Of a stretch of 64,000 bases of DNA, positions 1 to 64,000 are shown one piece after another. The notes under the pieces are model-generated. The model was not told the origin of the DNA. It searched no databases and was given only the letters and a program-made list of their open reading frames with translations. How positions within the stretch are numbered: the stretch's first letter is position 1; every line of letters begins with the position of its first letter. Origin of the DNA: Myxococcota bacterium (GTDB lineage Bacteria > Myxococcota_A > UBA9042 > PHBI01 > JAWLBL01); NCBI GenBank assembly GCA_041687695.1, contig JAWLBL010000001.1, forward strand, positions 323,461 through 387,460, read 5' to 3'. Position numbers and translations under genes: made by a program.

Positions 1-1019
1 ACGACCAGGATGAGCGGCAGCACGATGACCTTCGTGACGAAGAGGTCGATCTGCTGGTCGCCCAGGATCTCGAGGGGGGCGATGCTGACGGGGAGCTTGA
101 GGGCCTTGCTGGCGGTCAGCGTGGGGTCGCCGTTGTCGAAGACCTTGGCCGTGAACTCGAAGGTGCCGTCGCCGGTCGGCGTGCCCGAGATGGTGCCGTC
201 CGAGGCGAGCGACAGGCCGGGCGGGAGGGCGCCCGACGACAGGCCCCAAAACCAGGGCGCGGTGCCGCCGACGGCCTTCAGGGTCGTCTGGTAGGGCTCG
301 CCCTCGAGGGCGAGCGGCAGGGGCGAGCCCGTGGTGATGTGCAGGCCGTGCTCGAGCACGACGAGGCTGAGGATCTCGGTGTCCTTGGTGCCGGCCGCGT
401 CCAGGACGTCGGCGCGGAACGAGAAGGAGCCGACCGAGACGCTCGCCCCGGAGAGCACGCCGTCCGCCGCCAGGGTGATGCCCGGCGGCAGGTTGCCCTG
501 TCCGACCGACCAGGTGTACGGCGGCGCTCCGCCGGTGGCCTCGAGCGTGAACGCGTAGGCGGCGCCCTCGAGGACCGGCGGCAGCTCGACGGTCTCGATG
601 GTGAGCGGGCGCGGGACGCACTCGCCGTCGGCGCAGTCCTCGGCCTCGGCGCAGTCCGCGGCCGAGATGCAGCCCACGCAGACGCCCTCGAAGCAGGCGA
701 GGCCCTCGGCGCAGTCCTCGAGTTCGAACGCGCTGCCGACGTCGTTGCACACCAGACGTTGGCCGCTCACGCAGCCAGCAACGCCCGGCGGGCACACCTT
801 GGCGGGGGCGACCTCTTCGGCGGCGTCGGGGTCCGACGCGTCGGCCGCGTCATCTCCGGCGGTGACGTCGCCCCCCTTGGCGTCGACGTCGCCTTCGGCC
901 CCGAGGTCGCCCGCCTCCGTGTCCGACTTGCCCGTGGCCGCGTCGTCGCTGCATGCTCCGAGCAGCACGAGCATCAGCCCCAGCCCCAACGTCCCTACCC
1001 TGCCGCAGACCCTCTTCAT
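1..1019 (-). CDS. Surface lipoprotein with Cys-rich segment and tandem putative Ig (He_PIG-like) domains; truncated by the window edge
   Basis: Absent from the ORF track because there is no stop in the window. Translated by hand from ATG at 1019: MKRVCGRVGTLGLGLMLVLLGAC (lipobox), acidic linker, Cys-rich motif, then repeats ATGGAPPYTWS..GNLPPGITL...G.LSG and AVGGTAPWFW...GALPPGLSL...GTISGTP. Confidence 0.8.
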   Translation of the reverse strand, partial: MKRVCGRVGTLGLGLMLVLLGACSDDAATGKSDTEAGDLGAEGDVDAKGGDVTAGDDAADASDPDAAEEVAPAKVCPPGVAGCVSGQRLVCNDVGSAFELEDCAEGLACFEGVCVGCISAADCAEAEDCADGECVPRPLTIETVELPPVLEGAAYAFTLEATGGAPPYTWSVGQGNLPPGITLAADGVLSGASVSVGSFSFRADVLDAAGTKDTEILSLVVLEHGLHITTGSPLPLALEGEPYQTTLKAVGGTAPWFWGLSSGALPPGLSLASDGTISGTPTGDGTFEFTAKVFDNGDPTLTASKALKLPVSIAPLEILGDQQIDLFVTKVIVLPLILV

Positions 1020-1107
1020 CCGAGCCCTCCCTGGTGCGCGGCGGAGTATACTGAATTCGTCCGAAGAGGCCGCGTCTCATGCGACGCCTCTCGACGGGAG
1101 CCCCCCA

Positions 1108-1938
1108 ATGAAGCCCTCGCCCAAGCGCCTCGCCCGCAGCCTCGCCGCCCTCCCCCTGGGCCTCGCGCTCGCCCTGACCGCCTGCCCGCTGCTCGAGGAG
1201 CTCGAGCGCCGCGGCCTCGAGCCCGTCGCCGTCATCGACGACCTGACGCCCGAGGTCGAGGCCTCGGCCCTGCAGCTACGCCACGGCCCGACGCTGAACG
1301 AGCTGGCCGCCTACTACTGCCCGCGCCTGTCGGGCGACCCCCTGACCCGCGCCGCCTGCTCGCTGACCCTGGGCCCGGCGCCGCACCGCTCGCACATGGC
1401 CTTCGAGTTCGGCATCACCATCCGCGTCGCCAACCCGAACGAGGTCCCCATCCCCGCGCTCGACATCCTGCTGGCCCTCACGCTCTTCGACGCCCACGAG
1501 GCCGAGGCCCTCGGCGCCATCTGCCTCAGCCTGTGCGGCGCCGACGACCCCGAGTGCGACGGCACCCCCAAGCCGGGCGCCTGCGTCAGCACCCAGGACG
1601 ACATCCGCACCATCGACGACTTCATCGCGCGCCTGCCCGGGCTCATCGAAGACATCGCCAGCGGCAAGGCCGAGGAGGAGCTGCGTAAGTCGACCATCGC
1701 CGCCGGCGGCGACATCGTGCTCGACCTGGCCTTCGTCATGGGCATCGACCAGGCCCTGGGCGTCTTCGAGAAGACCGCCTGGGCCTACGTCGAGGATCTC
1801 CTCGCCGGACGCGACGCCTCGCTGGTCGTGCCGGTGTCCGCCGAGGGCAGCGTCTTCGTCCAGGTGCCCGCCCTGGGCCGCGTCGGCGTCAACTACGGCC
1901 CGCTGAAGACCACCTGGAACATCGAGGAGAGCCTCTGA
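1108..1938 (+). CDS. Lipoprotein with LEA_2/WHy-like beta-sandwich domain and Cys pairs (276 aa)
   Basis: ATG at 1108 after GGGAG; lipobox LTAC; ITIRVANPNEVPIP is the N-P-N motif typical of LEA_2/WHy; GC3-rich codons. Confidence 0.7.
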   Translation: MKPSPKRLARSLAALPLGLALALTACPLLEELERRGLEPVAVIDDLTPEVEASALQLRHGPTLNELAAYYCPRLSGDPLTRAACSLTLGPAPHRSHMAFEFGITIRVANPNEVPIPALDILLALTLFDAHEAEALGAICLSLCGADDPECDGTPKPGACVSTQDDIRTIDDFIARLPGLIEDIASGKAEEELRKSTIAAGGDIVLDLAFVMGIDQALGVFEKTAWAYVEDLLAGRDASLVVPVSAEGSVFVQVPALGRVGVNYGPLKTTWNIEESL

Positions 1939-1991
1939 GGCCGGGTCTCAGGGGGCTGACCCGCTGAAACGAGGCCCCAGGGGCCTGCACC

Positions 1992-4900
1992 TCAGTCGCA
2001 CACGGGGTTCGCCTGGCCCGGGGTGCCGGCCGGCGCCCCGTCCGCGGCGGGCCCGCCCGCGCACCAGGACGCGGGCAGGTCGTTGTCGGCGGCGTCGGTG
2101 GCGTCAGCCGACAGCGACAACGTCGTGAACGCCGGCACGCCCCAGCCGCTCTGGGTGTCCCAGGCCACGGCGTCGACCACGGCCTCGCCGCAGGTCAGGG
2201 CCAGCGAGTCGGCCGTGTTGGACAGCGCCAGGCCGCTCCAGACCGCGTCTGGGACGACGCCGGCCAGCGCCGCCGCGTCCGCGGTGCGAGCGAGCACCAC
2301 GGCCTCGCCCGGCCACACGAGGAAGGTGCCGGCCTCGACCGCCGGCAGGGTCCAACCCTCGCTGGGGGCGCTCGACAGCACGCAGCCGGCCAGGTCCAGC
2401 GGCGCGTCCGTCACGTTCGTCAGCTCGACCCACTCGCCGGTGGGATCGAGCGGGACGATCATCAGCTCGGTCAAGACGACCTCGCCCGCGGCGGGCGGGA
2501 GCGGGAAGTCGACGCACTCGCCCAGGGCGCAGCTGGCCCCGAGGGCGGCGCAGTCCTGGCCCGGCGCGGCCGGCCAGGTGCACGCGGCGGCGTCGCCATC
2601 GACGACACACGACGCCGGCCCGGTCACGTCGCCTACGAGGACGTCGTCCAGGCAGACCGTGCCCGGGTCGGCGCCGCACGGGTCTGGCCAGCAGGGGCTG
2701 TCGGTGGCCTCGACCAGCGGCGCCTCGACCGGGTCGTAGGCGGTCTCGGGATCCAGATCGCAGACCGTCCACGAGTGGCCGCCGTCGACGCTGACCCGGC
2801 CGGCCAGGGCCAGCGTTCCCTGTCCGCGCAAGCGGACCGAGCCCGCCCAGGCGTCCACGTCCTTCGCTTCGTCGGCCTCGGTCGCGTCCCAGTCGGCGAC
2901 CGGCGCGGCGTCCGCCCACTGCCACTGGCTGGAGGTCGCGGCGGTGCCGGCCGCGGCGACGCCGACCTGCACCAGGATGCTCTCGGCGGCGCTGTTGTCG
3001 GGGCCGGCGTCGGTCAAGCCGGCCTCGGTGAAGCGGACCTGGACCGCCACATCGGTCCCCGCGGGCGCCGTGAGGGTCGCCTCGCCCGCCACCCAGCAGG
3101 CGTCGACCGGCTCTACGTCGCCCGGGCACGGCGGGTTCGGGTCGCCGGGCGTGCCCGTGTGCAGGCCGACGGTGCCGACGCCGCCGCACCAGGCGCCGAG
3201 GTCGTCGTTGCGCTGGGCCGACAGGTGGAACGGGCTGAGCGCGTTCGACACGCCCGTCGCGAAGCTGAACTTGGACGTCCACGCGACCTGGTCGACGATC
3301 GCCCCGCCGCAGGTCAAGGTCACGCCGGGGCCCGTCTTGGCGATGGTGAGGCCCGAGCCCCACGAGTAGCTGGCCGGCAGGCCGCCGTTGGTCGTCGGGT
3401 CGGCGCTGGCCGCCAGGACGATGCGGGCGTCGACGCCGAGGACCAGCGCCTTGTTCAGCGTGTGCACCGACGTGCCCGAGGTCAGCAGGCACCCCTGCAG
3501 GTCGACCGGGTGCGTCGCGAGGTTGGTCACCTCGACCCACGGGGTCGCGCCCGCCTCGGGGGTGACGAGCAGCTCGGTGAAGGCGACCTCGCCAGCCAGC
3601 GGCGCGACGGCGGCCCCCGCGCAAGCCGCGTCGGCGCAGACCTGTCCCTGGGCCGCGCAGTCCACGGCGCTGGGCAGCCACTCGCACTCGAAGGCGTCGG
3701 CGGCGGTCGGCACGCAGGCGGCCTCGCCCGGAAAGGTCCACAAGGTGACGCCGTCCGGCTGGCAGGCGGGCGCCGGCGCGTCGGTGCAGGGGTCCGCCTC
3801 GCAGGGGTCGGCGACCACGGTGACTGCGGTGGCGTCGGCGGGGTCGAAGCCGTCGGCGGAGCCGGGATCGCGGTCGCACAGGGTCCAGGTGAGGCCACCA
3901 TCGCGGCTGGCGCGGGCTGCGGCGACGCGCTGGCCGACGGCCTCGAACGGGAGCGACAGGCCGGCCCAGGCGTCGACGCCGTCGAGATCCACCCAGCCGG
4001 TGGCCGGCTCGGCCGCGGTCCACTGCCAGCTGCCCGGGTCGGCGGCGTCGGCGGCCGGCGCGTGGCCGACCTCGACCTTCAGGGCGGCGGGGGTGTCGAC
4101 CCCGGGGGTGGCGTCGGTCAGGCCGGCCTCGAAGACGGTGACATCGACCCGCAGGGGGTGTCCGACGAAGCCGGTCGCCTGGGCAGGGCCGACCAGGACG
4201 CACAGGTCGACGGTGGTGTCCGGGACCGGGCAGGGGTTGTTGGGGGCGCCGGGCGTGCCCAGGTCGCCCGCGCCGTAGGGCGTCGAGGCGGGGCACCACG
4301 AGAACGGCGAGTCGTTGAGCGCCCCGTCGGTCTTGGTCGGATCGAGCGCCATCGCGACGCCGCTGGCGACGGGCCAGTCGACCGCGCCATAGCTGACCGA
4401 GTCGATGACCACGTCGTCGCAGGCGAGCGTGACCGAGTCGACGAAGTTGTCGAGCAGCATGGTCGCGTAGACGTAGTCGACCTCTACGCCGCCGTTGTTG
4501 GCGGCCTCGCCCGAAAAGCCCAGGACGAAGCGGGCGCCCGGCTCTAGCCCGATGGGGCCGTCCTCGGAGGCGATCAGCACGAGGTCGGTCGCGTCGTCGA
4601 CCAGGACGCAGTCGGTCAGGTTCAGCAGGGCGTCGGTGGTGTTGACCAGCTCGATCCACTCGCCGTGCGGGTCGTTGACGGCCTGCGGGTTCACCATCAG
4701 CTCGGCGATGACGATGTCGCCGGGCAGCGGCAGGGTCAGGCCGGCGCCGGGCTCGCAGCTGGGCGTGCAGCCGTCGTAGGGGTTGTCGTTGCCGTCGTCG
4801 CAGGTCTCGCCGCCGTCGACGACGCCGTCGCCGCAATGGGCCGCCACGCAGTCGGTGCGGCAGGCGTCGGGCTCGGTGTCGCTGTTGGCCGCGCCGTCGT

Positions 4901-5270
4901 CGCAGTCCTCGCCGTCGTCGAGGTGGCCGTCGCCGCACTCGGGTGTGGGCGGCAGCTCGGGGCCGGCGTCGTCGGCGTCGGTGGCGGCGTCCGGCGCGTC
5001 GGCGGCCGCGTCGGCGTCACCGGTGGCGTCGGAAGTCGTCTGGTCGGCCGGGACGTCCGGGTCGGCATCGAAGCCCGCGTCGTCCACGTCGGGGGCGGCG
5101 TCGGCGCCCGCGTCGGGGTCGGCGTCGGGCGGGGGGGTGGCGTCGGCGTCGCTCGAGGCGTCGCCGCTGACGTCGGCGTCGGGGGCGGTGGAGGCGTCGT
5201 CGCCGCATCCGGGAGCGATCGCGAGCGCGAGGGCCGTGACGAAGACGAAGCGTAGAGCCGACCAGGACAT
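1992..5270 (-). CDS. Large lipoprotein with myxobacterial Cys-rich repeat and three lamin-tail (LTD)-like domains (about 1092 aa)
   Basis: GGAGG upstream of ATG 5270; lipobox APGC; CGDG...GEDCDDG repeats; three units of GDIVIAELMVNP...EWIELVN / GEVAFTELL..P..WVEVTN / GEVVLTELM..P..EWVELTN, each ending GTPG.PN..C. Confidence 0.85.
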   Translation of the reverse strand: MSWSALRFVFVTALALAIAPGCGDDASTAPDADVSGDASSDADATPPPDADPDAGADAAPDVDDAGFDADPDVPADQTTSDATGDADAAADAPDAATDADDAGPELPPTPECGDGHLDDGEDCDDGAANSDTEPDACRTDCVAAHCGDGVVDGGETCDDGNDNPYDGCTPSCEPGAGLTLPLPGDIVIAELMVNPQAVNDPHGEWIELVNTTDALLNLTDCVLVDDATDLVLIASEDGPIGLEPGARFVLGFSGEAANNGGVEVDYVYATMLLDNFVDSVTLACDDVVIDSVSYGAVDWPVASGVAMALDPTKTDGALNDSPFSWCPASTPYGAGDLGTPGAPNNPCPVPDTTVDLCVLVGPAQATGFVGHPLRVDVTVFEAGLTDATPGVDTPAALKVEVGHAPAADAADPGSWQWTAAEPATGWVDLDGVDAWAGLSLPFEAVGQRVAAARASRDGGLTWTLCDRDPGSADGFDPADATAVTVVADPCEADPCTDAPAPACQPDGVTLWTFPGEAACVPTAADAFECEWLPSAVDCAAQGQVCADAACAGAAVAPLAGEVAFTELLVTPEAGATPWVEVTNLATHPVDLQGCLLTSGTSVHTLNKALVLGVDARIVLAASADPTTNGGLPASYSWGSGLTIAKTGPGVTLTCGGAIVDQVAWTSKFSFATGVSNALSPFHLSAQRNDDLGAWCGGVGTVGLHTGTPGDPNPPCPGDVEPVDACWVAGEATLTAPAGTDVAVQVRFTEAGLTDAGPDNSAAESILVQVGVAAAGTAATSSQWQWADAAPVADWDATEADEAKDVDAWAGSVRLRGQGTLALAGRVSVDGGHSWTVCDLDPETAYDPVEAPLVEATDSPCWPDPCGADPGTVCLDDVLVGDVTGPASCVVDGDAAACTWPAAPGQDCAALGASCALGECVDFPLPPAAGEVVLTELMIVPLDPTGEWVELTNVTDAPLDLAGCVLSSAPSEGWTLPAVEAGTFLVWPGEAVVLARTADAAALAGVVPDAVWSGLALSNTADSLALTCGEAVVDAVAWDTQSGWGVPAFTTLSLSADATDAADNDLPASWCAGGPAADGAPAGTPGQANPVCD

Positions 5271-5354
5271 GGGCTGAGGACCTCCGGACGAGGTCGGGAC
5301 CATAGTCAGCGGGTCCGGCGGACGCAAGGTGCGGCGGCGGGGCCTCGGCGGGCG

Positions 5355-8279
5355 TCAGGGGCCGTCGAGCAGCGCCTCGAGATAGGCCGAGGGGCCGAGG
5401 TAGACGTCCTGGGTCTGGCAGCTCAGGCCGGCGCCCTCGAAGGCGCCCTGCCCGTCGCCGACCTTCCAGGCGCCGGAGGCGTCGAGCTCGAGCGTGGACC
5501 AGCGCAGCTGCTTGGCGATGGGCGGGGGCAGGCGGAAGCGAAGCGACCAGGCGCCGTCGGGGTCGACCGCGGGGTCGAGGTCGAGCAGCAGCGAGTGGTA
5601 GAGCGCCGGCCCGGGGCCGAGCAGGACGTCCAGGCCGGGCACGGGCGAGCCGAAGGTGACACGGACGCGGCTGGGGAAGGGGATGGTGGACCAGGGCACC
5701 AGCGGAGCGGCGGCGCGGTCGGTCAGCACCTGCTGGACCTCGACGGTGACCTGGGGGCCCGCGTTGGTGGCGCACCAGCGGCGCTGGATGAGGGAGGTGG
5801 CCGCGAAGACGTCCTTGGGGATGGCGGCCGTGTCGACCATTTCGCGCTCGGCGGCGGTCAGGGCCGGCGGGGCGCGGTCCAGCACGCGCACCTGCTTGAG
5901 GACCAGGCGGTCGGGCCCGGTCTGGGCCGGCGAGGTCATGGGCCAGGCGCCCGCCATGCGCTTCCACTCGAGGTCGAGGACCAGAGACGAGGCGCGCTGG
6001 GCCTTGGGGAGCGCGGCGTTGGCCTCGGCGAGCCAGAGGTCGGCGAGGGCGCCGATGTGCTGGAAGAGGAAGGCGAGCTCGGCGTCGCTGGCGACCTCGG
6101 CGGGGTCGGGGCTGGCGCTCTGCAGGCGGTCGATGCCCGCTGGCGTCACGCGCGAGACCTCGGGCAGCGCGTCGACGCCGGGCGGCGGGTTGGTCACGCT
6201 GAGGGCGCCGTGCTGGGCGTTGACCACCATCTCGCGGACGGGCGCGCCGACGAGCGGCTGGGCGACGGAGAAGGTGATGACGCCGTTGGCCTGCTCGTGG
6301 AGGTCCGTGTAGGTCGGGTGGACCAGCACCGCCATGTGGCCGCTGAGGTGATCGATGCCGGCGAGGCGCCGCTCCTCGAAGGCCTCGAAGGTCCAGTACG
6401 ACGCCCAGGTGCGCTTGACGGCCCAGGCGACGCTGCGCTCGCGCAGCTTGGCGCTCGCGAGCTGCTCGGGGAACAGGTAGCCGGTGTTCGAGTCGTACAG
6501 GCCCGCGCCGTTGAAGCCCTCGACGTCCTCGGCGGTGGACGACGAGCGGAAGCGGATGCCCTGCTCGGGCTGGAAGTCGCCGTAGCGCGCCAGCAGGGCC
6601 TCGCGGAGCGCGGCCTCGAACACCGGGTCGATGGCTTGCCGCTCGATGAGCCCCTTCAGGCCGCCTTGACGGCCGAGGTAGCCGATCCAGGTGCTGGCCG
6701 GGAACTGCTTGGGGAAGGTCTCGTCGAGCCACTTCAGGTCGGCCGGGCTGCCGGCGTGCTGCTCGCGGAAGGTCTCGCCGCCCTCGAGGGTGACGAAGCG
6801 GACGCGGCGGCCCTCGTCGTCCTTCCTGGAGAACTCGGGGTGAGCCAGCAGCTCCACGATCGTGGCACGCACCGGCTCGAGGTGCTCGGCGTAGGGGCGG
6901 ATCGTCAGGCACAGCGGCGCGCGCGGGAGCTCGAGCGCGGGCACGTCCTGGAAGGCCATCATCCCGGCGCACTTGCCGCCGATGAGGGGGATGAGCCCGC
7001 GGGACTCGGCGAGCGAACCTTCGGTCAGGTCGACCAGGGAGGGCGCCGTCGCGGGGTCGACCGGGGCGATGGTCCGGGCGCCCTGCCCTCTCTTGGCGAG
7101 CCAGGTCTTGTACTGGTCGCTGGTCAGCTCCTTCCAGCGCGCCGCGGCGTCGCGCAGCGCGAGGACGACGGGTTTGCCGTTGAGGGACCAGTCCTTCAGG
7201 CGCGGATCGTAGGCCGAGCCGCCGATGTAGGCGTTGGGCGTGCCGCGGCTCTTGGCCAGCAGGTTCAGGTGCGCGAGCGGCGTCTGCTGGGTCGAGGTGA
7301 CGATGCCCGCGACGGGGGGCAGGTAGTCGGGGACGCCCCCGAGGACCGCGATGTCGCTGGGGCCGAAGGACGAGCCGCCGGTCTCGAGGACCTCTCGCAG
7401 CTTCACGAAGCCCGCCGTGATGCCCTCGTTGTAGATGATGACCTCGCCCGGAATGACGAGATCCTCGGGCAGCAGCACTCGGTCCTTAAGCGGGCCGTCG
7501 CCGGCGCGGAGCTTGGCCGCGAGGCCGCGCTGGTAGGGCGACGAGCGCGCGAGCCAGTGCAGCTGGTCGCGGAGCTCGGGTGGCAGGCCCGCCTGGACGC
7601 GCTCGTCGTACACGAGCAGCTCGGCCTCGGTGGCCCTGTCCGGGTATTCGATCTCGAAGGCCCACAGCGCCTCGGGGCGCGGGCGCTCGGGGGCCGGCGC
7701 GAAGTACAGGAGCGACCCGGCGCCGAAGAAGCGCGGCTCAGCCTGCCACTTCCACTGTCCGGGAGCGGTCTGGACCTGCCGCCCACCGAGGACGGAGGCG
7801 TAGAAGTCCGGCGAGTACAGCCGCGACTCGTGCCAACGCAGGTCGAGCGGGGGCGCGCCGAGGGCACGGACGGCGTCGTAGAGGTGGGCGATGGAGTCGG
7901 CCCCGAGGTCGAGCGGCGCCTCGTCCCAGCCAGCGATGGCGACGCCGCTGAGCAGGCGGAAGAAGTACCACTCGTCGTGCAGCGCGTAGAAGGCGGGGTC
8001 GAGGAAGTGCAGCTCGCCCGTGGGCTCGCCGAAGCCGGTGAAGACGAACTTGGCCTGGGCCGGGCCGGCCGCCGGGGGGCCCGCGAAGGCGTGGAAGTCC
8101 GAGGGGCTCGCGAACCCGGCGACCGTGTGTCCGACGAAGTCCGGCGGGTCGACGTCAGACGGCGTGTCGGTGACCTCGGCGTCGAGGTTCACGTCGGCGC
8201 CCTGGTCGGCGTCGCCGCAGGCGGCGAGGCTCGCGACGACGGCGCAACAGAGCGAGGCTACGGCGCGGCGCCAGGTCAT
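5355..8279 (-). CDS. Lipoprotein with PEP-utiliser swivel His motif followed by a PEP/pyruvate-binding (PPDK_N, ATP-grasp) domain; dikinase-like
   Basis: Lipobox LAAC; TPLAHLNLLAKSRGTPN (swivel His-domain-like); IGGKCAG; FRSSSTAEDVEGFNGAGLYDS; AVKRTWASYW; MAVLV; LDLEWK; LKQVR. Confidence 0.8.
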   Translation of the reverse strand: MTWRRAVASLCCAVVASLAACGDADQGADVNLDAEVTDTPSDVDPPDFVGHTVAGFASPSDFHAFAGPPAAGPAQAKFVFTGFGEPTGELHFLDPAFYALHDEWYFFRLLSGVAIAGWDEAPLDLGADSIAHLYDAVRALGAPPLDLRWHESRLYSPDFYASVLGGRQVQTAPGQWKWQAEPRFFGAGSLLYFAPAPERPRPEALWAFEIEYPDRATEAELLVYDERVQAGLPPELRDQLHWLARSSPYQRGLAAKLRAGDGPLKDRVLLPEDLVIPGEVIIYNEGITAGFVKLREVLETGGSSFGPSDIAVLGGVPDYLPPVAGIVTSTQQTPLAHLNLLAKSRGTPNAYIGGSAYDPRLKDWSLNGKPVVLALRDAAARWKELTSDQYKTWLAKRGQGARTIAPVDPATAPSLVDLTEGSLAESRGLIPLIGGKCAGMMAFQDVPALELPRAPLCLTIRPYAEHLEPVRATIVELLAHPEFSRKDDEGRRVRFVTLEGGETFREQHAGSPADLKWLDETFPKQFPASTWIGYLGRQGGLKGLIERQAIDPVFEAALREALLARYGDFQPEQGIRFRSSSTAEDVEGFNGAGLYDSNTGYLFPEQLASAKLRERSVAWAVKRTWASYWTFEAFEERRLAGIDHLSGHMAVLVHPTYTDLHEQANGVITFSVAQPLVGAPVREMVVNAQHGALSVTNPPPGVDALPEVSRVTPAGIDRLQSASPDPAEVASDAELAFLFQHIGALADLWLAEANAALPKAQRASSLVLDLEWKRMAGAWPMTSPAQTGPDRLVLKQVRVLDRAPPALTAAEREMVDTAAIPKDVFAATSLIQRRWCATNAGPQVTVEVQQVLTDRAAAPLVPWSTIPFPSRVRVTFGSPVPGLDVLLGPGPALYHSLLLDLDPAVDPDGAWSLRFRLPPPIAKQLRWSTLELDASGAWKVGDGQGAFEGAGLSCQTQDVYLGPSAYLEALLDGP

Positions 8280-8367
8280 GCGTCGGGGGCTCCTGCGGTC
8301 GAGCGCAAGGAGTAGCAGACGCCGACGGTCGGGGAAAATGGCGGTCGCGCGGCGGAGCCCGGGGACC

Positions 8368-9219
8368 TCAGCTGGCCAGCTTCTGCTCGTCGGGCATGGT
8401 GGTCGTCACGACGCGCATGCGCCAGTCGATGGCGACGATCTCGCCCTGCTTCATGGGCAGCCAGACGTTCTCGCCCTGCAGCGGCTCGCTGGAGACGATG
8501 AGGTGGTTGACGAAGCCGGACTTGCTGGCGTGCTCGCACTCGAAGGCCAGCGCGGGGCAGCTGTCGCGGTCCGAGCAGCGGGTCTTGTAGCTGGACCAGT
8601 AGAGGTCCTTGCCGCCGTGGATGGCCGCGAGGGTGGTGCCGTTGGTCACCAGCAGGTTCAGCAGGGCGGACGACGGGGCATCGTCGGTGTCGGCGACGGC
8701 GCGGACGCGGGCCACCGTCTCGGTCAGGGCCTGCACGACGGTGTCGGCCCCGAAGCGGCGGTCGAGCGGCCCGTGGCGGCTCAGCTCGCTGAGCAGCAGG
8801 AAGAAGATGACCTCGCTGTCGGTGTCGCCGAGGACGAAGCGGCGCAGGCGCGGCGCCACGAGATCCATCAGGGCGTCGCGGCAGCGGTCGAACTTCGGGA
8901 TGTCGCCGTTGTGGGCGAAGACCCAGCGGCCGTGCTGGAACGGGTGGGTGTTGAGGACCGAGTTGACGCCGACGGTCGCCTTGCGGATGTGGGCGACGAC
9001 CGTCTCGCTGGCGACGATGCCGCTGACGCGCCGGAAGAGCGTGTCGTTCAGGGCCGTCGAGGCGCTCTTGGTGAGGTGCGGGCAGCCGTCGACGTAGTAG
9101 GCCACGCCCCACCCGTCGGGGTGGTTGCAGCTCTGCACCGCCAGGGCGTTGTCCGCGTCGAGGAGCGACCGGTGGACCTGGCTGGGGATGACGCTACGGA
9201 AACCGAAGAGGCGACACAT
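8368..9219 (-). CDS. Class II glutamine amidotransferase family protein (YafJ/EgtC-like Ntn hydrolase)
   Basis: N-terminal MCRLFG (Cys2 nucleophile), HPDGWG, AHIRKAT, NTHPF, FAHNG, GDTDSE, SSEPL. Confidence 0.92.
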   Translation of the reverse strand: MCRLFGFRSVIPSQVHRSLLDADNALAVQSCNHPDGWGVAYYVDGCPHLTKSASTALNDTLFRRVSGIVASETVVAHIRKATVGVNSVLNTHPFQHGRWVFAHNGDIPKFDRCRDALMDLVAPRLRRFVLGDTDSEVIFFLLLSELSRHGPLDRRFGADTVVQALTETVARVRAVADTDDAPSSALLNLLVTNGTTLAAIHGGKDLYWSSYKTRCSDRDSCPALAFECEHASKSGFVNHLIVSSEPLQGENVWLPMKQGEIVAIDWRMRVVTTTMPDEQKLAS

Positions 9220-9234
9220 GGCTCACAATGTGAA

Positions 9235-9271
9235 GAAGGCGCGACGTGGTGACAACCCACGTCGCGCCTTC
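9235..9271 (-). terminator. Strong hairpin between the acyl-CoA dehydrogenase and amidotransferase genes (terminator or mRNA-stability element)
   Basis: GAAGGCGCGACGTGG-7 nt-CCACGTCGCGCCTTC, a perfect 15-bp stem with only a short U tract on the minus strand. Confidence 0.5.
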
Positions 9272-9300
9272 GTTAGTTCACCCGAGCCTGGTCGTGACGC

Positions 9301-11157
<1,857 letters not shown>

Positions 11158-11314
11158 GGCGACCCTCCTCCAGAGCTGGTTGGGGGCTGCGCGGTGGCCT
11201 CGGTCCAGGGGGCGGACGGGCGGCGCGACCCTCTCACGGACACGGAGCATAGGCGCCGCGCCGGGCCGGGGCAACGAAAATGAATGATGGTTCAATCAGT
11301 CGCCGGGGCGCGGC

Positions 11315-12550
11315 TCAGATCCGGTGAATCAGAAAGCCGCTGGCGAGCTTGGGCTCGAACCACGTGCTCTTGGGAGGCATCACCTGGCCGGCGTCCGCGA
11401 CGGCGAACAGCTCGTCGAGGGAGGTCGGGTACATGGCGAAGGCCGCGCCCTGCCCTGCGGCGTCGACCCGCCGCTCGAGCTCGCCCGTGCCGCGGATGCC
11501 GCCGACGAAGTCGACGCGCGGGTCGGTCCTGGGGTCGGTGATCCCCAGCAGCGGCCCCAGGACGTGATCCTGCAGGATCGCGACGTCCAGGCGCGCGATC
11601 GGATCGTGCTCGTCGACATGCTCGGGCCGGGTCACGAGCTGCCGCCAGGTCCCCTGCAGGTACAGCCCGAAGCCGTGGCGGGCCGGCGGCTCGGCGGCGG
11701 CGCCCGGAGGCCCCACCTCGAACACCTTGGAGAGGGCCTCGAGGAAGCCGTCGGGGGTCAGGCCACCCAGGTCGGCCAGGACCCGGTTGTAGGGCAGAAT
11801 CCGTAGCTGATCGTGGGGGAAGACCACGGCCAGGAAGCGCTCGAAGGGCGCGTCGGTCGGCGCGTCGGGGTGGCGCTGGCGCCGAAGGTCGCGCGTGCGG
11901 GCGGCGCTGGCCGCGCGGTGGTGGCCATCGGCGATGTAGAAGGCGTCCAGCGCGTCCAGGGCCTCGGCGACGGCGGCCTGGTCGGCACCCTGGCGCACCG
12001 GCCACAGCTGATGGCGCACGCCGTTCGGCGTCACCACGTCCATCGCCGGCGCGCCCGCCGTCAGCCGCCGCTCGAGCGTCGCGAGCGCCTCGGTCGCCCG
12101 ACAGGCGAGAAACACCGGCCCCGCGTTGGCCGAGATGGCGTCCGTGTGGCGCGTCCGGTCGTCCTCCTTGTCGCGTCGGGTGTGTTCGTGGCGCTTGATG
12201 CGGCCCTCTTGGTAGTCGGCGACCTCGGCGCAGCCGACGAGGCCCGTCTGCACGTGCTCGCCCATCGTCAAGCGATAGAGCCACAGGGCCTCGCCCTCGT
12301 CCTCGACCAGGACGCCGTCGGCCACCATGCGCTCGAAGGCTAGGCGGGCCTGCGCGTAGGCGACGTCCGAGTGCGGGTCCGCGTCGGGCGGGAGGTCGAT
12401 CTCGGCCCGCGTGACGTGGAAGAAGCTGTCGGGGTTGCCGGCGGCGTAGCGCCGCGCCTCGTCGGTCGACACGACGTCGTAGGGCGGGCAGACCACGCGC
12501 GCGACGCGGTCGGGGGCGGGCTCGAGCGCTCGAAACGGGTGAAGGCGCAT
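11315..12550 (-). CDS. DUF1015 family protein (411 aa)
   Basis: ATG after AGGAG; PPYDVV, IKRHEHT, YIADGHHR, MPPKSTWFEPKL signature. Confidence 0.92.
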   Translation of the reverse strand: MRLHPFRALEPAPDRVARVVCPPYDVVSTDEARRYAAGNPDSFFHVTRAEIDLPPDADPHSDVAYAQARLAFERMVADGVLVEDEGEALWLYRLTMGEHVQTGLVGCAEVADYQEGRIKRHEHTRRDKEDDRTRHTDAISANAGPVFLACRATEALATLERRLTAGAPAMDVVTPNGVRHQLWPVRQGADQAAVAEALDALDAFYIADGHHRAASAARTRDLRRQRHPDAPTDAPFERFLAVVFPHDQLRILPYNRVLADLGGLTPDGFLEALSKVFEVGPPGAAAEPPARHGFGLYLQGTWRQLVTRPEHVDEHDPIARLDVAILQDHVLGPLLGITDPRTDPRVDFVGGIRGTGELERRVDAAGQGAAFAMYPTSLDELFAVADAGQVMPPKSTWFEPKLASGFLIHRI

Positions 12551-12883
12551 GGCGGCTCCTGATGCGGGGAGGTTCGCGCGGACCGTAGAACAGGTCCGCG
12601 AGGTCGGCAATCGCCGGGATCCCGAGATATCCACAGGGCGTTCCCCACGAGGGGGCGAAAAATCCCGCACCCGCGCCGAGCCCGGCTTCCGAGGGGCCAG
12701 GACCGCGCCGCGGGATCCCCCGCGAGGTCGAGTTCGCGACGATTCCCCCACCCGGCGCGCGCCCCGACCGGGGAAATGTCCGCAGACTGAGACCCCGCGG
12801 GCCGCAGGCGCGCGGCGGTCGGGCGGGCCTTTGGGGGCCGTGTCACGGGGGGCCGGGCCATCTGACGGCGTCCTTCGGCGGCG

Positions 12884-12899
12884 TGGCACGCGCCTTGCA
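12884..12899 (+). promoter_or_regulatory. Sigma-54 (RpoN) -24/-12 promoter
   Basis: TGGCACGCGCCTTGCA matches the consensus TGGCACG-N4-TTGCW exactly; it ends about 57 bp upstream of ATG 12957, with a long upstream intergenic region that could hold enhancer sites. Confidence 0.8.
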
Positions 12900-12956
12900 G
12901 CGTACTGGCCGCGACCACGCACCGTGGACGAGCGACCCCACCGAGAGGCCCCCATC

Positions 12957-13262
12957 ATGATGCGCTGTGAATACGACGACGATCGCGACCGGAGCTGGGA
13001 GAAGACGCGCGAGTGCACCCTCTCGCAGTTCGCCGCCCGCAGCGGGGCCCGCGCCGACGCCGTGCCGGCCGAGGTGATGGCCGCGCTGTCCCGCGTGAGC
13101 CAGCCCGAGGACCTGCGGGAGCTGGTCGACACGCAGCGGCCACACATGACGCGCCTGCAGTTCCTGCGCCTCGTCGAGGCCATCGAGCGCCTGTACGGGA
13201 CCGCCTTCACCCGCTGCAGCGGCCTCCCGGTCGATCGCCCCCGCCTCTCTGTCGCCTCCTGA
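12957..13262 (+). CDS. Small hypothetical protein (101 aa), probably sigma-54 dependent
   Basis: GAGAGG RBS before ATG; GC3-biased codons; lies directly downstream of the sigma-54 site. Confidence 0.6.
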   Translation: MMRCEYDDDRDRSWEKTRECTLSQFAARSGARADAVPAEVMAALSRVSQPEDLRELVDTQRPHMTRLQFLRLVEAIERLYGTAFTRCSGLPVDRPRLSVAS

Positions 13263-13307
13263 GAAACGTCGCGTTCTGAGACGACCGCCGCCCACGTCGG
13301 GCGAAGG

Positions 13308-14234
13308 TCACCCCTGGACGCCCGGGCCGCGCCGACCCGCCTCGCGCGCGCGCCGCACCAGGGAGACGACCTCCTCGACGACCGTGTCGACCGAGCGGCC
13401 GGTGGTCTCGACGCGCGCGTGGGCCTGCCCGTACAGCGGCTCGCGCGCGGCGAGCATGGCCTCGAGCTGCGAGTAGGCTTGGGGGTTGCGCCGCATGGGC
13501 CGATCGTCGCCCTGCGCGATGACCCGCTCCCAATGATCGCGGGCGTCGGCGCGCAGCCAGACGGTCAGCGCACCCGCCCGGAGCAGGCGCCACGCGTCGC
13601 GGTGGGTGACCAGCGAGCCGCCCGTCGCGAGGACGGCGGGGCGCCCCTCGTCCAGGAAGGCCTCGAGGACGTCCCGCTCGAGCTGCCGGTAGTGGGGCTC
13701 GCCGTGGATGGCGAAGATCTCGGCCAACGAGAGGCCGGCGACCTCTTCGATCCGCTGGTCCAGCTCGACGAAGGGGAACCCCAGCACGCGGGCGACGCGC
13801 CGGCCCACGGTCGACTTGCCGGCGCCGCGGACGCCGAGCAGGGCCACGACGCCGGGGACCGGATCGCCGAGGGTCGCGTCGAGGGCGGCCTCGACCCGCG
13901 CGAGGGTGACCACGTCGAGGTCCGACAGGCGCGCGACGAGGCGCTGAAGGCGCGCCCGGTGCGGGTCGAGCGCGGCCGGCGCCGGGTAGGTCGCCTGGGG
14001 TTCGGCGGCGACGAGGGAGCGCTCGGGCTCGCCGAGCAGCGCCTCGAGCGGCAGCTCGAGGGCGGCGCACAGCTCCGACAGGCGCGCGATCGAGATGTTG
14101 CCCTGCCCGCTCTCGAGCTGGCCGATGAACCGGACCGACAGGCCGGAGGTGGCGGCCAGGTCGCGGAGGGTCTGCCCGCGCGCGAGGCGGGCCGAGCGCA
14201 CGCGGTGTCCCAGGCGGGTGAGCAGCGTAGACAT
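13308..14234 (-). CDS. boxR: BoxR/BzdR-type regulator (XRE HTH plus shikimate-kinase-like benzoyl-CoA sensor)
   Basis: N-terminal HTH (TLRDLA..SGLSVRFIGQLESGQGNISI); C-terminal GVRGAGKSTVG, ELD..IE, ATGGS, QGDDRPM; divergent from boxC. Confidence 0.9.
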   Translation of the reverse strand: MSTLLTRLGHRVRSARLARGQTLRDLAATSGLSVRFIGQLESGQGNISIARLSELCAALELPLEALLGEPERSLVAAEPQATYPAPAALDPHRARLQRLVARLSDLDVVTLARVEAALDATLGDPVPGVVALLGVRGAGKSTVGRRVARVLGFPFVELDQRIEEVAGLSLAEIFAIHGEPHYRQLERDVLEAFLDEGRPAVLATGGSLVTHRDAWRLLRAGALTVWLRADARDHWERVIAQGDDRPMRRNPQAYSQLEAMLAAREPLYGQAHARVETTGRSVDTVVEEVVSLVRRAREAGRRGPGVQG

Positions 14235-14238
14235 GGGG

Positions 14239-14283
14239 TGCAGTATAGTGCGCTTCGGTTTCGACGCAAGGCAGTATGCTGCT
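14239..14283. promoter_or_regulatory. Two putative BoxR/BzdR operator boxes (TGCA-N6-TGCA-like) overlapping divergent -10 elements
   Basis: TGCAGTATAGTGCG at 14239-14252 and GGCAGTATGCTGCT at 14270-14283; minus-strand TTGCGT-16-TATACT just upstream of the boxR ATG; plus-strand TATGCT at 14275-14280. Confidence 0.55.
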
Positions 14284-14299
14284 TGCATCGACGCCGCGG

Positions 14300-14313
14300 T
14301 TGATCTAGATCAA
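14300..14313. promoter_or_regulatory. FNR/CRP-family box
   Basis: TTGATCTAGATCAA is a perfect TTGAT-N4-ATCAA; an AT-rich palindrome of this kind is unlikely by chance in DNA above 70% GC. Confidence 0.75.
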
Positions 14314-14348
14314 GGCCCACCCTGTTCCCCCTGCCCAGCGAGTGGCCC

Positions 14349-16013
14349 ATGGCAAGCGAGCACAGCCCCCGCCCCGATCTGACCTTCGAGCGCCACCCCG
14401 ACACCTATCGGCACTGGCGCCTGACCGTGGACGGCGACGTCGCCACCCTGGTGATGGACGTGGACGAGGGGGGCGCGGTCGACGGCCGGACCGAGCTGGT
14501 CCTCAACAGCTACGACATCGGCGTCGACATCGAGCTGGCCGACGCCATCCGGCGCCTGCGCTTCGAGCACCCCCAGGTCCGGGCGTGCGTCGTGCGCAGC
14601 GGCAAGGAGCGCATCTTCTGCGCCGGCGCGAACATCCGGGTGCTGGCCGCCTCGACGCACGCGCACAAGGTCAACTTCTGCAAGTTCACCAACGAGACGC
14701 GCCTCGAGCTCGAGGACGCCTCCGCGGTCAGCGGCCTGAAGTTCCTGGCGGCGGTGGGCGGCACGGCCTCGGGCGGCGGGTACGAGCTGGCCATCGCCTG
14801 CGACGAGATCCTGCTGGTCGACGACCGCAGCTCGGCCGTCAGCCTTCCCGAGGTGCCGCTGCTGGGCGTGCTGCCCGGGACCGGGGGCCTGACGCGCGTG
14901 GTCGACAAGCGCAAGGTGCGACGCGACCGCGCGGACTGGTTCTCGACCATCGCCGAGGGCATCAAGGGCAAGCGCGCCGTCGAGTGGAACCTGGTCGACG
15001 CCATCGCGCCCCTGTCGCGCTTCGACGCCGCGGTGGCCGAGCGGGCGCGCCGGCTGGCCGACTCGGTGGCCGGCGACAAGCCCAGCGAGGGCATCCGGCT
15101 GCAGCCGCTGCAGCCCGAGATCGCCGAGGCGCGGTGGACCTACCGCTACGTCGACGTGGCGATCGAAGCCGAGCAGCGCACGGCGACGATCACGGTGGCG
15201 GCGCCCGAGAGCGTCGGGCCCGAAGCGCCCGAGGGCATCCGGGCCGCCGGTGGGGACTGGTGGCCCCTGCGCGCCTTCCGAGAGCTGGACGACGCGCTGT
15301 GCCGCCTGCGCTTCAACGCCGAGGAGGTCGGCACCGTCGTGTTGAAGACGCGGGGCGACCTGGACACCGTCCTCGCCGTCGACGACGTGATGGCGCAGCA
15401 CCAGGGCGACTGGCTGGTCGCCGAGACGCGCCACTTCATCAAGCGCACGCTCAAGCGGCTGGATCTCACCGCGCGCAGCCTGTTCGCGGTGGTCGAGCAG
15501 GGCTCGTGCTTCGCGGGGACGCTGCTGGAGCTGGCGTTGGCGGCCGACCGGACCTACATGCTGGCCGACCCTGACGAAGGCGTCGCCGTGGCGGTGAGCG
15601 CCGCCAACTTCGACGGGACCTACCCGATGTCCAACGGGCTGACGCGGCTCGAGACGCGCTTTCTGGGCGCGCCCGAGGCCGTGGGACGCCTGCGCGAGCG
15701 CCTGGGCGAGCGGCTGGTGACCGAGGACGCCGACGAGCTGGGCCTGGTGACCGACGCGCCGGACGATCTCGACTGGGAGGACACGGTCCGGGTGGCGCTC
15801 GAGGAGCGCGCCAGCCTGTCGCCGGACGCGCTGACGGGCATGGAGGCGAACCTGCGCTTCGCCGGCCCGGAGACCCTCGAGACCAAGATCTTCGGGCGCC
15901 TGAGCGCCTGGCAGAACTGGATCTTCATCCGCCCCAACGCAACCGGCGAGCAGGGCGCCCTGACCCTCTACGGACACCCGCAGCGGCCGGTCTTCGACTG
16001 GCGGAGGACCTGA
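14349..16013 (+). CDS. boxC: 2,3-epoxybenzoyl-CoA dihydrolase BoxC
   Basis: YRHWRL, LNSYDIGVDIELADA, HAHKVNFCKFTNETR, LPEVPLLGVLPGTGG, SPDALTGMEANLRF, FGRLSAWQNWIF. Confidence 0.96.
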   Translation: MASEHSPRPDLTFERHPDTYRHWRLTVDGDVATLVMDVDEGGAVDGRTELVLNSYDIGVDIELADAIRRLRFEHPQVRACVVRSGKERIFCAGANIRVLAASTHAHKVNFCKFTNETRLELEDASAVSGLKFLAAVGGTASGGGYELAIACDEILLVDDRSSAVSLPEVPLLGVLPGTGGLTRVVDKRKVRRDRADWFSTIAEGIKGKRAVEWNLVDAIAPLSRFDAAVAERARRLADSVAGDKPSEGIRLQPLQPEIAEARWTYRYVDVAIEAEQRTATITVAAPESVGPEAPEGIRAAGGDWWPLRAFRELDDALCRLRFNAEEVGTVVLKTRGDLDTVLAVDDVMAQHQGDWLVAETRHFIKRTLKRLDLTARSLFAVVEQGSCFAGTLLELALAADRTYMLADPDEGVAVAVSAANFDGTYPMSNGLTRLETRFLGAPEAVGRLRERLGERLVTEDADELGLVTDAPDDLDWEDTVRVALEERASLSPDALTGMEANLRFAGPETLETKIFGRLSAWQNWIFIRPNATGEQGALTLYGHPQRPVFDWRRT

Positions 16014-16015
16014 GC

Positions 16016-17428
<1,413 letters not shown>

Positions 17429-17493
17429 GTGGACCTCGGGGCTCGGTTCTTCTTCGTCCTCGAGGGCCACGCTCCGTCCGATGAGGCCTGTCG

Positions 17494-18297
17494 ATGCTGA
17501 ACCCCCTGACGTCCCTTCTGCTCGGCGCCGCGCTGGCGGCGCCCGAGCCGGCCGCCGACCGCGAAAAGGCGCTCGACCAGGAGGCGGTGACCGCCGTGCG
17601 CGCTGCGCTCGAGCCCATCGCCGAGCGGCTCGAGCTGGCCGCGCGCGGTGACGCCGAGGCGAAGCAGGCGCTCGGACGCGAGGCGACCGACCCGCTGGCC
17701 GGCTCGCAGCTGGACGCCTGGGTCGCGGGCGCGCGGCAGGTCGAAGGGGCGGCGGACGTGAAGCTGGTCGGCTTCGAGGTGCAGGCGACGCTGTGGTTCG
17801 GCATCGTGCCGCTGCAGCAGGTCGAGCTGTACTACTGGCTGACCGACGACGGCGCCCGTGTGCTGCGGATGACGATGGGCGAGCGGCAGCTGCCCGTGTT
17901 CGGGGTCCCGGACGCGCGCTGGTCGGGCACGGCCGGCGAGGGCCTCGAGCGGCTGGTGTCGCAGGTGCTGGGCGCCGCCCGCGAGCGTCAGTGCGACACG
18001 CTGCCCGTGGTCACGACCGAGGACTATCAGGCGGCCCTGCCCGCGGGCGAGCGCGCCGCGAAGGCGACCATCAGCTATCTGGACCGCTTCAGGCGCGAAG
18101 TGCGCGGCACCTGCCAGGGGCTGGCCGGCGTGCCGTACAACCACGTGACCTGGCGCGTCACCGACATCGGCGGCGTCGTCAAGGCCGAGCAGGCCCAGGG
18201 CGCCTCGCGCAGCTTCCGGATGTTGGTGGAGCAGCGGCCCGACGGGGCCCTGGGGCTCGAGCGCATCAGCACGCCGGTGGCGCCCAAGGAGCGCTGA
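17494..18297 (+). CDS. Hypothetical secreted protein (267 aa)
   Basis: Short signal peptide MLNPLTSLLLGAALAA; coding-like codon bias; no motif recognised. Confidence 0.65.
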   Translation: MLNPLTSLLLGAALAAPEPAADREKALDQEAVTAVRAALEPIAERLELAARGDAEAKQALGREATDPLAGSQLDAWVAGARQVEGAADVKLVGFEVQATLWFGIVPLQQVELYYWLTDDGARVLRMTMGERQLPVFGVPDARWSGTAGEGLERLVSQVLGAARERQCDTLPVVTTEDYQAALPAGERAAKATISYLDRFRREVRGTCQGLAGVPYNHVTWRVTDIGGVVKAEQAQGASRSFRMLVEQRPDGALGLERISTPVAPKER

Positions 18298-18325
18298 ACC
18301 CGCCGCGGAGGCCGCGGCCTTTGTG

Positions 18326-18514
18326 GTCACCGGACGCCCTCGCCGTCGCGGTGACCGGACGCCGTCTGCCGTCGCGGTGACCGGACGCCGTCTGCCGTCG
18401 CGGTGACCGGACGCCGTCTGCCGTCGCGGTGACCGGACGCCGTCTGCCGTCGCGGTGACCGGATGCCGTCTGCCGTCGCGGTGACCGGACGCCCTCGCCG
18501 TCGCGGTGACCGGA
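18326..18514. repeat. Intergenic tandem repeat, about 7.3 copies of 25-26 bp (GTGACCGGACGCCGTCTGCCGTCGCG)
   Basis: Head-to-tail copies start at 18326, 18351, 18377, 18403, 18429, 18455, 18481 and 18506 (partial); the two outer full copies are a 25-bp variant; no spacers. Confidence 0.95.
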
Positions 18515-18687
18515 GGCGTCAGGTCTGCGGGCGCGTCACCAAGGCGTTGATGGAGTGGGCCGAGGACCAGCGCCGGTCCCCGCCTCAGCGCACGGCGCGC
18601 GAGGAAGGGGACACGGAGCGCCGGGTGAGCGAGAGCCCCGACCCGGCGCGAGGGGCGCGCCGAGCCGAGCCGAGCAAGCGCCGCGCG

Positions 18688-21498
18688 CTACTCGAGGTCG
18701 CCGCCGACGACCAGGTAGCCCTCTTGCTTGGAGATGTCGAGCGCGCCGAGCTTGAGCACGGCGCCCTGCGGCAGCCCTGGGACCAGGGCGCCGAGGTCGA
18801 TCTCGGGTAGCTCGATGGGCCCGAAGGTCTGGCCGACGATGAAGCCGCCGAGGAGATCGCCCAGGCTGTTCTCGAGCAGGTCGCGCAGATCGATGAAGTC
18901 GATCTCGGTGAGGCTGAGGACCTCGACGTCCAGGTAGACGAGCTCGTCCACGGACACCGAGAGCCCGCCCGCGTCCGAGAGGAACGAGATGGACAGGGCG
19001 GCGTCGAGGAAGACCGTCGCCTGGATGGGGAAGCCGAGGATGTTGCCGTCGATCTCGGCGTAGAGGTCACCGATCTGGGCCTCGATGGCGTTGGCGTCGC
19101 TGCAGTCGTTGACGACCGGCGGAAGGAGCCACGACAGCTCGAGCTGCAGCCCGTCGATGGGCAGGCCGCCGCCGCCACCGCCCGTGAGGGCGCCGAGGTC
19201 GAGCGGGCCGTCGAGGAAGCTGGACCACCAGACTGCGAACACGGCGGCGTTGATGGCGTCGGTCTTGCCGGCGATGCCGACGGAGCGCGACCAGTCGTAC
19301 TCGAAGGTGTCGGACAGGCCCAGCAGGCAGCCGTCACGCTGGATGGCGCCGTGGGGGTCGCGTTCCACGCCCTTTTCGGCGTAGGCGCCCAGGCTCATCC
19401 CCAGCGTGCCGCCGTCGTCGGTGAACACCACGCTGGTGAGATCGGTGTAGATGTCCAGCAGGATGGGCTCGGGCTTGGGCCCGAGCAGCTGGGGCAGCTC
19501 GAACTGCGTGTCGAAGGCCAGCATGAGCAGCAGGCTCTCGAGGAGATCGTCGGCGAAGGTCTCGATGATGGGCTGGAGCAGATCGGTGAGCAGCGGCAGC
19601 AGCTGCTGGGTCAGGGGATCGAGCAGGCCCTTGGCGAGGTCCGAGAGGCTGACCAGGGCCGACAGATCGACCGGGAAGGTGTACTTGCCGAGCCCCAGCC
19701 AGCTGAAGGCGCTGAGGTCGGCCGTGACCAGCAGCTCGATGTCCTTGATCGGGTGGATCTCGAAGCCGACGAGATCGAGGTCGAAGGTCTTGAGGTCGAC
19801 GGCCAGCGTGCCGCCCGGGGGCATGTGGATGTCGATCTTGGTGAGGATCGAGATCTCTTCGGCGTCGGCGCCCGTCTCGAGGGTGGCGGTGGCGCTGGCG
19901 TCGACCTTGTTGGAGCCGAAGATGCTGCTCCAGCCGAGCTCGCCGACCAGGGCCGCCTGCACCTGCAGGGTCAGGTCGAGGCCGTTGGCGGTCCCGTCGC
20001 CGAAGGCGATGCTGGAGTCGATGCCGCCGGTCCGCGAGTCGATGGCGACGGTCGTGGGGCCGATGCCCGTCGGCTGCACGAGGGCCGCCGAGAGCTTGAT
20101 GTGACCCTTGAGCGTGGCCTGCACGACGAAGAGGTCGATGGTCTGGTTGATGATGGGGATGGTCTGGTCGAGGGCGATGCCCTGGGTGAGCTGGGTGATG
20201 TCGAGGTCACCGAGCAGGACCTCGAGCAGGGTCGCCAGATCGTTGATGTGGCTGTGGTCGTGGACGCCGTCGTCGAGGAACTTCTGGCCGAGCAGCAGCT
20301 GCACGCCGTCGTCCTGCTTGACGCCCTGGGCGCTCTGGTCGACGAAGCTGATGTAGGACTTGGAGTAGTGGTAGGTCGGCGTCAGCTTGGTGCGGTTGCC
20401 GCGGCTGTCCTCGGCGACGGCCACGATGACGTTGAGGCCCCAGACCGGCAGCATCGGGACCTTGAAGGTGCCGTCGGCGCCCAGGGTGATGACCTCGCCG
20501 TTGAGCTCGAACTTGGCGACGTCCGAGAAGGCGTCGGTCACCGTGCCGACCAGCTCGACCGGGCTGCCGTCGCCCTGGATGGTGACGCCGCGCTCGGGCC
20601 ATTTCAGGTTGATGACGGGGCCGCTCTCGTCGACCACGAGGGTCAGCGAGTCGTGGAGCAGCTCGTAGGGCGGGTCGAGCTGCACCTGGGTGACGAAGAC
20701 GCCTTCGTCGGTGAACTGGTACTTGTTGGTGGCCGCGTCGACGACGGTCATGCCGGCGGAGGGGACGGTCAGCGTGCCGGGCAGGCCAGTGATCTCGTTG
20801 CCGTAGACGTCGCGGACGACCCAGTACAGGGTCACCTGGTCCAACACCGAGTAGCCGAGCTTGGCGGGCTTGGCGAGCAGCTCGACCTCGGCGGGATCGC
20901 CGGCGGTGACCTCGAGGGTCGCCGGGACCACCTCGACCTCCGCGCCGGTCACGGAGCAGGCGACCTCGTAGCTCCCGATCACCTCGGACTTGACCGTGTG
21001 GCCGGACACGAGCAGCGCGTCCGGGCCCGAGACGGTCGTCGCGGCCTCGACCGGGTTGCCCCACGCGTCCTCGACCGCGCAGGTGACCCCGGTGGCCTCG
21101 AAGACCTGCACCGTGGGCTTGTCGAGCACGGTCGTGACCTTCACGGGCGCGCCCGCCGTGACCGTCAGGGTGGCGCCGGTCGCGTCCTCGAGGGCGAAGT
21201 ACGGCGACGCGCAGTGCACCTGGTAGGTGCCGGCCACCGTGGGCGACAGCGCCTCGTCCTTGGCCGTCCAGCCGGCGTCGGGTTCCACGCGCCAGGTCGT
21301 CTCACCCTCGACGGTCTCGCCACGTTCATTCAGGATGGTGCACGACACCGACGCCGTCTCGCCCGCCGCGACCGTCGCCGGCGTCACCGCCGTGACCACG
21401 CGATCGGCCACGCGCCCCTCGACCCGCGACCCGCTACAGGCCCCCAGCATCCCGCTCGCGACGGCGAGCGCCGCCCCCATCCCCACGAACGCCTTCAT
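18688..21498 (-). CDS. Large lipoprotein with N-terminal Ig-like repeats and a C-terminal region resembling the BPI/LBP (TULIP) lipid-binding fold (936 aa)
   Basis: Lipobox LGAC; repeated V.C.V.DAWGN / VRDVYGN Ig-like motifs; C-terminal half has long amphipathic strands and KTDAINAAVFAVWWSSFLD. Confidence 0.75.
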   Translation of the reverse strand: MKAFVGMGAALAVASGMLGACSGSRVEGRVADRVVTAVTPATVAAGETASVSCTILNERGETVEGETTWRVEPDAGWTAKDEALSPTVAGTYQVHCASPYFALEDATGATLTVTAGAPVKVTTVLDKPTVQVFEATGVTCAVEDAWGNPVEAATTVSGPDALLVSGHTVKSEVIGSYEVACSVTGAEVEVVPATLEVTAGDPAEVELLAKPAKLGYSVLDQVTLYWVVRDVYGNEITGLPGTLTVPSAGMTVVDAATNKYQFTDEGVFVTQVQLDPPYELLHDSLTLVVDESGPVINLKWPERGVTIQGDGSPVELVGTVTDAFSDVAKFELNGEVITLGADGTFKVPMLPVWGLNVIVAVAEDSRGNRTKLTPTYHYSKSYISFVDQSAQGVKQDDGVQLLLGQKFLDDGVHDHSHINDLATLLEVLLGDLDITQLTQGIALDQTIPIINQTIDLFVVQATLKGHIKLSAALVQPTGIGPTTVAIDSRTGGIDSSIAFGDGTANGLDLTLQVQAALVGELGWSSIFGSNKVDASATATLETGADAEEISILTKIDIHMPPGGTLAVDLKTFDLDLVGFEIHPIKDIELLVTADLSAFSWLGLGKYTFPVDLSALVSLSDLAKGLLDPLTQQLLPLLTDLLQPIIETFADDLLESLLLMLAFDTQFELPQLLGPKPEPILLDIYTDLTSVVFTDDGGTLGMSLGAYAEKGVERDPHGAIQRDGCLLGLSDTFEYDWSRSVGIAGKTDAINAAVFAVWWSSFLDGPLDLGALTGGGGGGLPIDGLQLELSWLLPPVVNDCSDANAIEAQIGDLYAEIDGNILGFPIQATVFLDAALSISFLSDAGGLSVSVDELVYLDVEVLSLTEIDFIDLRDLLENSLGDLLGGFIVGQTFGPIELPEIDLGALVPGLPQGAVLKLGALDISKQEGYLVVGGDLE

Positions 21499-21685
21499 TG
21501 CACGCCCCCTACGGCCCTTGGGCCGGCTCTCTCGGTGGCGCGCAGCGTAGCACAAATGAGCCGTGGGAATGCACGGCGTCCGCCATGCGTCGTGCTTGGT
21601 TTCCGCTCCGCGCCTCGCTCGCCGCGCCCTCCGCCCGCCCTGCCCCCTTGTCACCCCGGCCCTCCGTCCCCATAGTGCGGCGCCC

Positions 21686-23734
21686 ATGTCACGGAACGCC
21701 TCGAACAAGCCGGCCGCCGTCGCCGAGGAGGAGCGCCTCCTCGAGACGGTCCTGACCAACCTCCGACGCCTGCGCAGCGGCCCCATGGTGGCCGACCACG
21801 CGGCCGAGCTGATGCGCCTGCGCGACAGCCTCAGCGAGGAGAAGCTCCCCGAGGACATCGCCAGCATCATGGAGGCGATGGACCGCACGGCCGCGTTGAT
21901 GAGCCAGCAGGCCCAGGAGACGGGCGGCCACGTCGACCTCGACAGCCCCTACTTCGGCCACCTGGTCGTCGACGACACGCTGGGCAAGCGCTCGATCCTC
22001 ATCGGCAAGAGCACCTTCATCAGCGACCGCGTCCGCATCGTCGACTGGCGCAACGCGCCCATCAGCCGCATCTTCTACCAGTACGCCGAGGGCGACGAGT
22101 ACGACGAGGAGATCGCCGACCGCGACGTCTCGGGTTCGGTCCTGTTGCGGCGCACGCTGTCCATCTCTGAGGGGCGGCTCGAGCGCGTCACCGACGACGA
22201 GCACACCTGGGTCCGCCACGAGGACGACGCCTGGGAGGACCTGCGCGGACACGAGGCGCGCCTGTCGGGCGGCGCCGGAGCCGCCATCCGCCCGTCCAGC
22301 CTGGGCTCGCACGGGACGTTCAGGCGCGACAAGCACCTGCCCGAGATCACGAGCCTGCTCGACCCGCGGCAGTTCAAGCTCATCACCGGGCGCGACAGCG
22401 GAGTCGTCGTGATCCAGGGCAGCGCCGGCAGCGGCAAGACCACGGTCGGGCTGCATCGCATCGCCTACCTGGCCTTCGCGGCGCCGGGCGACTACCGCCC
22501 CGACCACATGGTGGTCATCGTCTTCTCTCGCGGGCTGGCGGCCTACATCGGCAAGGTCCTGCCGGCGCTGGGCGTCGAGGGCGTCGAGGTCCTCGAGTAC
22601 GAGCCCTGGGCGCGCGCGCTGCGCCTGAACCACTTCAAGGGGACGCCCGAGGCCTACAACGACGACACGCCGGCCCTCGTGACGCGCTTCAAGACCCACA
22701 CGGCCATGCTGCGGATGGTCGACGAGATCGGACGGCGCAACCGCGGCGGCAACCCGCTGGCCCTGTTCGAGGACATGCTGACCGATCGCCCGTGGATCGT
22801 CGAAGGCCTCGAGCGCTGGGCGCCGGGCGAGTTCAGCGACGCCGAGATCACCAAGATCCACCGCTGGTGCACCAACCAGCACTTCGTCCGGGCCGAGGGC
22901 GGCGGCGCGCTCGAGCACGAAAAGCCCGCCTTCGACCGCGAGGACGACACCATCCTCTTGCGGCTGCACCAGATCATGCGAGGCCCCCTGCGGGCCGGCA
23001 AGCGGCAGCTGCACTACGACCACATCATGGTCGACGAGGCGCAGGATCTGTCGCCCATCGAGCTGGCGGTCGTCATGCACACCGCCGGCAGGCGCCAGTC
23101 GGTCACCCTGGCCGGCGACGTCGCCCAGAAGATCGCCGAGTACCGCGACTTCCAGAACTGGACCCAGGTCCTCGGCGCGCTCGGGCTCGAGCACGTCGAC
23201 ATCTCGCCGCTGCAGGTCAGCTACCGCTCGACCCGGCAGATCATGGAGGTCGCGCGCGACATCCTCGGCCCGCTGGCACCCAGCGAGCGCGTGGCCACCA
23301 CCCGCGAGGGCGCGCCCGTCGGCCACCTGCGGTTCGGCAGCGACGGCGAGGCCGTGGCCTGGCTGGCGCCCGCGTTGGCCGATCTGCTGCGCCGCGAGCC
23401 GACCGCGAACGTCGCCCTGCTGACGGCCACCATGCCCGAGGCGATCGCCTGGTGGCAGGCGCTCGACCGCGCCGAGGTCCCTCGCCTGCGCCTGGTCGAC
23501 GACCAGGACTTCGCCTTCGCCCCTGGCATCGAGGTCACCGACATCCGCTCGTCCAAGGGCCTCGAGTTCGACTACGTCGTCGTCCTCGGCGCCGACGCCG
23601 AGGCCTTCCCCACGACCGACGCCGCCCGCCACCTGCTGCACGTGGGCGCCACGCGCGCCGCCCATCAGCTGTGGCTCGTCTCCACCAGCCGCCCCTCCCC
23701 CCTCATCCCGACGGGGCTGCCCGGCCTTCTCTGA
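21686..23734 (+). CDS. helD: HelD/HelR-like RNA polymerase recycling SF1 ATPase (682 aa)
   Basis: SPYFGHL, IVDWRNAPISRIFY (HelD-type N-domain), GSAGSGKTTVGLHRIAYL, VDEAQD, LAGDVAQ, SYRST, KGLEFD, VGATRA. Confidence 0.8.
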   Translation: MSRNASNKPAAVAEEERLLETVLTNLRRLRSGPMVADHAAELMRLRDSLSEEKLPEDIASIMEAMDRTAALMSQQAQETGGHVDLDSPYFGHLVVDDTLGKRSILIGKSTFISDRVRIVDWRNAPISRIFYQYAEGDEYDEEIADRDVSGSVLLRRTLSISEGRLERVTDDEHTWVRHEDDAWEDLRGHEARLSGGAGAAIRPSSLGSHGTFRRDKHLPEITSLLDPRQFKLITGRDSGVVVIQGSAGSGKTTVGLHRIAYLAFAAPGDYRPDHMVVIVFSRGLAAYIGKVLPALGVEGVEVLEYEPWARALRLNHFKGTPEAYNDDTPALVTRFKTHTAMLRMVDEIGRRNRGGNPLALFEDMLTDRPWIVEGLERWAPGEFSDAEITKIHRWCTNQHFVRAEGGGALEHEKPAFDREDDTILLRLHQIMRGPLRAGKRQLHYDHIMVDEAQDLSPIELAVVMHTAGRRQSVTLAGDVAQKIAEYRDFQNWTQVLGALGLEHVDISPLQVSYRSTRQIMEVARDILGPLAPSERVATTREGAPVGHLRFGSDGEAVAWLAPALADLLRREPTANVALLTATMPEAIAWWQALDRAEVPRLRLVDDQDFAFAPGIEVTDIRSSKGLEFDYVVVLGADAEAFPTTDAARHLLHVGATRAAHQLWLVSTSRPSPLIPTGLPGLL

Positions 23735-23741
23735 GGCCCCG

Positions 23742-26315
23742 ATGACCGACCAGTCCAACACGCCGCCCGAGCCCCCGTCCGACCGGGCGACCGACGCGCG
23801 ACACCTGCCCGTCTATCGCCACGAGGCCGAGATCATCGCGGCCGTCCGCGACCACCGCGTCGTGGTCGTCGAGGGCCCGACCGGCTCGGGGAAGACGACG
23901 CAGATCCCCCGGATCCTGCTTCACGCCGGCCTCACCGACCGGATCATCGGCGTGACGCAGCCGCGCCGCATCGCCGCCGTGTCGGTCGCCTGGCGCATCG
24001 CCGCCGAGCTGGGCTTCGAGCTCGGCGACGAGGTCGGCTACGCCATCCGCTTCGACGACCGGACCAGCCGCGACACGGTCATCAAGGTCATGACCGACGG
24101 CATCCTGCTCCAGGAGGCCCGCTCGGACGCCGACTTCAGCGCCTACGGCGTGCTGATGATCGACGAGGCCCACGAGCGCACGCTGAACATCGACTTCACC
24201 CTGGGGCTGCTGCACCGGGTCCTCACGCGCCGTCCGGAGCTGCGGGTCATCGTCAGCTCGGCGACCCTGCAGCCCGAGCACTTCCAGCGCTTCTTCGGAT
24301 CCATCCCCGGGGTCCACGACGTGCCACTGGTCCGCATCGACGCGCGGCCCTGGCCCGTCGAGACGTTCTATCGCCCGCCCGGCTCGGACGACCCGGCCGA
24401 CATCGCCGAGGCCGCCGCCCGCGAGGTCGTGGCCATCCATCGCCGCGGCGACCCCGGGCACATCCTGGTCTTCCTCAGCGGCGAGGACATGATCGGCCGC
24501 ACCCACGACGCCATCGTGCGGCTGCAGCCCGGCCGCAACCTGGCCGTCCTGCCGCTGTACGGGCGCCTGACGCGCGAGGAGCAAGAGCGCGTCTTCGACC
24601 CGTTCCCCGGGCAGCGCAAGGTCGTCCTGGCGACGAACATCGCCGAGACCTCGATCACCATCCCCGACACCCGCTTCGTCGTCGACAGCGGCCTGGCCAA
24701 GGTCCCGCGCGTCAGCACCAACACCGGCATCACGACCCTGCGCGAGGAGGGCATCAGCCAGGCCTCGGCCGACCAGCGCGCCGGACGCGCCGGCCGCACC
24801 GCCCCGGGCACGGCCATCCGCCTGTACGATCGCAAGAGCTACGAGCAGCGTCCGCGCTTCACCGACGAGGAGATCCTGCGCCTGGATCTGACCGAGGTCG
24901 CCCTGCGCCTCATCGATCTGGGCATCCACGACGTCGAGGACTTCCCGTTCCCGACCGCCCCGCCCCGCTCGAAGATCCGCGCGGCCATCGCCTCGCTCCA
25001 CGCGATGCGCGCCATCGACGACGACCGGCAGCTGACCGCCATCGGCCGGCGCATGGTGCCGTTCCCCCTGTCACCCTCGCTGGCCCGCGTCATCGTCGAG
25101 GCCGCCGAGCGCTTCCCCGACGTGGTCGACGAGGTCCTGGTCGTCTGCGCGTTCCTCAGCGCGCGCCCGCCCTACCTGTACCCGCAGGGCGAGGAGGGCG
25201 AGGCCCGCGAGGCGCAGCGCGAGCTGGCCCACCCGCTGGGCGACGCCGCGACGGCCGTGCAGACCTACCGGAACTGGCGGCGGGCCAAGGACCGGGACCG
25301 GTTCTGCCAGAGGTACTATCTGGACGGGCAGACCATGGCCTTCATCGAGAAGGCCCACGGTCAGCTCACGGACATCGCGCAGGCCCACGGCATCACCATC
25401 CGCAGCGGCGGCGATCCGTGGGAGATCAACCGCTGCGTGGCCGCCGGGTTCGCCGACAACTTCCTGCTCGGGCAGGGGCGCATCTACGAGGGGCCGGGCG
25501 AGACCAGCATCGCCATCCACCCCTCGAGCGTGCTCTTCGGCGAGCGACATCGCTTCGTGGTCGCCGCCGAGATCGTGGTGTCGCAGCGCGCCTATGCCCG
25601 GCAGGTCTCGGTGGTCAAGCCGGGCTGGATCGCCGAGCTCAACCCCGAGCTGGCGCGTCGCTGGCAGATCCGCACCCGGCGCGACGAGGACAAGCGCGGC
25701 GCGCCGCCGCCCGAGGTGGTGCCCGACAAGCTGCAGCTCGACGGCGTGGCCGTCCCGGTCGCCGTCAAGCGCGGCAAGCCGCTGGTCGAGCTGGCCCTCG
25801 AGCAGATCGAGCGCCTGCGAAAGGTGGGCCCGGCCGCGGTCCCGCCGAACGCGGCCGGCTGGCGCGCCCGCCTGGCATCGGCCAAGCACGGCGAGCTGAT
25901 GAGCGGCCCGCTCGCCGCCGTCCTGGCGCTGCTGCCGCACGTCCCGCTGCCCGCGCCCGACCAGGAGCTGCTCCGCGACGTGCCCGAAGGCGCGCTGCTC
26001 GAGGCCGACCGGAACCTGCACACGATCCTGCGCTACCTGGACCGCCTGCTCGAGCCGATGCTGCCGGCGCGCGGCAAGCGCCCCGGCTGGCTGATGCTGG
26101 TGGCCAACGGCGGCGGCGGCTACTGGTTCGAGGTCTACCCCGACTACAAGGACGCCCTCGAGACGACCCTGGTCAGCCTGGGCGACCTGATGCAGACCCT
26201 GCCTCCGGCCGACCCCGTGCAGGAGCGCCTCGAGGCGCTGTCCATCGCGCTGGACGAAAAGGTCGACGCCGTGCGCGAGGCGCTGGCCAACGCCAAGCGG
26301 CGCCCGAACGCCTGA
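23742..26315 (+). CDS. hrpA: HrpA-like DEAH-box RNA helicase (857 aa, short C-terminus)
   Basis: GPTGSGKTTQ, TQPRRIAA, MTDGILLQE, DEAHER, SAT, ATNIAETSITI, QRAGRAGR, HA2 and OB-like regions; 7 bp after helD. Confidence 0.88.
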   Translation: MTDQSNTPPEPPSDRATDARHLPVYRHEAEIIAAVRDHRVVVVEGPTGSGKTTQIPRILLHAGLTDRIIGVTQPRRIAAVSVAWRIAAELGFELGDEVGYAIRFDDRTSRDTVIKVMTDGILLQEARSDADFSAYGVLMIDEAHERTLNIDFTLGLLHRVLTRRPELRVIVSSATLQPEHFQRFFGSIPGVHDVPLVRIDARPWPVETFYRPPGSDDPADIAEAAAREVVAIHRRGDPGHILVFLSGEDMIGRTHDAIVRLQPGRNLAVLPLYGRLTREEQERVFDPFPGQRKVVLATNIAETSITIPDTRFVVDSGLAKVPRVSTNTGITTLREEGISQASADQRAGRAGRTAPGTAIRLYDRKSYEQRPRFTDEEILRLDLTEVALRLIDLGIHDVEDFPFPTAPPRSKIRAAIASLHAMRAIDDDRQLTAIGRRMVPFPLSPSLARVIVEAAERFPDVVDEVLVVCAFLSARPPYLYPQGEEGEAREAQRELAHPLGDAATAVQTYRNWRRAKDRDRFCQRYYLDGQTMAFIEKAHGQLTDIAQAHGITIRSGGDPWEINRCVAAGFADNFLLGQGRIYEGPGETSIAIHPSSVLFGERHRFVVAAEIVVSQRAYARQVSVVKPGWIAELNPELARRWQIRTRRDEDKRGAPPPEVVPDKLQLDGVAVPVAVKRGKPLVELALEQIERLRKVGPAAVPPNAAGWRARLASAKHGELMSGPLAAVLALLPHVPLPAPDQELLRDVPEGALLEADRNLHTILRYLDRLLEPMLPARGKRPGWLMLVANGGGGYWFEVYPDYKDALETTLVSLGDLMQTLPPADPVQERLEALSIALDEKVDAVREALANAKRRPNA

Positions 26316-26335
26316 CGCCGGGGTTCGAAACGAAC

Positions 26336-26369
26336 GAGGCCGGGAGAGCGTGGCGCTCGTCCCGGCCTC
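26336..26369. terminator. Hairpin between convergent genes (probable bidirectional terminator)
   Basis: GAGGCCGGGA-GAGCG-TGG-CGCTC-G-TCCCGGCCTC. Confidence 0.55.
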
Positions 26370-26390
26370 ATTGTCGCTCTAACGAGCGGC

Positions 26391-27092
26391 CTACTCTTCG
26401 TGCTCGTGCGGCTCGTCGTCGTCCGAGTACATCGACGCATCGAAGTACAGGATGAGCGGCAGCTTCTGCGCCGAGGCGCGCTTGACGGCGGCCCGCAGGA
26501 CGGCCCAGGCGTACTTGGGCGCCGCCAGCGGATCCTCGTCGGAGTCGAAGACCACGTCGTCGGGCAGCTCGTCGATGTCGCCCTGCAGCTTCAGGTGCTC
26601 GTTGAGGGCGTCGAGCTCGGCGCCGAGGCGGGTGACGGAGCCGACGGCCAGCTCCTCCATCTCCTCCTCCTCCTCGTCGGCCTCGTCCTCGTCCTCGGGG
26701 CCCATGAAGTACACACCCGGGAGATCGACCGGCGCGAAGACGGCGACGTCGGCGTCCGAGTGGACCAGCTGCGGGAACTTCTTGGAGCCCTCCTCCTCGT
26801 CGAGCGCGCCGAACACGTCGTGCTCCCACGGGGTCTCGCCCAGCTCGAAGCCCTGCAGATCCCCGTGCACGTCGACCCACGCGGCCAGCGCGCGCAGGGC
26901 GTGGACGCAGAAGGGATCGAGGGTGTCGGACTCGTAGGTCTCCTGAGTCCCCTGCTCGGACCACTTCACGGGCGAGCCGACCTGCTCGGAGAGCGCGCCC
27001 TGGAGGGCCTCGAGCGCTTCCTGCAGCTCCTGGGGGTCCTCGGCGCCGAGATCCCAGAATTCCGTGAGGGGCATCACGACGAGTTCGTACAT
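26391..27092 (-). CDS. Highly acidic hypothetical protein (233 aa)
   Basis: ATG after AGGA; strong codon bias; D/E-rich with an EDEDEADEEEEEMEE tract. Confidence 0.75.
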   Translation of the reverse strand: MYELVVMPLTEFWDLGAEDPQELQEALEALQGALSEQVGSPVKWSEQGTQETYESDTLDPFCVHALRALAAWVDVHGDLQGFELGETPWEHDVFGALDEEEGSKKFPQLVHSDADVAVFAPVDLPGVYFMGPEDEDEADEEEEEMEELAVGSVTRLGAELDALNEHLKLQGDIDELPDDVVFDSDEDPLAAPKYAWAVLRAAVKRASAQKLPLILYFDASMYSDDDEPHEHEE

Positions 27093-27154
27093 GGTCGTAT
27101 CCTGACGAGGGTGTGGCTGAGGCGCCGGGGTGGGTTTGGCTCGACGCGGCGCGA

Positions 27155-28852
27155 TCAGACCGGGGCGATGACCGGCGGAAGATAATCGTCGGGGGCCTGG
27201 AGCCCAAGCAAATTGAGGCACGTCGCGGCGAGATTCGCGAGGCCCGGCCGGCGCACGTCCCCGTCCCAGTGGAAGCGCGTCCCGGCCCCCCCGCCGACGA
27301 TGACGCAGGGCACCGGGTTGAGCGTGTGGCTGGTGCGCGCCTTGTAGGACGAGCCGTCATTGAGCGGGATGAGCGAGCCGGTCTTCTTGTCGCGCTCGAA
27401 CATCTCCTCGCAGTTGCCGTGGTCCGCCGTGATGACGCAGATGGCCCCGCGCTCGAGCAGGCCGTCGACGAGCCGCTCGAGGCAGAGGTCCAGCGCCTCC
27501 ATCGCCACCAGGGCGGGGCGCAGGCGGCCGGTGTGCCCGACCATGTCGCCGTTGGCGAAGTTGACCCGCACGAAGTGCGGCCGGAACGCGTCGACGTGCG
27601 CCAGGACCGCGTCGGTGATCTCGGCGGCCTTCATCCAGGGCCGCTCGGAGAAGTCGACCTGATCGCTGGGGATCTCGACCCAGCGCTCGAGCTCCTGGTC
27701 GAACTTGCCGGAGTTGTTGCCGTTGAAGAAGTAGGTCACGTGCCCGAACTTCTGCGTCTCGCTGACGGCGAGCTGCCGCAGGCCATTGCGCGCCAGGTAC
27801 TCGGGCAGGGTCCGATCGATGGACGGCGGCGACACCAGGAACTGCCGCGGCAGGCCGAGATCGCCGTCGTAGCGCATCATCCCCGCGAACCGGACCTCGG
27901 GGACCGCCCCGCGGTCGAACGGGAACGGCTGATCGGCCGGCGTCTCGAAGGCGCGGGTGATCTCGATGGCCCGGTCGCCGCGGAAGTTGAAGAACACGAC
28001 CGCGTCGCCATCGACGATGCGCCCGACCGGCTCGCCGTCCGCGGCCACCACGAAGGGCGGCAGGTTCTGGTCGATGACGCCGCGCTTTTCGCGCCGGTAG
28101 GTCTCGATCGCCTCGGTCGCCGACGCGAACTGGCGGCCCTCGCCGTGCACGTGGGCGCGCCAGCCCCGCTCGACGATGGCCCAGTCCGCCTCGTAGCGGT
28201 CCATCGTGGTGACCATCCGGCCGCCGCCGCTGGCGACGCGCGCGTCGACGCCGCGATCGCGCAAGCCCTGCAGGCGCACCTCGAGCGGATCGACGTACTC
28301 GAGGGCGCTCGTCTCGCCGACGTCGCGGCCGTCGAGCAGCAGATGCAGGCGCACGCGCTTGCACCCCTCGGCGACCGCTCGCTCCATCAGCGCGTAGGCG
28401 TGGTCGACGTGGCTGTGCACGTTTCCATCGCTCCACAACCCCATCAGGTGCAGGGTGCCGCCCGCGCGCCAGGTCTCGGCGAGCCAGCGCCAGGCGTCGC
28501 CCTCGAACAGAGACCCGCTCTCGATGGCGGCCCCGACCCGCTTGGCGCCCTGATCGAAGACGCGCCCGGCGCCCAGCGCGTTGTGGCCGACCTCGCTGTT
28601 GCCCATGTCGTCGTCCGACGGCATCCCGACGGCGGTGCCGTGGGCCTGCAGCCGCCCCGACACCGGCCCGGCGACCAGCTCGTCCAGGTACGGCGTCCGC
28701 GCCTGATACCAGGCGTTGCCCTGGTCGGTCGGCCCCAGCCCGACGCCGTCGAGGACGATGAGGCACACCGGCCCCTCGGGCGGTCGCAGGAAGGGGTGCT
28801 CCTGCAGCTTCCAGTCACGGGACGGATGCGCGCTAGCAGACGTCATGTCCAC
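27155..28852 (-). CDS. gpmI: 2,3-bisphosphoglycerate-independent phosphoglycerate mutase
   Basis: VLDGVG, DDMGNSEVGHNALGAGR (catalytic Ser), SDGNVHS, LDGRD, FNFRGDRA, ETQKFGHVTYF, NGDMVGHTG, ITADHGN. Confidence 0.97.
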   Translation of the reverse strand: MDMTSASAHPSRDWKLQEHPFLRPPEGPVCLIVLDGVGLGPTDQGNAWYQARTPYLDELVAGPVSGRLQAHGTAVGMPSDDDMGNSEVGHNALGAGRVFDQGAKRVGAAIESGSLFEGDAWRWLAETWRAGGTLHLMGLWSDGNVHSHVDHAYALMERAVAEGCKRVRLHLLLDGRDVGETSALEYVDPLEVRLQGLRDRGVDARVASGGGRMVTTMDRYEADWAIVERGWRAHVHGEGRQFASATEAIETYRREKRGVIDQNLPPFVVAADGEPVGRIVDGDAVVFFNFRGDRAIEITRAFETPADQPFPFDRGAVPEVRFAGMMRYDGDLGLPRQFLVSPPSIDRTLPEYLARNGLRQLAVSETQKFGHVTYFFNGNNSGKFDQELERWVEIPSDQVDFSERPWMKAAEITDAVLAHVDAFRPHFVRVNFANGDMVGHTGRLRPALVAMEALDLCLERLVDGLLERGAICVITADHGNCEEMFERDKKTGSLIPLNDGSSYKARTSHTLNPVPCVIVGGGAGTRFHWDGDVRRPGLANLAATCLNLLGLQAPDDYLPPVIAPV

Positions 28853-28940
28853 ACCTGTTGGGCCAACCTGTGGGGGGAGACGCGGACCATAGAGGGCCGC
28901 GCCCGACGAGGCAAGCCTCTGGCCGAGGCGCGCCGGGAGC

Positions 28941-28981
28941 CGACCGGGTCCGCCCGAGTCCGCCCGAGTCCGCCCGAGTCC
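28941..28981. repeat. Short tandem repeat (CGCCCGAGTC) x3 plus one degenerate copy
   Basis: Directly visible in the intergenic region. Confidence 0.8.
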
Positions 28982-28990
28982 AACGACGCG

Positions 28991-30910
28991 CTACTTCAGC
29001 TGACAGGACCCGGGCGTCGGCGGGTCGTCACATCCGACCGCGCCACAGGGACACATCTTGGCGCCGACGCACTTGCGGTTGTCGGCGCAGTCCTCGCTTG
29101 CGTAGCAGTCCTGGTTGAAGGCGGTGTAGGGCACGCAGATGGAGGACGTGTCCAGGCTGCAGCCGGTCTTGGTGCTGGCGGCGACGCAGCGCAGCCCCGG
29201 CGCGCACCCATGGTAGGTGTCGCAGCAGTCGCCGGCCTCGCCCAGCGGCGCGCACTTGCCCGGCTTGTCGATGTCGTCGCAGGTCGCGTCGGGCGGGCAC
29301 ACGCGCAGGCCCTTGCAGTGCTCGCCGCTCGGGCAGTCCGTGTGCGACCAGCAGGCGCCCTCGACCTGGGGGTGGCACGTCCCGGTCAGCGGGCAGTTGA
29401 CGGTCGCGCCGCACGGGTTGAGCGAGCAGTCCAGATCCCGCGCGCAGGTGCTGCCGTCGCCGCAGTCCAGGTTGGACCCGCAGTACTGGTCCGAGGCCGG
29501 CTCGCAGGTCCCCTCGCGGCTGCGCCAGCACTGCGCCCCGCACGCGCAGATGCGCGCCCGGTTGCAGACCTGGCCCTGCGGGCAGTCGAAGTAGTTCCAG
29601 CAGCTCTCGCCGAGCTGCGGCGCGGGCAGGCAGACGGCCGACGGCTGCGGCGGGCACGTCAGGAAGGTCGTCACGTTGCGGCACTCGTAGCCGCCGGGGC
29701 ACTCGCGGTGGCTGTTGCAGCAGTCGCCCTCGAGGACCGGGGCCTTGCACTCGCCCGGCACGTTGGGCGCGTCGCAGCCCGCCGGGTCGGTGCAGATCAC
29801 CTCGGCGCCGCAGCGATCCTGCGGGCCGCAGTCGTCCCGCGACCAGCAGCCGGACGCGATCTCGGCGACGCACACCCCCTGGGTCGGCGCCTGCTCGTCC
29901 ATCGGGCACCAGGCCACGTCGGGGATGACGCACCGAAGCCCGGGTCCGCAGTCGCCGGTCGTCTCGCACGGGGTCGCCAACGTCCGACAGACGCCGGCGG
30001 TGTCGGGCGCGTCGCAGTCCTCGTCGCAGCCGCAGAGGCTGGCCCCGACACACGCGCGCCCCGGCCCGCAGTGCTCGTCCACCCAGCAGCCGTTGGCCGG
30101 GGGCGCCGCCGCGCAGGCCCGCCCCTCGACGCAGATCTCGCCCGCGGCGCAGTCCGCGTTGGTCGTGCAGCAGGCCTGCCCGTCGCAGCGCCCCGCCGTC
30201 GTCGGCACCACGCACCCGCCCGCGCCGCACTGACAGTGCTGCGCGCCCGCGCACGCCACGCCGTCCGCGCAGTCGCCGTCCGCGAAGCAGCGCTCCCCGT
30301 CCGGCGCCGCCACGCAGCCGCCGTCGATGCACGCCCCGCTGGCCCCGCACTCCAGGTCGCCGAGGCAGCACGGCCCGGGGACGGCGCAGAACCCGGCCTT
30401 CGCCTCGCACCCGGCGTCACCGCACGCGCACGCGACCACGTCCTGGCAGACCTGGCCGGGGCCGCACTCGGCGGCCGACCAGCAGCCGGGATCCGCGTCC
30501 GCCCGGCACACGCCCTCGACGCAGCGCGCTCCCGCGTCGCACTCGGCGTCGGCGTTGCAGCACCCGGCGGGCCATCGGCAGCTGCCGGTCTCGGGCACGC
30601 AGGAGGCGTCGCCGCACGGGCACACCGACGCGTCCCCGCAGGTCTGGAACGGCTTGCAGTCGGCCGCCGTGTAGCACGCGGCCGCGCCCACGGCCGGGTG
30701 GCACGCCCCCTCGACGCAGCGCTGTCCGGGCGGGCAAGCGGCCTCTACGCAGCAGAGGAGGCCGACCGGACCGGTGTCCTTGGTCTCCTCGCTCGGCGCG
30801 TCCACCTCGGCCGTCGCGTCGGCGTCGGCCGTGGCCTGCGTGGGATCGGAGCAGGCAGCGAGCGCGAGGCCCGCAGCCGACAGGACGACGAGGCGGGCGA
30901 AGGGGCCCAC
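28991..30910 (-). CDS. Extremely Cys-rich lipoprotein (C..D.DC..G..C repeats); start uncertain (GTG 30910 chosen, ORF open to 31087)
   Basis: Lipobox LAAC, then many C-x3-D/E-C-x2-G-x2-C modules and CPCG/CACG motifs. Confidence 0.8.
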   Translation of the reverse strand: MGPFARLVVLSAAGLALAACSDPTQATADADATAEVDAPSEETKDTGPVGLLCCVEAACPPGQRCVEGACHPAVGAAACYTAADCKPFQTCGDASVCPCGDASCVPETGSCRWPAGCCNADAECDAGARCVEGVCRADADPGCWSAAECGPGQVCQDVVACACGDAGCEAKAGFCAVPGPCCLGDLECGASGACIDGGCVAAPDGERCFADGDCADGVACAGAQHCQCGAGGCVVPTTAGRCDGQACCTTNADCAAGEICVEGRACAAAPPANGCWVDEHCGPGRACVGASLCGCDEDCDAPDTAGVCRTLATPCETTGDCGPGLRCVIPDVAWCPMDEQAPTQGVCVAEIASGCWSRDDCGPQDRCGAEVICTDPAGCDAPNVPGECKAPVLEGDCCNSHRECPGGYECRNVTTFLTCPPQPSAVCLPAPQLGESCWNYFDCPQGQVCNRARICACGAQCWRSREGTCEPASDQYCGSNLDCGDGSTCARDLDCSLNPCGATVNCPLTGTCHPQVEGACWSHTDCPSGEHCKGLRVCPPDATCDDIDKPGKCAPLGEAGDCCDTYHGCAPGLRCVAASTKTGCSLDTSSICVPYTAFNQDCYASEDCADNRKCVGAKMCPCGAVGCDDPPTPGSCQLK

Positions 30911-31087
30911 GATGCGACCGACGATCGGCCGGGCGGTGTCCGACGAGGCTGGCGCGCGCAATTCGACCTCCGCGGTCCGGGTGCGCGGCGGTCGCGCTCC
31001 TTCCGAAACGGGAGCGCATGGTAACGGCTTGGTCCCACCGGCGCGAGCGGCGTTTGATTCTACGAACGCTCCGGCCTTCGAAAGCAC

Positions 31088-31116
31088 GAGAGCCCCGTCG
31101 ACCGGACGGGGCTCTC
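31088..31116 (-). terminator. Rho-independent terminator-like hairpin
   Basis: GAGAGCCCCGTC-5 nt-GACGGGGCTCTC downstream of the 31142-31471 gene. Confidence 0.6.
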
Positions 31117-31141
31117 GCTCGAAAGGCTCGGAAGGACCGAA

Positions 31142-31471
31142 TTACTCGGCCTTCTTCTCCTCGGCCTTCGGCTCCTCGGCCTTCGGCTCGCCCTCGGCGG
31201 CCTTGTCCAGGCCCTTCTTCAGGGCGGCCATCGCCTTGATGCCCTCGAGCATCTCGTTGAGCTTCTTCTCGTCGGCGAGAATGGCCTCGCACTCCTTCTT
31301 CTCGGCGTCGCCGATCTTCTTGTCGCCCATCTCCTTCTTCATCTCGGCGCAGATTTCCTCACCGGCCGCCGCGCACATCTTGTCCATGACCTTGGCGCAG
31401 GGGTCGCCGGCGCAGGCCATCACGTTCACGCTGAGCAGGCCAGCGGCGATAACAATCATGAGACGCTTCAT
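31142..31471 (-). CDS. Small K/E-rich helical lipoprotein with four additional Cys (109 aa)
   Basis: GGAGG RBS; lipobox VMAC; DPCAKVMDKMC...EEIC...KKEC; strong codon bias. Confidence 0.85.
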   Translation of the reverse strand: MKRLMIVIAAGLLSVNVMACAGDPCAKVMDKMCAAAGEEICAEMKKEMGDKKIGDAEKKECEAILADEKKLNEMLEGIKAMAALKKGLDKAAEGEPKAEEPKAEEKKAE

Positions 31472-31555
31472 CTGAGTTCCTCCGGGATCCCCGGTGTGTG
31501 GGCTGTTTTCCCCGCTGACGGTGCCCTCGTGACCGGGGCGCCGTTCGGTGCGGCC

Positions 31556-33232
31556 CTATTTAGCACCCGCGGATCGGTCTTGCAACTCGGGTGCGGGCGC
31601 CGGTCGCGTCGAGGGGTCGACGGCGGCGTCCGACGGGGCGAGCAGGGGCTCGCGGAGCGGCTCGGGGGCGAGGACGGGGGCGGTCGCCTGCGACGTGGCG
31701 TCGACCAGCTCGACGCGCTTGATGCCGCGCTGGTCGACGATGAGGCGGACGCGCTCGGTCTCGACCTGACGGTCGCGGCCGCGCCCCGAGGTCAGCCGGA
31801 GGACGAAGTTGACGTGGTAGACGCGGGCGCACGGGACGCTGACCAGCTCCCAGGTCTCGGGGTGGACCAGCCGGTAGGTCTCATAGGGGGCGTCCATGCG
31901 CTCGCGCAGGCGGCTCACGTTGAAGCGGATGATGTCGTTCAAGCCCTCGAGGCCGTCGAGGTGCTCGCCGAGCGCCTCGGACTCGAGGGTGATCTCCTTG
32001 GAGTAGTGGACGACGACCTCGGGGCGTCCGTCCTCGGCCACGGTGCTCGGGTGGTCGATGTGCCTCAGGCGCTGGATCTCGGGATCGAGCCGGTGCGGGT
32101 CGACGACGCGGCACGCCTCGGCGCAGCGCCCGATGACGCGGCGGCCCTCGGCGTCCAGGATCTGGATGACGTGGTCGGGGACCCATCGGGCGAAGCGGCG
32201 GCCCAGGTAGCGCTTGCCCCACTCCTTGATGCGGTCCTTGATCATGTACGAGATCACGGCCGCCACGATGAAGGGCATGCTGAAGACGCCGTAGGCCAGC
32301 TGGGCCCAGATGCCGACCAGGACGGCGAAGAGCATGGCCGCCGCCGCCGCGACCATGCCGATGAGGTCCCGGGTGATGCGTCCGGCCTCCTCGTGGCGGA
32401 TGTCCAGGTACAGCGCGCTCGACACGATGCGCTTCAAGATGCGCCGGCGGTACGGGAAGGCCTCGTTCTCGTCGTCCTCGAGGACGTAGCTGGGGTAGGC
32501 CCGGGCGCGGCGATAGTGGTAGTGGCCGACGGCCATCTCGGCGACGACGTCCCGGACCGAGGTCAGCGGCGAGGCGTCGTCCGACCAGGCGCCGACGCGC
32601 TCGTCGACCAGCTCCACCAGGGCGGTCGAGACGTCCTCGGCGACCAGCGCCGTGTACTCGTCGACGGCGAACCAGGTCTCGCGGACCTGGGCGGGCACGT
32701 CGTCCCGCTCGGCGCCGTGGCCCAGCTCGCGCAGGCGGTCGAGCGCCCGGCGGACCTCGGCGACCAGCTCGACGATGGAGCCGGCCAGCTCGCGCTCGCG
32801 CACGCCGGCGAGGCCGGTGTCGATCGGCGGCAGCTGCGCGAACTGGTCGCCCACCCGGATGAGCACGTCGCGTAGCGACGAGCGGTAGATGCAGCCGAGC
32901 AGCTTGAGCCGGCTGGCGAGCCGCGTCGCCTGGCGCGGCCGGAGCGGCACCGGGGTCTTCAGGGCGTCGCGGATGGGCCCGAACCACTCGTCCGACTGCC
33001 CCGCGCGGGCCAGGATGCCGATGGGCACGCGCGGCGTCTTGAGCCGCACGAAGACCGACGTGTCCTCGTAGAAGCGCTCGGCGCCGTAGGTGTACCCGTC
33101 GAGCCCCAGCGAACGCGGGATGAACATGAAGGTCTCGACGCGGTACGACTGGCGCTGACCGGGCCGGAGCAGGTAGGCGAGCTTGAGTTCGAGCTGGTTG
33201 GCGTCGTGGGGTTCGAGGCGGCGATCGAGCAA
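31556..33232 (-). CDS. Hypothetical membrane protein (soluble domains flanking a transmembrane hairpin)
   Basis: 558-aa ORF with TTG start and coding codon bias; IGMVAAAAAMLFAVLVGIWA...FIVAAVISYMIKDRIKEWGK hydrophobic hairpin. Confidence 0.75.
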   Translation of the reverse strand: MLDRRLEPHDANQLELKLAYLLRPGQRQSYRVETFMFIPRSLGLDGYTYGAERFYEDTSVFVRLKTPRVPIGILARAGQSDEWFGPIRDALKTPVPLRPRQATRLASRLKLLGCIYRSSLRDVLIRVGDQFAQLPPIDTGLAGVRERELAGSIVELVAEVRRALDRLRELGHGAERDDVPAQVRETWFAVDEYTALVAEDVSTALVELVDERVGAWSDDASPLTSVRDVVAEMAVGHYHYRRARAYPSYVLEDDENEAFPYRRRILKRIVSSALYLDIRHEEAGRITRDLIGMVAAAAAMLFAVLVGIWAQLAYGVFSMPFIVAAVISYMIKDRIKEWGKRYLGRRFARWVPDHVIQILDAEGRRVIGRCAEACRVVDPHRLDPEIQRLRHIDHPSTVAEDGRPEVVVHYSKEITLESEALGEHLDGLEGLNDIIRFNVSRLRERMDAPYETYRLVHPETWELVSVPCARVYHVNFVLRLTSGRGRDRQVETERVRLIVDQRGIKRVELVDATSQATAPVLAPEPLREPLLAPSDAAVDPSTRPAPAPELQDRSAGAK

Positions 33233-33317
33233 TCGAGGTTCCGGGCGTGACAGGGGAGCGGACGTCGGGTGACATCTTTGTTACAGCGTCCCCGCGTTCG
33301 TGTCACGTTGGCGCCCC

Positions 33318-34124
33318 TCAGGTCCCCGACCCGGCCGCCCCCTCCTCGTCCGGGTTGCGGCGCCGGGTCCGAGGCCGCCGCCGGCGGGACAGCCGTGGCC
33401 GCCGGGGCTCGTCGAGGCCGTAGGCGCGTCGGATGCGCTCGAGGCGCTTGTCGTAGCCGCCGAGCAGCTTGTCCCAACGGCGCAGCCCGACGCGCAGCCG
33501 CTCGACGCGACGCCTGAGTACCGCGATCACCTCGTCCGCCTGCGCCGCCGACGAGCGCGCGGTCGCCGCCGCCTTGGGATCGACGGCGCCGTTGCCCGAC
33601 GGACGCGCCGGCAACTCGGTCACCAGGCGCTCTAGCTCGCGCGCCAGCTGACTCCAGGCCTCCAGCTCGTCCACGCCGAAGCCGAACTCGACGAGGTCCT
33701 GCAGCCCCTTGGCGCCCTCTACGGTGGCGGTCGAGAACAGCGCGTCGCCGCCCTCGGTCCGCATCGCCGGGCGCAGGATGCCCCGATCGCGCCAGGCGAC
33801 CAGCATGACCTCGTCGACACCGCTGCGACGCGCCAGCTCCGACAGCCGGATGTAGGTCGGGGGCCGTTGGAACAGCCCCCGACGTTGGATCGGCAGCCCG
33901 ACCTTGCGCGCGATGGCGGCGATGTCCTTGGGCTGGTAGCCCAGCTCGACCAGCGACAGGACCTTCTCGAGCTGCTCGCGCGCCTCGGCCCCGTACAGCG
34001 GCGCCCCGTGGCCGTCCCGCGCGACCACGCGGAGCAGCCCGAGGCGCTCGAGCTCGCTGACGAAACTCGGCGCCGGGTCGAGGCCCTCGAACAGCTCGTC
34101 CCAGGTCCAGGTCTCGCGCGACAT
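33318..34124 (-). CDS. Transcriptional regulator with two tandem MerR-like HTH domains and a coiled coil
   Basis: ELERLGLL...G.PLY....LVELGY..KDI and LSELARRSGV.....AWRDRGIL.P..RTEGG..LF....LVEFGF..DEL. Confidence 0.8.
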   Translation of the reverse strand: MSRETWTWDELFEGLDPAPSFVSELERLGLLRVVARDGHGAPLYGAEAREQLEKVLSLVELGYQPKDIAAIARKVGLPIQRRGLFQRPPTYIRLSELARRSGVDEVMLVAWRDRGILRPAMRTEGGDALFSTATVEGAKGLQDLVEFGFGVDELEAWSQLARELERLVTELPARPSGNGAVDPKAAATARSSAAQADEVIAVLRRRVERLRVGLRRWDKLLGGYDKRLERIRRAYGLDEPRRPRLSRRRRPRTRRRNPDEEGAAGSGT

Positions 34125-34139
34125 CTTGCTTCTCGTCGG

Positions 34140-35963
34140 CTACTTCTCGTCGGACTCGCTGGCCTTGGCGGACTTGCGGCTCCGCGAGCTGGGCTTGCGC
34201 CCCGTCGCGGGGGTCTCGTCCGCGGACGCCTCGGCCGCGGCCTCGGCCTTCTTGCTCCGGCTACGGGTGGCCTTCGTGGCAGGCTTGGCCTCGGCCTCGG
34301 CCTCGGCCTCGGCCTTCTTGGCCGCCGGTGCCTTGCGTCCGCGGCCGCGCGTGGCGCGCGCCGTCTTGGTGTCGGGCTTGGCCGCCTCGGCCTCGCTCGG
34401 CGCCGCGGACTCGACCTCGGCCGTCGCCGGCTCGGGCTGGGCCTGGGTGGCCGCCTTCGTCGGCTTCGCCTGGGGCTTGGGCTCCGGCTTGGCCTCAAGC
34501 TTGGGCTCCGGCTTGGCTTCAGGCTTGGGCTCCGGCCTGGCTGCGGCCTTGGCCGCCTCGGGCTTGGTCGCCTCGGGCTTCGGCGCGGGCTTGGCCTCGG
34601 CCTTCGCTTCGGCCTGCGGCTCGGGCGCGATCGTCGCCTCGGCCTCGGACGCCACGGGCTTGGGGGCGCTGGGGCGCGCCGCCGCGCGGATCCGCCGACG
34701 CTCCTCGCGCGTCAACTTCCGGCCACCGCCCTCGCCCTCGCCTTCGTCCTCGTAGCGCTCGTCGTAGCGCTCCTCGTAGCGCTCCTCGACGCGGGCCGGG
34801 GGCCGCGGCGCCTCGACCTCCGCGGCCGGCGCGGGCTCGGCCGCACGCGCCGCGCGAGGGGCCTCGGCCGCTTCGCCGCGCATCGCCGCCAGCAGCTCGT
34901 CCGCCGGGCGCGCCACGTTGCGCACCCGGTCGACCCACACGATGTCGGGGAAGGCCTTGAGGAAGCTGGTGAAGGTCCGATACCCGAGGCCCAGCTCGTC
35001 GAAGTCCGGCGCGACCTCCTGCAGAGTGTCCTTCAGCCGCGACAGACGCACCGGCTCGTCGTCCTCGGCGGCGGCCAGGATCGCGCGGCTGAGCGCGTCA
35101 CGCGCCTCGGCCTCGACCTCGGGCAGCAGCTTCGGCGGCGGCGCCTTGGGCCTGTCCGGGCCGCCACGACCCCGCGACGACGCGGCCTCGCTCGGCTCCT
35201 CGTCCATGTGCTGCGGCGCGCCGCGGCCGATGCGCACCATGCCGCCCTCGAGCACCTGGACCAGGTGCTCGTAGTTGCGCAGGAAGCGCGTGAACGAGCT
35301 CGCCCCGTAGTTGCGCTCGTTGAAGGTCGGATCCTGCTTGCGCATGCGATCCTTGAGCAGGCTCGCCTTGAAGGTCGAGCCGTAGTCGTCGACCACGTGC
35401 TCGAGCGCGCGCTTGAGCCGGACCTCGCCCTCCTCGACCGAGTAGCCCTGCACCCGCTGGCCGACGAGGGTCTCGTAGAAGATGAACTCGTGGCACTGCT
35501 TGACGAGGATCTGGCTGGCCGCGCTCTTGGCCGACAGGCCGACGACCCGCTTGCCGTGATCCCGCAGGCGCTGCGCCAGGATGCCGAAGTCGCTGTCGCC
35601 CGAGCAGATGACGAAGGTCTCGATGTGGTGGCGCGTGAAGAGGATCTCCATCGCGTCGACGCAGATCGCCGTGTCGGTGCGGTTCTTGTCGCTGACGCCG
35701 TAGCTCGGCAGGAACACCATCTGCACGCCTTCCTCGAGGAACTGGCGCTGATGGCGTCGGTAGCGGCCCCAGTCGGCGTAGGCGCGGCGGATCATCACGT
35801 CGCCGCGCTCGTTCAGGGCGTCGATCACCTTCTTGACGGTGAACTCGTCCTGGATGCCGAGGACGATGTTCTCGAGGTCGAAGAAGACCGCGATGCCCCC
35901 AAGGTCGTCGCCGCTGCCGCTCGGTGTCTGGTCGGCGTCGACGAGGCTCTCTCTGATTCGCAT
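34140..35963 (-). CDS. NYN (LabA/DUF88) nuclease with two OST-HTH/LOTUS domains and a K/A/P/E-rich tail (607 aa)
   Basis: FFDLENI, RAYADW, KNRTDTAICVDAM, SGDSDF; LOTUS motifs DPTFNERNYGASSFTRFL and PDFDELGLGYRTFTSFL. Confidence 0.9.
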   Translation of the reverse strand: MRIRESLVDADQTPSGSGDDLGGIAVFFDLENIVLGIQDEFTVKKVIDALNERGDVMIRRAYADWGRYRRHQRQFLEEGVQMVFLPSYGVSDKNRTDTAICVDAMEILFTRHHIETFVICSGDSDFGILAQRLRDHGKRVVGLSAKSAASQILVKQCHEFIFYETLVGQRVQGYSVEEGEVRLKRALEHVVDDYGSTFKASLLKDRMRKQDPTFNERNYGASSFTRFLRNYEHLVQVLEGGMVRIGRGAPQHMDEEPSEAASSRGRGGPDRPKAPPPKLLPEVEAEARDALSRAILAAAEDDEPVRLSRLKDTLQEVAPDFDELGLGYRTFTSFLKAFPDIVWVDRVRNVARPADELLAAMRGEAAEAPRAARAAEPAPAAEVEAPRPPARVEERYEERYDERYEDEGEGEGGGRKLTREERRRIRAAARPSAPKPVASEAEATIAPEPQAEAKAEAKPAPKPEATKPEAAKAAARPEPKPEAKPEPKLEAKPEPKPQAKPTKAATQAQPEPATAEVESAAPSEAEAAKPDTKTARATRGRGRKAPAAKKAEAEAEAEAKPATKATRSRSKKAEAAAEASADETPATGRKPSSRSRKSAKASESDEK

Positions 35964-36188
35964 GAAGTCCTGTGTTCCGTTGGTTCGGGAGCGCGCGCGG
36001 GACGCCCGCCGGGCGGGCCTCGTCACTGGAGGCCAGGCCCTCGGGCCGTCACGCTCGCGCCCTTTCGCGTCCAGGTCCGGCGCCGCGCACCCTCGCGGAC
36101 CGCCGGGGCGCGCCACCGCAGCCCCGCGGCCGCGCGCCATTCGCATCCGACCCCGGCCTGGACGGCGCGGCGATCGGTGCGGGGGACG

Positions 36189-37736
36189 TTAGCGGGTTTG
36201 CGAAGGCTTGTCGATCACGGCGCCGTCGCCTTCGTCACCGCGCGTCAGCCGGTCACGCAGCACGCGCTTGACGATCTTGCCCGACGGCCCGATCGGCATG
36301 GCCTCCACGAAGTGGACCTCGCGCGGCACCTTGTAGCGGCTCAGGCGCTCGCGGCAGTAGGCGGCCAGCTCGTCGGCGGCGGCGCGGGCCCCCGGGCGCA
36401 GCGTCACGAAGGCGACGACCTCTTCGCCGTAGAAGGGATCCGGGCGCCCGACGACCGCGGCCTGCGCGACGGCCGGGTGCGCGCACAGGGTCTGCTCGAC
36501 CTCGGACGGGTACACGTTGTAGCCGCCGCGGATGATGAGGTCCTTGGTGCGATCGACCACCGTCAGGCGCCCGTCGGCGTCCAGGCGCCCGACGTCGCCC
36601 GTGTGCATCCAGCCGCCGCGCAGGGCCTCGTCCGTGGCCGCCGGGTCGTCCAGGTAGGCCGTCATGACGTTGTGGCCGCGGACCAGCACCTGCCCCTCGG
36701 CGCCCACCGGCACGTCGCGATCCTGCCCGTCGACCACACGGACCTCGATGCCCCAGACCGGCCGCCCGACCGTCCCGGCGACGCGCGCGTCGGGGGGCGC
36801 GTTCAGGGTCGAGAAGGTCGCCTCGGTCATCCCGTAGCCCTGCCGCACCTCGGCGCCCAGGCGGTCCTCGGCGCGCTGGCGGATGTCGTCGGGCAGGGGC
36901 GCGCCGGCGCTGAGCGCCCACCGGAGCCGCTCGGGCCGAGGGCCGTCGGGCAGGCCGGCCCAGGCCGCGAACATGGTCGGGACGGCCGGGATCCAGGTCA
37001 CGCCCTGCGCGTGGGCGGCCTCGAGGCTGCGCGCGGCGTCGAAGCGCGGGGTCAGCACGCAGCGGGCGCCGGCGAAGAACGGGGCCAGCAGGACCATGCG
37101 GCTGCCGTAGGAGTGGGTCAGCGGCAGCACGCCCAGCACCACGTCGTCGGGCCCCAGGGCCAGCGCGTGATGGACCAGGATGGCCGTGTGGGTCAGGAGC
37201 GACGCGTGCGACAGGGCGGCGCCCTTGGCCTGCCCCGTGGTGCCCGACGTGTACAGAACCATGGCCGCGTCGCCCGGCGCACGATCGGCGGGGTGTTCCA
37301 GCGGCGTCGCGTCGGCCCCGAGCTCGCCGAGCGGCGCCAGGGCCGCGGCGCGGCGGGCCTGCGAGAGGCCGGCTTCGGCCGTGGCGAGGCGCTCGGCGTC
37401 GGCCAGCAGGAGATCGCAGGCGGCGTGATCGACGCGGTGGGCGACCTCGGGTGGGGCCGACAGGATGGGGACCGGGACCACGGTCGCGCCGGCGTAGAGC
37501 ACGCCGAAGTAGGCCTCGACGTACGCGCGGCCGTTGGCGCCCATCAAGGCGACGCGCGCGCCCGGGGCGTGTCCGGCGGCGGCCAGCGCGCCCGCGACCC
37601 TGGCGGCGCCGGCGTCCAGCTCGCCGTAGGTGACGGCCACGGGCGACGCGCCCGGCGCCCCCAGATCCACGATGGCGACCCGCTCGGGGTGGCGGCGCGC
37701 CGACTGTCTCAGCACCTGCCCGACGTTGATGCCCAT
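36189..37736 (-). CDS. Long-chain-fatty-acid--CoA ligase-like AMP-binding enzyme
   Basis: YTSGTTGQAKG, GYGMTE, GWMHTGD, DRTKDLIIRGGYNVYP, GPSGKI. Confidence 0.93.
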   Translation of the reverse strand: MGINVGQVLRQSARRHPERVAIVDLGAPGASPVAVTYGELDAGAARVAGALAAAGHAPGARVALMGANGRAYVEAYFGVLYAGATVVPVPILSAPPEVAHRVDHAACDLLLADAERLATAEAGLSQARRAAALAPLGELGADATPLEHPADRAPGDAAMVLYTSGTTGQAKGAALSHASLLTHTAILVHHALALGPDDVVLGVLPLTHSYGSRMVLLAPFFAGARCVLTPRFDAARSLEAAHAQGVTWIPAVPTMFAAWAGLPDGPRPERLRWALSAGAPLPDDIRQRAEDRLGAEVRQGYGMTEATFSTLNAPPDARVAGTVGRPVWGIEVRVVDGQDRDVPVGAEGQVLVRGHNVMTAYLDDPAATDEALRGGWMHTGDVGRLDADGRLTVVDRTKDLIIRGGYNVYPSEVEQTLCAHPAVAQAAVVGRPDPFYGEEVVAFVTLRPGARAAADELAAYCRERLSRYKVPREVHFVEAMPIGPSGKIVKRVLRDRLTRGDEGDGAVIDKPSQTR

Positions 37737-37816
37737 GGCGGGGCACCTCGCCACCTGGGCCGCGGCCTGTCAAGACGGAGCTCACCACGACCGCCGCGAC
37801 CTGCTAGGCTCGGGTC

Positions 37817-38482
37817 ATGACGTCGCCGCCCTCCGACCCGCGCCCCGCCCGCTACGCCTACCTGCACGGGTTCGCCTCGGGCCCCCGCTCCCGCAAGGCC
37901 CTGGCCCTCGCGCCCGCGCTCGCGACCACCGGCCGCCGCCTCGAGCGCCCCGATCTGAACGTCCCCTCCTTCGCGCGCCTGACCCTGACCGGCGCCCTTT
38001 CGGCCATCGACGCCCTCGACGCCGCGGCGTCGCCCGCCGGCGCCCCCTGGCGCCTCATCGGGTCGTCCATGGGCGGCTACCTCGCGGCCCGCTGGGCCGA
38101 GCTGCACCCAGACCGCGTCGATCGCCTGGTCCTGCTGTGCCCCGGGTTCCGCCTCACCGAGCGCTGGCCCCACCTCATCGGCGCGGACGGGATGGCCCGC
38201 TGGCGCGCCCAGGGCGCCTACACCTTCCCCGACGGCGCCGGGACGCCGACCCCGGTCCACTGGGGCTTCATCGAGGACGCCCTGCGCCACCCCGGCGTCC
38301 CCGAGGTGCCCTGCCCCACCCTCATCGTGCACGGCCGCCGCGACGAGGTGGTCCCCGTCGCCCTGTCGCGCGAGTACGCCGCGAGCCGCCCGCACGTGAC
38401 CCTGCTCGAGCTCGACGACGATCACGCCCTGACCGCCAGCCTGCCCGCCATCGAGCAAGCCGTCCTGGCCTTCTTCGCGTGA
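37817..38482 (+). CDS. YqiA/YcfP (UPF0227) family alpha/beta hydrolase
   Basis: YLHGFASGPRSRKA, GSSMGG nucleophile elbow, HGRRDEVVP, DDDHAL. Confidence 0.9.
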   Translation: MTSPPSDPRPARYAYLHGFASGPRSRKALALAPALATTGRRLERPDLNVPSFARLTLTGALSAIDALDAAASPAGAPWRLIGSSMGGYLAARWAELHPDRVDRLVLLCPGFRLTERWPHLIGADGMARWRAQGAYTFPDGAGTPTPVHWGFIEDALRHPGVPEVPCPTLIVHGRRDEVVPVALSREYAASRPHVTLLELDDDHALTASLPAIEQAVLAFFA

Positions 38483-38485
38483 CCG

Positions 38486-40672
38486 TCAGCGCCGCTCGTC
38501 GAGGCGCACCAGACACTCGCAGCCGTCCAGCCAGTGGTAGGCGGCCCAGGCGCCCAGGACGCTGCGCACGTAGTTGCGCGCCTCCTCGAAGGGGAAGTCC
38601 TCGACGAACAGATCCAGGTCCTCTCGCTTGTCCTTCTTGAGCATCCGGCTGACCCGCCCCGGGCCGGCGTTGTAGGCCGCCAGCATCAGCGGCTTGGACC
38701 CGGCGTACTGCATCGCCATGCGCTCGAGCATGCGCACGCCCAGCAGGACGTTGTGGGGCGGATCGAAGAGATCGCCCTCGTCCGACGCCTCGGGCAGCAG
38801 ATCCCGCAGCCACGCGGCCGTCGCGGGCATGAGCTGCAGCAGCCCGCGGGCCCCCGCGTGGCTGACCGCGGTCGGCTCGTAGTAGCTCTCGATGCGCATG
38901 ACCGCCCACACGAGGTACGGGTCGACCCCGGCGGCCTCCGCCTCGCGCGTCACCCAGCCGCGAAACGGCGTCGGCCAGGCCTCGCGCCACAGATCCTGGT
39001 AGCCGTCGTGCGGCGACCACGAGCCGGCCCGCTCGAGCGCGTTCAGGGCGACCCGGGTCCCCGCCCGGTGCCCGCCCGCCGCGTGCAGCATGCGCGCTGC
39101 CCACAGCGCTCGCCCGGTGTGCCCCTCGAAGCCGGCCCGGCGGATCTCGGCCTCCATCGCCTCGAACAGCCCCCACCGCTGCAGCGCCGCCACCCGCCCG
39201 GCCGCCTCCCGCGCCGCCCCGTCGACGGCCCAGTCCGGCTCGGCCGCGCTCGGTCCGCCCAGCGCCCGCGCCTCCTCGACCAGCGTCCGCAGCTCGGCCG
39301 CCCGCTCCGGCGCCAGCGCCTCGAGCGCCTCGAGGCTGCGCAGCCCGTACCACGAGATCGGGTGCTGCTCGGCCGCCCGCGCGAACGCGTCGACCGCCCG
39401 ATCGCGGTCCCCCGCCGCCTGCCAGGTGCGCCCCAGCCAGTACTCGACGCGCCCCCAGTCGCGCTGGCGGCTCGCGCCATAGCCGTGGTCCACCAGCGTC
39501 CCCAGGATCTCGGCCGCCGCCGCGTAGCGCCCCTTCTCGAACTGCGAGCGCCACAGGGCCATCGCCTCGTCCCCGACCGGGTCGAAGCCGACCAGCCGCC
39601 CGAAGCGCCGCTGCACCGCCTTCTTCAGCGGCGCCAGCGCGCCCTCCGCCTGCGCCAGCCCCTGCAGCGCCGTCAGCCCCTCGCGCCGCGCCTGCTCGGG
39701 GTCGCGTCGCTCCATCCAGGCCACCGCCTCGTCCAGCTCCCGCACCTCGTCGGCCGCGAAGGCCAGCCGCGCCAGGTAGACGGCGGCCTGCCGGCTCGAC
39801 GCGTCGCCGGGGCAGGCGTCTCGCGCCTCGCGCAGGCGCGCCCGGACGTCCGTGGCCTTCGTCGACTTCAGCGTCGCCCGCGCCAGGCCGTGCAGCGCGG
39901 CGCACCGCACGCGCTCGTCGGTGTGGGGCAGCGACAGGGCGCGCTCGAACGCCTCGACCGCGGCGTTGCTGGCCCACGCGTCCAGCAGCAGCCAGCCTCG
40001 CTCGGCCTCGGCCGCGGCGTCGTCCATGGGCGGCAGCGCCATCACCAGCTTCGCCGGGACCCAGCTCAGGCGATCCCAGGGCACGCCCAGCCCCGAGGCG
40101 ATCACCGCGGCGGCGTCCTCGAGGGCGCCGGCCTCCTCGAGCAGCTGGGCCGTGACCTTCAGCGCCTCGCGTCCGCCCGGGGTGAGGTCGATGGCGCTGC
40201 GCGCCAGGCCGGCCGCGAGCACGGGATCCCGCTGGGCGAGGCCCCGCGCGGCCGTGGCCACCAGCCAGCCGCGGATCTCGGGCTCGATCACGGCGCCCAG
40301 CAGCACGCGCCCGACCGCCGCCGGGTCGCCCATCCGCGCCCAGATGGGGACGGCCGCGCTGGGCGTCAGCGGCGACTCGGGCGCCAGGCGCCCCCAGGTG
40401 TCCAGGACGCGCGCCGCCCCGGCCAGATCGCCGCGGGCACGCACCAGCACGCGCCCGACGAGGCCGGCGTCCAGGCGCAGGGGCTCGTCGGGGGGCGCGG
40501 GGGGCGTCGGCGACGGACGCGGCGTCGTGTCGCTCAGAGGCGGCGGCAGCGGCTCGGGCGTCGCCCAGGCGGACGGGCTCGCGAGCAGCAGCGCCAGCGC
40601 GACGACCAGCAGGGCTCGGAGCCCGCCCCGGTTCCGGTGTGGACCAATCGGAGCGGGCGAAACGGGCAGCAA
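38486..40672 (-). CDS. Soluble lytic murein transglycosylase (Slt70-like: TPR-like superhelix plus SLT domain); start approximate
   Basis: Signal peptide ending PSAWA; AVMRIES (catalytic Glu), AVSHAGARGLLQLMPATA, AAYNAGPG, PFEEARNYVRSV. Confidence 0.9.
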   Translation of the reverse strand: MLPVSPAPIGPHRNRGGLRALLVVALALLLASPSAWATPEPLPPPLSDTTPRPSPTPPAPPDEPLRLDAGLVGRVLVRARGDLAGAARVLDTWGRLAPESPLTPSAAVPIWARMGDPAAVGRVLLGAVIEPEIRGWLVATAARGLAQRDPVLAAGLARSAIDLTPGGREALKVTAQLLEEAGALEDAAAVIASGLGVPWDRLSWVPAKLVMALPPMDDAAAEAERGWLLLDAWASNAAVEAFERALSLPHTDERVRCAALHGLARATLKSTKATDVRARLREARDACPGDASSRQAAVYLARLAFAADEVRELDEAVAWMERRDPEQARREGLTALQGLAQAEGALAPLKKAVQRRFGRLVGFDPVGDEAMALWRSQFEKGRYAAAAEILGTLVDHGYGASRQRDWGRVEYWLGRTWQAAGDRDRAVDAFARAAEQHPISWYGLRSLEALEALAPERAAELRTLVEEARALGGPSAAEPDWAVDGAAREAAGRVAALQRWGLFEAMEAEIRRAGFEGHTGRALWAARMLHAAGGHRAGTRVALNALERAGSWSPHDGYQDLWREAWPTPFRGWVTREAEAAGVDPYLVWAVMRIESYYEPTAVSHAGARGLLQLMPATAAWLRDLLPEASDEGDLFDPPHNVLLGVRMLERMAMQYAGSKPLMLAAYNAGPGRVSRMLKKDKREDLDLFVEDFPFEEARNYVRSVLGAWAAYHWLDGCECLVRLDERR

Positions 40673-40807
40673 GCGGGCCTCCGGGGCGAAGCAGATACCA
40701 TCCCGAGCTTGAGGCCTGGGGAACTTCGGTTGAAGATTCGGGCATCTTCCTCGTCTGCGGCCGTGTTCCCGGGCTCGACGCCGAGCGCCTCGACCCCCGC
40801 GCTGTCC

Positions 40808-42175
40808 ATGATCCTCATCCGGAGCCCCGTGACCGCCACCACGCCCACCGCCGCCCTCCCCCGCCGCCCCGCCGCGGACGCGCCCTCGACGGGCCGCCTC
40901 GCCCGGGCCGGGCTGATGGCGATGGCGCTGGCCCTGCTCACGATCGCCGTCCTGGGCGGCGCGCAGCTCGCCGGCTGGCTGGGCCACGGCGCCGGAGCGG
41001 TCGCCGCCGCCGTGGGCACCGGCCTCGTCCTGGTGACGCGCCTGGCCCTGTGGTGGCGCTATCGGCCGATGACCGCCACCGCCGCCGAGCTGCAGGACCT
41101 CCCCACCCTGACCGTGGTCATCCCGGCCTTCAACGAAGGCGCCGCGGTCCGCCGCGCCATCGGCAGCGTCCTCGCCAGCCGCTACCCGCAGGACCGCCTA
41201 CGCCTCATCGTCGTGAACGACGGCTCGACCGACGACACGGGCGCCCACGTCGACGCCTGCGCCGCCGAAGCCGGCGGACGCGTCGAGGTGGTCCACCTGC
41301 CGCGCAACCGCGGCAAGCGCCACGCCCTGTACGAAGGCTTCCGACGCGCGCGCAGCGAGGTGATCGCCACCGTCGACTCGGACTCCGAGGTCGCGCCCGA
41401 CGCGCTGGCCCAGCTGGTGACGCCGCTGACGCGCGACCCGGCGGTGGGCGGCGTCGCGGGCAAGGTGACGGTCCACAACCGCAAGCAGAGCTGGCTCACC
41501 CGCATGCTGGGGGTCCGCTACATCCTGGGCTTCGACTTCGTCCGCGCCTACCAGAGCGAGCTGCGCACGGTCTGGTGCTGCCCGGGCGCCCTGCAGGCCT
41601 ACCGCCGCGCGCTCGTCGCCCCGCACCTCGACGCCTGGCGCGACCAGCGCTTCCTCGGCGCGGCCTGCACCAACGGCGACGACCACGCCATGACCAACCT
41701 CGTGCTCTCGCTCGGCGCCGACACGACCTACCAGGCCAACGCCGAGGTCCGCACCCTGGTCCCCGCGACCTACCGCCGCCTGTGCAAGATGTACGTGCGC
41801 TGGGGCCGCTCGGCCACGCGCGAGGGACTGCGCGCCCTGGCCTTCACCCCGGCGCGCGCCCGCCGCATGGGCGGCGTCAGAGGGGCGCTGGTCGCGCTGG
41901 ACGCCCTGCTGCAGCCCGTCGGCCTCGCGCTGCGCATCCTGACCGCCTTCGCCGCCGCGTGGCTGCTGGTCACCCACCCGCTGGCCCTGGCCCAGACCGC
42001 CGCGGTCGCCCTCGCCTTCGCCGCCCTGTACGCGCTGGTCTACCTGCGCTCCGAGCGCTCGCTCGAGGTCGTCTTCGGCTTCGCCTACGCCCTGTTCGCG
42101 TTGGTGGCCCTGCCCTGGGTGCAGCCCTTCGCGACCCTCACGGTCCGCCGCAACGGGTGGCTCACGCGCGGGTGA
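40808..42175 (+). CDS. Processive GT2 glycosyltransferase, hyaluronan synthase/NodC-like; start approximate
   Basis: N- and C-terminal TM helices; VIPAFNE, VVNDGSTD, GKRHAL, VDSDS, CCPGALQAYR, GDDHAMTN, MYVRWGRS, C-terminal WLTRG. Confidence 0.85.
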   Translation: MILIRSPVTATTPTAALPRRPAADAPSTGRLARAGLMAMALALLTIAVLGGAQLAGWLGHGAGAVAAAVGTGLVLVTRLALWWRYRPMTATAAELQDLPTLTVVIPAFNEGAAVRRAIGSVLASRYPQDRLRLIVVNDGSTDDTGAHVDACAAEAGGRVEVVHLPRNRGKRHALYEGFRRARSEVIATVDSDSEVAPDALAQLVTPLTRDPAVGGVAGKVTVHNRKQSWLTRMLGVRYILGFDFVRAYQSELRTVWCCPGALQAYRRALVAPHLDAWRDQRFLGAACTNGDDHAMTNLVLSLGADTTYQANAEVRTLVPATYRRLCKMYVRWGRSATREGLRALAFTPARARRMGGVRGALVALDALLQPVGLALRILTAFAAAWLLVTHPLALAQTAAVALAFAALYALVYLRSERSLEVVFGFAYALFALVALPWVQPFATLTVRRNGWLTRG

Positions 42176-42281
42176 CACCGGGGCGGACGCGACCCGCACG
42201 TCGGCCCTTTTCCCCGCGAGGTCGCTTGATTAGGATGCCGCCGACCCTTGACCGGAACCCCCGGACCCGGAGCGCGCGGCC

Positions 42282-43262
42282 ATGCTCGAGCAGACCATCC
42301 CCGTCGTCGACCTGAACCAGTTCCTCCACGGCGACGCCGCGCAGCAGCGCGCCTTCGTCACGACCCTGGGCGACGCCCTGGTCGAGTACGGCTTCGTGGC
42401 CGTCGACCACCACGGCGTCGACCGGCGGGCGATCGAAGGATCCTACGCGGCCATCAAGGGCTTCTTCGGGCTGCCCGACGAGGTCAAGCGCCGCTACATC
42501 GTCCCCGACGGCGGCGGCCAGCGCGGCTACACGGCCTTCGGGCAGGAGCACGCCAAGGGCCAGACGGTCGCGGACCTCAAGGAGTTCTGGCACGTCGGCC
42601 CCGAGCTGGCCGAGGACCACCCCCTACGCGCCCGCATCGAGCGCAACGTGTGGCCGACCGAGATCACGGGCTTCCGCGACGCGACCCTGGGCCTGTGGAA
42701 CAGCCTGTACCGCTGCGGCGAGGTGCTGCTGCGGGCCATCGCGCGCTACCTCGACGCCGACGAGCTCGAGTTCGTCCGCATGATCGACGGCGGCAACTCG
42801 ATCCTGCGCACCATCCGCTACCCGGGCCCCGACGAGGTCAAGCCCGAGCCGGGTGCCGTCTGGGCGGCCGCCCACGAGGACATCAACCTCATCACCCTGC
42901 TGGTCGAGGCCTCCGATCGCGGCCTCGAGCTGCTGCGCCGCGACGGCACCTGGCTGGCCATCGAGCCCATCCCGGGCCAGTGCATCGCCGACGCCGGCGA
43001 CATGCTGCAGCGCCTGACCAACGGCGTCATCCCGTCGACCACCCACCGGGTGCTGGCGCCCCAGGACGCGACCGGCCCACGCTACTCGATGCCCTTCTTC
43101 ATCCACCCGCACCCGGACTACGTGCTGTCGCCGCTGCCCAGCTGCATGACCGAGGCCAACCCCCGCCGCTGGCCCGACATCACGGCCGAGGGCTACCTGA
43201 CCGAGCGCCTGCGCGAGATCGGCCTCATCAAGACCCCGCCGGAGCCCGCGCCCGCGGCCTGA
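42282..43262 (+). CDS. Isopenicillin N synthase-family 2OG-Fe(II) oxygenase
   Basis: IPVVDL, GGQRGYT, DLKEFWHVG, AHEDINLIT (HxD), GDMLQRLTNG, STTHRV, RYSMPFF. Confidence 0.92.
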   Translation: MLEQTIPVVDLNQFLHGDAAQQRAFVTTLGDALVEYGFVAVDHHGVDRRAIEGSYAAIKGFFGLPDEVKRRYIVPDGGGQRGYTAFGQEHAKGQTVADLKEFWHVGPELAEDHPLRARIERNVWPTEITGFRDATLGLWNSLYRCGEVLLRAIARYLDADELEFVRMIDGGNSILRTIRYPGPDEVKPEPGAVWAAAHEDINLITLLVEASDRGLELLRRDGTWLAIEPIPGQCIADAGDMLQRLTNGVIPSTTHRVLAPQDATGPRYSMPFFIHPHPDYVLSPLPSCMTEANPRRWPDITAEGYLTERLREIGLIKTPPEPAPAA

Positions 43263-43309
43263 AGCCCCGTGTCGACCCGCCCGCCGGGGGGCGTGATGAA
43301 AATCATCGC

Positions 43310-43338
43310 TTGACTTCCCCCCGGGGCGGCCCTATCTA
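43310..43338 (+). promoter_or_regulatory. Candidate sigma-70-type promoter for the tRNA pair
   Basis: TTGACT-17 bp-TATCTA, preceded by an AT-rich stretch and followed by a GC-rich discriminator. Confidence 0.45.
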
Positions 43339-43413
43339 TCGCGTCCCGAGCCGGTGACGGGCCCCGCCCGCCCCGGCCGTGGCGCGCTTTGACAAGCTGA
43401 AGACACCGATTAC

Positions 43414-43490
<77 letters not shown>

Positions 43491-43566
43491 TCCAATCGAC
43501 CGCCTCCGGCCCCTCTCCATGGGGGGCTGGACGGCGTGTCGACGGTGTCTCCAGTCGAAGACGTAG

Positions 43567-43643
<77 letters not shown>

Positions 43644-43647
43644 CACC

Positions 43648-43687
43648 AAGAGGCCGGTTCCTTCGGGAATCGGCCTCTTCGCGTTTC
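43648..43687 (+). terminator. Rho-independent terminator of the tRNA pair
   Basis: AAGAGGCCGGTTCC-TTCG-GGAATCGGCCTCTT hairpin with a UUCG loop, followed by CGCGTTT. Confidence 0.75.
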
Positions 43688-43854
43688 GAACCGTCCGCGC
43701 CTCTGCCCACGGCACGCCCTGGACACGAAAAAGGGCCGCTCCCGCAGGACCGGCCCTCTCGCGTTTCCAACCCTGGCTCCGAGGCCGGGCGCGCTCAGCC
43801 CGCGTCGGCCGCGCCAGCGTCCTCAGCCTGCGAGCGTCCTCGTTGCGGTCCACG

Positions 43855-45939
43855 TCAAGGCGCGGACCGACAACATCGGACGCCAACCTGGGGGAGCGCA
43901 TAGCTCGGAGGAAGGGCTGACCGGAGGGCAGCTCGCATCTGCGACGCGAATCCGTTGTAGGCCCCGTTGCGTGCCAACCTGTACTCGCCGGCCATGGGTC
44001 CTGTTGGGTCGCTGACGGGCGCCGCATCGAACTCACCGTACCAGTCAGCTAGCCACTCCGCCACGTTGCCGGACATGTCGAGGGCACCGTAGGGACTGCG
44101 CCCATCGGGCTTCGACCCTACCGGCAGAGGCCCTCCGGTTGCGCAGCCGTCCCCCGCAACGTTCATGACTGCGACCGAACACGCGGGTGCAGGACTGTTG
44201 CCCCATGGATAGGTAAGCATCTGCGATTTGCAGTCTCCAGTGGCGAGCTCACACCCGCCACGAGCGGCTCGCTCCCACTCGGCTTCTCGGCACAGCCTCT
44301 GCTTGCCACTCGGCTTGCCGGACCACTCGCAGTACGCCTTGGCCTGTGACCAGTTGATCCCGTTGATCGGGTGCTGCTCGCGGCCAGGGACGCCGTAGCT
44401 GAGGGCCGGGTCGCTTCCGATAGGCGTAGTGCAGGCCCCTGCCGCGATACAGGCCGACCATTGGGCCGCCGTGACCTCCGTCCTGTCGATGAAATAGGCC
44501 GACAGGGTCACCTCGTGCTGGGGAAGCTCACCGGCCTTGCATCCGCCGTCCTTGGTCGCGTTGCAGCCCATCCAGAACGTTCCCGCCGGTACGAAGACCT
44601 CATTGCTGGTCCCCGACTCGCAGGTCTCCCAGCTGGTGCACGTGAAACCTTGGGGACAGTCGACCCCCAAGCTGCCGCAGGTAGGCTCGACGCACGTCCC
44701 GGCCGGGGAGCACTGCAGGCCGGACGCGCACACCCCACACTGGCCCGTGCCACAGCCGTTGTCGCCACACTGCTTGCCGGCGCACTGCGGTTGGCAAACG
44801 CATTGGCCGCTGGCGTCGCACGCCTCGCCAGCCGGACAGCTTCCACAAGTTCCGCCGCAGCCATCAGCCCCGCATGCCTTCGATGCGCAGTCGGGCACAC
44901 ACACGCAGAGGCCAGCCCCCGAACACACCAGCCCCGTCGCACAACCGCCACAGGTGCCTCCGCAGCCGTCGGAGCCGCACACCTTCCCCATGCAGTCGGG
45001 CTGACAGACGCACGCGCCCTCGAGCGAACACGCCTGTCCCGGCTCACAGGTACCACAGGTCCCACCGCAGCCGTCGGAGCCGCAGTCACGGCCCTCGCAG
45101 GACGGCAGGCATTCACACGAGCCCTCGACGCAGACGTGCCCGGGGCCGCAGGCATCGTCGTTCGAGCATTCGCAGTCCGAAGCATCGATGACGCAGCCCT
45201 GTGCCGACTCCTGGCAGGTCGCGACCGCGCAAGCCACGTCAGGAGCTCCGCAGGTGACCGCGGTACCGACGCACACGCCGCCTTGGCAGGCGTCGTCTTC
45301 GGTACAGGCGAACCCGTCGTCACACCCCTTGCCATCCGCACTCACTGGGTTGCTGCACTCACCGGAGGCGGGATCGCACGGACCCACCTCGTGGCAAGCA
45401 TCGAGGGCGGTACAGGTCTTGGAGACTCCGCCCGTGCACGTGCCGGCGTGACAAGCCTCGCCCTCAGTGCAGGCATCGCCGTCATCGCACGGCGCCTCGT
45501 CCTCCAGCGATTCGACGACGCAGACGCCCTCGATGCACGAAAAGAACTGACATGCTGGCGCACCAGCAGCGCAGTCCTCGTCGACGTTGCATTGGGCTAC
45601 CGCGGCGTCGGACCCGTCGACCTCAACCGACGCATCGAGATCATCGCCTTCGCCGTCATCGCTTCCAGCTTCGCTCACGTCCTCGCCGGCCGACCCTTGG
45701 TCATCGCTGTCATCCACATCCTGAACTGGGACCTGGTCTTGGACATCGACCAAGTCGTCGACCGTCGTCTCGCTCACCTTCAGCTCCCCGTCGTCGCGGT
45801 CACCGGGCTCGTCCGCGTCCAGATCGCCATCGTCCGTCTCAGAGTAGGCGGACAATGGATCCCAATCGAAACAGCCGGGAGCGACGATCGAGCTGATGAC
45901 GAAGGTGAAGGTGCCGACGAATCGGATGAGTTCACGCAT
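43855..45939 (-). CDS. Lipoprotein with Cys-rich repeats and a C-terminal SUMF1/FGE-sulfatase (C-type-lectin-like) domain
   Basis: Lipobox APGC; CDDG..CT and four CxPxCxxK/RxCGxD/NGCG repeats; VPAGTFWMGC, IDRTEVT, RLCREAEWERAARG, YPWG, SPYGALDMSGNVAEW, GVRCCR; more A/T at third codon positions than the neighbouring genes. Confidence 0.9.
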   Translation of the reverse strand: MRELIRFVGTFTFVISSIVAPGCFDWDPLSAYSETDDGDLDADEPGDRDDGELKVSETTVDDLVDVQDQVPVQDVDDSDDQGSAGEDVSEAGSDDGEGDDLDASVEVDGSDAAVAQCNVDEDCAAGAPACQFFSCIEGVCVVESLEDEAPCDDGDACTEGEACHAGTCTGGVSKTCTALDACHEVGPCDPASGECSNPVSADGKGCDDGFACTEDDACQGGVCVGTAVTCGAPDVACAVATCQESAQGCVIDASDCECSNDDACGPGHVCVEGSCECLPSCEGRDCGSDGCGGTCGTCEPGQACSLEGACVCQPDCMGKVCGSDGCGGTCGGCATGLVCSGAGLCVCVPDCASKACGADGCGGTCGSCPAGEACDASGQCVCQPQCAGKQCGDNGCGTGQCGVCASGLQCSPAGTCVEPTCGSLGVDCPQGFTCTSWETCESGTSNEVFVPAGTFWMGCNATKDGGCKAGELPQHEVTLSAYFIDRTEVTAAQWSACIAAGACTTPIGSDPALSYGVPGREQHPINGINWSQAKAYCEWSGKPSGKQRLCREAEWERAARGGCELATGDCKSQMLTYPWGNSPAPACSVAVMNVAGDGCATGGPLPVGSKPDGRSPYGALDMSGNVAEWLADWYGEFDAAPVSDPTGPMAGEYRLARNGAYNGFASQMRAALRSALPPSYALPQVGVRCCRSAP

Positions 45940-46182
45940 GCGGCCAGCTCCGGTCTGATGATGGTCCGTCTGCGACAACTAGCCTGAGGCTGGACGAGAC
46001 GTCAAGGCCAGCTCGGGCGCCTATCGAGCACCGTTGCGGGCCGGGTTGTGCGTGGGTGCGGTGGGATGGCAAGATGGCCCGGAACCACCATCAACGAGCC
46101 TCCCGGATGCGTGTTGCGTACGATGGGATCGCGAGATCCCGTTGCGACGCAGGGCGCGGTCTCGGAGGAGAGGAGAGGCGGG

Positions 46183-47004
46183 ATGAAGCTGTCCCTGAAC
46201 CCCTGGATCAGGCTGAACCAGTTCACGGTCGGTCGTAGGTTGTTCGCCATCGCGCAAGTCAAGCGACTGGCCGAAGGACGTGGGCTGAACGCCCTGGTCG
46301 AGCGCTGCGCGCAGGCCGAGCAGCTGGACAAGCAGGTGCGCGAGCTCGAGCGGCGCTACAAGGTCGACAAGAACCGCCGGGTCGACCCGCGCCTTCAGGC
46401 GCTCGATCCGCAGATCGACAAGCTTGTCGGTGCGATCTACCGCATCTGCGTCGAGGTGACGGCCTCGCTCGCCGGCGAGCCCGAGGGCGATGCGGCGGCC
46501 CGGATCGTGCGCGAGTTGTATCCGGGTGGACCCATCGCAATCACGACGCTGACCTACGTGGATCAGGGCAGCGAGGTCGGAGCCATCGTCGAGCACCTGT
46601 CGCCCGACGGTGACCTCGATGCCGAGGCCCAGACCGTCGGCCTCGTGGCCCAGGTCGCGCGCCTCGGAAAGCTCAACGCCGAGTTCATCGATCTGCTCCC
46701 GAAGGGCGCCGACGAGCTGGTCCGTTGGGATCACGTCCGCGCGGCGAACGCCCAGGGCGACGAGCGGCTCCGCGCCATCGTGGCCTGGATCCTGGGTCAG
46801 TTCCCCGACCCTCACCAGGCCGAGGCCCGCGCGGCCCTGCTGGAGCCCATCCGACATCAGGACGAGGCCATCCGCGCCGCCCTGTCGGCCCGTCGCGCTG
46901 TTCGTGACGTCGACCCCGTCAGCGGCGAGGAGATCGTCGACGAGGCCAATCCCGAGACGACGGTCGCGCCCGTGCCCGAGTCAGAGCCCGAAGCGGTCGC
47001 TTGA
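46183..47004 (+). CDS. Helical hypothetical protein resembling the DUF6261 family (273 aa)
   Basis: Strong RBS (GGAGGAGAGGAGAGG); pattern LDPQIDKLVGAIY ... AAARIVRELYPGG..AITTLTY.DQ ... VGL..QVARL..LNAEF, which recalls DUF6261-like proteins from memory only. Confidence 0.7.
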   Translation: MKLSLNPWIRLNQFTVGRRLFAIAQVKRLAEGRGLNALVERCAQAEQLDKQVRELERRYKVDKNRRVDPRLQALDPQIDKLVGAIYRICVEVTASLAGEPEGDAAARIVRELYPGGPIAITTLTYVDQGSEVGAIVEHLSPDGDLDAEAQTVGLVAQVARLGKLNAEFIDLLPKGADELVRWDHVRAANAQGDERLRAIVAWILGQFPDPHQAEARAALLEPIRHQDEAIRAALSARRAVRDVDPVSGEEIVDEANPETTVAPVPESEPEAVA

Positions 47005-47020
47005 CCCCGTCGGGTGATCC

Positions 47021-47064
47021 CGCCAAAGGCCCGGTTGCGCACGCGACCGGGCCTTTGGCGTTTT
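47021..47064 (+). terminator. Rho-independent terminator
   Basis: CGCCAAAGGCCCGGTTGC-GCAC-GCGACCGGGCCTTTGGCG-TTTT, 16 bp after the stop codon. Confidence 0.85.
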
Positions 47065-47113
47065 CGCCCTCCGCCGCCACCGGGCCCGCTCTCCCCGCGT
47101 CACTCACTCCGAG

Positions 47114-47423
47114 CGGCACCGGACCACCCTGGCTCGTTCGCTGGCCCACGCCAGCCGGTATCAGACCACCCCTCGAGGGGGTCGGACCCCCTCGAGGGGT
47201 GGTCTGATACCGGCCTCGATCGGCTAGCGAGCAAGGCCACCTGGTCCGATACCAGCCTCCGTCGCCCAGCGGGCGACGCCCACCTGGTCTGCTATCGGCC
47301 ACCGTCGTCCAGCGAGCGACGCAGCCTGGTATCGCACCACCGTTCCTCGGCCAACGAGGCACCTAGGGTGGTCCGATACCGGCCTTTCTGGCCGGGCGAG
47401 CACCAGCACCAAGTACACTACCA
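47114..47423. repeat. Non-coding array of eight 13-bp quasi-palindromic repeats (TGGTCYGATACCR, either orientation) with 42-44 bp period and unique spacers
   Basis: Copies start at 47114, 47156, 47200, 47242, 47285, 47327, 47369 and 47411 (the first and last are degenerate). Confidence 0.8.
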
Positions 47424-47539
47424 CCCCCGACCGTATGGCCGGTTCCATCCCCCCGAACCATTCCCTACCACGCATCCTGAGCGGCCCGACTTGAATGGTG
47501 CGCGTGCTTCGAGTGCGTCCGACTCCTAGACAGGCAGCC

Positions 47540-48000
47540 ACTACGCCGCCGCCCCATCTGTCGGAGCCCAAGTACGCGCGCTTCCTGGCGTCGTTTCCGC
47601 AGCTCGATCGCAGCCAGCCCCCGCTCTCCGGCGACCTCTACGTCACCGACTGCGACGAGCCGCCGCGCGACAAGCGCGGTCCCAACACGAGGACAAGCGC
47701 GGGCCCGAGCACGAGGAGACGCCCTGGGGCTGAATCGAGCGCAAGCCGCGCAGCTTCATCACCCGCGACCTCGTGCTGCTGACCTACGTGCGTCGCAAGA
47801 GCTACGCGCCGCCCCAGCGACTCGACACGTTCTCCGCCGATGAGGTGGGCCTGGATCCCCAAGGTCCGCTCTCCCGCTTCTCGCATCGGCGAGCACCGCG
47901 ACGCGGTCGACTACGACCACCGCGCCGCCGTCCCCTACCTCCCCTTCGGCCGCGGCACGTCAGCCTCGACCGAGGAGGATCCGGACAGCGAGGGACGAGA
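47540..48000 (+). pseudogene. Possible degraded gene remnant; boundaries approximate
   Basis: Protein-like fragments in different frames (EPKYARFLASFPQLD..SGDLYVTD; DLVLLTYVRRKSY..RLDTFSADEVG; IGEHRDAVDYDHRAAVPYLP) with no continuous ORF. Confidence 0.3.
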
Positions 48001-48197
48001 GTCGAGCACTGGCAGCCACAGGCTCGCAGCAGTACCGTATTCGCCGCGCGGGTGCCGAGGGTGTCGCCAAGACTCGGTCAGCACCCGCGTAGGCGTAGCT
48101 GGGGGACGAGTCGAAGCGAGCGGAGAACTCGAACCAATGGCGCGTCCATGTTGGGTAGGCAGGCCGTTCGGTTGCCAGCCCCGCCGCCTCCGCTGGT

Positions 48198-50099
48198 TCA
48201 GTCCGCGTCTGGATCTCCTGCGTCCTCGCTCGGCGACACGTCCTCGCTCGGCGGCACGTCCTCGCTCGGCGGCACGTCCTCGCTCGGCGGCACGTCCTCG
48301 CTCGGCGGCACGTCCTCGCTCGGCGGCACGTCCTCAGTCGGCTCTACGTCCTCGGTCGGCTCCACGTCCTCGGCCGGCGGCACGTCCTCGGTGGGGCCGA
48401 CGTCCTCGATCACCTCCTCGATGGGGCCGACGTCGTCGATGACCTCCTCGGCCGCGTCCTCGGTCGGGCCGGCGTCGGTCGGACCGGCGTCGGGATCGGG
48501 GTCTGCAGCGGCCTCGCAGTCCTCGGGGCAGAACACCTCTTCGAGATCGCCGCACACGCCGTCGCCGCAAGTGGGGGTGCCGCCACCGCCACAGTCCTGC
48601 TGACACGTGAACTGCTCGAAGATGTCGTCGCAGATCCCGTTGCCGCACTTGTCAGGGCAGTCCTGGGCGCAGGTGAGGAACTCGAGCAGCCCGCACACGC
48701 CGTCACCACACACGTCGGGGCCCCCGCCGCCGCAGTCGTCGGGGCAGAGGAACTCCTCGCCCTGCTCGCAGACGCCGTTGCCGCAGCCGGGCTGCGCGTT
48801 GCACTGGCCGCAGTCGTTCGGGCAGGACTCGCAGGTCTCGGTGGCCGAGCACAGGTTGTCGCCGCAGACGCCGCAGACGTTGTTGCCGCTGCCGCACACG
48901 CCCGCCGCGCACTTGTCGCCGGTCGTGCAGGGGTCGCCGTCGTCGCACGTGGCGCCCTCGTTGCTCTGGTACTCGCAGCCGACGCCCTCGACGCACAGGT
49001 CCAGCGTGCAGGGGTTGCCGTCGTTGCAGTCCTTCTCGAAGCCGCCCTGGCACTCGCCCTCCTTGCAGGTCGCGTTGTCCAGGCACGGGTCGTCGACCGC
49101 GCAGGGGGCGCCGTCGTTGCGCGCCGTCTCGACGCACGCGCCGGTCGCCGGGTCGCAGGTGTTGTCGGAGCAGGCGCTCGACGGCGCGTCGCAGCCGACG
49201 ATGGTCGCCACGTCCAGCACGCACAGCCCCTCGTCCGAGCAGGTCAGCCGCCCGTTGCACAGGTCGGCGTCCTCGAGCAGGGCGCAGTCGTGCGGCCCCT
49301 CGCAGGTGCAGACCGGCGTGCCGAGGCAGAAGCCGCCCGAGCAGGTGTCGCCCGTCGTGCAGGCGCTGCCGTCCGAGCACGCGGTGCCGTCGTCCTTGGG
49401 CTTGGGCTGGCACTGGCCGTTGAGCGGGTTGCAGGCGTTGTCGGCGCACGGGCCGGCGTCCGGGCAGACCACGACCGTCGCCGGATCCAGCCGACACTGG
49501 CCGCCGTTGCACTCGAGCGAGCCGTTGCAGAGGTTGCCGTCGTCGTAGGCGACGCAGTCCTCGTCCTTGTTGCAGGTGCACTGGCCGCTCGGCGTGCCCT
49601 TGCACTGGCCGCTGAGATCGCACAGGTCGTTGGTCGTACACGGATCCTGATCGTTACAGGGCCCGGTCACCGGCGTGTGGGTGCAGCCCTCGCCGGGCTT
49701 GCAGCCGTCGGCGGTGCAAGGGCTGCCGTCGTCGCAGTCGGTTACGGCGTTGCCCGCCACGCACTCGCCGGCCTCGCACCACGACTCGGCGCTGCACGGC
49801 TCGCCGTCGTCGCAGGGCGCGTAGTCGGCGGCCACCCCGGCCACGCAGGTCTTGCTGTCGGGGTCGCACAGGGCGGCCTCGCAGGTGCCGAGGCCGGCGA
49901 CCTTGCCGACGCAGTCGGCGTGGCCCTCGCAGCCGACCTCGCCGACGTCTCCCTTGACGTCGGCGCCGACGTCCGAGGTCCCCTGGGTGCCTTCGGGGCC
50001 ATCCGAGCAGGCGACGAGGCCGGCCAGCGGCGCGGCGAGCAAGACGAGCAGCGCGCGGGGCGCCGCGAGCGAAGCGATGGACGACGGACTAGGCCACAT
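48198..50099 (-). CDS. Cys-rich surface lipoprotein (CDDGxPCT and CGDGxC..DC repeats) with an acidic hexapeptide-repeat tail (633 aa)
   Basis: Lipobox LVAC; many CDDG.PCT..D.C..G.C modules; C-terminal (EDVPPS)n. Confidence 0.88.
   Translation of the reverse strand: MWPSPSSIASLAAPRALLVLLAAPLAGLVACSDGPEGTQGTSDVGADVKGDVGEVGCEGHADCVGKVAGLGTCEAALCDPDSKTCVAGVAADYAPCDDGEPCSAESWCEAGECVAGNAVTDCDDGSPCTADGCKPGEGCTHTPVTGPCNDQDPCTTNDLCDLSGQCKGTPSGQCTCNKDEDCVAYDDGNLCNGSLECNGGQCRLDPATVVVCPDAGPCADNACNPLNGQCQPKPKDDGTACSDGSACTTGDTCSGGFCLGTPVCTCEGPHDCALLEDADLCNGRLTCSDEGLCVLDVATIVGCDAPSSACSDNTCDPATGACVETARNDGAPCAVDDPCLDNATCKEGECQGGFEKDCNDGNPCTLDLCVEGVGCEYQSNEGATCDDGDPCTTGDKCAAGVCGSGNNVCGVCGDNLCSATETCESCPNDCGQCNAQPGCGNGVCEQGEEFLCPDDCGGGGPDVCGDGVCGLLEFLTCAQDCPDKCGNGICDDIFEQFTCQQDCGGGGTPTCGDGVCGDLEEVFCPEDCEAAADPDPDAGPTDAGPTEDAAEEVIDDVGPIEEVIEDVGPTEDVPPAEDVEPTEDVEPTEDVPPSEDVPPSEDVPPSEDVPPSEDVPPSEDVSPSEDAGDPDAD
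48221..48400. repeat. Coding 18-bp tandem repeat, about 10 units (5 identical), encoding EDVPPS-like hexapeptides
   Basis: CGTCCTCGCTCGGCGGCA repeated perfectly at 48239-48328, with degenerate flanking units. Confidence 0.9.
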
Positions 50100-50253
50100 G
50101 CGGGATCCCCCCCCTCTCGGAGCAGTGCGTGGCGAAGCCTGCCCGAGCAGGGCCGCCGGCTGCAACCCCCACGTTTCACAGCCGCCCCCCAGACGTTGCC
50201 CCGCGCGCCGGCTCGCGTGGTAGGCTCCGCGCGACCGAACGAGGAGGCGAGCC

Positions 50254-51159
50254 ATGTCCACCCATCCCAAGTCGCCCGCGCGGACCGCCGCGCGCCCCGC
50301 CGTCCGCCGGCTCCCGCGCGTGCTGGTCGCGCTGCTGAGCCTCGGCGCGCTGACCCTGGTGAGCCCGGGCGAGGCCCAGGCGCGCAAGAAGAAGCCCAAG
50401 AGCGATCCGTCCTACCTGTACCTCGACGGCGTCCGCGAGCGCGTCTTCTGGAACGACGGCGACTCGTTCAAGGTGATGGAGGGCTCGCGCAAGGGGCTCA
50501 AGGCGCGTCTGGTCGGTTACAACACCCTCGAGTCCTATGGGCCGGTGCACTTCTGGGGCGGCTTCCACGGCTGGGAGCTGTACCGCATCGCCAAGGACGG
50601 CGCGAAGTTCGCCCAGAAGGGCGAGTGGACCTGCAAGGTCATGGGCCCGGTCGACGGCTACGGGCGCGCGCTGGTCGAGTGCCCGGATCTGCGCAAGGCC
50701 ATCATCAGGAAGGGCTACGCCCACGTCTTCGCGGTGGGCGAGGAGCCCGACGCCGAGCTGGTCGAGGCGCAGCGGCAGGCGCAGAACGAGCGGCTGGGCA
50801 TCTGGTCCAAGGGCATCCCGACCCACATCGTGACCAGCATCCACTCGACCGACGAGCTGACCGACGAGGACCGGGCCAAGGGCAAGACCAACAGCTACAA
50901 CCGCGTGTGCGACACCCGGACCGGCAAGTCCTTCGTCATCGAGCACACGACGCCCTTCAAGCCGTGCGACGCCTGGTGCTACGGGGCGAGCTGCATGGTG
51001 TACCTGCCCTTCGACGTGCGCTTCGGCGACAAGCGCCCGGCCTGCGTGGTCGGCGACGGCGGCGAGCGCAATCGGTTGGTGGCGGCGCCCGTCCTGGGGT
51101 ACCCGTCGACCGAGACCAAGGACGACAAGAGCGCGCGGCAGGCGCGGGGGGACAAGTGA
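50254..51159 (+). CDS. Secreted thermonuclease (SNase-like) family protein with a Cys-containing C-terminal extension
   Basis: GAGGAGG RBS; signal peptide ending EAQA; NDGDSF, RLVGYNTLE, DGYGRAL, IRKGYA, AQNERLGIW. Confidence 0.85.
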   Translation: MSTHPKSPARTAARPAVRRLPRVLVALLSLGALTLVSPGEAQARKKKPKSDPSYLYLDGVRERVFWNDGDSFKVMEGSRKGLKARLVGYNTLESYGPVHFWGGFHGWELYRIAKDGAKFAQKGEWTCKVMGPVDGYGRALVECPDLRKAIIRKGYAHVFAVGEEPDAELVEAQRQAQNERLGIWSKGIPTHIVTSIHSTDELTDEDRAKGKTNSYNRVCDTRTGKSFVIEHTTPFKPCDAWCYGASCMVYLPFDVRFGDKRPACVVGDGGERNRLVAAPVLGYPSTETKDDKSARQARGDK

Positions 51160-51593
51160 GCGTGGGGAACGTGTGGCTCATCAAGAGCGAGCCCGACAAG
51201 TACAGCTGGGACGATCTGAACCGCGACGGCCGGACCTTCTGGGACGGCGTGCGCAACTACCAGGCGCGCAACAACCTGCAGGCGATGCAGGTGGGCGACC
51301 TGTGCCTGTACTACCACTCGGTCGCCGAAAAGCAGATCGTGGGTCTCGCGCGGGTGGTGCGGCAGGCCTATCAGGACCCGACGACCGAGGACGAGCGGTG
51401 GCGGGTTGTTGACGTCGAGCCCTTCGCCGCACTAAAGCGGCCGCTGTCGCTCGAGGCCATCAAGGGCGACGAGGTGCTGCGGGAGATGGCCATCGTCCGG
51501 CAGTCGCGCCTGAGCGTGGCGCCGGTCACCCGCGAGCAATTCGAACGCGTCCTCGCCCTCACGGGGACCCAGGTCACCGGAGTCAGCGCATGA
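51156..51593 (+). CDS. EVE domain protein (Thy1-like, 145 aa)
   Basis: C-terminal part of ORF 49290-51593; GTG overlaps the upstream TGA; WLIKSEP, WDGVRNYQARN, YYHS, SRLSVAPV. Confidence 0.92.
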   Translation: MSVGNVWLIKSEPDKYSWDDLNRDGRTFWDGVRNYQARNNLQAMQVGDLCLYYHSVAEKQIVGLARVVRQAYQDPTTEDERWRVVDVEPFAALKRPLSLEAIKGDEVLREMAIVRQSRLSVAPVTREQFERVLALTGTQVTGVSA

Positions 51594-52114
51594 GTACCAG
51601 CGAGACCCGCGAGCGGGGTAAGGACGCTCGCAAGCACGTCCAGACCAACCGGCTGCGCCAGCCGAGCCGCGAGCGGCTCGCCACCGTCGACAAGGTCTCC
51701 GTGGTCGACGACCTGCTCATCGTCATGACGCAGGCCTTCTGCCACCACGGCCACCCGCTGGTGACGCCCGACAACCCGCGCTTCGACGGCTTCCCGGGCG
51801 TGCGCGTGCGCGTCAAGGCGCTCGGCGCCGTGCAGGACGTCATCCTGTCGCCCATCCACGGCCACCACGACCGCCGCGGCGGCGAGGGCCTGCCCGACCA
51901 CGTCAAGTGCGAGGTGCGCTGCCCGACCTGCTCGGAGTCGCTGCCCGTCTACAACGACTGCCCCTGCGGCGTGGGCCAGCTACGGACGATCTTCCTGACC
52001 CCCGAGCGCGCCGACGCCCACGTCGCCGCGATCTGCGACGTCTGGGGCTGCCACCGCTCGCGCGTCATGGACGAGTTCGAGATCCTGAGCGAGTTCGTCG
52101 ACCTCGAGGCCTGA
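51590..52114 (+). CDS. Hypothetical Cys/His-rich putative metal-binding protein (174 aa)
   Basis: ATGA overlap with the EVE gene; CHHGH, CPTC, CPCG, CDVWGCH. Confidence 0.75.
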   Translation: MSTSETRERGKDARKHVQTNRLRQPSRERLATVDKVSVVDDLLIVMTQAFCHHGHPLVTPDNPRFDGFPGVRVRVKALGAVQDVILSPIHGHHDRRGGEGLPDHVKCEVRCPTCSESLPVYNDCPCGVGQLRTIFLTPERADAHVAAICDVWGCHRSRVMDEFEILSEFVDLEA

Positions 52115-52229
52115 GCTCGGGTCCGTCGCGCCGAGGAGGCTGGCCGAGAGGCTGGCCGTTCCTGGCCCGGCCTTGCTTCCGTGTGGGAGTGCGTGGTCTC
52201 CTTGCGGTTCGCCGAACAGGGGGGCCGAC

Positions 52230-53636
52230 ATGGGACACGAACGCTACCGAGGGTTGGTCGTCGCGTTGCTGCTCGTCGTGGGCTGCGGCGACTCGACGCA
52301 GGGCGACCCGGACGATGCGGGGTCACTGGCGGAGGTGGCCGACGGCGGGGCCGATGCCGCGGAGACCGAGCCGGCGGACGTACCGGCCGAAGCGGCCGAG
52401 GAGGTCGCGCCCGCCCTGCCCTGCCTCGTGGTGACGCCGGGCGAGGTCGACTTCGGGGCGGTCCTGGTCGGGACGGTCGCGACGCAGTCGGTGACGCTGT
52501 CGACCTGCTCCGAGGCGCCGGTGACCATCGACGCCATCGGGCTCGATGAAGGCAGCGCCGAGGCCTTCTCGCTGGTGCTGGGAGACGCCTTCGGGCCGCC
52601 GGGCGGCTCGGGCGCCATCGGGGGCGCGGAGGGGGGCGTGACGCTCGCGCCCGGAAGCGCCTACGACTTCGAGGTGCGCTACGCCCCGGAGACCGCGTCG
52701 CCCGTGGGCGTCGACGGCAGCGCGATCCCCAGCCTGACGCGGCTGAACGTCGACTGGGAGACGTTCGGACGCACCGAGGTCCCGGTCTCGGCGGTCGCGA
52801 TCCCCCACGCCTGCCCGACCGCCGTCATCAAGGTCGCCGAGGGCGAGGAGGTCATCCCGGGGACCGTCCTGCACCTGTCGGGGGAGCAGAGCTACTTCCC
52901 GGGGATGGGCCCCATCCAGAAGTACCAATGGTCGGTCCAGCAGCCGGCCGGGTCGGCCTCGACGTTCGTGCCCAACGCAAACGCTCCCAACCCCACCTTC
53001 GAGGCCAACGTGCAGGGGGTCTACACGTTCTCGCTCGAGGTCTGGGGAGCCGGCGACGTCAAGTCGTGCGGGCCCGCGCAGTACAGCGTCATCGTCCTGC
53101 CGGACAACGCGATCCGCGTCGAGCTGGGCTGGGACACGCCGGGCCTGCCGGACACCAGCGAAGCCGGGTTCCCTCCGGACCTGGACCTGCACTTCGCGCA
53201 CCCGTTCGCGACCGGCTACGACATCGACGGTGACGCCGTGCACGATGGCTGGTTCGACAACCCGTTCGATGTCTACTGGTTCAATCCCAACCCCGATTGG
53301 GGGGCGTTCGGCAACCCGGACGACAACCCCGAGCTGCACTGGGACAAGGGGAGCTCCGAGGTCCTGTGGCTCAACGTGCCCGAGGACGGGATGCGCTATC
53401 GGGTCGGCGCCCACTACTGGAACGACCACGGCTTCGGGCCCAGCGTCGCGACCGTGCGCATCTACGTCTACGACCAGCTGGTGTTCGAGTCCGAGCCCAT
53501 GACGATGGTCAGCCGCGACTTCTGCGAGGTCGCCACCATCGACTGGCCGGCGGGGACCGTCCTGCCGGTGCTGGCGCCCTCGGGTGGCTACGCCTGCACG
53601 CCCGACTTCCAGCACCCGCTGTTCGTGGGCGAGTAG
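52230..53636 (+). CDS. Lipoprotein with ASPM/choice-of-anchor-D-like Ig domain, PKD/REJ-like domain and YfaP-like C-terminal domain
   Basis: Lipobox VVGC; VDFGAV.VG..TQSVTL; LSGEQSY...YQWSV.QP.GS; IRVELGW...DLDLH..HP, NPDWG, YRVGAHYW. Confidence 0.8.
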   Translation: MGHERYRGLVVALLLVVGCGDSTQGDPDDAGSLAEVADGGADAAETEPADVPAEAAEEVAPALPCLVVTPGEVDFGAVLVGTVATQSVTLSTCSEAPVTIDAIGLDEGSAEAFSLVLGDAFGPPGGSGAIGGAEGGVTLAPGSAYDFEVRYAPETASPVGVDGSAIPSLTRLNVDWETFGRTEVPVSAVAIPHACPTAVIKVAEGEEVIPGTVLHLSGEQSYFPGMGPIQKYQWSVQQPAGSASTFVPNANAPNPTFEANVQGVYTFSLEVWGAGDVKSCGPAQYSVIVLPDNAIRVELGWDTPGLPDTSEAGFPPDLDLHFAHPFATGYDIDGDAVHDGWFDNPFDVYWFNPNPDWGAFGNPDDNPELHWDKGSSEVLWLNVPEDGMRYRVGAHYWNDHGFGPSVATVRIYVYDQLVFESEPMTMVSRDFCEVATIDWPAGTVLPVLAPSGGYACTPDFQHPLFVGE

Positions 53637-53658
53637 CGGGCCGCGGCGGGTCCGCCAA

Positions 53659-54081
53659 TCACGGCTCGCCGACCAGCAGGTTCTCGAAGGGATGGCGCCG
53701 CTTCCAGCGGTAGGTCTGGAAGTCGCGCTCGTCGGTCGAGAGGATGCGCCCGTGGCCGAGGTGCTCGGCGAGGATGACCAGCGAGGCGTCGGCCAGGTCC
53801 ATGGGCAGGTCCGCGTACTGGTTCATCAGCTGCGACAGGCGCGGGGCGTCCGTGGCCGCCAGGGGATGAACCTCGAACGCCCCGCGGGCGAAGCTGTCGA
53901 TGAAGCGTGTCTGGGCCGCGCCTCCGAGCCTCGTGAGCAGCAGGTGGCAGGTCTCGGTCATGACGGGCCACGTCGTGATCAGGGGCTCGTCGAGCCGCGA
54001 CAGGCAGTCGCGCGCGCGCTGGTGGCGCCGATCGCGACGGTTGCCCAACGCCAGCCAGAAGCCGGTGTCAGCGAGGATCAT
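53659..54081 (-). CDS. vapC: PIN-domain toxin (VapC family)
   Basis: ILADTGFWLAL, VMTETCHLL, MDLADASLV, ILSTDERDF; conserved PIN acidic residues present. Confidence 0.93.
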   Translation of the reverse strand: MILADTGFWLALGNRRDRRHQRARDCLSRLDEPLITTWPVMTETCHLLLTRLGGAAQTRFIDSFARGAFEVHPLAATDAPRLSQLMNQYADLPMDLADASLVILAEHLGHGRILSTDERDFQTYRWKRRHPFENLLVGEP

Positions 54082-54322
54082 GCTTGCGCTCGAACGACTC
54101 GGCGAGCTGGGCTTTATAGGAATCGGACAGATCCTCGGGTCCGTCTGCGCAGCCGATGAAGCCCTCCAGCTCCCGGCGCGCCGTGGCCACGCTCTCGGCC
54201 AGGCGCTCGTGGTAGACGTCGATGGCTTCCTTGAGGATGTCCGAGACGCTCAGCCCGGTGCGACGGGCGATCTCCTCGAGCTTGCGCTGTCGCTCGAGAT
54301 CCAGCCTCGCGTTGACTCGCAT
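54068..54322 (-). CDS. vapB: Ribbon-helix-helix (CopG-like) antitoxin
   Basis: MRVNARLD...KLEEIARRTGLSVSDILKEAI; C-terminal FIGCADGPEDLS; overlaps the toxin start by 14 bp. Confidence 0.88.
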   Translation of the reverse strand: MRVNARLDLERQRKLEEIARRTGLSVSDILKEAIDVYHERLAESVATARRELEGFIGCADGPEDLSDSYKAQLAESFERKHDPR

Positions 54323-54384
54323 CGCCGCCTCCCGTCAGACAGCTGTATGACGCCCAGTGGCGCGGGTCAAGGGCCGAGCGAAGG

Positions 54385-56952
54385 CTACTCCCAGGCCTTG
54401 ACGCCGAAGCCGCGGACGGGGGCGGCCGAGGCGAAGGCCGGGCGGACGCGGACGGTGAAGCCGTTGTGGCCGGCGGCGCGGGGGGTCCAGGTGCCGTGGT
54501 AGCGGTACCAGCCGTCCGACGGCGGGGCCTTGGGGGTCATGGGGGCGTGGGTACCGCCGACGATGCGGCGGGAGCCGTCGACCAGGCCGCCGTAGATCTC
54601 GACGTTGACGTCCTCGGGGGCCAGCGAGCCGAGGTAGATGGAGGTCTCGACCGTGACCTCGCTGCCGAGCGGCAGGTCGCGGGGGCCGCCGACGTGGACG
54701 TCGCCGATGTGGACGTGGCCCCAGGTGTGGCGCAGGGCCTCGGCGCGGCGCGCGCGCTCGCGGGCCTCGCGGAAGTCGTCGGCCGCCAGGCGCTGGTGGG
54801 CCTCGGAGGCTGGCAGGTAGAGCTGCTCGGCGTAGTCCTGCAGCATGCGGTCGGTCGAGAAGACCGCGGTGAGGTCGCGCATGGAGCGCTTCATGCGGCG
54901 CAGCCACTTGCGCGGCAGGCGGTCGGCCGAGCGGTCGTAGAACTCGGGGACGATCTGGTTCTCGACCAGATCCAGCAGCAGATCGGCCTCGATGGCGTCG
55001 CCGCGGTCGACGTCCTCGTAGGTCTCGCCCGCGCCGATGGCCCAGCCGTTGGTGCCGTCGTAGGCCTCGGCCCACCAGCCGTCGAGGACCGACAGGTTGA
55101 GGCCCCCGTTGGACAGGACCTTCATCCCCGAGGTGCCGCTCGCCTCCTTGGGGCGGCGCGGGTTGTTCAGCCACACGTCGACGCCCTGCACGAGGCGCCG
55201 CGCGACGCCCATGTCGTACTCCTCGAGGAAGACGATGCGCCGGCGGATCATCGGGTCGCGGGCGAAGTGGACGATCTCTCGGATGAGCTCCTTGCCGGGC
55301 ACGTCCTTGGGGTGCGCCTTGCCGGCGAAGATGATCTGCACGGGCCGCTCGGGGTCGCACAGCAGCGCGCGCAGGCGGTCGGGCTGGCGGAGCAGCAGGT
55401 TGGCGCGCTTGTAGGTGGCGAAGCGGCGCGCGAAGCCGATGGTCAGCACGTGCGGGTCGAGCAGCTCGCTCGCCTCGGCGATCTCGTCCTCGGGCCGGCC
55501 CTTGCGCTTGAGCTGCCGCTTGACGCGCTGCCGGACGAAGGTGACCAGGCGCTCGCGGCGGCGCTCGTGGGTGCGCCACAGCTCGGCGTCCGGGATGGTC
55601 TCGACCGCCTGCCAGACGTTCGGGTTGGCCGTGTCGGTCGCCCAGCGCTCGCCCAGGTAGCGGTCGAGCAGCGCGCCCATCTCGGCCGAGGTCCAGGTGC
55701 GGACGTGGATCCCGTTGGTCACGGCCCCGATGGGCACCTCGTGCGGCTCGTGCCCCGGCCACAGGCGCGTCCACATCGCGCGCGAGACCTCGCCGTGCAG
55801 CTGCGAGACGCCGTTGATGTGCTCGGCGCAGCGCAGGGCCAGGTAGGCCATGTTGAAGCCGCCGCGCAGCTCGGGGTCGCCCTCGTGGGCGCCCAGGGCC
55901 AGAAAGTCGCGGCGCGAGATGCCGAGCTGCTCGTGCAGGCGCGGCAGGAAGCGGTCGAGCTGCTCGACCGAGAAGATGTCGAAGCCCGCCGGGACCGGCG
56001 TGTGGGTCGTGAAGACGTGGGAGGCCGAGCAGACCTCGTGGGCGACCGAGAACGGCAGGCCCGTGCGCTCGACCACCATGCGGATGCGCTCGAGCGCCAT
56101 GAAGGCCGAGTGGCCCTCGTTCATGTGGAAGACCGTCGGCGCGTGCCCGAGGTGCATCAGGGCGCGCAGGCCGCCGATGCCCAGGACGATCTCCTGCTTG
56201 AAGCGCAGCTCGGTGCCGCCGCCGTACAGCTGGTTGGTGATGACCCGGTCCTCGGGCGCGTTCGACGGGCTGTTGGTGTCGAGCAGGTAAAGCCGCGTCC
56301 GCCCGATGCGCACCTCCCAGATGCGCACCTTGACCGGCCGCCCCTCGATCTCGACGTGGATGGACGCCTGGCTGCCGTCCTGCAGACGCGCCCGCCGCAT
56401 CGGCAGGTTGGTGAAGTCGTTGTCGTAGGGGTCCTCTTGCTGCCAGCCGTCCTCGTTGAGGTACTGGCGGAAGTAGCCCTCTTGATACGCGAGGCCGACG
56501 GCGACCAGCGGCACGCCGACGCCGTGCGAGCTCTTGAGGTGGTCGCCCGACAGCACGCCCAGGCCGCCCGAGTAGATGGGCAGCGCCTCGGTCAGGCCGT
56601 ACTCGGCGCTGAAGTAGGCCACCTGGAGCTTGCCGTCTCGCGTCAGCTCGCCGTGGTGGCGCTCGAACCAGGTCGTGCGCTCCAGCTCGGCGCGCGTGTG
56701 ATCGGCGACGCGCTGCATGTGGGTCAGGAAGGCCTCGTCGTCCTGCAGCTGGTCGAGGCGCGCCTGATCGAGCCGCCCGAGCAGCGCCACCGGGTTGCCG
56801 TTGACCTCCTCCCACAGGCGGCTGTCCATGCGGCGGAAGAGCGCGCGCGCGTCGGGGGTCCAGCTCCACGTCAGATCGTAGGCGAGCGCCTCGAGCGGCC
56901 GGAGCTTGTCGGGCAGCGAGGGGGTCACGTTGAACGTGTGGACGCGGGCCAT
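54385..56952 (-). CDS. glgP: Alpha-glucan (glycogen) phosphorylase
   Basis: YSGGLGVLSGDHLKS, HMNEGH, FTTHTPVPAG, VTNGIH, GFARRFATYKR, EASGTSGMK (PLP lysine). Confidence 0.97.
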   Translation of the reverse strand: MARVHTFNVTPSLPDKLRPLEALAYDLTWSWTPDARALFRRMDSRLWEEVNGNPVALLGRLDQARLDQLQDDEAFLTHMQRVADHTRAELERTTWFERHHGELTRDGKLQVAYFSAEYGLTEALPIYSGGLGVLSGDHLKSSHGVGVPLVAVGLAYQEGYFRQYLNEDGWQQEDPYDNDFTNLPMRRARLQDGSQASIHVEIEGRPVKVRIWEVRIGRTRLYLLDTNSPSNAPEDRVITNQLYGGGTELRFKQEIVLGIGGLRALMHLGHAPTVFHMNEGHSAFMALERIRMVVERTGLPFSVAHEVCSASHVFTTHTPVPAGFDIFSVEQLDRFLPRLHEQLGISRRDFLALGAHEGDPELRGGFNMAYLALRCAEHINGVSQLHGEVSRAMWTRLWPGHEPHEVPIGAVTNGIHVRTWTSAEMGALLDRYLGERWATDTANPNVWQAVETIPDAELWRTHERRRERLVTFVRQRVKRQLKRKGRPEDEIAEASELLDPHVLTIGFARRFATYKRANLLLRQPDRLRALLCDPERPVQIIFAGKAHPKDVPGKELIREIVHFARDPMIRRRIVFLEEYDMGVARRLVQGVDVWLNNPRRPKEASGTSGMKVLSNGGLNLSVLDGWWAEAYDGTNGWAIGAGETYEDVDRGDAIEADLLLDLVENQIVPEFYDRSADRLPRKWLRRMKRSMRDLTAVFSTDRMLQDYAEQLYLPASEAHQRLAADDFREARERARRAEALRHTWGHVHIGDVHVGGPRDLPLGSEVTVETSIYLGSLAPEDVNVEIYGGLVDGSRRIVGGTHAPMTPKAPPSDGWYRYHGTWTPRAAGHNGFTVRVRPAFASAAPVRGFGVKAWE

Positions 56953-57245
56953 GGGCGCTCCTGTCGGAGGACGGGGCGAGGGGTCGACGGCGGGTGGGCG
57001 CGGGGCGCCCGAACACGCGGGCTCGGCGCGAGTGGGCGTGGTGTGGAGCGTGTTAGCAGACGCAGCGCAGGAGGTGAAGGCAAGGGGCGGCGACGGCCGC
57101 GGCGCCGTGGGGGTGGGCGCGCCTCGATTGAGCTTGCGCGACGCGGGGTTGACCCGGTTCGGGGGGACTCCCTACAGTGCCGCCGGGCTCGGCCTGGAGG
57201 GACGATGAGCAGCGCGAGGGAGCGGCGGGCGGCGGCGGTGCGGCC

Positions 57246-58241
57246 ATGAGCGGCTTCGGCGGCCGCCCCGCGTACGAGGCCACGCAGCTGGTGCGGCGTC
57301 TGCCCGAGCCCGACCCCGGGCGGCTGGCCGCGGCGCTGGCCGAGGCCAAGCGACGCCCCATCGCCTACGCCCTGGGCACGGGCGAGGCCGAGGAGGTGGC
57401 CCTGTTCCGGGGCTTGAAGCCCGTGCTGCGCCAGAGCCACCCCGACGAGACCATCGAGGCCGCCAAGGCGCGCTTTCGCGCGATGGGCTTCACGGTGCGC
57501 ACCGTCGCCCCGGCCGAGTCGATGGTCGGCATGCCGCAGTGGCTGCTGTTCGCCGGCAAGGAGCGCGACCGCGTGATCGCCGCGGCGCGCTGCGAGGTCC
57601 AGGCCGCCAAGGGCCACGAGCGCCTGCTGGGCATGCTGCTGGGCTACCCCGAGTGCTGCGTCGACGCGTTCGTCGACGCGCCCCAGCCCCGCGGCCTCCG
57701 CGCCCTGGCGCGCAGGGCCATGGAGCGCGCCGAGGGCCCCGGCTTCGCGCGCCTCAACGCGCTGGATCCGTCGATGTTCCACTACATCTCGTGGTCGCCC
57801 TGCTCGCTGCGCTGCGCGCCCTCGAAGGCCTACGCCGACGCGGTGGCCGCCTGCATCGGCCACGAGTACGGCCAGGCCGTGCACCACGGCGACGGGCGCA
57901 CGCGCTGCCCGCCGGGGTGCCGGCACGCCAGGTTCGTCGAGGCCATCGACCGAGCGTTGAGCGCGCACCGGCTGCTGGCGACCGACGCCGTGCAGGTCTC
58001 GCTGACCGGTCGCTTCGAGGGCGCCACGCTGCACGTCGAGCAGGCCTGGGCCACCGAGCGGGACCGCCACCCGAGCGTGCCGACCGTCCCGGCCGTGCGC
58101 GAGGCCGCCGTCCGGCTGGCGGCGCTGGCCACCGAGGCCGGCACGGTCGCCGTCGTGGACGACCAGCTGGTCCTGGGCGGGCGCTGGGGCGGCCAGCCGG
58201 TGGCCACGGTCGAGGGAGCGCTGCTGGTCCCGTTCGAGTAG
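57246..58241 (+). CDS. DUF483-like protein with Cys motifs (331 aa)
   Basis: GLKPVLR, LGMLLGYPECCVDAF, HYISWSPCSLRCAPS. Confidence 0.75.
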   Translation: MSGFGGRPAYEATQLVRRLPEPDPGRLAAALAEAKRRPIAYALGTGEAEEVALFRGLKPVLRQSHPDETIEAAKARFRAMGFTVRTVAPAESMVGMPQWLLFAGKERDRVIAAARCEVQAAKGHERLLGMLLGYPECCVDAFVDAPQPRGLRALARRAMERAEGPGFARLNALDPSMFHYISWSPCSLRCAPSKAYADAVAACIGHEYGQAVHHGDGRTRCPPGCRHARFVEAIDRALSAHRLLATDAVQVSLTGRFEGATLHVEQAWATERDRHPSVPTVPAVREAAVRLAALATEAGTVAVVDDQLVLGGRWGGQPVATVEGALLVPFE

Positions 58242-58251
58242 GCTGCGGCTC

Positions 58252-60516
58252 ATGCTCGCCGACACCCGCCGTCCGCCCCGCCCCCCGGCCCGCATCGTCC
58301 ACCTGCCGGCGCCCGCCTTCATGGACGCTTGGCCGGTCGGGCTGCGGCCGGCGCGGATCGTGGCGACTCAGCGGGCGGTGGGGCTGCTGTACGTGCACCC
58401 CGAGCGCGGCGGCGTGCAGCTGTGGGTGGCCGACGCGCCGGGGCGGGCCGGGCGCGGGGTGGCCGTGTCGGTCGGCGAGGACGCGATCGGCGACGCGCAG
58501 GCGACCGGGCGGCTGTGCGAGGCGGTCAGGGCGCGGCTCGAGCGGGCGGCCCCGGCGTCGTGGCGGTGGCTGGACCAGGCGCGGGCGGTGATCGCGCAGC
58601 TGGCCGAGGGGGGCCCGGTCAGGGGCGTCCTCGGACAGGCGCTGGAGGCGGCCGAGGCGCCGGCCGATCGGGCGGCCGACCGGGCGCGGCTCGAGGCGTT
58701 GCCGCCGGCCGTGAGCGTGGCCGTGCGGGTCATGTGGGCGCGGCGAGGGGAGCTGGTCCGGGCGCTGGACGGCTACGAGGCGCAGGCGCCGGACGAGGCG
58801 GCCTCGGCGAGCGACTGGGCGTGCCGGGCCCTGCTCGCGGCGATGAGCGGCCGGCCGCGCGAGGGCCTCGCGCTGGCCGAGGGGGCGGCCGCGCGGGCGC
58901 GGGGGCCCGAGGAGCGGCACGCAGCGGCGGCGGCGCTGCAGGCGCTGGGGCGGCCCGACGCGGCGGCGCGGTGCCTGGTCGAGGGGCTGCGCGAGGGGGG
59001 CGTGCAGGCGCTGAGGCTGCTGCAGGCGGCGGCGGAGGCGCGGGCGCCGGGGCTGGCGGCGGCCGGGATGGAGCGGCTGGCGGCGCGGGCGGGGCGGCCG
59101 GACGAGCTGGAGCTGGGCGCGGCGGCGCTGGTCGAGGCGGGCGCGTACGAGGCGGCGGTCGAGGCGCTGGAGCGGCTGTGCGAGGCGCGGCCGACGCCGG
59201 GGCTGCTGACGCGGCTGGCCGAGCTGAGGCTGTGGAAGGAGCAGGCCGGCGCGGCGACGGCGTGCGCCGAGCGGGCGCTGGAGGCGGGGGCGCCGCGCGA
59301 GGCGGTGGCGACCGTGCTGGGGGCGGCCGAGGTGCTGCGGGGGCGGCCCGAGGCGGCGCTGCCGTGGCTGGACGAGGCCGGCGAGGGGGCGGCGGGGGCC
59401 ACGGCGCGGCTGTGGCGGGCGCGGGCGCTGCACGCGCTGGGGCGGGACGACGAGGCGCGGCCGCTGATGCGCCGGTCGGGGTACGACGATCGGCTGCCTT
59501 GGAAGCTGTGGCGCTCGTACCTCGAGGGGCTGGCGGACGCCGAGGCGACCTTCCGCGGGCGCGAGGCCTACCAGGTGCGCATCGTGCTGGCGCAGCTGTT
59601 CGGGGCCGAGGAGGTCGAGGCCGCCTATGCCGACGACCGGCGGCTGCTGGCGCTGCATCGGCGGGCCATCGCGCGGCTGGGCGGCAACTATGGCGCGCAG
59701 GTGAGCCTGCTGGACGAGGGGCGGCTGGTGCCGCTGACGCTGGTGTCGCCGCGCAACCGGGCCATCGCGGCGCAGCTGGCCCTGCCCGCCCGCGGGCTGG
59801 AGGCGACCCTGGCGGACTTCGAGGCGCAGGCGGCCGAGATGCCGGACTCGCCGTATCCGCAGACCTATCGCAGCGAGCTGCTGCTGTGGTCGGGGGACTT
59901 CGAGGGGGCGCGGGCGGCGTTCGCGCGCGTGTGGGACGAGACGCAGACGCGGTGGGCCTACGTCGGGCTGGGCGCGGCGCTGGCGATGATGGGGCGGCAC
60001 GACGAGGCGCTGGCCGCGTGGGCCGAGGGGGCCGAGCACTACGAGTACCTGCCGGCCGAGGCGACCTGGACCTATCGCGCGGACGTGTACCTGGCCCTGG
60101 GGCGGGTGGACGAGGCGCTGGAGGGCTACGAGCACGCGGTCCGGGTGACCGACACGCGGCTGGGGGCATGGCTGGGGCTGGCGGCGGCGCGGCTGATGCG
60201 GGGCGAGGACGCGGCGGCGCGGGCGGCCATGGACCACGCGGCCGAGCTGGCGCCGGGGCTGGTGGCCGAGGTGGCCGGGCGGCTGGGGCTGGACCCGCGG
60301 ACGGGCGCGGCGGGCGAGCTGCGCGCCCTGGTGGCGGCCGCGCGCGAGGCGATGGCGGGCAACCGGGCGTCGACGCTGTACACCTGGCGCGACGCGGGCG
60401 GGCGGCTGCGGGTGCTGCCGTCGGTGCCCGAGCGGCACTGGGCGCGCGCGGCCGAGCAGCTGTCGGTGGCGGCCTACGACCTGCTGGTCGCCGAGGTGGC
60501 CGGGCGCTGGGGCTGA
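58252..60516 (+). CDS. TPR-repeat protein (754 aa), paralogous to 60518-62851
   Basis: Ala/Leu-rich TPR-like helices; GGNYG, PDSPYP..Y.SELLLWSG, RWAYVG, MAGNRAS; 10 bp after the DUF483 gene. Confidence 0.8.
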   Translation: MLADTRRPPRPPARIVHLPAPAFMDAWPVGLRPARIVATQRAVGLLYVHPERGGVQLWVADAPGRAGRGVAVSVGEDAIGDAQATGRLCEAVRARLERAAPASWRWLDQARAVIAQLAEGGPVRGVLGQALEAAEAPADRAADRARLEALPPAVSVAVRVMWARRGELVRALDGYEAQAPDEAASASDWACRALLAAMSGRPREGLALAEGAAARARGPEERHAAAAALQALGRPDAAARCLVEGLREGGVQALRLLQAAAEARAPGLAAAGMERLAARAGRPDELELGAAALVEAGAYEAAVEALERLCEARPTPGLLTRLAELRLWKEQAGAATACAERALEAGAPREAVATVLGAAEVLRGRPEAALPWLDEAGEGAAGATARLWRARALHALGRDDEARPLMRRSGYDDRLPWKLWRSYLEGLADAEATFRGREAYQVRIVLAQLFGAEEVEAAYADDRRLLALHRRAIARLGGNYGAQVSLLDEGRLVPLTLVSPRNRAIAAQLALPARGLEATLADFEAQAAEMPDSPYPQTYRSELLLWSGDFEGARAAFARVWDETQTRWAYVGLGAALAMMGRHDEALAAWAEGAEHYEYLPAEATWTYRADVYLALGRVDEALEGYEHAVRVTDTRLGAWLGLAAARLMRGEDAAARAAMDHAAELAPGLVAEVAGRLGLDPRTGAAGELRALVAAAREAMAGNRASTLYTWRDAGGRLRVLPSVPERHWARAAEQLSVAAYDLLVAEVAGRWG

Positions 60517-60517
60517 G

Positions 60518-62851
60518 TCAGTCGCCCAGGCCGCGCGCGAGGCGGTGTCGCAGGCCCATCGCGACGAAGCAGGCGTGCTTGGCCAGCTGGCCGCGCCAGG
60601 CCTGCCCGTCCTGAGCGAGGCGCATCACGCCATGACGGTCGAAGTAGCTGATGGTGTGCGACGAGCGGTTGCCGCGCATCATCTCGAGGGCCGTCTCGAA
60701 CAGCTCGGGCAGGTGCCGGGCGGGGATGGGCCAGCGGGGCTCGCCGGTCAGCGCCAGCCAGGCGTCCCAGTACAGGCGCGGGTGGCGGGCCTCGAGCTGG
60801 TGGTAGATGCGCTCGGCCTCGTCGCGCTGGCCGAGGGCGAGGTGCGTCAGGGCCAGGTTCATCCAGGCACCCGAGCGGCCGGGCTTGCAGCGGACGGCCT
60901 CGGTCAGGTGCTCGAGGGCGGCGGGGAGGTCGCCGCGCAGGCGGGCCATCTCGCCGACGTAGACGTGGGTGGTGGCGCCGACGACCGGGGGGTAGACGTG
61001 GGCGCACTCGGCCAGCCGGAGGTCGGCCCGTTCGAAGTCGCGCTGCATGATGTGGACGGCGGCGCGGCCGACGAAGGACCAGCGGGCGGGGAAGCGCTCG
61101 AAGGCGGCCTCGAACAGGGCCAGCGAGCGCTCGTATCGGCCCAGCCACAGGTTCAGCTCGCCCCAGTAGCAGTGCGGGTGGGGCGAGTCGGGGAACTCGG
61201 CGGCGAGGCGCTCGAAGTCGCGCTCGAGGGCCTCGACCGGGGCGGTGCCCAGGCGCTTGATGACGTCCGAGGCGGCGTCGCGGCTGACCAGCGTGCGGTC
61301 GGCGGGGGGCGGCGGGACGGTGACCAGCCCCAGCGAGCCGTCGCGCGGGGGGCCGGGGCGCAGGCGCGTCAGGTGCTCGCCGCGGTTGCCGCCGAAGGTG
61401 TCGAGCAGCGCGGTCGCGACCTCGGAGACGTCGTCCTCGTGCTCGGACCAGGGCCCCATCGGCTCGCCGAGCTGCTCGAGCAGCGGCCCGAGGTGGGTGT
61501 CCTTCTCGACGCGGTTGTCGTCGCCGTTGAGGGCGGTGGTCAGCACGACGTGGATGGCGTGCTGGGCAACGGCGCGGGCCTGGTCGAGGTAGCGCTGGGC
61601 CTGGACGGGGTCGCCACGGCGGAAGAAGATCTCGGCCAGCCAGGTGACGCTCTCGCGGTCGCGGGGGTCGGCGGCGCGGGCGCGCTGGAACACCTCGGCC
61701 GCCTGTTCCCAGCGGCCCTCGAGCGCCAGCAGCGCGCCCTCGAGGCGCAGGGCCGCGGGGTCGTCGCTGGCCAGGGCGCCGACGCGGGCGAGCAGGGGGC
61801 GCGCCTGGGCCGGGCGGCCGGCCCACAAGAGCAGGCGGGCGAGATCGAGGGCGGCGCGGCGGTCGAGCGGCTCGCGCGAGCAGCGATCGCGCAGCGCGAG
61901 GTAGGCGTCGTCGACGGCGCCGCTGCGGACGAGGCGGTCGCAGACGCGGCGGAGGAGATCGTCGTCCTCGGGGCGGCTGAGCAGGGCCGCGCGGGCCCAG
62001 GCGACGGCGTCGTCGGCGTCGCCGCGCAGGCGGTGCAGATCCGACAGCTCGAGGCACACGTCGGCGCGCTCGAAGCCAAGCAGCGCGCCGAGGCCGTCGC
62101 GGTAGCGGGCGAGCGCCGCGTCGACGAAGCCCAGCTGCTTGAAGGCGACCGCGGCCGCGATGGCGAGGGCGCCCTGCCCTTCGTCGCTGGTGAGGTCGGC
62201 CGCGAGGGCCTGCAGGCGCCGCTGGTCCCCGACCACGCCGTAGGCGATGGGGGCGAGCCAGGCCGGCAGGTCCCGGGCATCGGCGTCGAGGCGTCGGAAG
62301 ACCTCGCCCCAGCGGCCGGCCATGATGTCGACGGCCAGGTCGACGCCGTCCAGGGCGGGGTCGGCCGCGTCGTCGGGGGCGACGGCCAGCTGGGCGGCGG
62401 CCTCGGGGTTGCGGACCGCGCCCAGCGCGCCGCAGACGCGGGCGAGGCGCTCCTCGGAGGGCGTCGCCGGGTAGCCGACCCGGTGGGCCGCGCCGAGCTG
62501 CTGGGTGCAGCTCCACCGGATGCGGGCCATGTGGTGGTGGAGGCCGGCGCGCTCGGCCGGGGTCATGGCCACGAAGCGGGGCACGGGCCGGCGCGTCAGG
62601 CCGGAGGGTCCGCGCGACACCTCGAAGCAGGCGAGCGAGGTCCCGTCGCGGCGGTGCAGTTCGAAGACGCGGCTGGCGCCGTCGGCGGTCTCGACGTGCA
62701 GGCGCAGCGCCGCCTCGAGGACGCGGGCGACGGCGCGCTGCACGGGCTGGCCGACCAGATCGGTGAGCCAGGCAGGCGGCGGCACCAGCGGCGTGAGGGG
62801 CGCCTCGGCCCGGCTGGACGCGGCGGCGGCGGACGCGCTCGTCCCGGTCAT
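60518..62851 (-). CDS. TPR-repeat protein (777 aa), paralogous to 58252-60516
   Basis: TPR-like helices; GGNRG, PDSPHP..Y.GELNLWLG, RWSFVG, MRGNRSS; ATG overlaps the stop of the upstream gene. Confidence 0.82.
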   Translation of the reverse strand: MTGTSASAAAASSRAEAPLTPLVPPPAWLTDLVGQPVQRAVARVLEAALRLHVETADGASRVFELHRRDGTSLACFEVSRGPSGLTRRPVPRFVAMTPAERAGLHHHMARIRWSCTQQLGAAHRVGYPATPSEERLARVCGALGAVRNPEAAAQLAVAPDDAADPALDGVDLAVDIMAGRWGEVFRRLDADARDLPAWLAPIAYGVVGDQRRLQALAADLTSDEGQGALAIAAAVAFKQLGFVDAALARYRDGLGALLGFERADVCLELSDLHRLRGDADDAVAWARAALLSRPEDDDLLRRVCDRLVRSGAVDDAYLALRDRCSREPLDRRAALDLARLLLWAGRPAQARPLLARVGALASDDPAALRLEGALLALEGRWEQAAEVFQRARAADPRDRESVTWLAEIFFRRGDPVQAQRYLDQARAVAQHAIHVVLTTALNGDDNRVEKDTHLGPLLEQLGEPMGPWSEHEDDVSEVATALLDTFGGNRGEHLTRLRPGPPRDGSLGLVTVPPPPADRTLVSRDAASDVIKRLGTAPVEALERDFERLAAEFPDSPHPHCYWGELNLWLGRYERSLALFEAAFERFPARWSFVGRAAVHIMQRDFERADLRLAECAHVYPPVVGATTHVYVGEMARLRGDLPAALEHLTEAVRCKPGRSGAWMNLALTHLALGQRDEAERIYHQLEARHPRLYWDAWLALTGEPRWPIPARHLPELFETALEMMRGNRSSHTISYFDRHGVMRLAQDGQAWRGQLAKHACFVAMGLRHRLARGLGD

Positions 62852-64000
62852 CGGCGAGGCCCCGTGTCGCGGCGGACGCCCGAGTCACGGCGGACGCCGG
62901 GCTTGCGGCCCGGGTTGAAGCGTTGGAGCAGGACGGTCAGCACCTCGTGGGTGGTCCGTCCGAAGCGGTGCTCGTCGATCAATCGCAGATAGTGCGCCCC
63001 CGGGTCGGCATGGGGCTCGAACAGGTGCCGGGCGCGGGCGCGGAGGTAGGCCTGCCAGGCGTTCGGTCCGTACGCGGGGAGCGCATGGGTGAGCAAGGTG
63101 TCGACCTCCGGCGGACGCGGCGGTACGGCCAGCCGCTCGATGGGCTCGGAGCGAGCGCCGCGCTCGTAGGAGGCGCGGGGATGGAAGCCCCGGGCCATGC
63201 GAGCCTCGCTCAGGCCGAGCTCGTCGTACTCGGGCACGCCCGGCGGGATGGCCGGGTGGCGCGAGGACAGGGCGAACACGGGCTCATCGGCCCAGGCGTC
63301 GGCGAAGAAGGCGCCGTCGGGGGCGACGACCTCGACCAGGAAGTGGCCGGAGGTCTGGGTGTCGGGCTCGTAGGTGTTGAACGGGTAGACCACGTCGAAG
63401 AACTCGGCGAGCAGCCGGCCGAGCAGGTAGTTCTGCCCTTCGCAGCTGACGAGGCCGCGCATCATGCGGGCGAGGGCCGTGCGCGGGAAGTCGTCGTCCT
63501 GGAAGGACTCGGTCAGGTGGGCCGAGACGGCGCGCTGGTTGACCAGCAGCTGGCGGACGACGGCGGCGCAGGCCAGGGCGGCGCTGAGGCCGCCGCCGTT
63601 GGTCTGCCGGATGCGGGCGACGGTGTTGGCGATCCAGGTGCAGGAGACCCAGCGATCGAGCCGGTGGACGGCGTCGCGCGTGGCGGGCGGGACGCGGGCG
63701 GTCCAGCCGGCGCGGTCGGGCGTGAAGTAGTCGGGGTGGTAGGCGACCAGGTAGCGGGCGACGTCCAGGGCCTCGTTGCGGGGCCTGGGGCGGGGACGGC
63801 GCAGGCGCTGGATGACGGCGCGCTCGACGGGGGACGGGTCGGGGTTGTCGGAGTGGTAGTCGAGCGGGGCGGCGACGGTGATGGTCGGGTTCTCGAGGAT
63901 GCGGACGGCGGTCGAGTAGTTGGGGTGGCCGGTGTGCAGCGACAGGGCGTGGGCGATGACCACGTCGCCGGCGCGGCCGTGGAACTCCTGCACGTCGGTG
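62848..64000 (-). CDS. Fusion of a phytanoyl-CoA dioxygenase (PhyH)-like domain (only its C-terminal end is visible) and a transglutaminase-like Cys-His-Asp domain; 5' end outside the window
   Basis: Frame open to the window edge; GRAGDVVIAHALSLHTGHPN....R; then GLVSCEGQNYLL ... GHFLVEV ... FFADAW. Confidence 0.7.
   Translation of the reverse strand, partial: TDVQEFHGRAGDVVIAHALSLHTGHPNYSTAVRILENPTITVAAPLDYHSDNPDPSPVERAVIQRLRRPRPRPRNEALDVARYLVAYHPDYFTPDRAGWTARVPPATRDAVHRLDRWVSCTWIANTVARIRQTNGGGLSAALACAAVVRQLLVNQRAVSAHLTESFQDDDFPRTALARMMRGLVSCEGQNYLLGRLLAEFFDVVYPFNTYEPDTQTSGHFLVEVVAPDGAFFADAWADEPVFALSSRHPAIPPGVPEYDELGLSEARMARGFHPRASYERGARSEPIERLAVPPRPPEVDTLLTHALPAYGPNAWQAYLRARARHLFEPHADPGAHYLRLIDEHRFGRTTHEVLTVLLQRFNPGRKPGVRRDSGVRRDTGPRR

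Follow-up and report, generated by a model that had tools for sequence, protein, structure and literature searches.

A DUF6261-like gene family accompanied by satellite arrays of conserved period and private sequence

Introduction

What is a regular series of palindrome-like motifs doing behind the gene of a small helical protein? The question is raised by a locus of a Myxococcota bacterium where, within the 64,000-nt stretch of DNA that was analysed (hereafter the window), a gene coding for a 273-aa DUF6261-like protein (46183..47004, + strand) is followed by 13-bp quasi-palindromes recurring about every four helical turns. A preliminary description based on these letters took them for motif copies separated by unique spacers and proposed a gene-plus-array system, possibly phased sites for a dimeric protein, an invertible cassette array or a multi-hairpin RNA. 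Bacterial satellites of fixed length and free sequence have been described as enigmatic, and an unknown polymerising, length-measuring protein needing a constant repeat size has been proposed for them (available text of PMC8161180); the present locus and its relatives name a candidate. The arrays alone thus belong to a described but unexplained class, and their pairing with a gene was not found in print. Our literature search returned no description of it, with subscription papers largely outside its coverage and the supplements of Subirana and Messeguer a place where such arrays could be listed, and DUF6261 itself appeared as passing mentions in the accessible portions of Streptococcus papers.

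A satellite that inverts about a central palindrome

Eight motifs do occur at 47114, 47156, 47200, 47242, 47285, 47327, 47369 and 47411, with start-to-start distances of 42, 44, 42, 43, 42, 42 and 42 bp, but the last one is weak: TGGTCYGATACCR with at most two mismatches fits seven of the eight and fails at 47411, just beyond the part conserved in a second genomic copy. Matches to TGGTCYGATACCR in the window number 12 against 2.64 ± 1.65 expected, a count reached in none of 100 shuffles, and the autocorrelation of the array peaks at 42 (0.46), 43 and 85 bp. The inter-motif stretches turned out not to be unique: they are homologous to one another (mean alignment score 16.3, compared with 9.6 ± 0.5 and a maximum of 11.5 in 1000 shuffles), degenerate copies of a single unit, with 84% identity over 43 nt between the units at 47237 and 47280. 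Apart from the second copy, the rest of the genome holds only short chance matches to them.

The orientations first assigned to the motifs were partly correct. Those at 47114 and 47156 are reversed, but the sixth unit (47327), also read as reversed, is not: sequence in + orientation surrounds it, and the apparent inversion is confined to the 5 bp enclosed by its 4-bp TGGT/ACCA arms. The inversion itself lies at a palindrome around 47184, whose arms (47115-47183 and 47185-47253) are 77% complementary. The satellite consists of a left arm of two reverse-orientation units (47114..47183, − strand; motifs 47114 and 47156), a central palindrome at whose axis, 47184, it changes direction (47169..47199), and a right arm of five degenerate 42-43-bp units (47185..47410, + strand; motifs 47200, 47242, 47285, 47327 and 47369), each combining the 13-bp quasi-palindrome with a second, weaker palindrome ~21 bp away. 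The central palindrome holds a G-rich hairpin that is present too in other arrays of the same gene subfamily. Rather than a spacer array, this is a non-coding degenerate satellite with a 42-44-bp unit (mostly 42-43) whose two arms point away from a central palindrome.

A coding repeat is ruled out, as originally argued, by periods of 43 and 44 bp, which are not multiples of 3, and also by stops in several frames. The statement that this is no simple VNTR holds in part, since the array is a degenerate tandem repeat but one whose period is fixed family-wide. A CRISPR array is likewise ruled out, in line with the first reading, and so are foreign spacers, because the spacers are mutually homologous and find no match elsewhere in the genome. 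CRISPR and TIGR-Tas systems do share with this locus a gene beside a regularly spaced array, but the spacers here are degenerate unit copies, not acquired or target-matching, and no Cas or Nop domain was found. The Nop domain was absent from Pfam, PDB sequence and fold searches, an absence from fold lists that does not exclude it, and instead of the variable paired spacers of TIGR-Tas whole units are degenerate copies. A known RNA is ruled out too, all seven Rfam matches lying under the gathering score.

Duplication of the whole module

The array forms part of a 1.38-kb module (46035..47410, + strand) made up of a ~150-bp leader, the gene, a hairpin and the array. Its blastn duplicate on contig C6 of the same genome (G000) is 89.9% identical over 1392 bp and sits between unrelated flanks, with no similarity outside. 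In the 7.97-Mb genome, clusters of at least three TGGTCYGATACCR copies exist only at this locus and at C6:67319-67586, and these two clusters contain all six exact matches. All seven motifs stand in the same sequence and face the same way in both copies, which, for these two copies only, speaks against the shufflon or invertible cassette array initially considered. Between the copies, motif positions differ less often than third codon positions (5/91 versus 37/273; p 0.04), and the comparison of motifs with spacers (5/91 versus 21/177) is not significant (p 0.13). An 8-bp direct repeat at the module ends is absent from the second copy and was judged a chance occurrence. MITE features were sought by eye at the ends of the module and of related arrays that lack the gene (orphans hereafter), and neither terminal inverted repeats nor target-site duplications were seen; nor did any closely related strain offer a clean empty site for comparison. 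A single orphan, at C2:212446, is partially related to the window array.

Between gene and array lies a terminator-like inverted repeat (47022..47064, + strand) with an 18-bp stem and a short T run, in which two base pairs change compensatorily in the C6 copy. The preliminary description placed the array just after a terminator; a hairpin does separate the two, but only four T come after it (47022-47059) and a consensus terminator scan gives it no score. Its compensatory changes are consistent with a terminator on the strand of the gene. Given this hairpin, the array is likely outside the mRNA.

As for the surroundings, two tRNA-Met genes lie 2.5 kb upstream of the module (window positions 43414-43643). 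Genes for two Cys-rich repeat proteins flank it (43855-45978 and 48198-50399), one of them with an FGE-sulfatase domain, and the second gene (48198-50399) contains a coding 18-bp repeat at ~48240-48400.

A predicted helical homodimer

The 273-aa protein, which ends in a Pro/Ala/Glu-rich tail, is filed as DUF6261-like; its own match to PF19775 (DUF6261), with an E value of 0.15, falls short of the cut-off. Its paralogue on contig C18 passes that cut-off, and PF19775 is matched by 99 of 137 aligned homologues at E ≤ 0.01; in the top ESM Atlas clusters, DUF6261 accounts for 20-32% of members, with a low recognition value. A homologue search retrieved 705 representatives at E ≤ 0.001, and the ESM Atlas neighbours are mostly Myxococcota. 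Single-protein queries of viral contigs, phages and plasmids returned no relative, and scans of metagenome and genome contigs no close one.

The AlphaFold2 model is all-helical (pLDDT 94.2, pTM 0.77). A homodimer is supported by a prediction score of 0.44, against 0.00 for the best control, with contacts through residues 3-11 and 194-224; the runs agree in at least 89% of contacts and reach a pLDDT of at least 80, and the mark used is reached by 20 of 30 solved pairs and by 1 of 23 single chains. The conserved residues are G17, R18, R19, D75, D79, P114, G116, R216, R237, R238 and D242, the arginines at 18, 19, 216, 237 and 238 being kept in 80-97% of sequences, and the median net charge of the family is near zero (-1). 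None of the His, Tyr or Ser positions in the family alignment is invariant, and catalytic signatures of the HUH, Tyr or Ser type are likewise not conserved. Foldseek gave no match to the model at E ≤ 0.001, and the best VIA-align match (Z 10.4, rmsd 2.5 over 103 residues of a four-helix bundle) falls in the generic helical-bundle range; the lack of a specific fold match does not show that the predicted fold is new. No PDB sequence matched below E 0.05, no known DNA-binding fold was recognised in the protein, and PADLOC matched none of 16 family members.

Conserved period and private sequence

The gene profile is patchily distributed, being present in 60 of 401 genomes of the phylum. We fetched 154 homologous loci, kept 130 after removal of duplicates and scored the 95 that were full-length with both flanks. 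A period of 41-45 or 83-89 bp occurred within 500 bp of the gene in 69 of the 95 (56 downstream, 17 upstream), as opposed to 93 of 1500 random windows (6%) and 8 of 182 far flanks. The count stayed at 69 after screening for N runs and hexamer microsatellites. These loci are spread over 27 of 34 genomes and every one of the 12 families is represented, although a single family supplies 53 of the 95 scored loci, so that loci are not independent. The remaining 26 loci, and 7 of the 34 genomes, have no array by the period test. These results strongly support the gene-plus-array idea advanced at the outset, which had looked to homologous genes for a periodic motif alongside.

The period was 42 bp in 40, 43 in 37 and 44 in 10 of 93 calls (87 at 42-44), of which about 15 were later dropped as artefacts or doubtful. 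Among the 74 retained arrays, sequence similarity is high when the proteins share above 80% identity and drops to background below ~70%. The period of the arrays is thus conserved across the family and their sequence is private. Their position is less constant: in one family (f45), the array is upstream of the gene at 11 and downstream at 2 of 19 loci. A terminator-like hairpin precedes the array at many homologous loci, and many homologues have arrays that are not clearly palindromic.

A conserved partner gene was looked for among 156 flanking ORF pieces (72 downstream, 84 upstream), and no neighbour recurred. A minority of the flanking genes are for defence (type I-G CRISPR, type I restriction, toxin-antitoxin). 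At L002, L003, L006 and L017 the module is embedded in a type I-G CRISPR-Cas locus, with a divergent cas4-type gene on one side and a csb1/cas7 (PF09617) or cas3-like gene on the other. We also tried the hairpin ACCCC-N4-GGGG as a universal seed marker. It stands behind 12 of 121 genes and in none of 108 far flanks, but it is common in collection scans, where it also matches a tRNA T-arm, and of 83 loci fetched with it one had an array and none a family gene, for which reason it was dropped as a marker.

Gene-linked and orphan arrays in one genome

Scanning the genome for strong arrays (period 20-22, 41-44 or 82-88 bp, with our own codon-model gene calls) yielded 91, namely 17 coding arrays, 18 beside a gene for a helical protein of 230-330 aa and 56 orphans; the window array and its C6 copy fall under the strong-array threshold. 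In an independent TRF analysis, 58 of 292 non-coding repeats have periods of 41-44 bp, compared with 4 at 38-40 and 6 at 45-47. Additional peaks at 13, 24-28, 32-33 and 54-58 bp may be further fixed-period families.

Gene-plus-array pairs number about 20 and span several helical families: the DUF6261-like group, comprising three subfamilies joined by profile comparison, and further ones. That comparison did not join a second helical family and two others to DUF6261, for which there was only an ESM lead (0.81). The further families were identified via their arrays, which makes their linkage circular; the non-circular tests are the profile-only ORFs of the genome (E < 0.002), 9 of 10 of which have an array against 128 of 5376 genes overall, and the loci of the second helical family, mostly from other genomes, with an array at 13 of 24 scorable ones. 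A single-sequence model of this second family reached a pLDDT of 42. Further helical families (237-293 aa) lack a Pfam assignment but share both the Pro/Ala-rich tail and the array habit, among them A3 (L157, L160, L161, L165, L156, L159, L164), L158 and L163. A3 occurs in 11 of 41 genomes, and its alignment shows I-x-x-G-x-G-x-x-D-x-A-x-D as a conserved motif.

An orphan relative (at least 60 bits) exists for 13 of 19 gene-linked arrays, and only 13 of 51 orphans have a gene-linked one. Truncated gene copies are found at G000:C39:58555-58704 and C54:3401-3688, and the one at C39 still has its complete array, an example of how a cassette can turn into an orphan. The question of whether the motif is a genome-wide REP-like element unlinked to the gene, posed in the preliminary description, receives a divided answer: TGGTCYGATACCR clusters only at the two gene copies, but arrays of the same class occur throughout the genome and about three quarters of the non-coding ones lack such a gene.

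This abundance of gene-less arrays would fit independent repeats of the REP/BIME or MITE kind that are moved by another enzyme, with the genes co-inserting or sharing hot spots. Their REP-like placement and the 11 matches to Y1 transposases in the genome agree with that reading, as does the case of Porphyromonas gingivalis, whose BrickBuilt and 464/PgRS MITEs are dispersed between genes and carry minisatellites of 23- or 41-nt units that expand and contract (available text of PMC4596501). These MITEs differ by their IS5-type terminal inverted repeats, leader and tail, none of which was seen here, and no partner gene is described for them in that text. Moreover, 73% of scored loci have a linked array as opposed to 4-6% of controls, the arrays being unrelated in sequence from case to case, and 42-44-bp windows of any kind occur at 3 of 23 Y1 loci, about background, none with this array family. 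Independent repeats appear, on balance, a very improbable explanation.

Orphan orientation bears on the possibility that the array is transcribed into a multi-hairpin RNA bound by the protein (antitoxin-like, scaffold or guide precursor), with RNA processing setting the period. In all four scorable co-directional orphans the orientation of the gene-linked relative with respect to transcription is kept (both orientations occur in another genus, g64), the array has a very stable fold as RNA (z -12.9), some modules are found in defence loci, and 52-nt repeats of Bacillus are reported to be transcribed (PMC8161180, in its accessible part). Nevertheless, such folding is a trivial consequence of palindromic units, the array lies past a terminator-like hairpin, is up- or downstream depending on the locus and reads both ways, and there are no foreign spacers, no Rfam family at gathering score and no PADLOC match in the 16 members. 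We consider an RNA partner distinctly unlikely.

A docking model for the neighbouring protein

The array fits the constant-size, variable-sequence bacterial satellites of Subirana and Messeguer, and the DUF6261-like protein is likely a candidate partner of such satellites. Theirs are also non-coding, intergenic and patchy across species, with several families per genome that share one repeat length and have unrelated sequences (accessible parts of PMC8161180, PMC6749651 and PMC8625621). In the same way, we find intergenic non-coding tandem units with periods of 42-44 bp, including non-multiples of 3, and several sequence-unrelated array families within the genome and across species. The differences concern unit length and genetic linkage, with units of 20-23 and 52 nt (46 nt in Leptospira) and no linked gene in the accessible parts of those papers, whereas the arrays studied here have units of 42-44 bp (a minority of 21-22) and are tied to a gene family. 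Those authors also noted that 21 bp corresponds to two helical turns (PMC8161180, PMC6749651, as far as accessible).

Our leading model, which we hold to be about as probable as all its competitors together, is that the array, carried in a spreading cassette, provides phased docking sites on DNA for the protein encoded next to it. It takes up the phased sites for a dimeric protein first suggested for this locus, a dimer being predicted. In a 2020 article in the Journal of Bacteriology, Subirana and Messeguer reportedly treat a 22/44-nt repeat class. According to the docking model, satellite and DUF6261-like gene would travel as one cassette, and the predicted dimer would dock on the array DNA with one unit per four helical turns. 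The geometry of the protein would set the period, and selection would act on unit length while the sequence drifts with concerted evolution; the unit length would stay fixed and the sequence drift because the dimer binds once per four helical turns. Units would multiply locally by slippage or unequal exchange. Since no catalytic motif could be recognised in the protein, transfer to new sites is assumed to depend on an outside enzyme or on recombination. That DNA would be the ligand is hinted at by arrays that lie past a terminator-like hairpin, upstream of the gene in some clades and bidirectional here.

A comparable layout is that of sopC/SopB of the F plasmid (type Ia ParABS), where tandem 43-bp repeats with an internal palindrome stand beside the gene of the dimer that binds them (PMC3177203, available text). 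The module differs from it in having no ParA or conserved partner gene (no ParA-type NTPase recurred in the 156 flanking ORF pieces) and no ParB/HTH fold, in being chromosomal and multi-copy, with no relative in plasmid or phage collections, and in its non-conserved repeat sequence. The gene-plus-array element is real and stands outside any defined system. For sopC/SopB, REP/RAYT and the P. gingivalis MITEs alike, defining features fail or were not seen here.

Several observations count against the docking model: the protein has no known DNA-binding fold, many orphans lack a cognate gene, arrays are non-palindromic in some homologues, the motif-versus-spacer difference does not reach significance, RNA folding is strong and there is a hint of orientation bias to transcription. 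The candidate protein is small, soluble and confidently modelled, and it occurs naturally in dozens of sequence variants that each come with an array. An open question is thereby reduced to simple binding tests in which cognate and non-cognate pairs serve as controls. Were binding to prove sequence-specific, the protein would represent a new fold for DNA binding, available in many mutually orthogonal pairs of protein and array.

Turnover and spread of the arrays

Arrays change rapidly between relatives. The four genomes of genus g64 share a gene-linked array family with orphan copies at mostly non-orthologous sites and a common sharp end, and two orthologous gaps contain different arrays, a single degenerate unit or none. 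Orphans at non-orthologous sites and differing orthologous gaps show that arrays arrive, expand and are replaced quickly, a turnover that is hard to square with tight sequence-specific recognition. Clean empty sites with target duplication were not seen in the g64 comparisons, and some modules are syntenic across a genus. In arbitrary samples, two gene-rich genomes had five arrays in 400 kb, and six genomes without match to two family profiles had none in 400 kb and one in 350 kb. This lone array comes after the remnant of a short ORF, which gave no profile match but whose tail, judged by eye, resembles that of the family. The sampling is no more than suggestive.

Another reading is that the protein itself plays the part that RAYT has for REPs and is responsible for seeding, measuring and spreading the satellites, in a selfish cassette whose gene-less arrays would be non-autonomous derivatives. 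Features shared with REP/REPIN/BIME-RAYT (TnpA-REP) systems are cognate palindromic repeats on the flanks of a gene, more than one such family in a genome and dispersed extragenic copies enriched in convergent gaps (PMC8266576, as far as its text is accessible), an enrichment that holds here for orphans (23/53 versus 223/1554; p 1.6e-7). The patchy presence of the gene, the ~20 pairs in one genome, the sharp-ended duplication of a module into unrelated flanks, the orphan relatives of most gene-linked arrays and the g64 family with its common sharp end and differing gaps all agree with active spreading. Yet the protein is no HUH transposase, lacking a conserved His pair, an invariant Tyr or any conserved Ser signature, and shows no clear fold match; the gene is multi-copy, the units are head-to-tail with a fixed period, Y1 loci are not array-enriched, no target-site duplication or terminal repeat is visible by eye, and some modules keep their synteny. 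We regard a spreading role of the protein as unlikely; were it true, this would be a new kind of mobile element.

A bolder reading concerns the family as a whole. DUF6261-like proteins might constitute a new class of selfish gene-plus-satellite cassettes in which the dimer, serving as a ruler of 42-43 bp, would bind and homogenise its private satellite and spread it through the chromosome, and this would be the origin of constant-length bacterial satellites; in this full form we hold the proposal to be doubtful.

Other repeats were noted as well. A separate GC-rich palindromic repeat abuts satellites at G000:C2:212742, C9:43900, C29:102185, C36:50271 and C55:13524, and one of its relatives adjoins a Y1 transposase. 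In genus g64, a 160-bp element has dozens of dispersed copies in the four genomes (L094:2909-3070; L182:1364-1733), one of which sits inside a cobalamin riboswitch.
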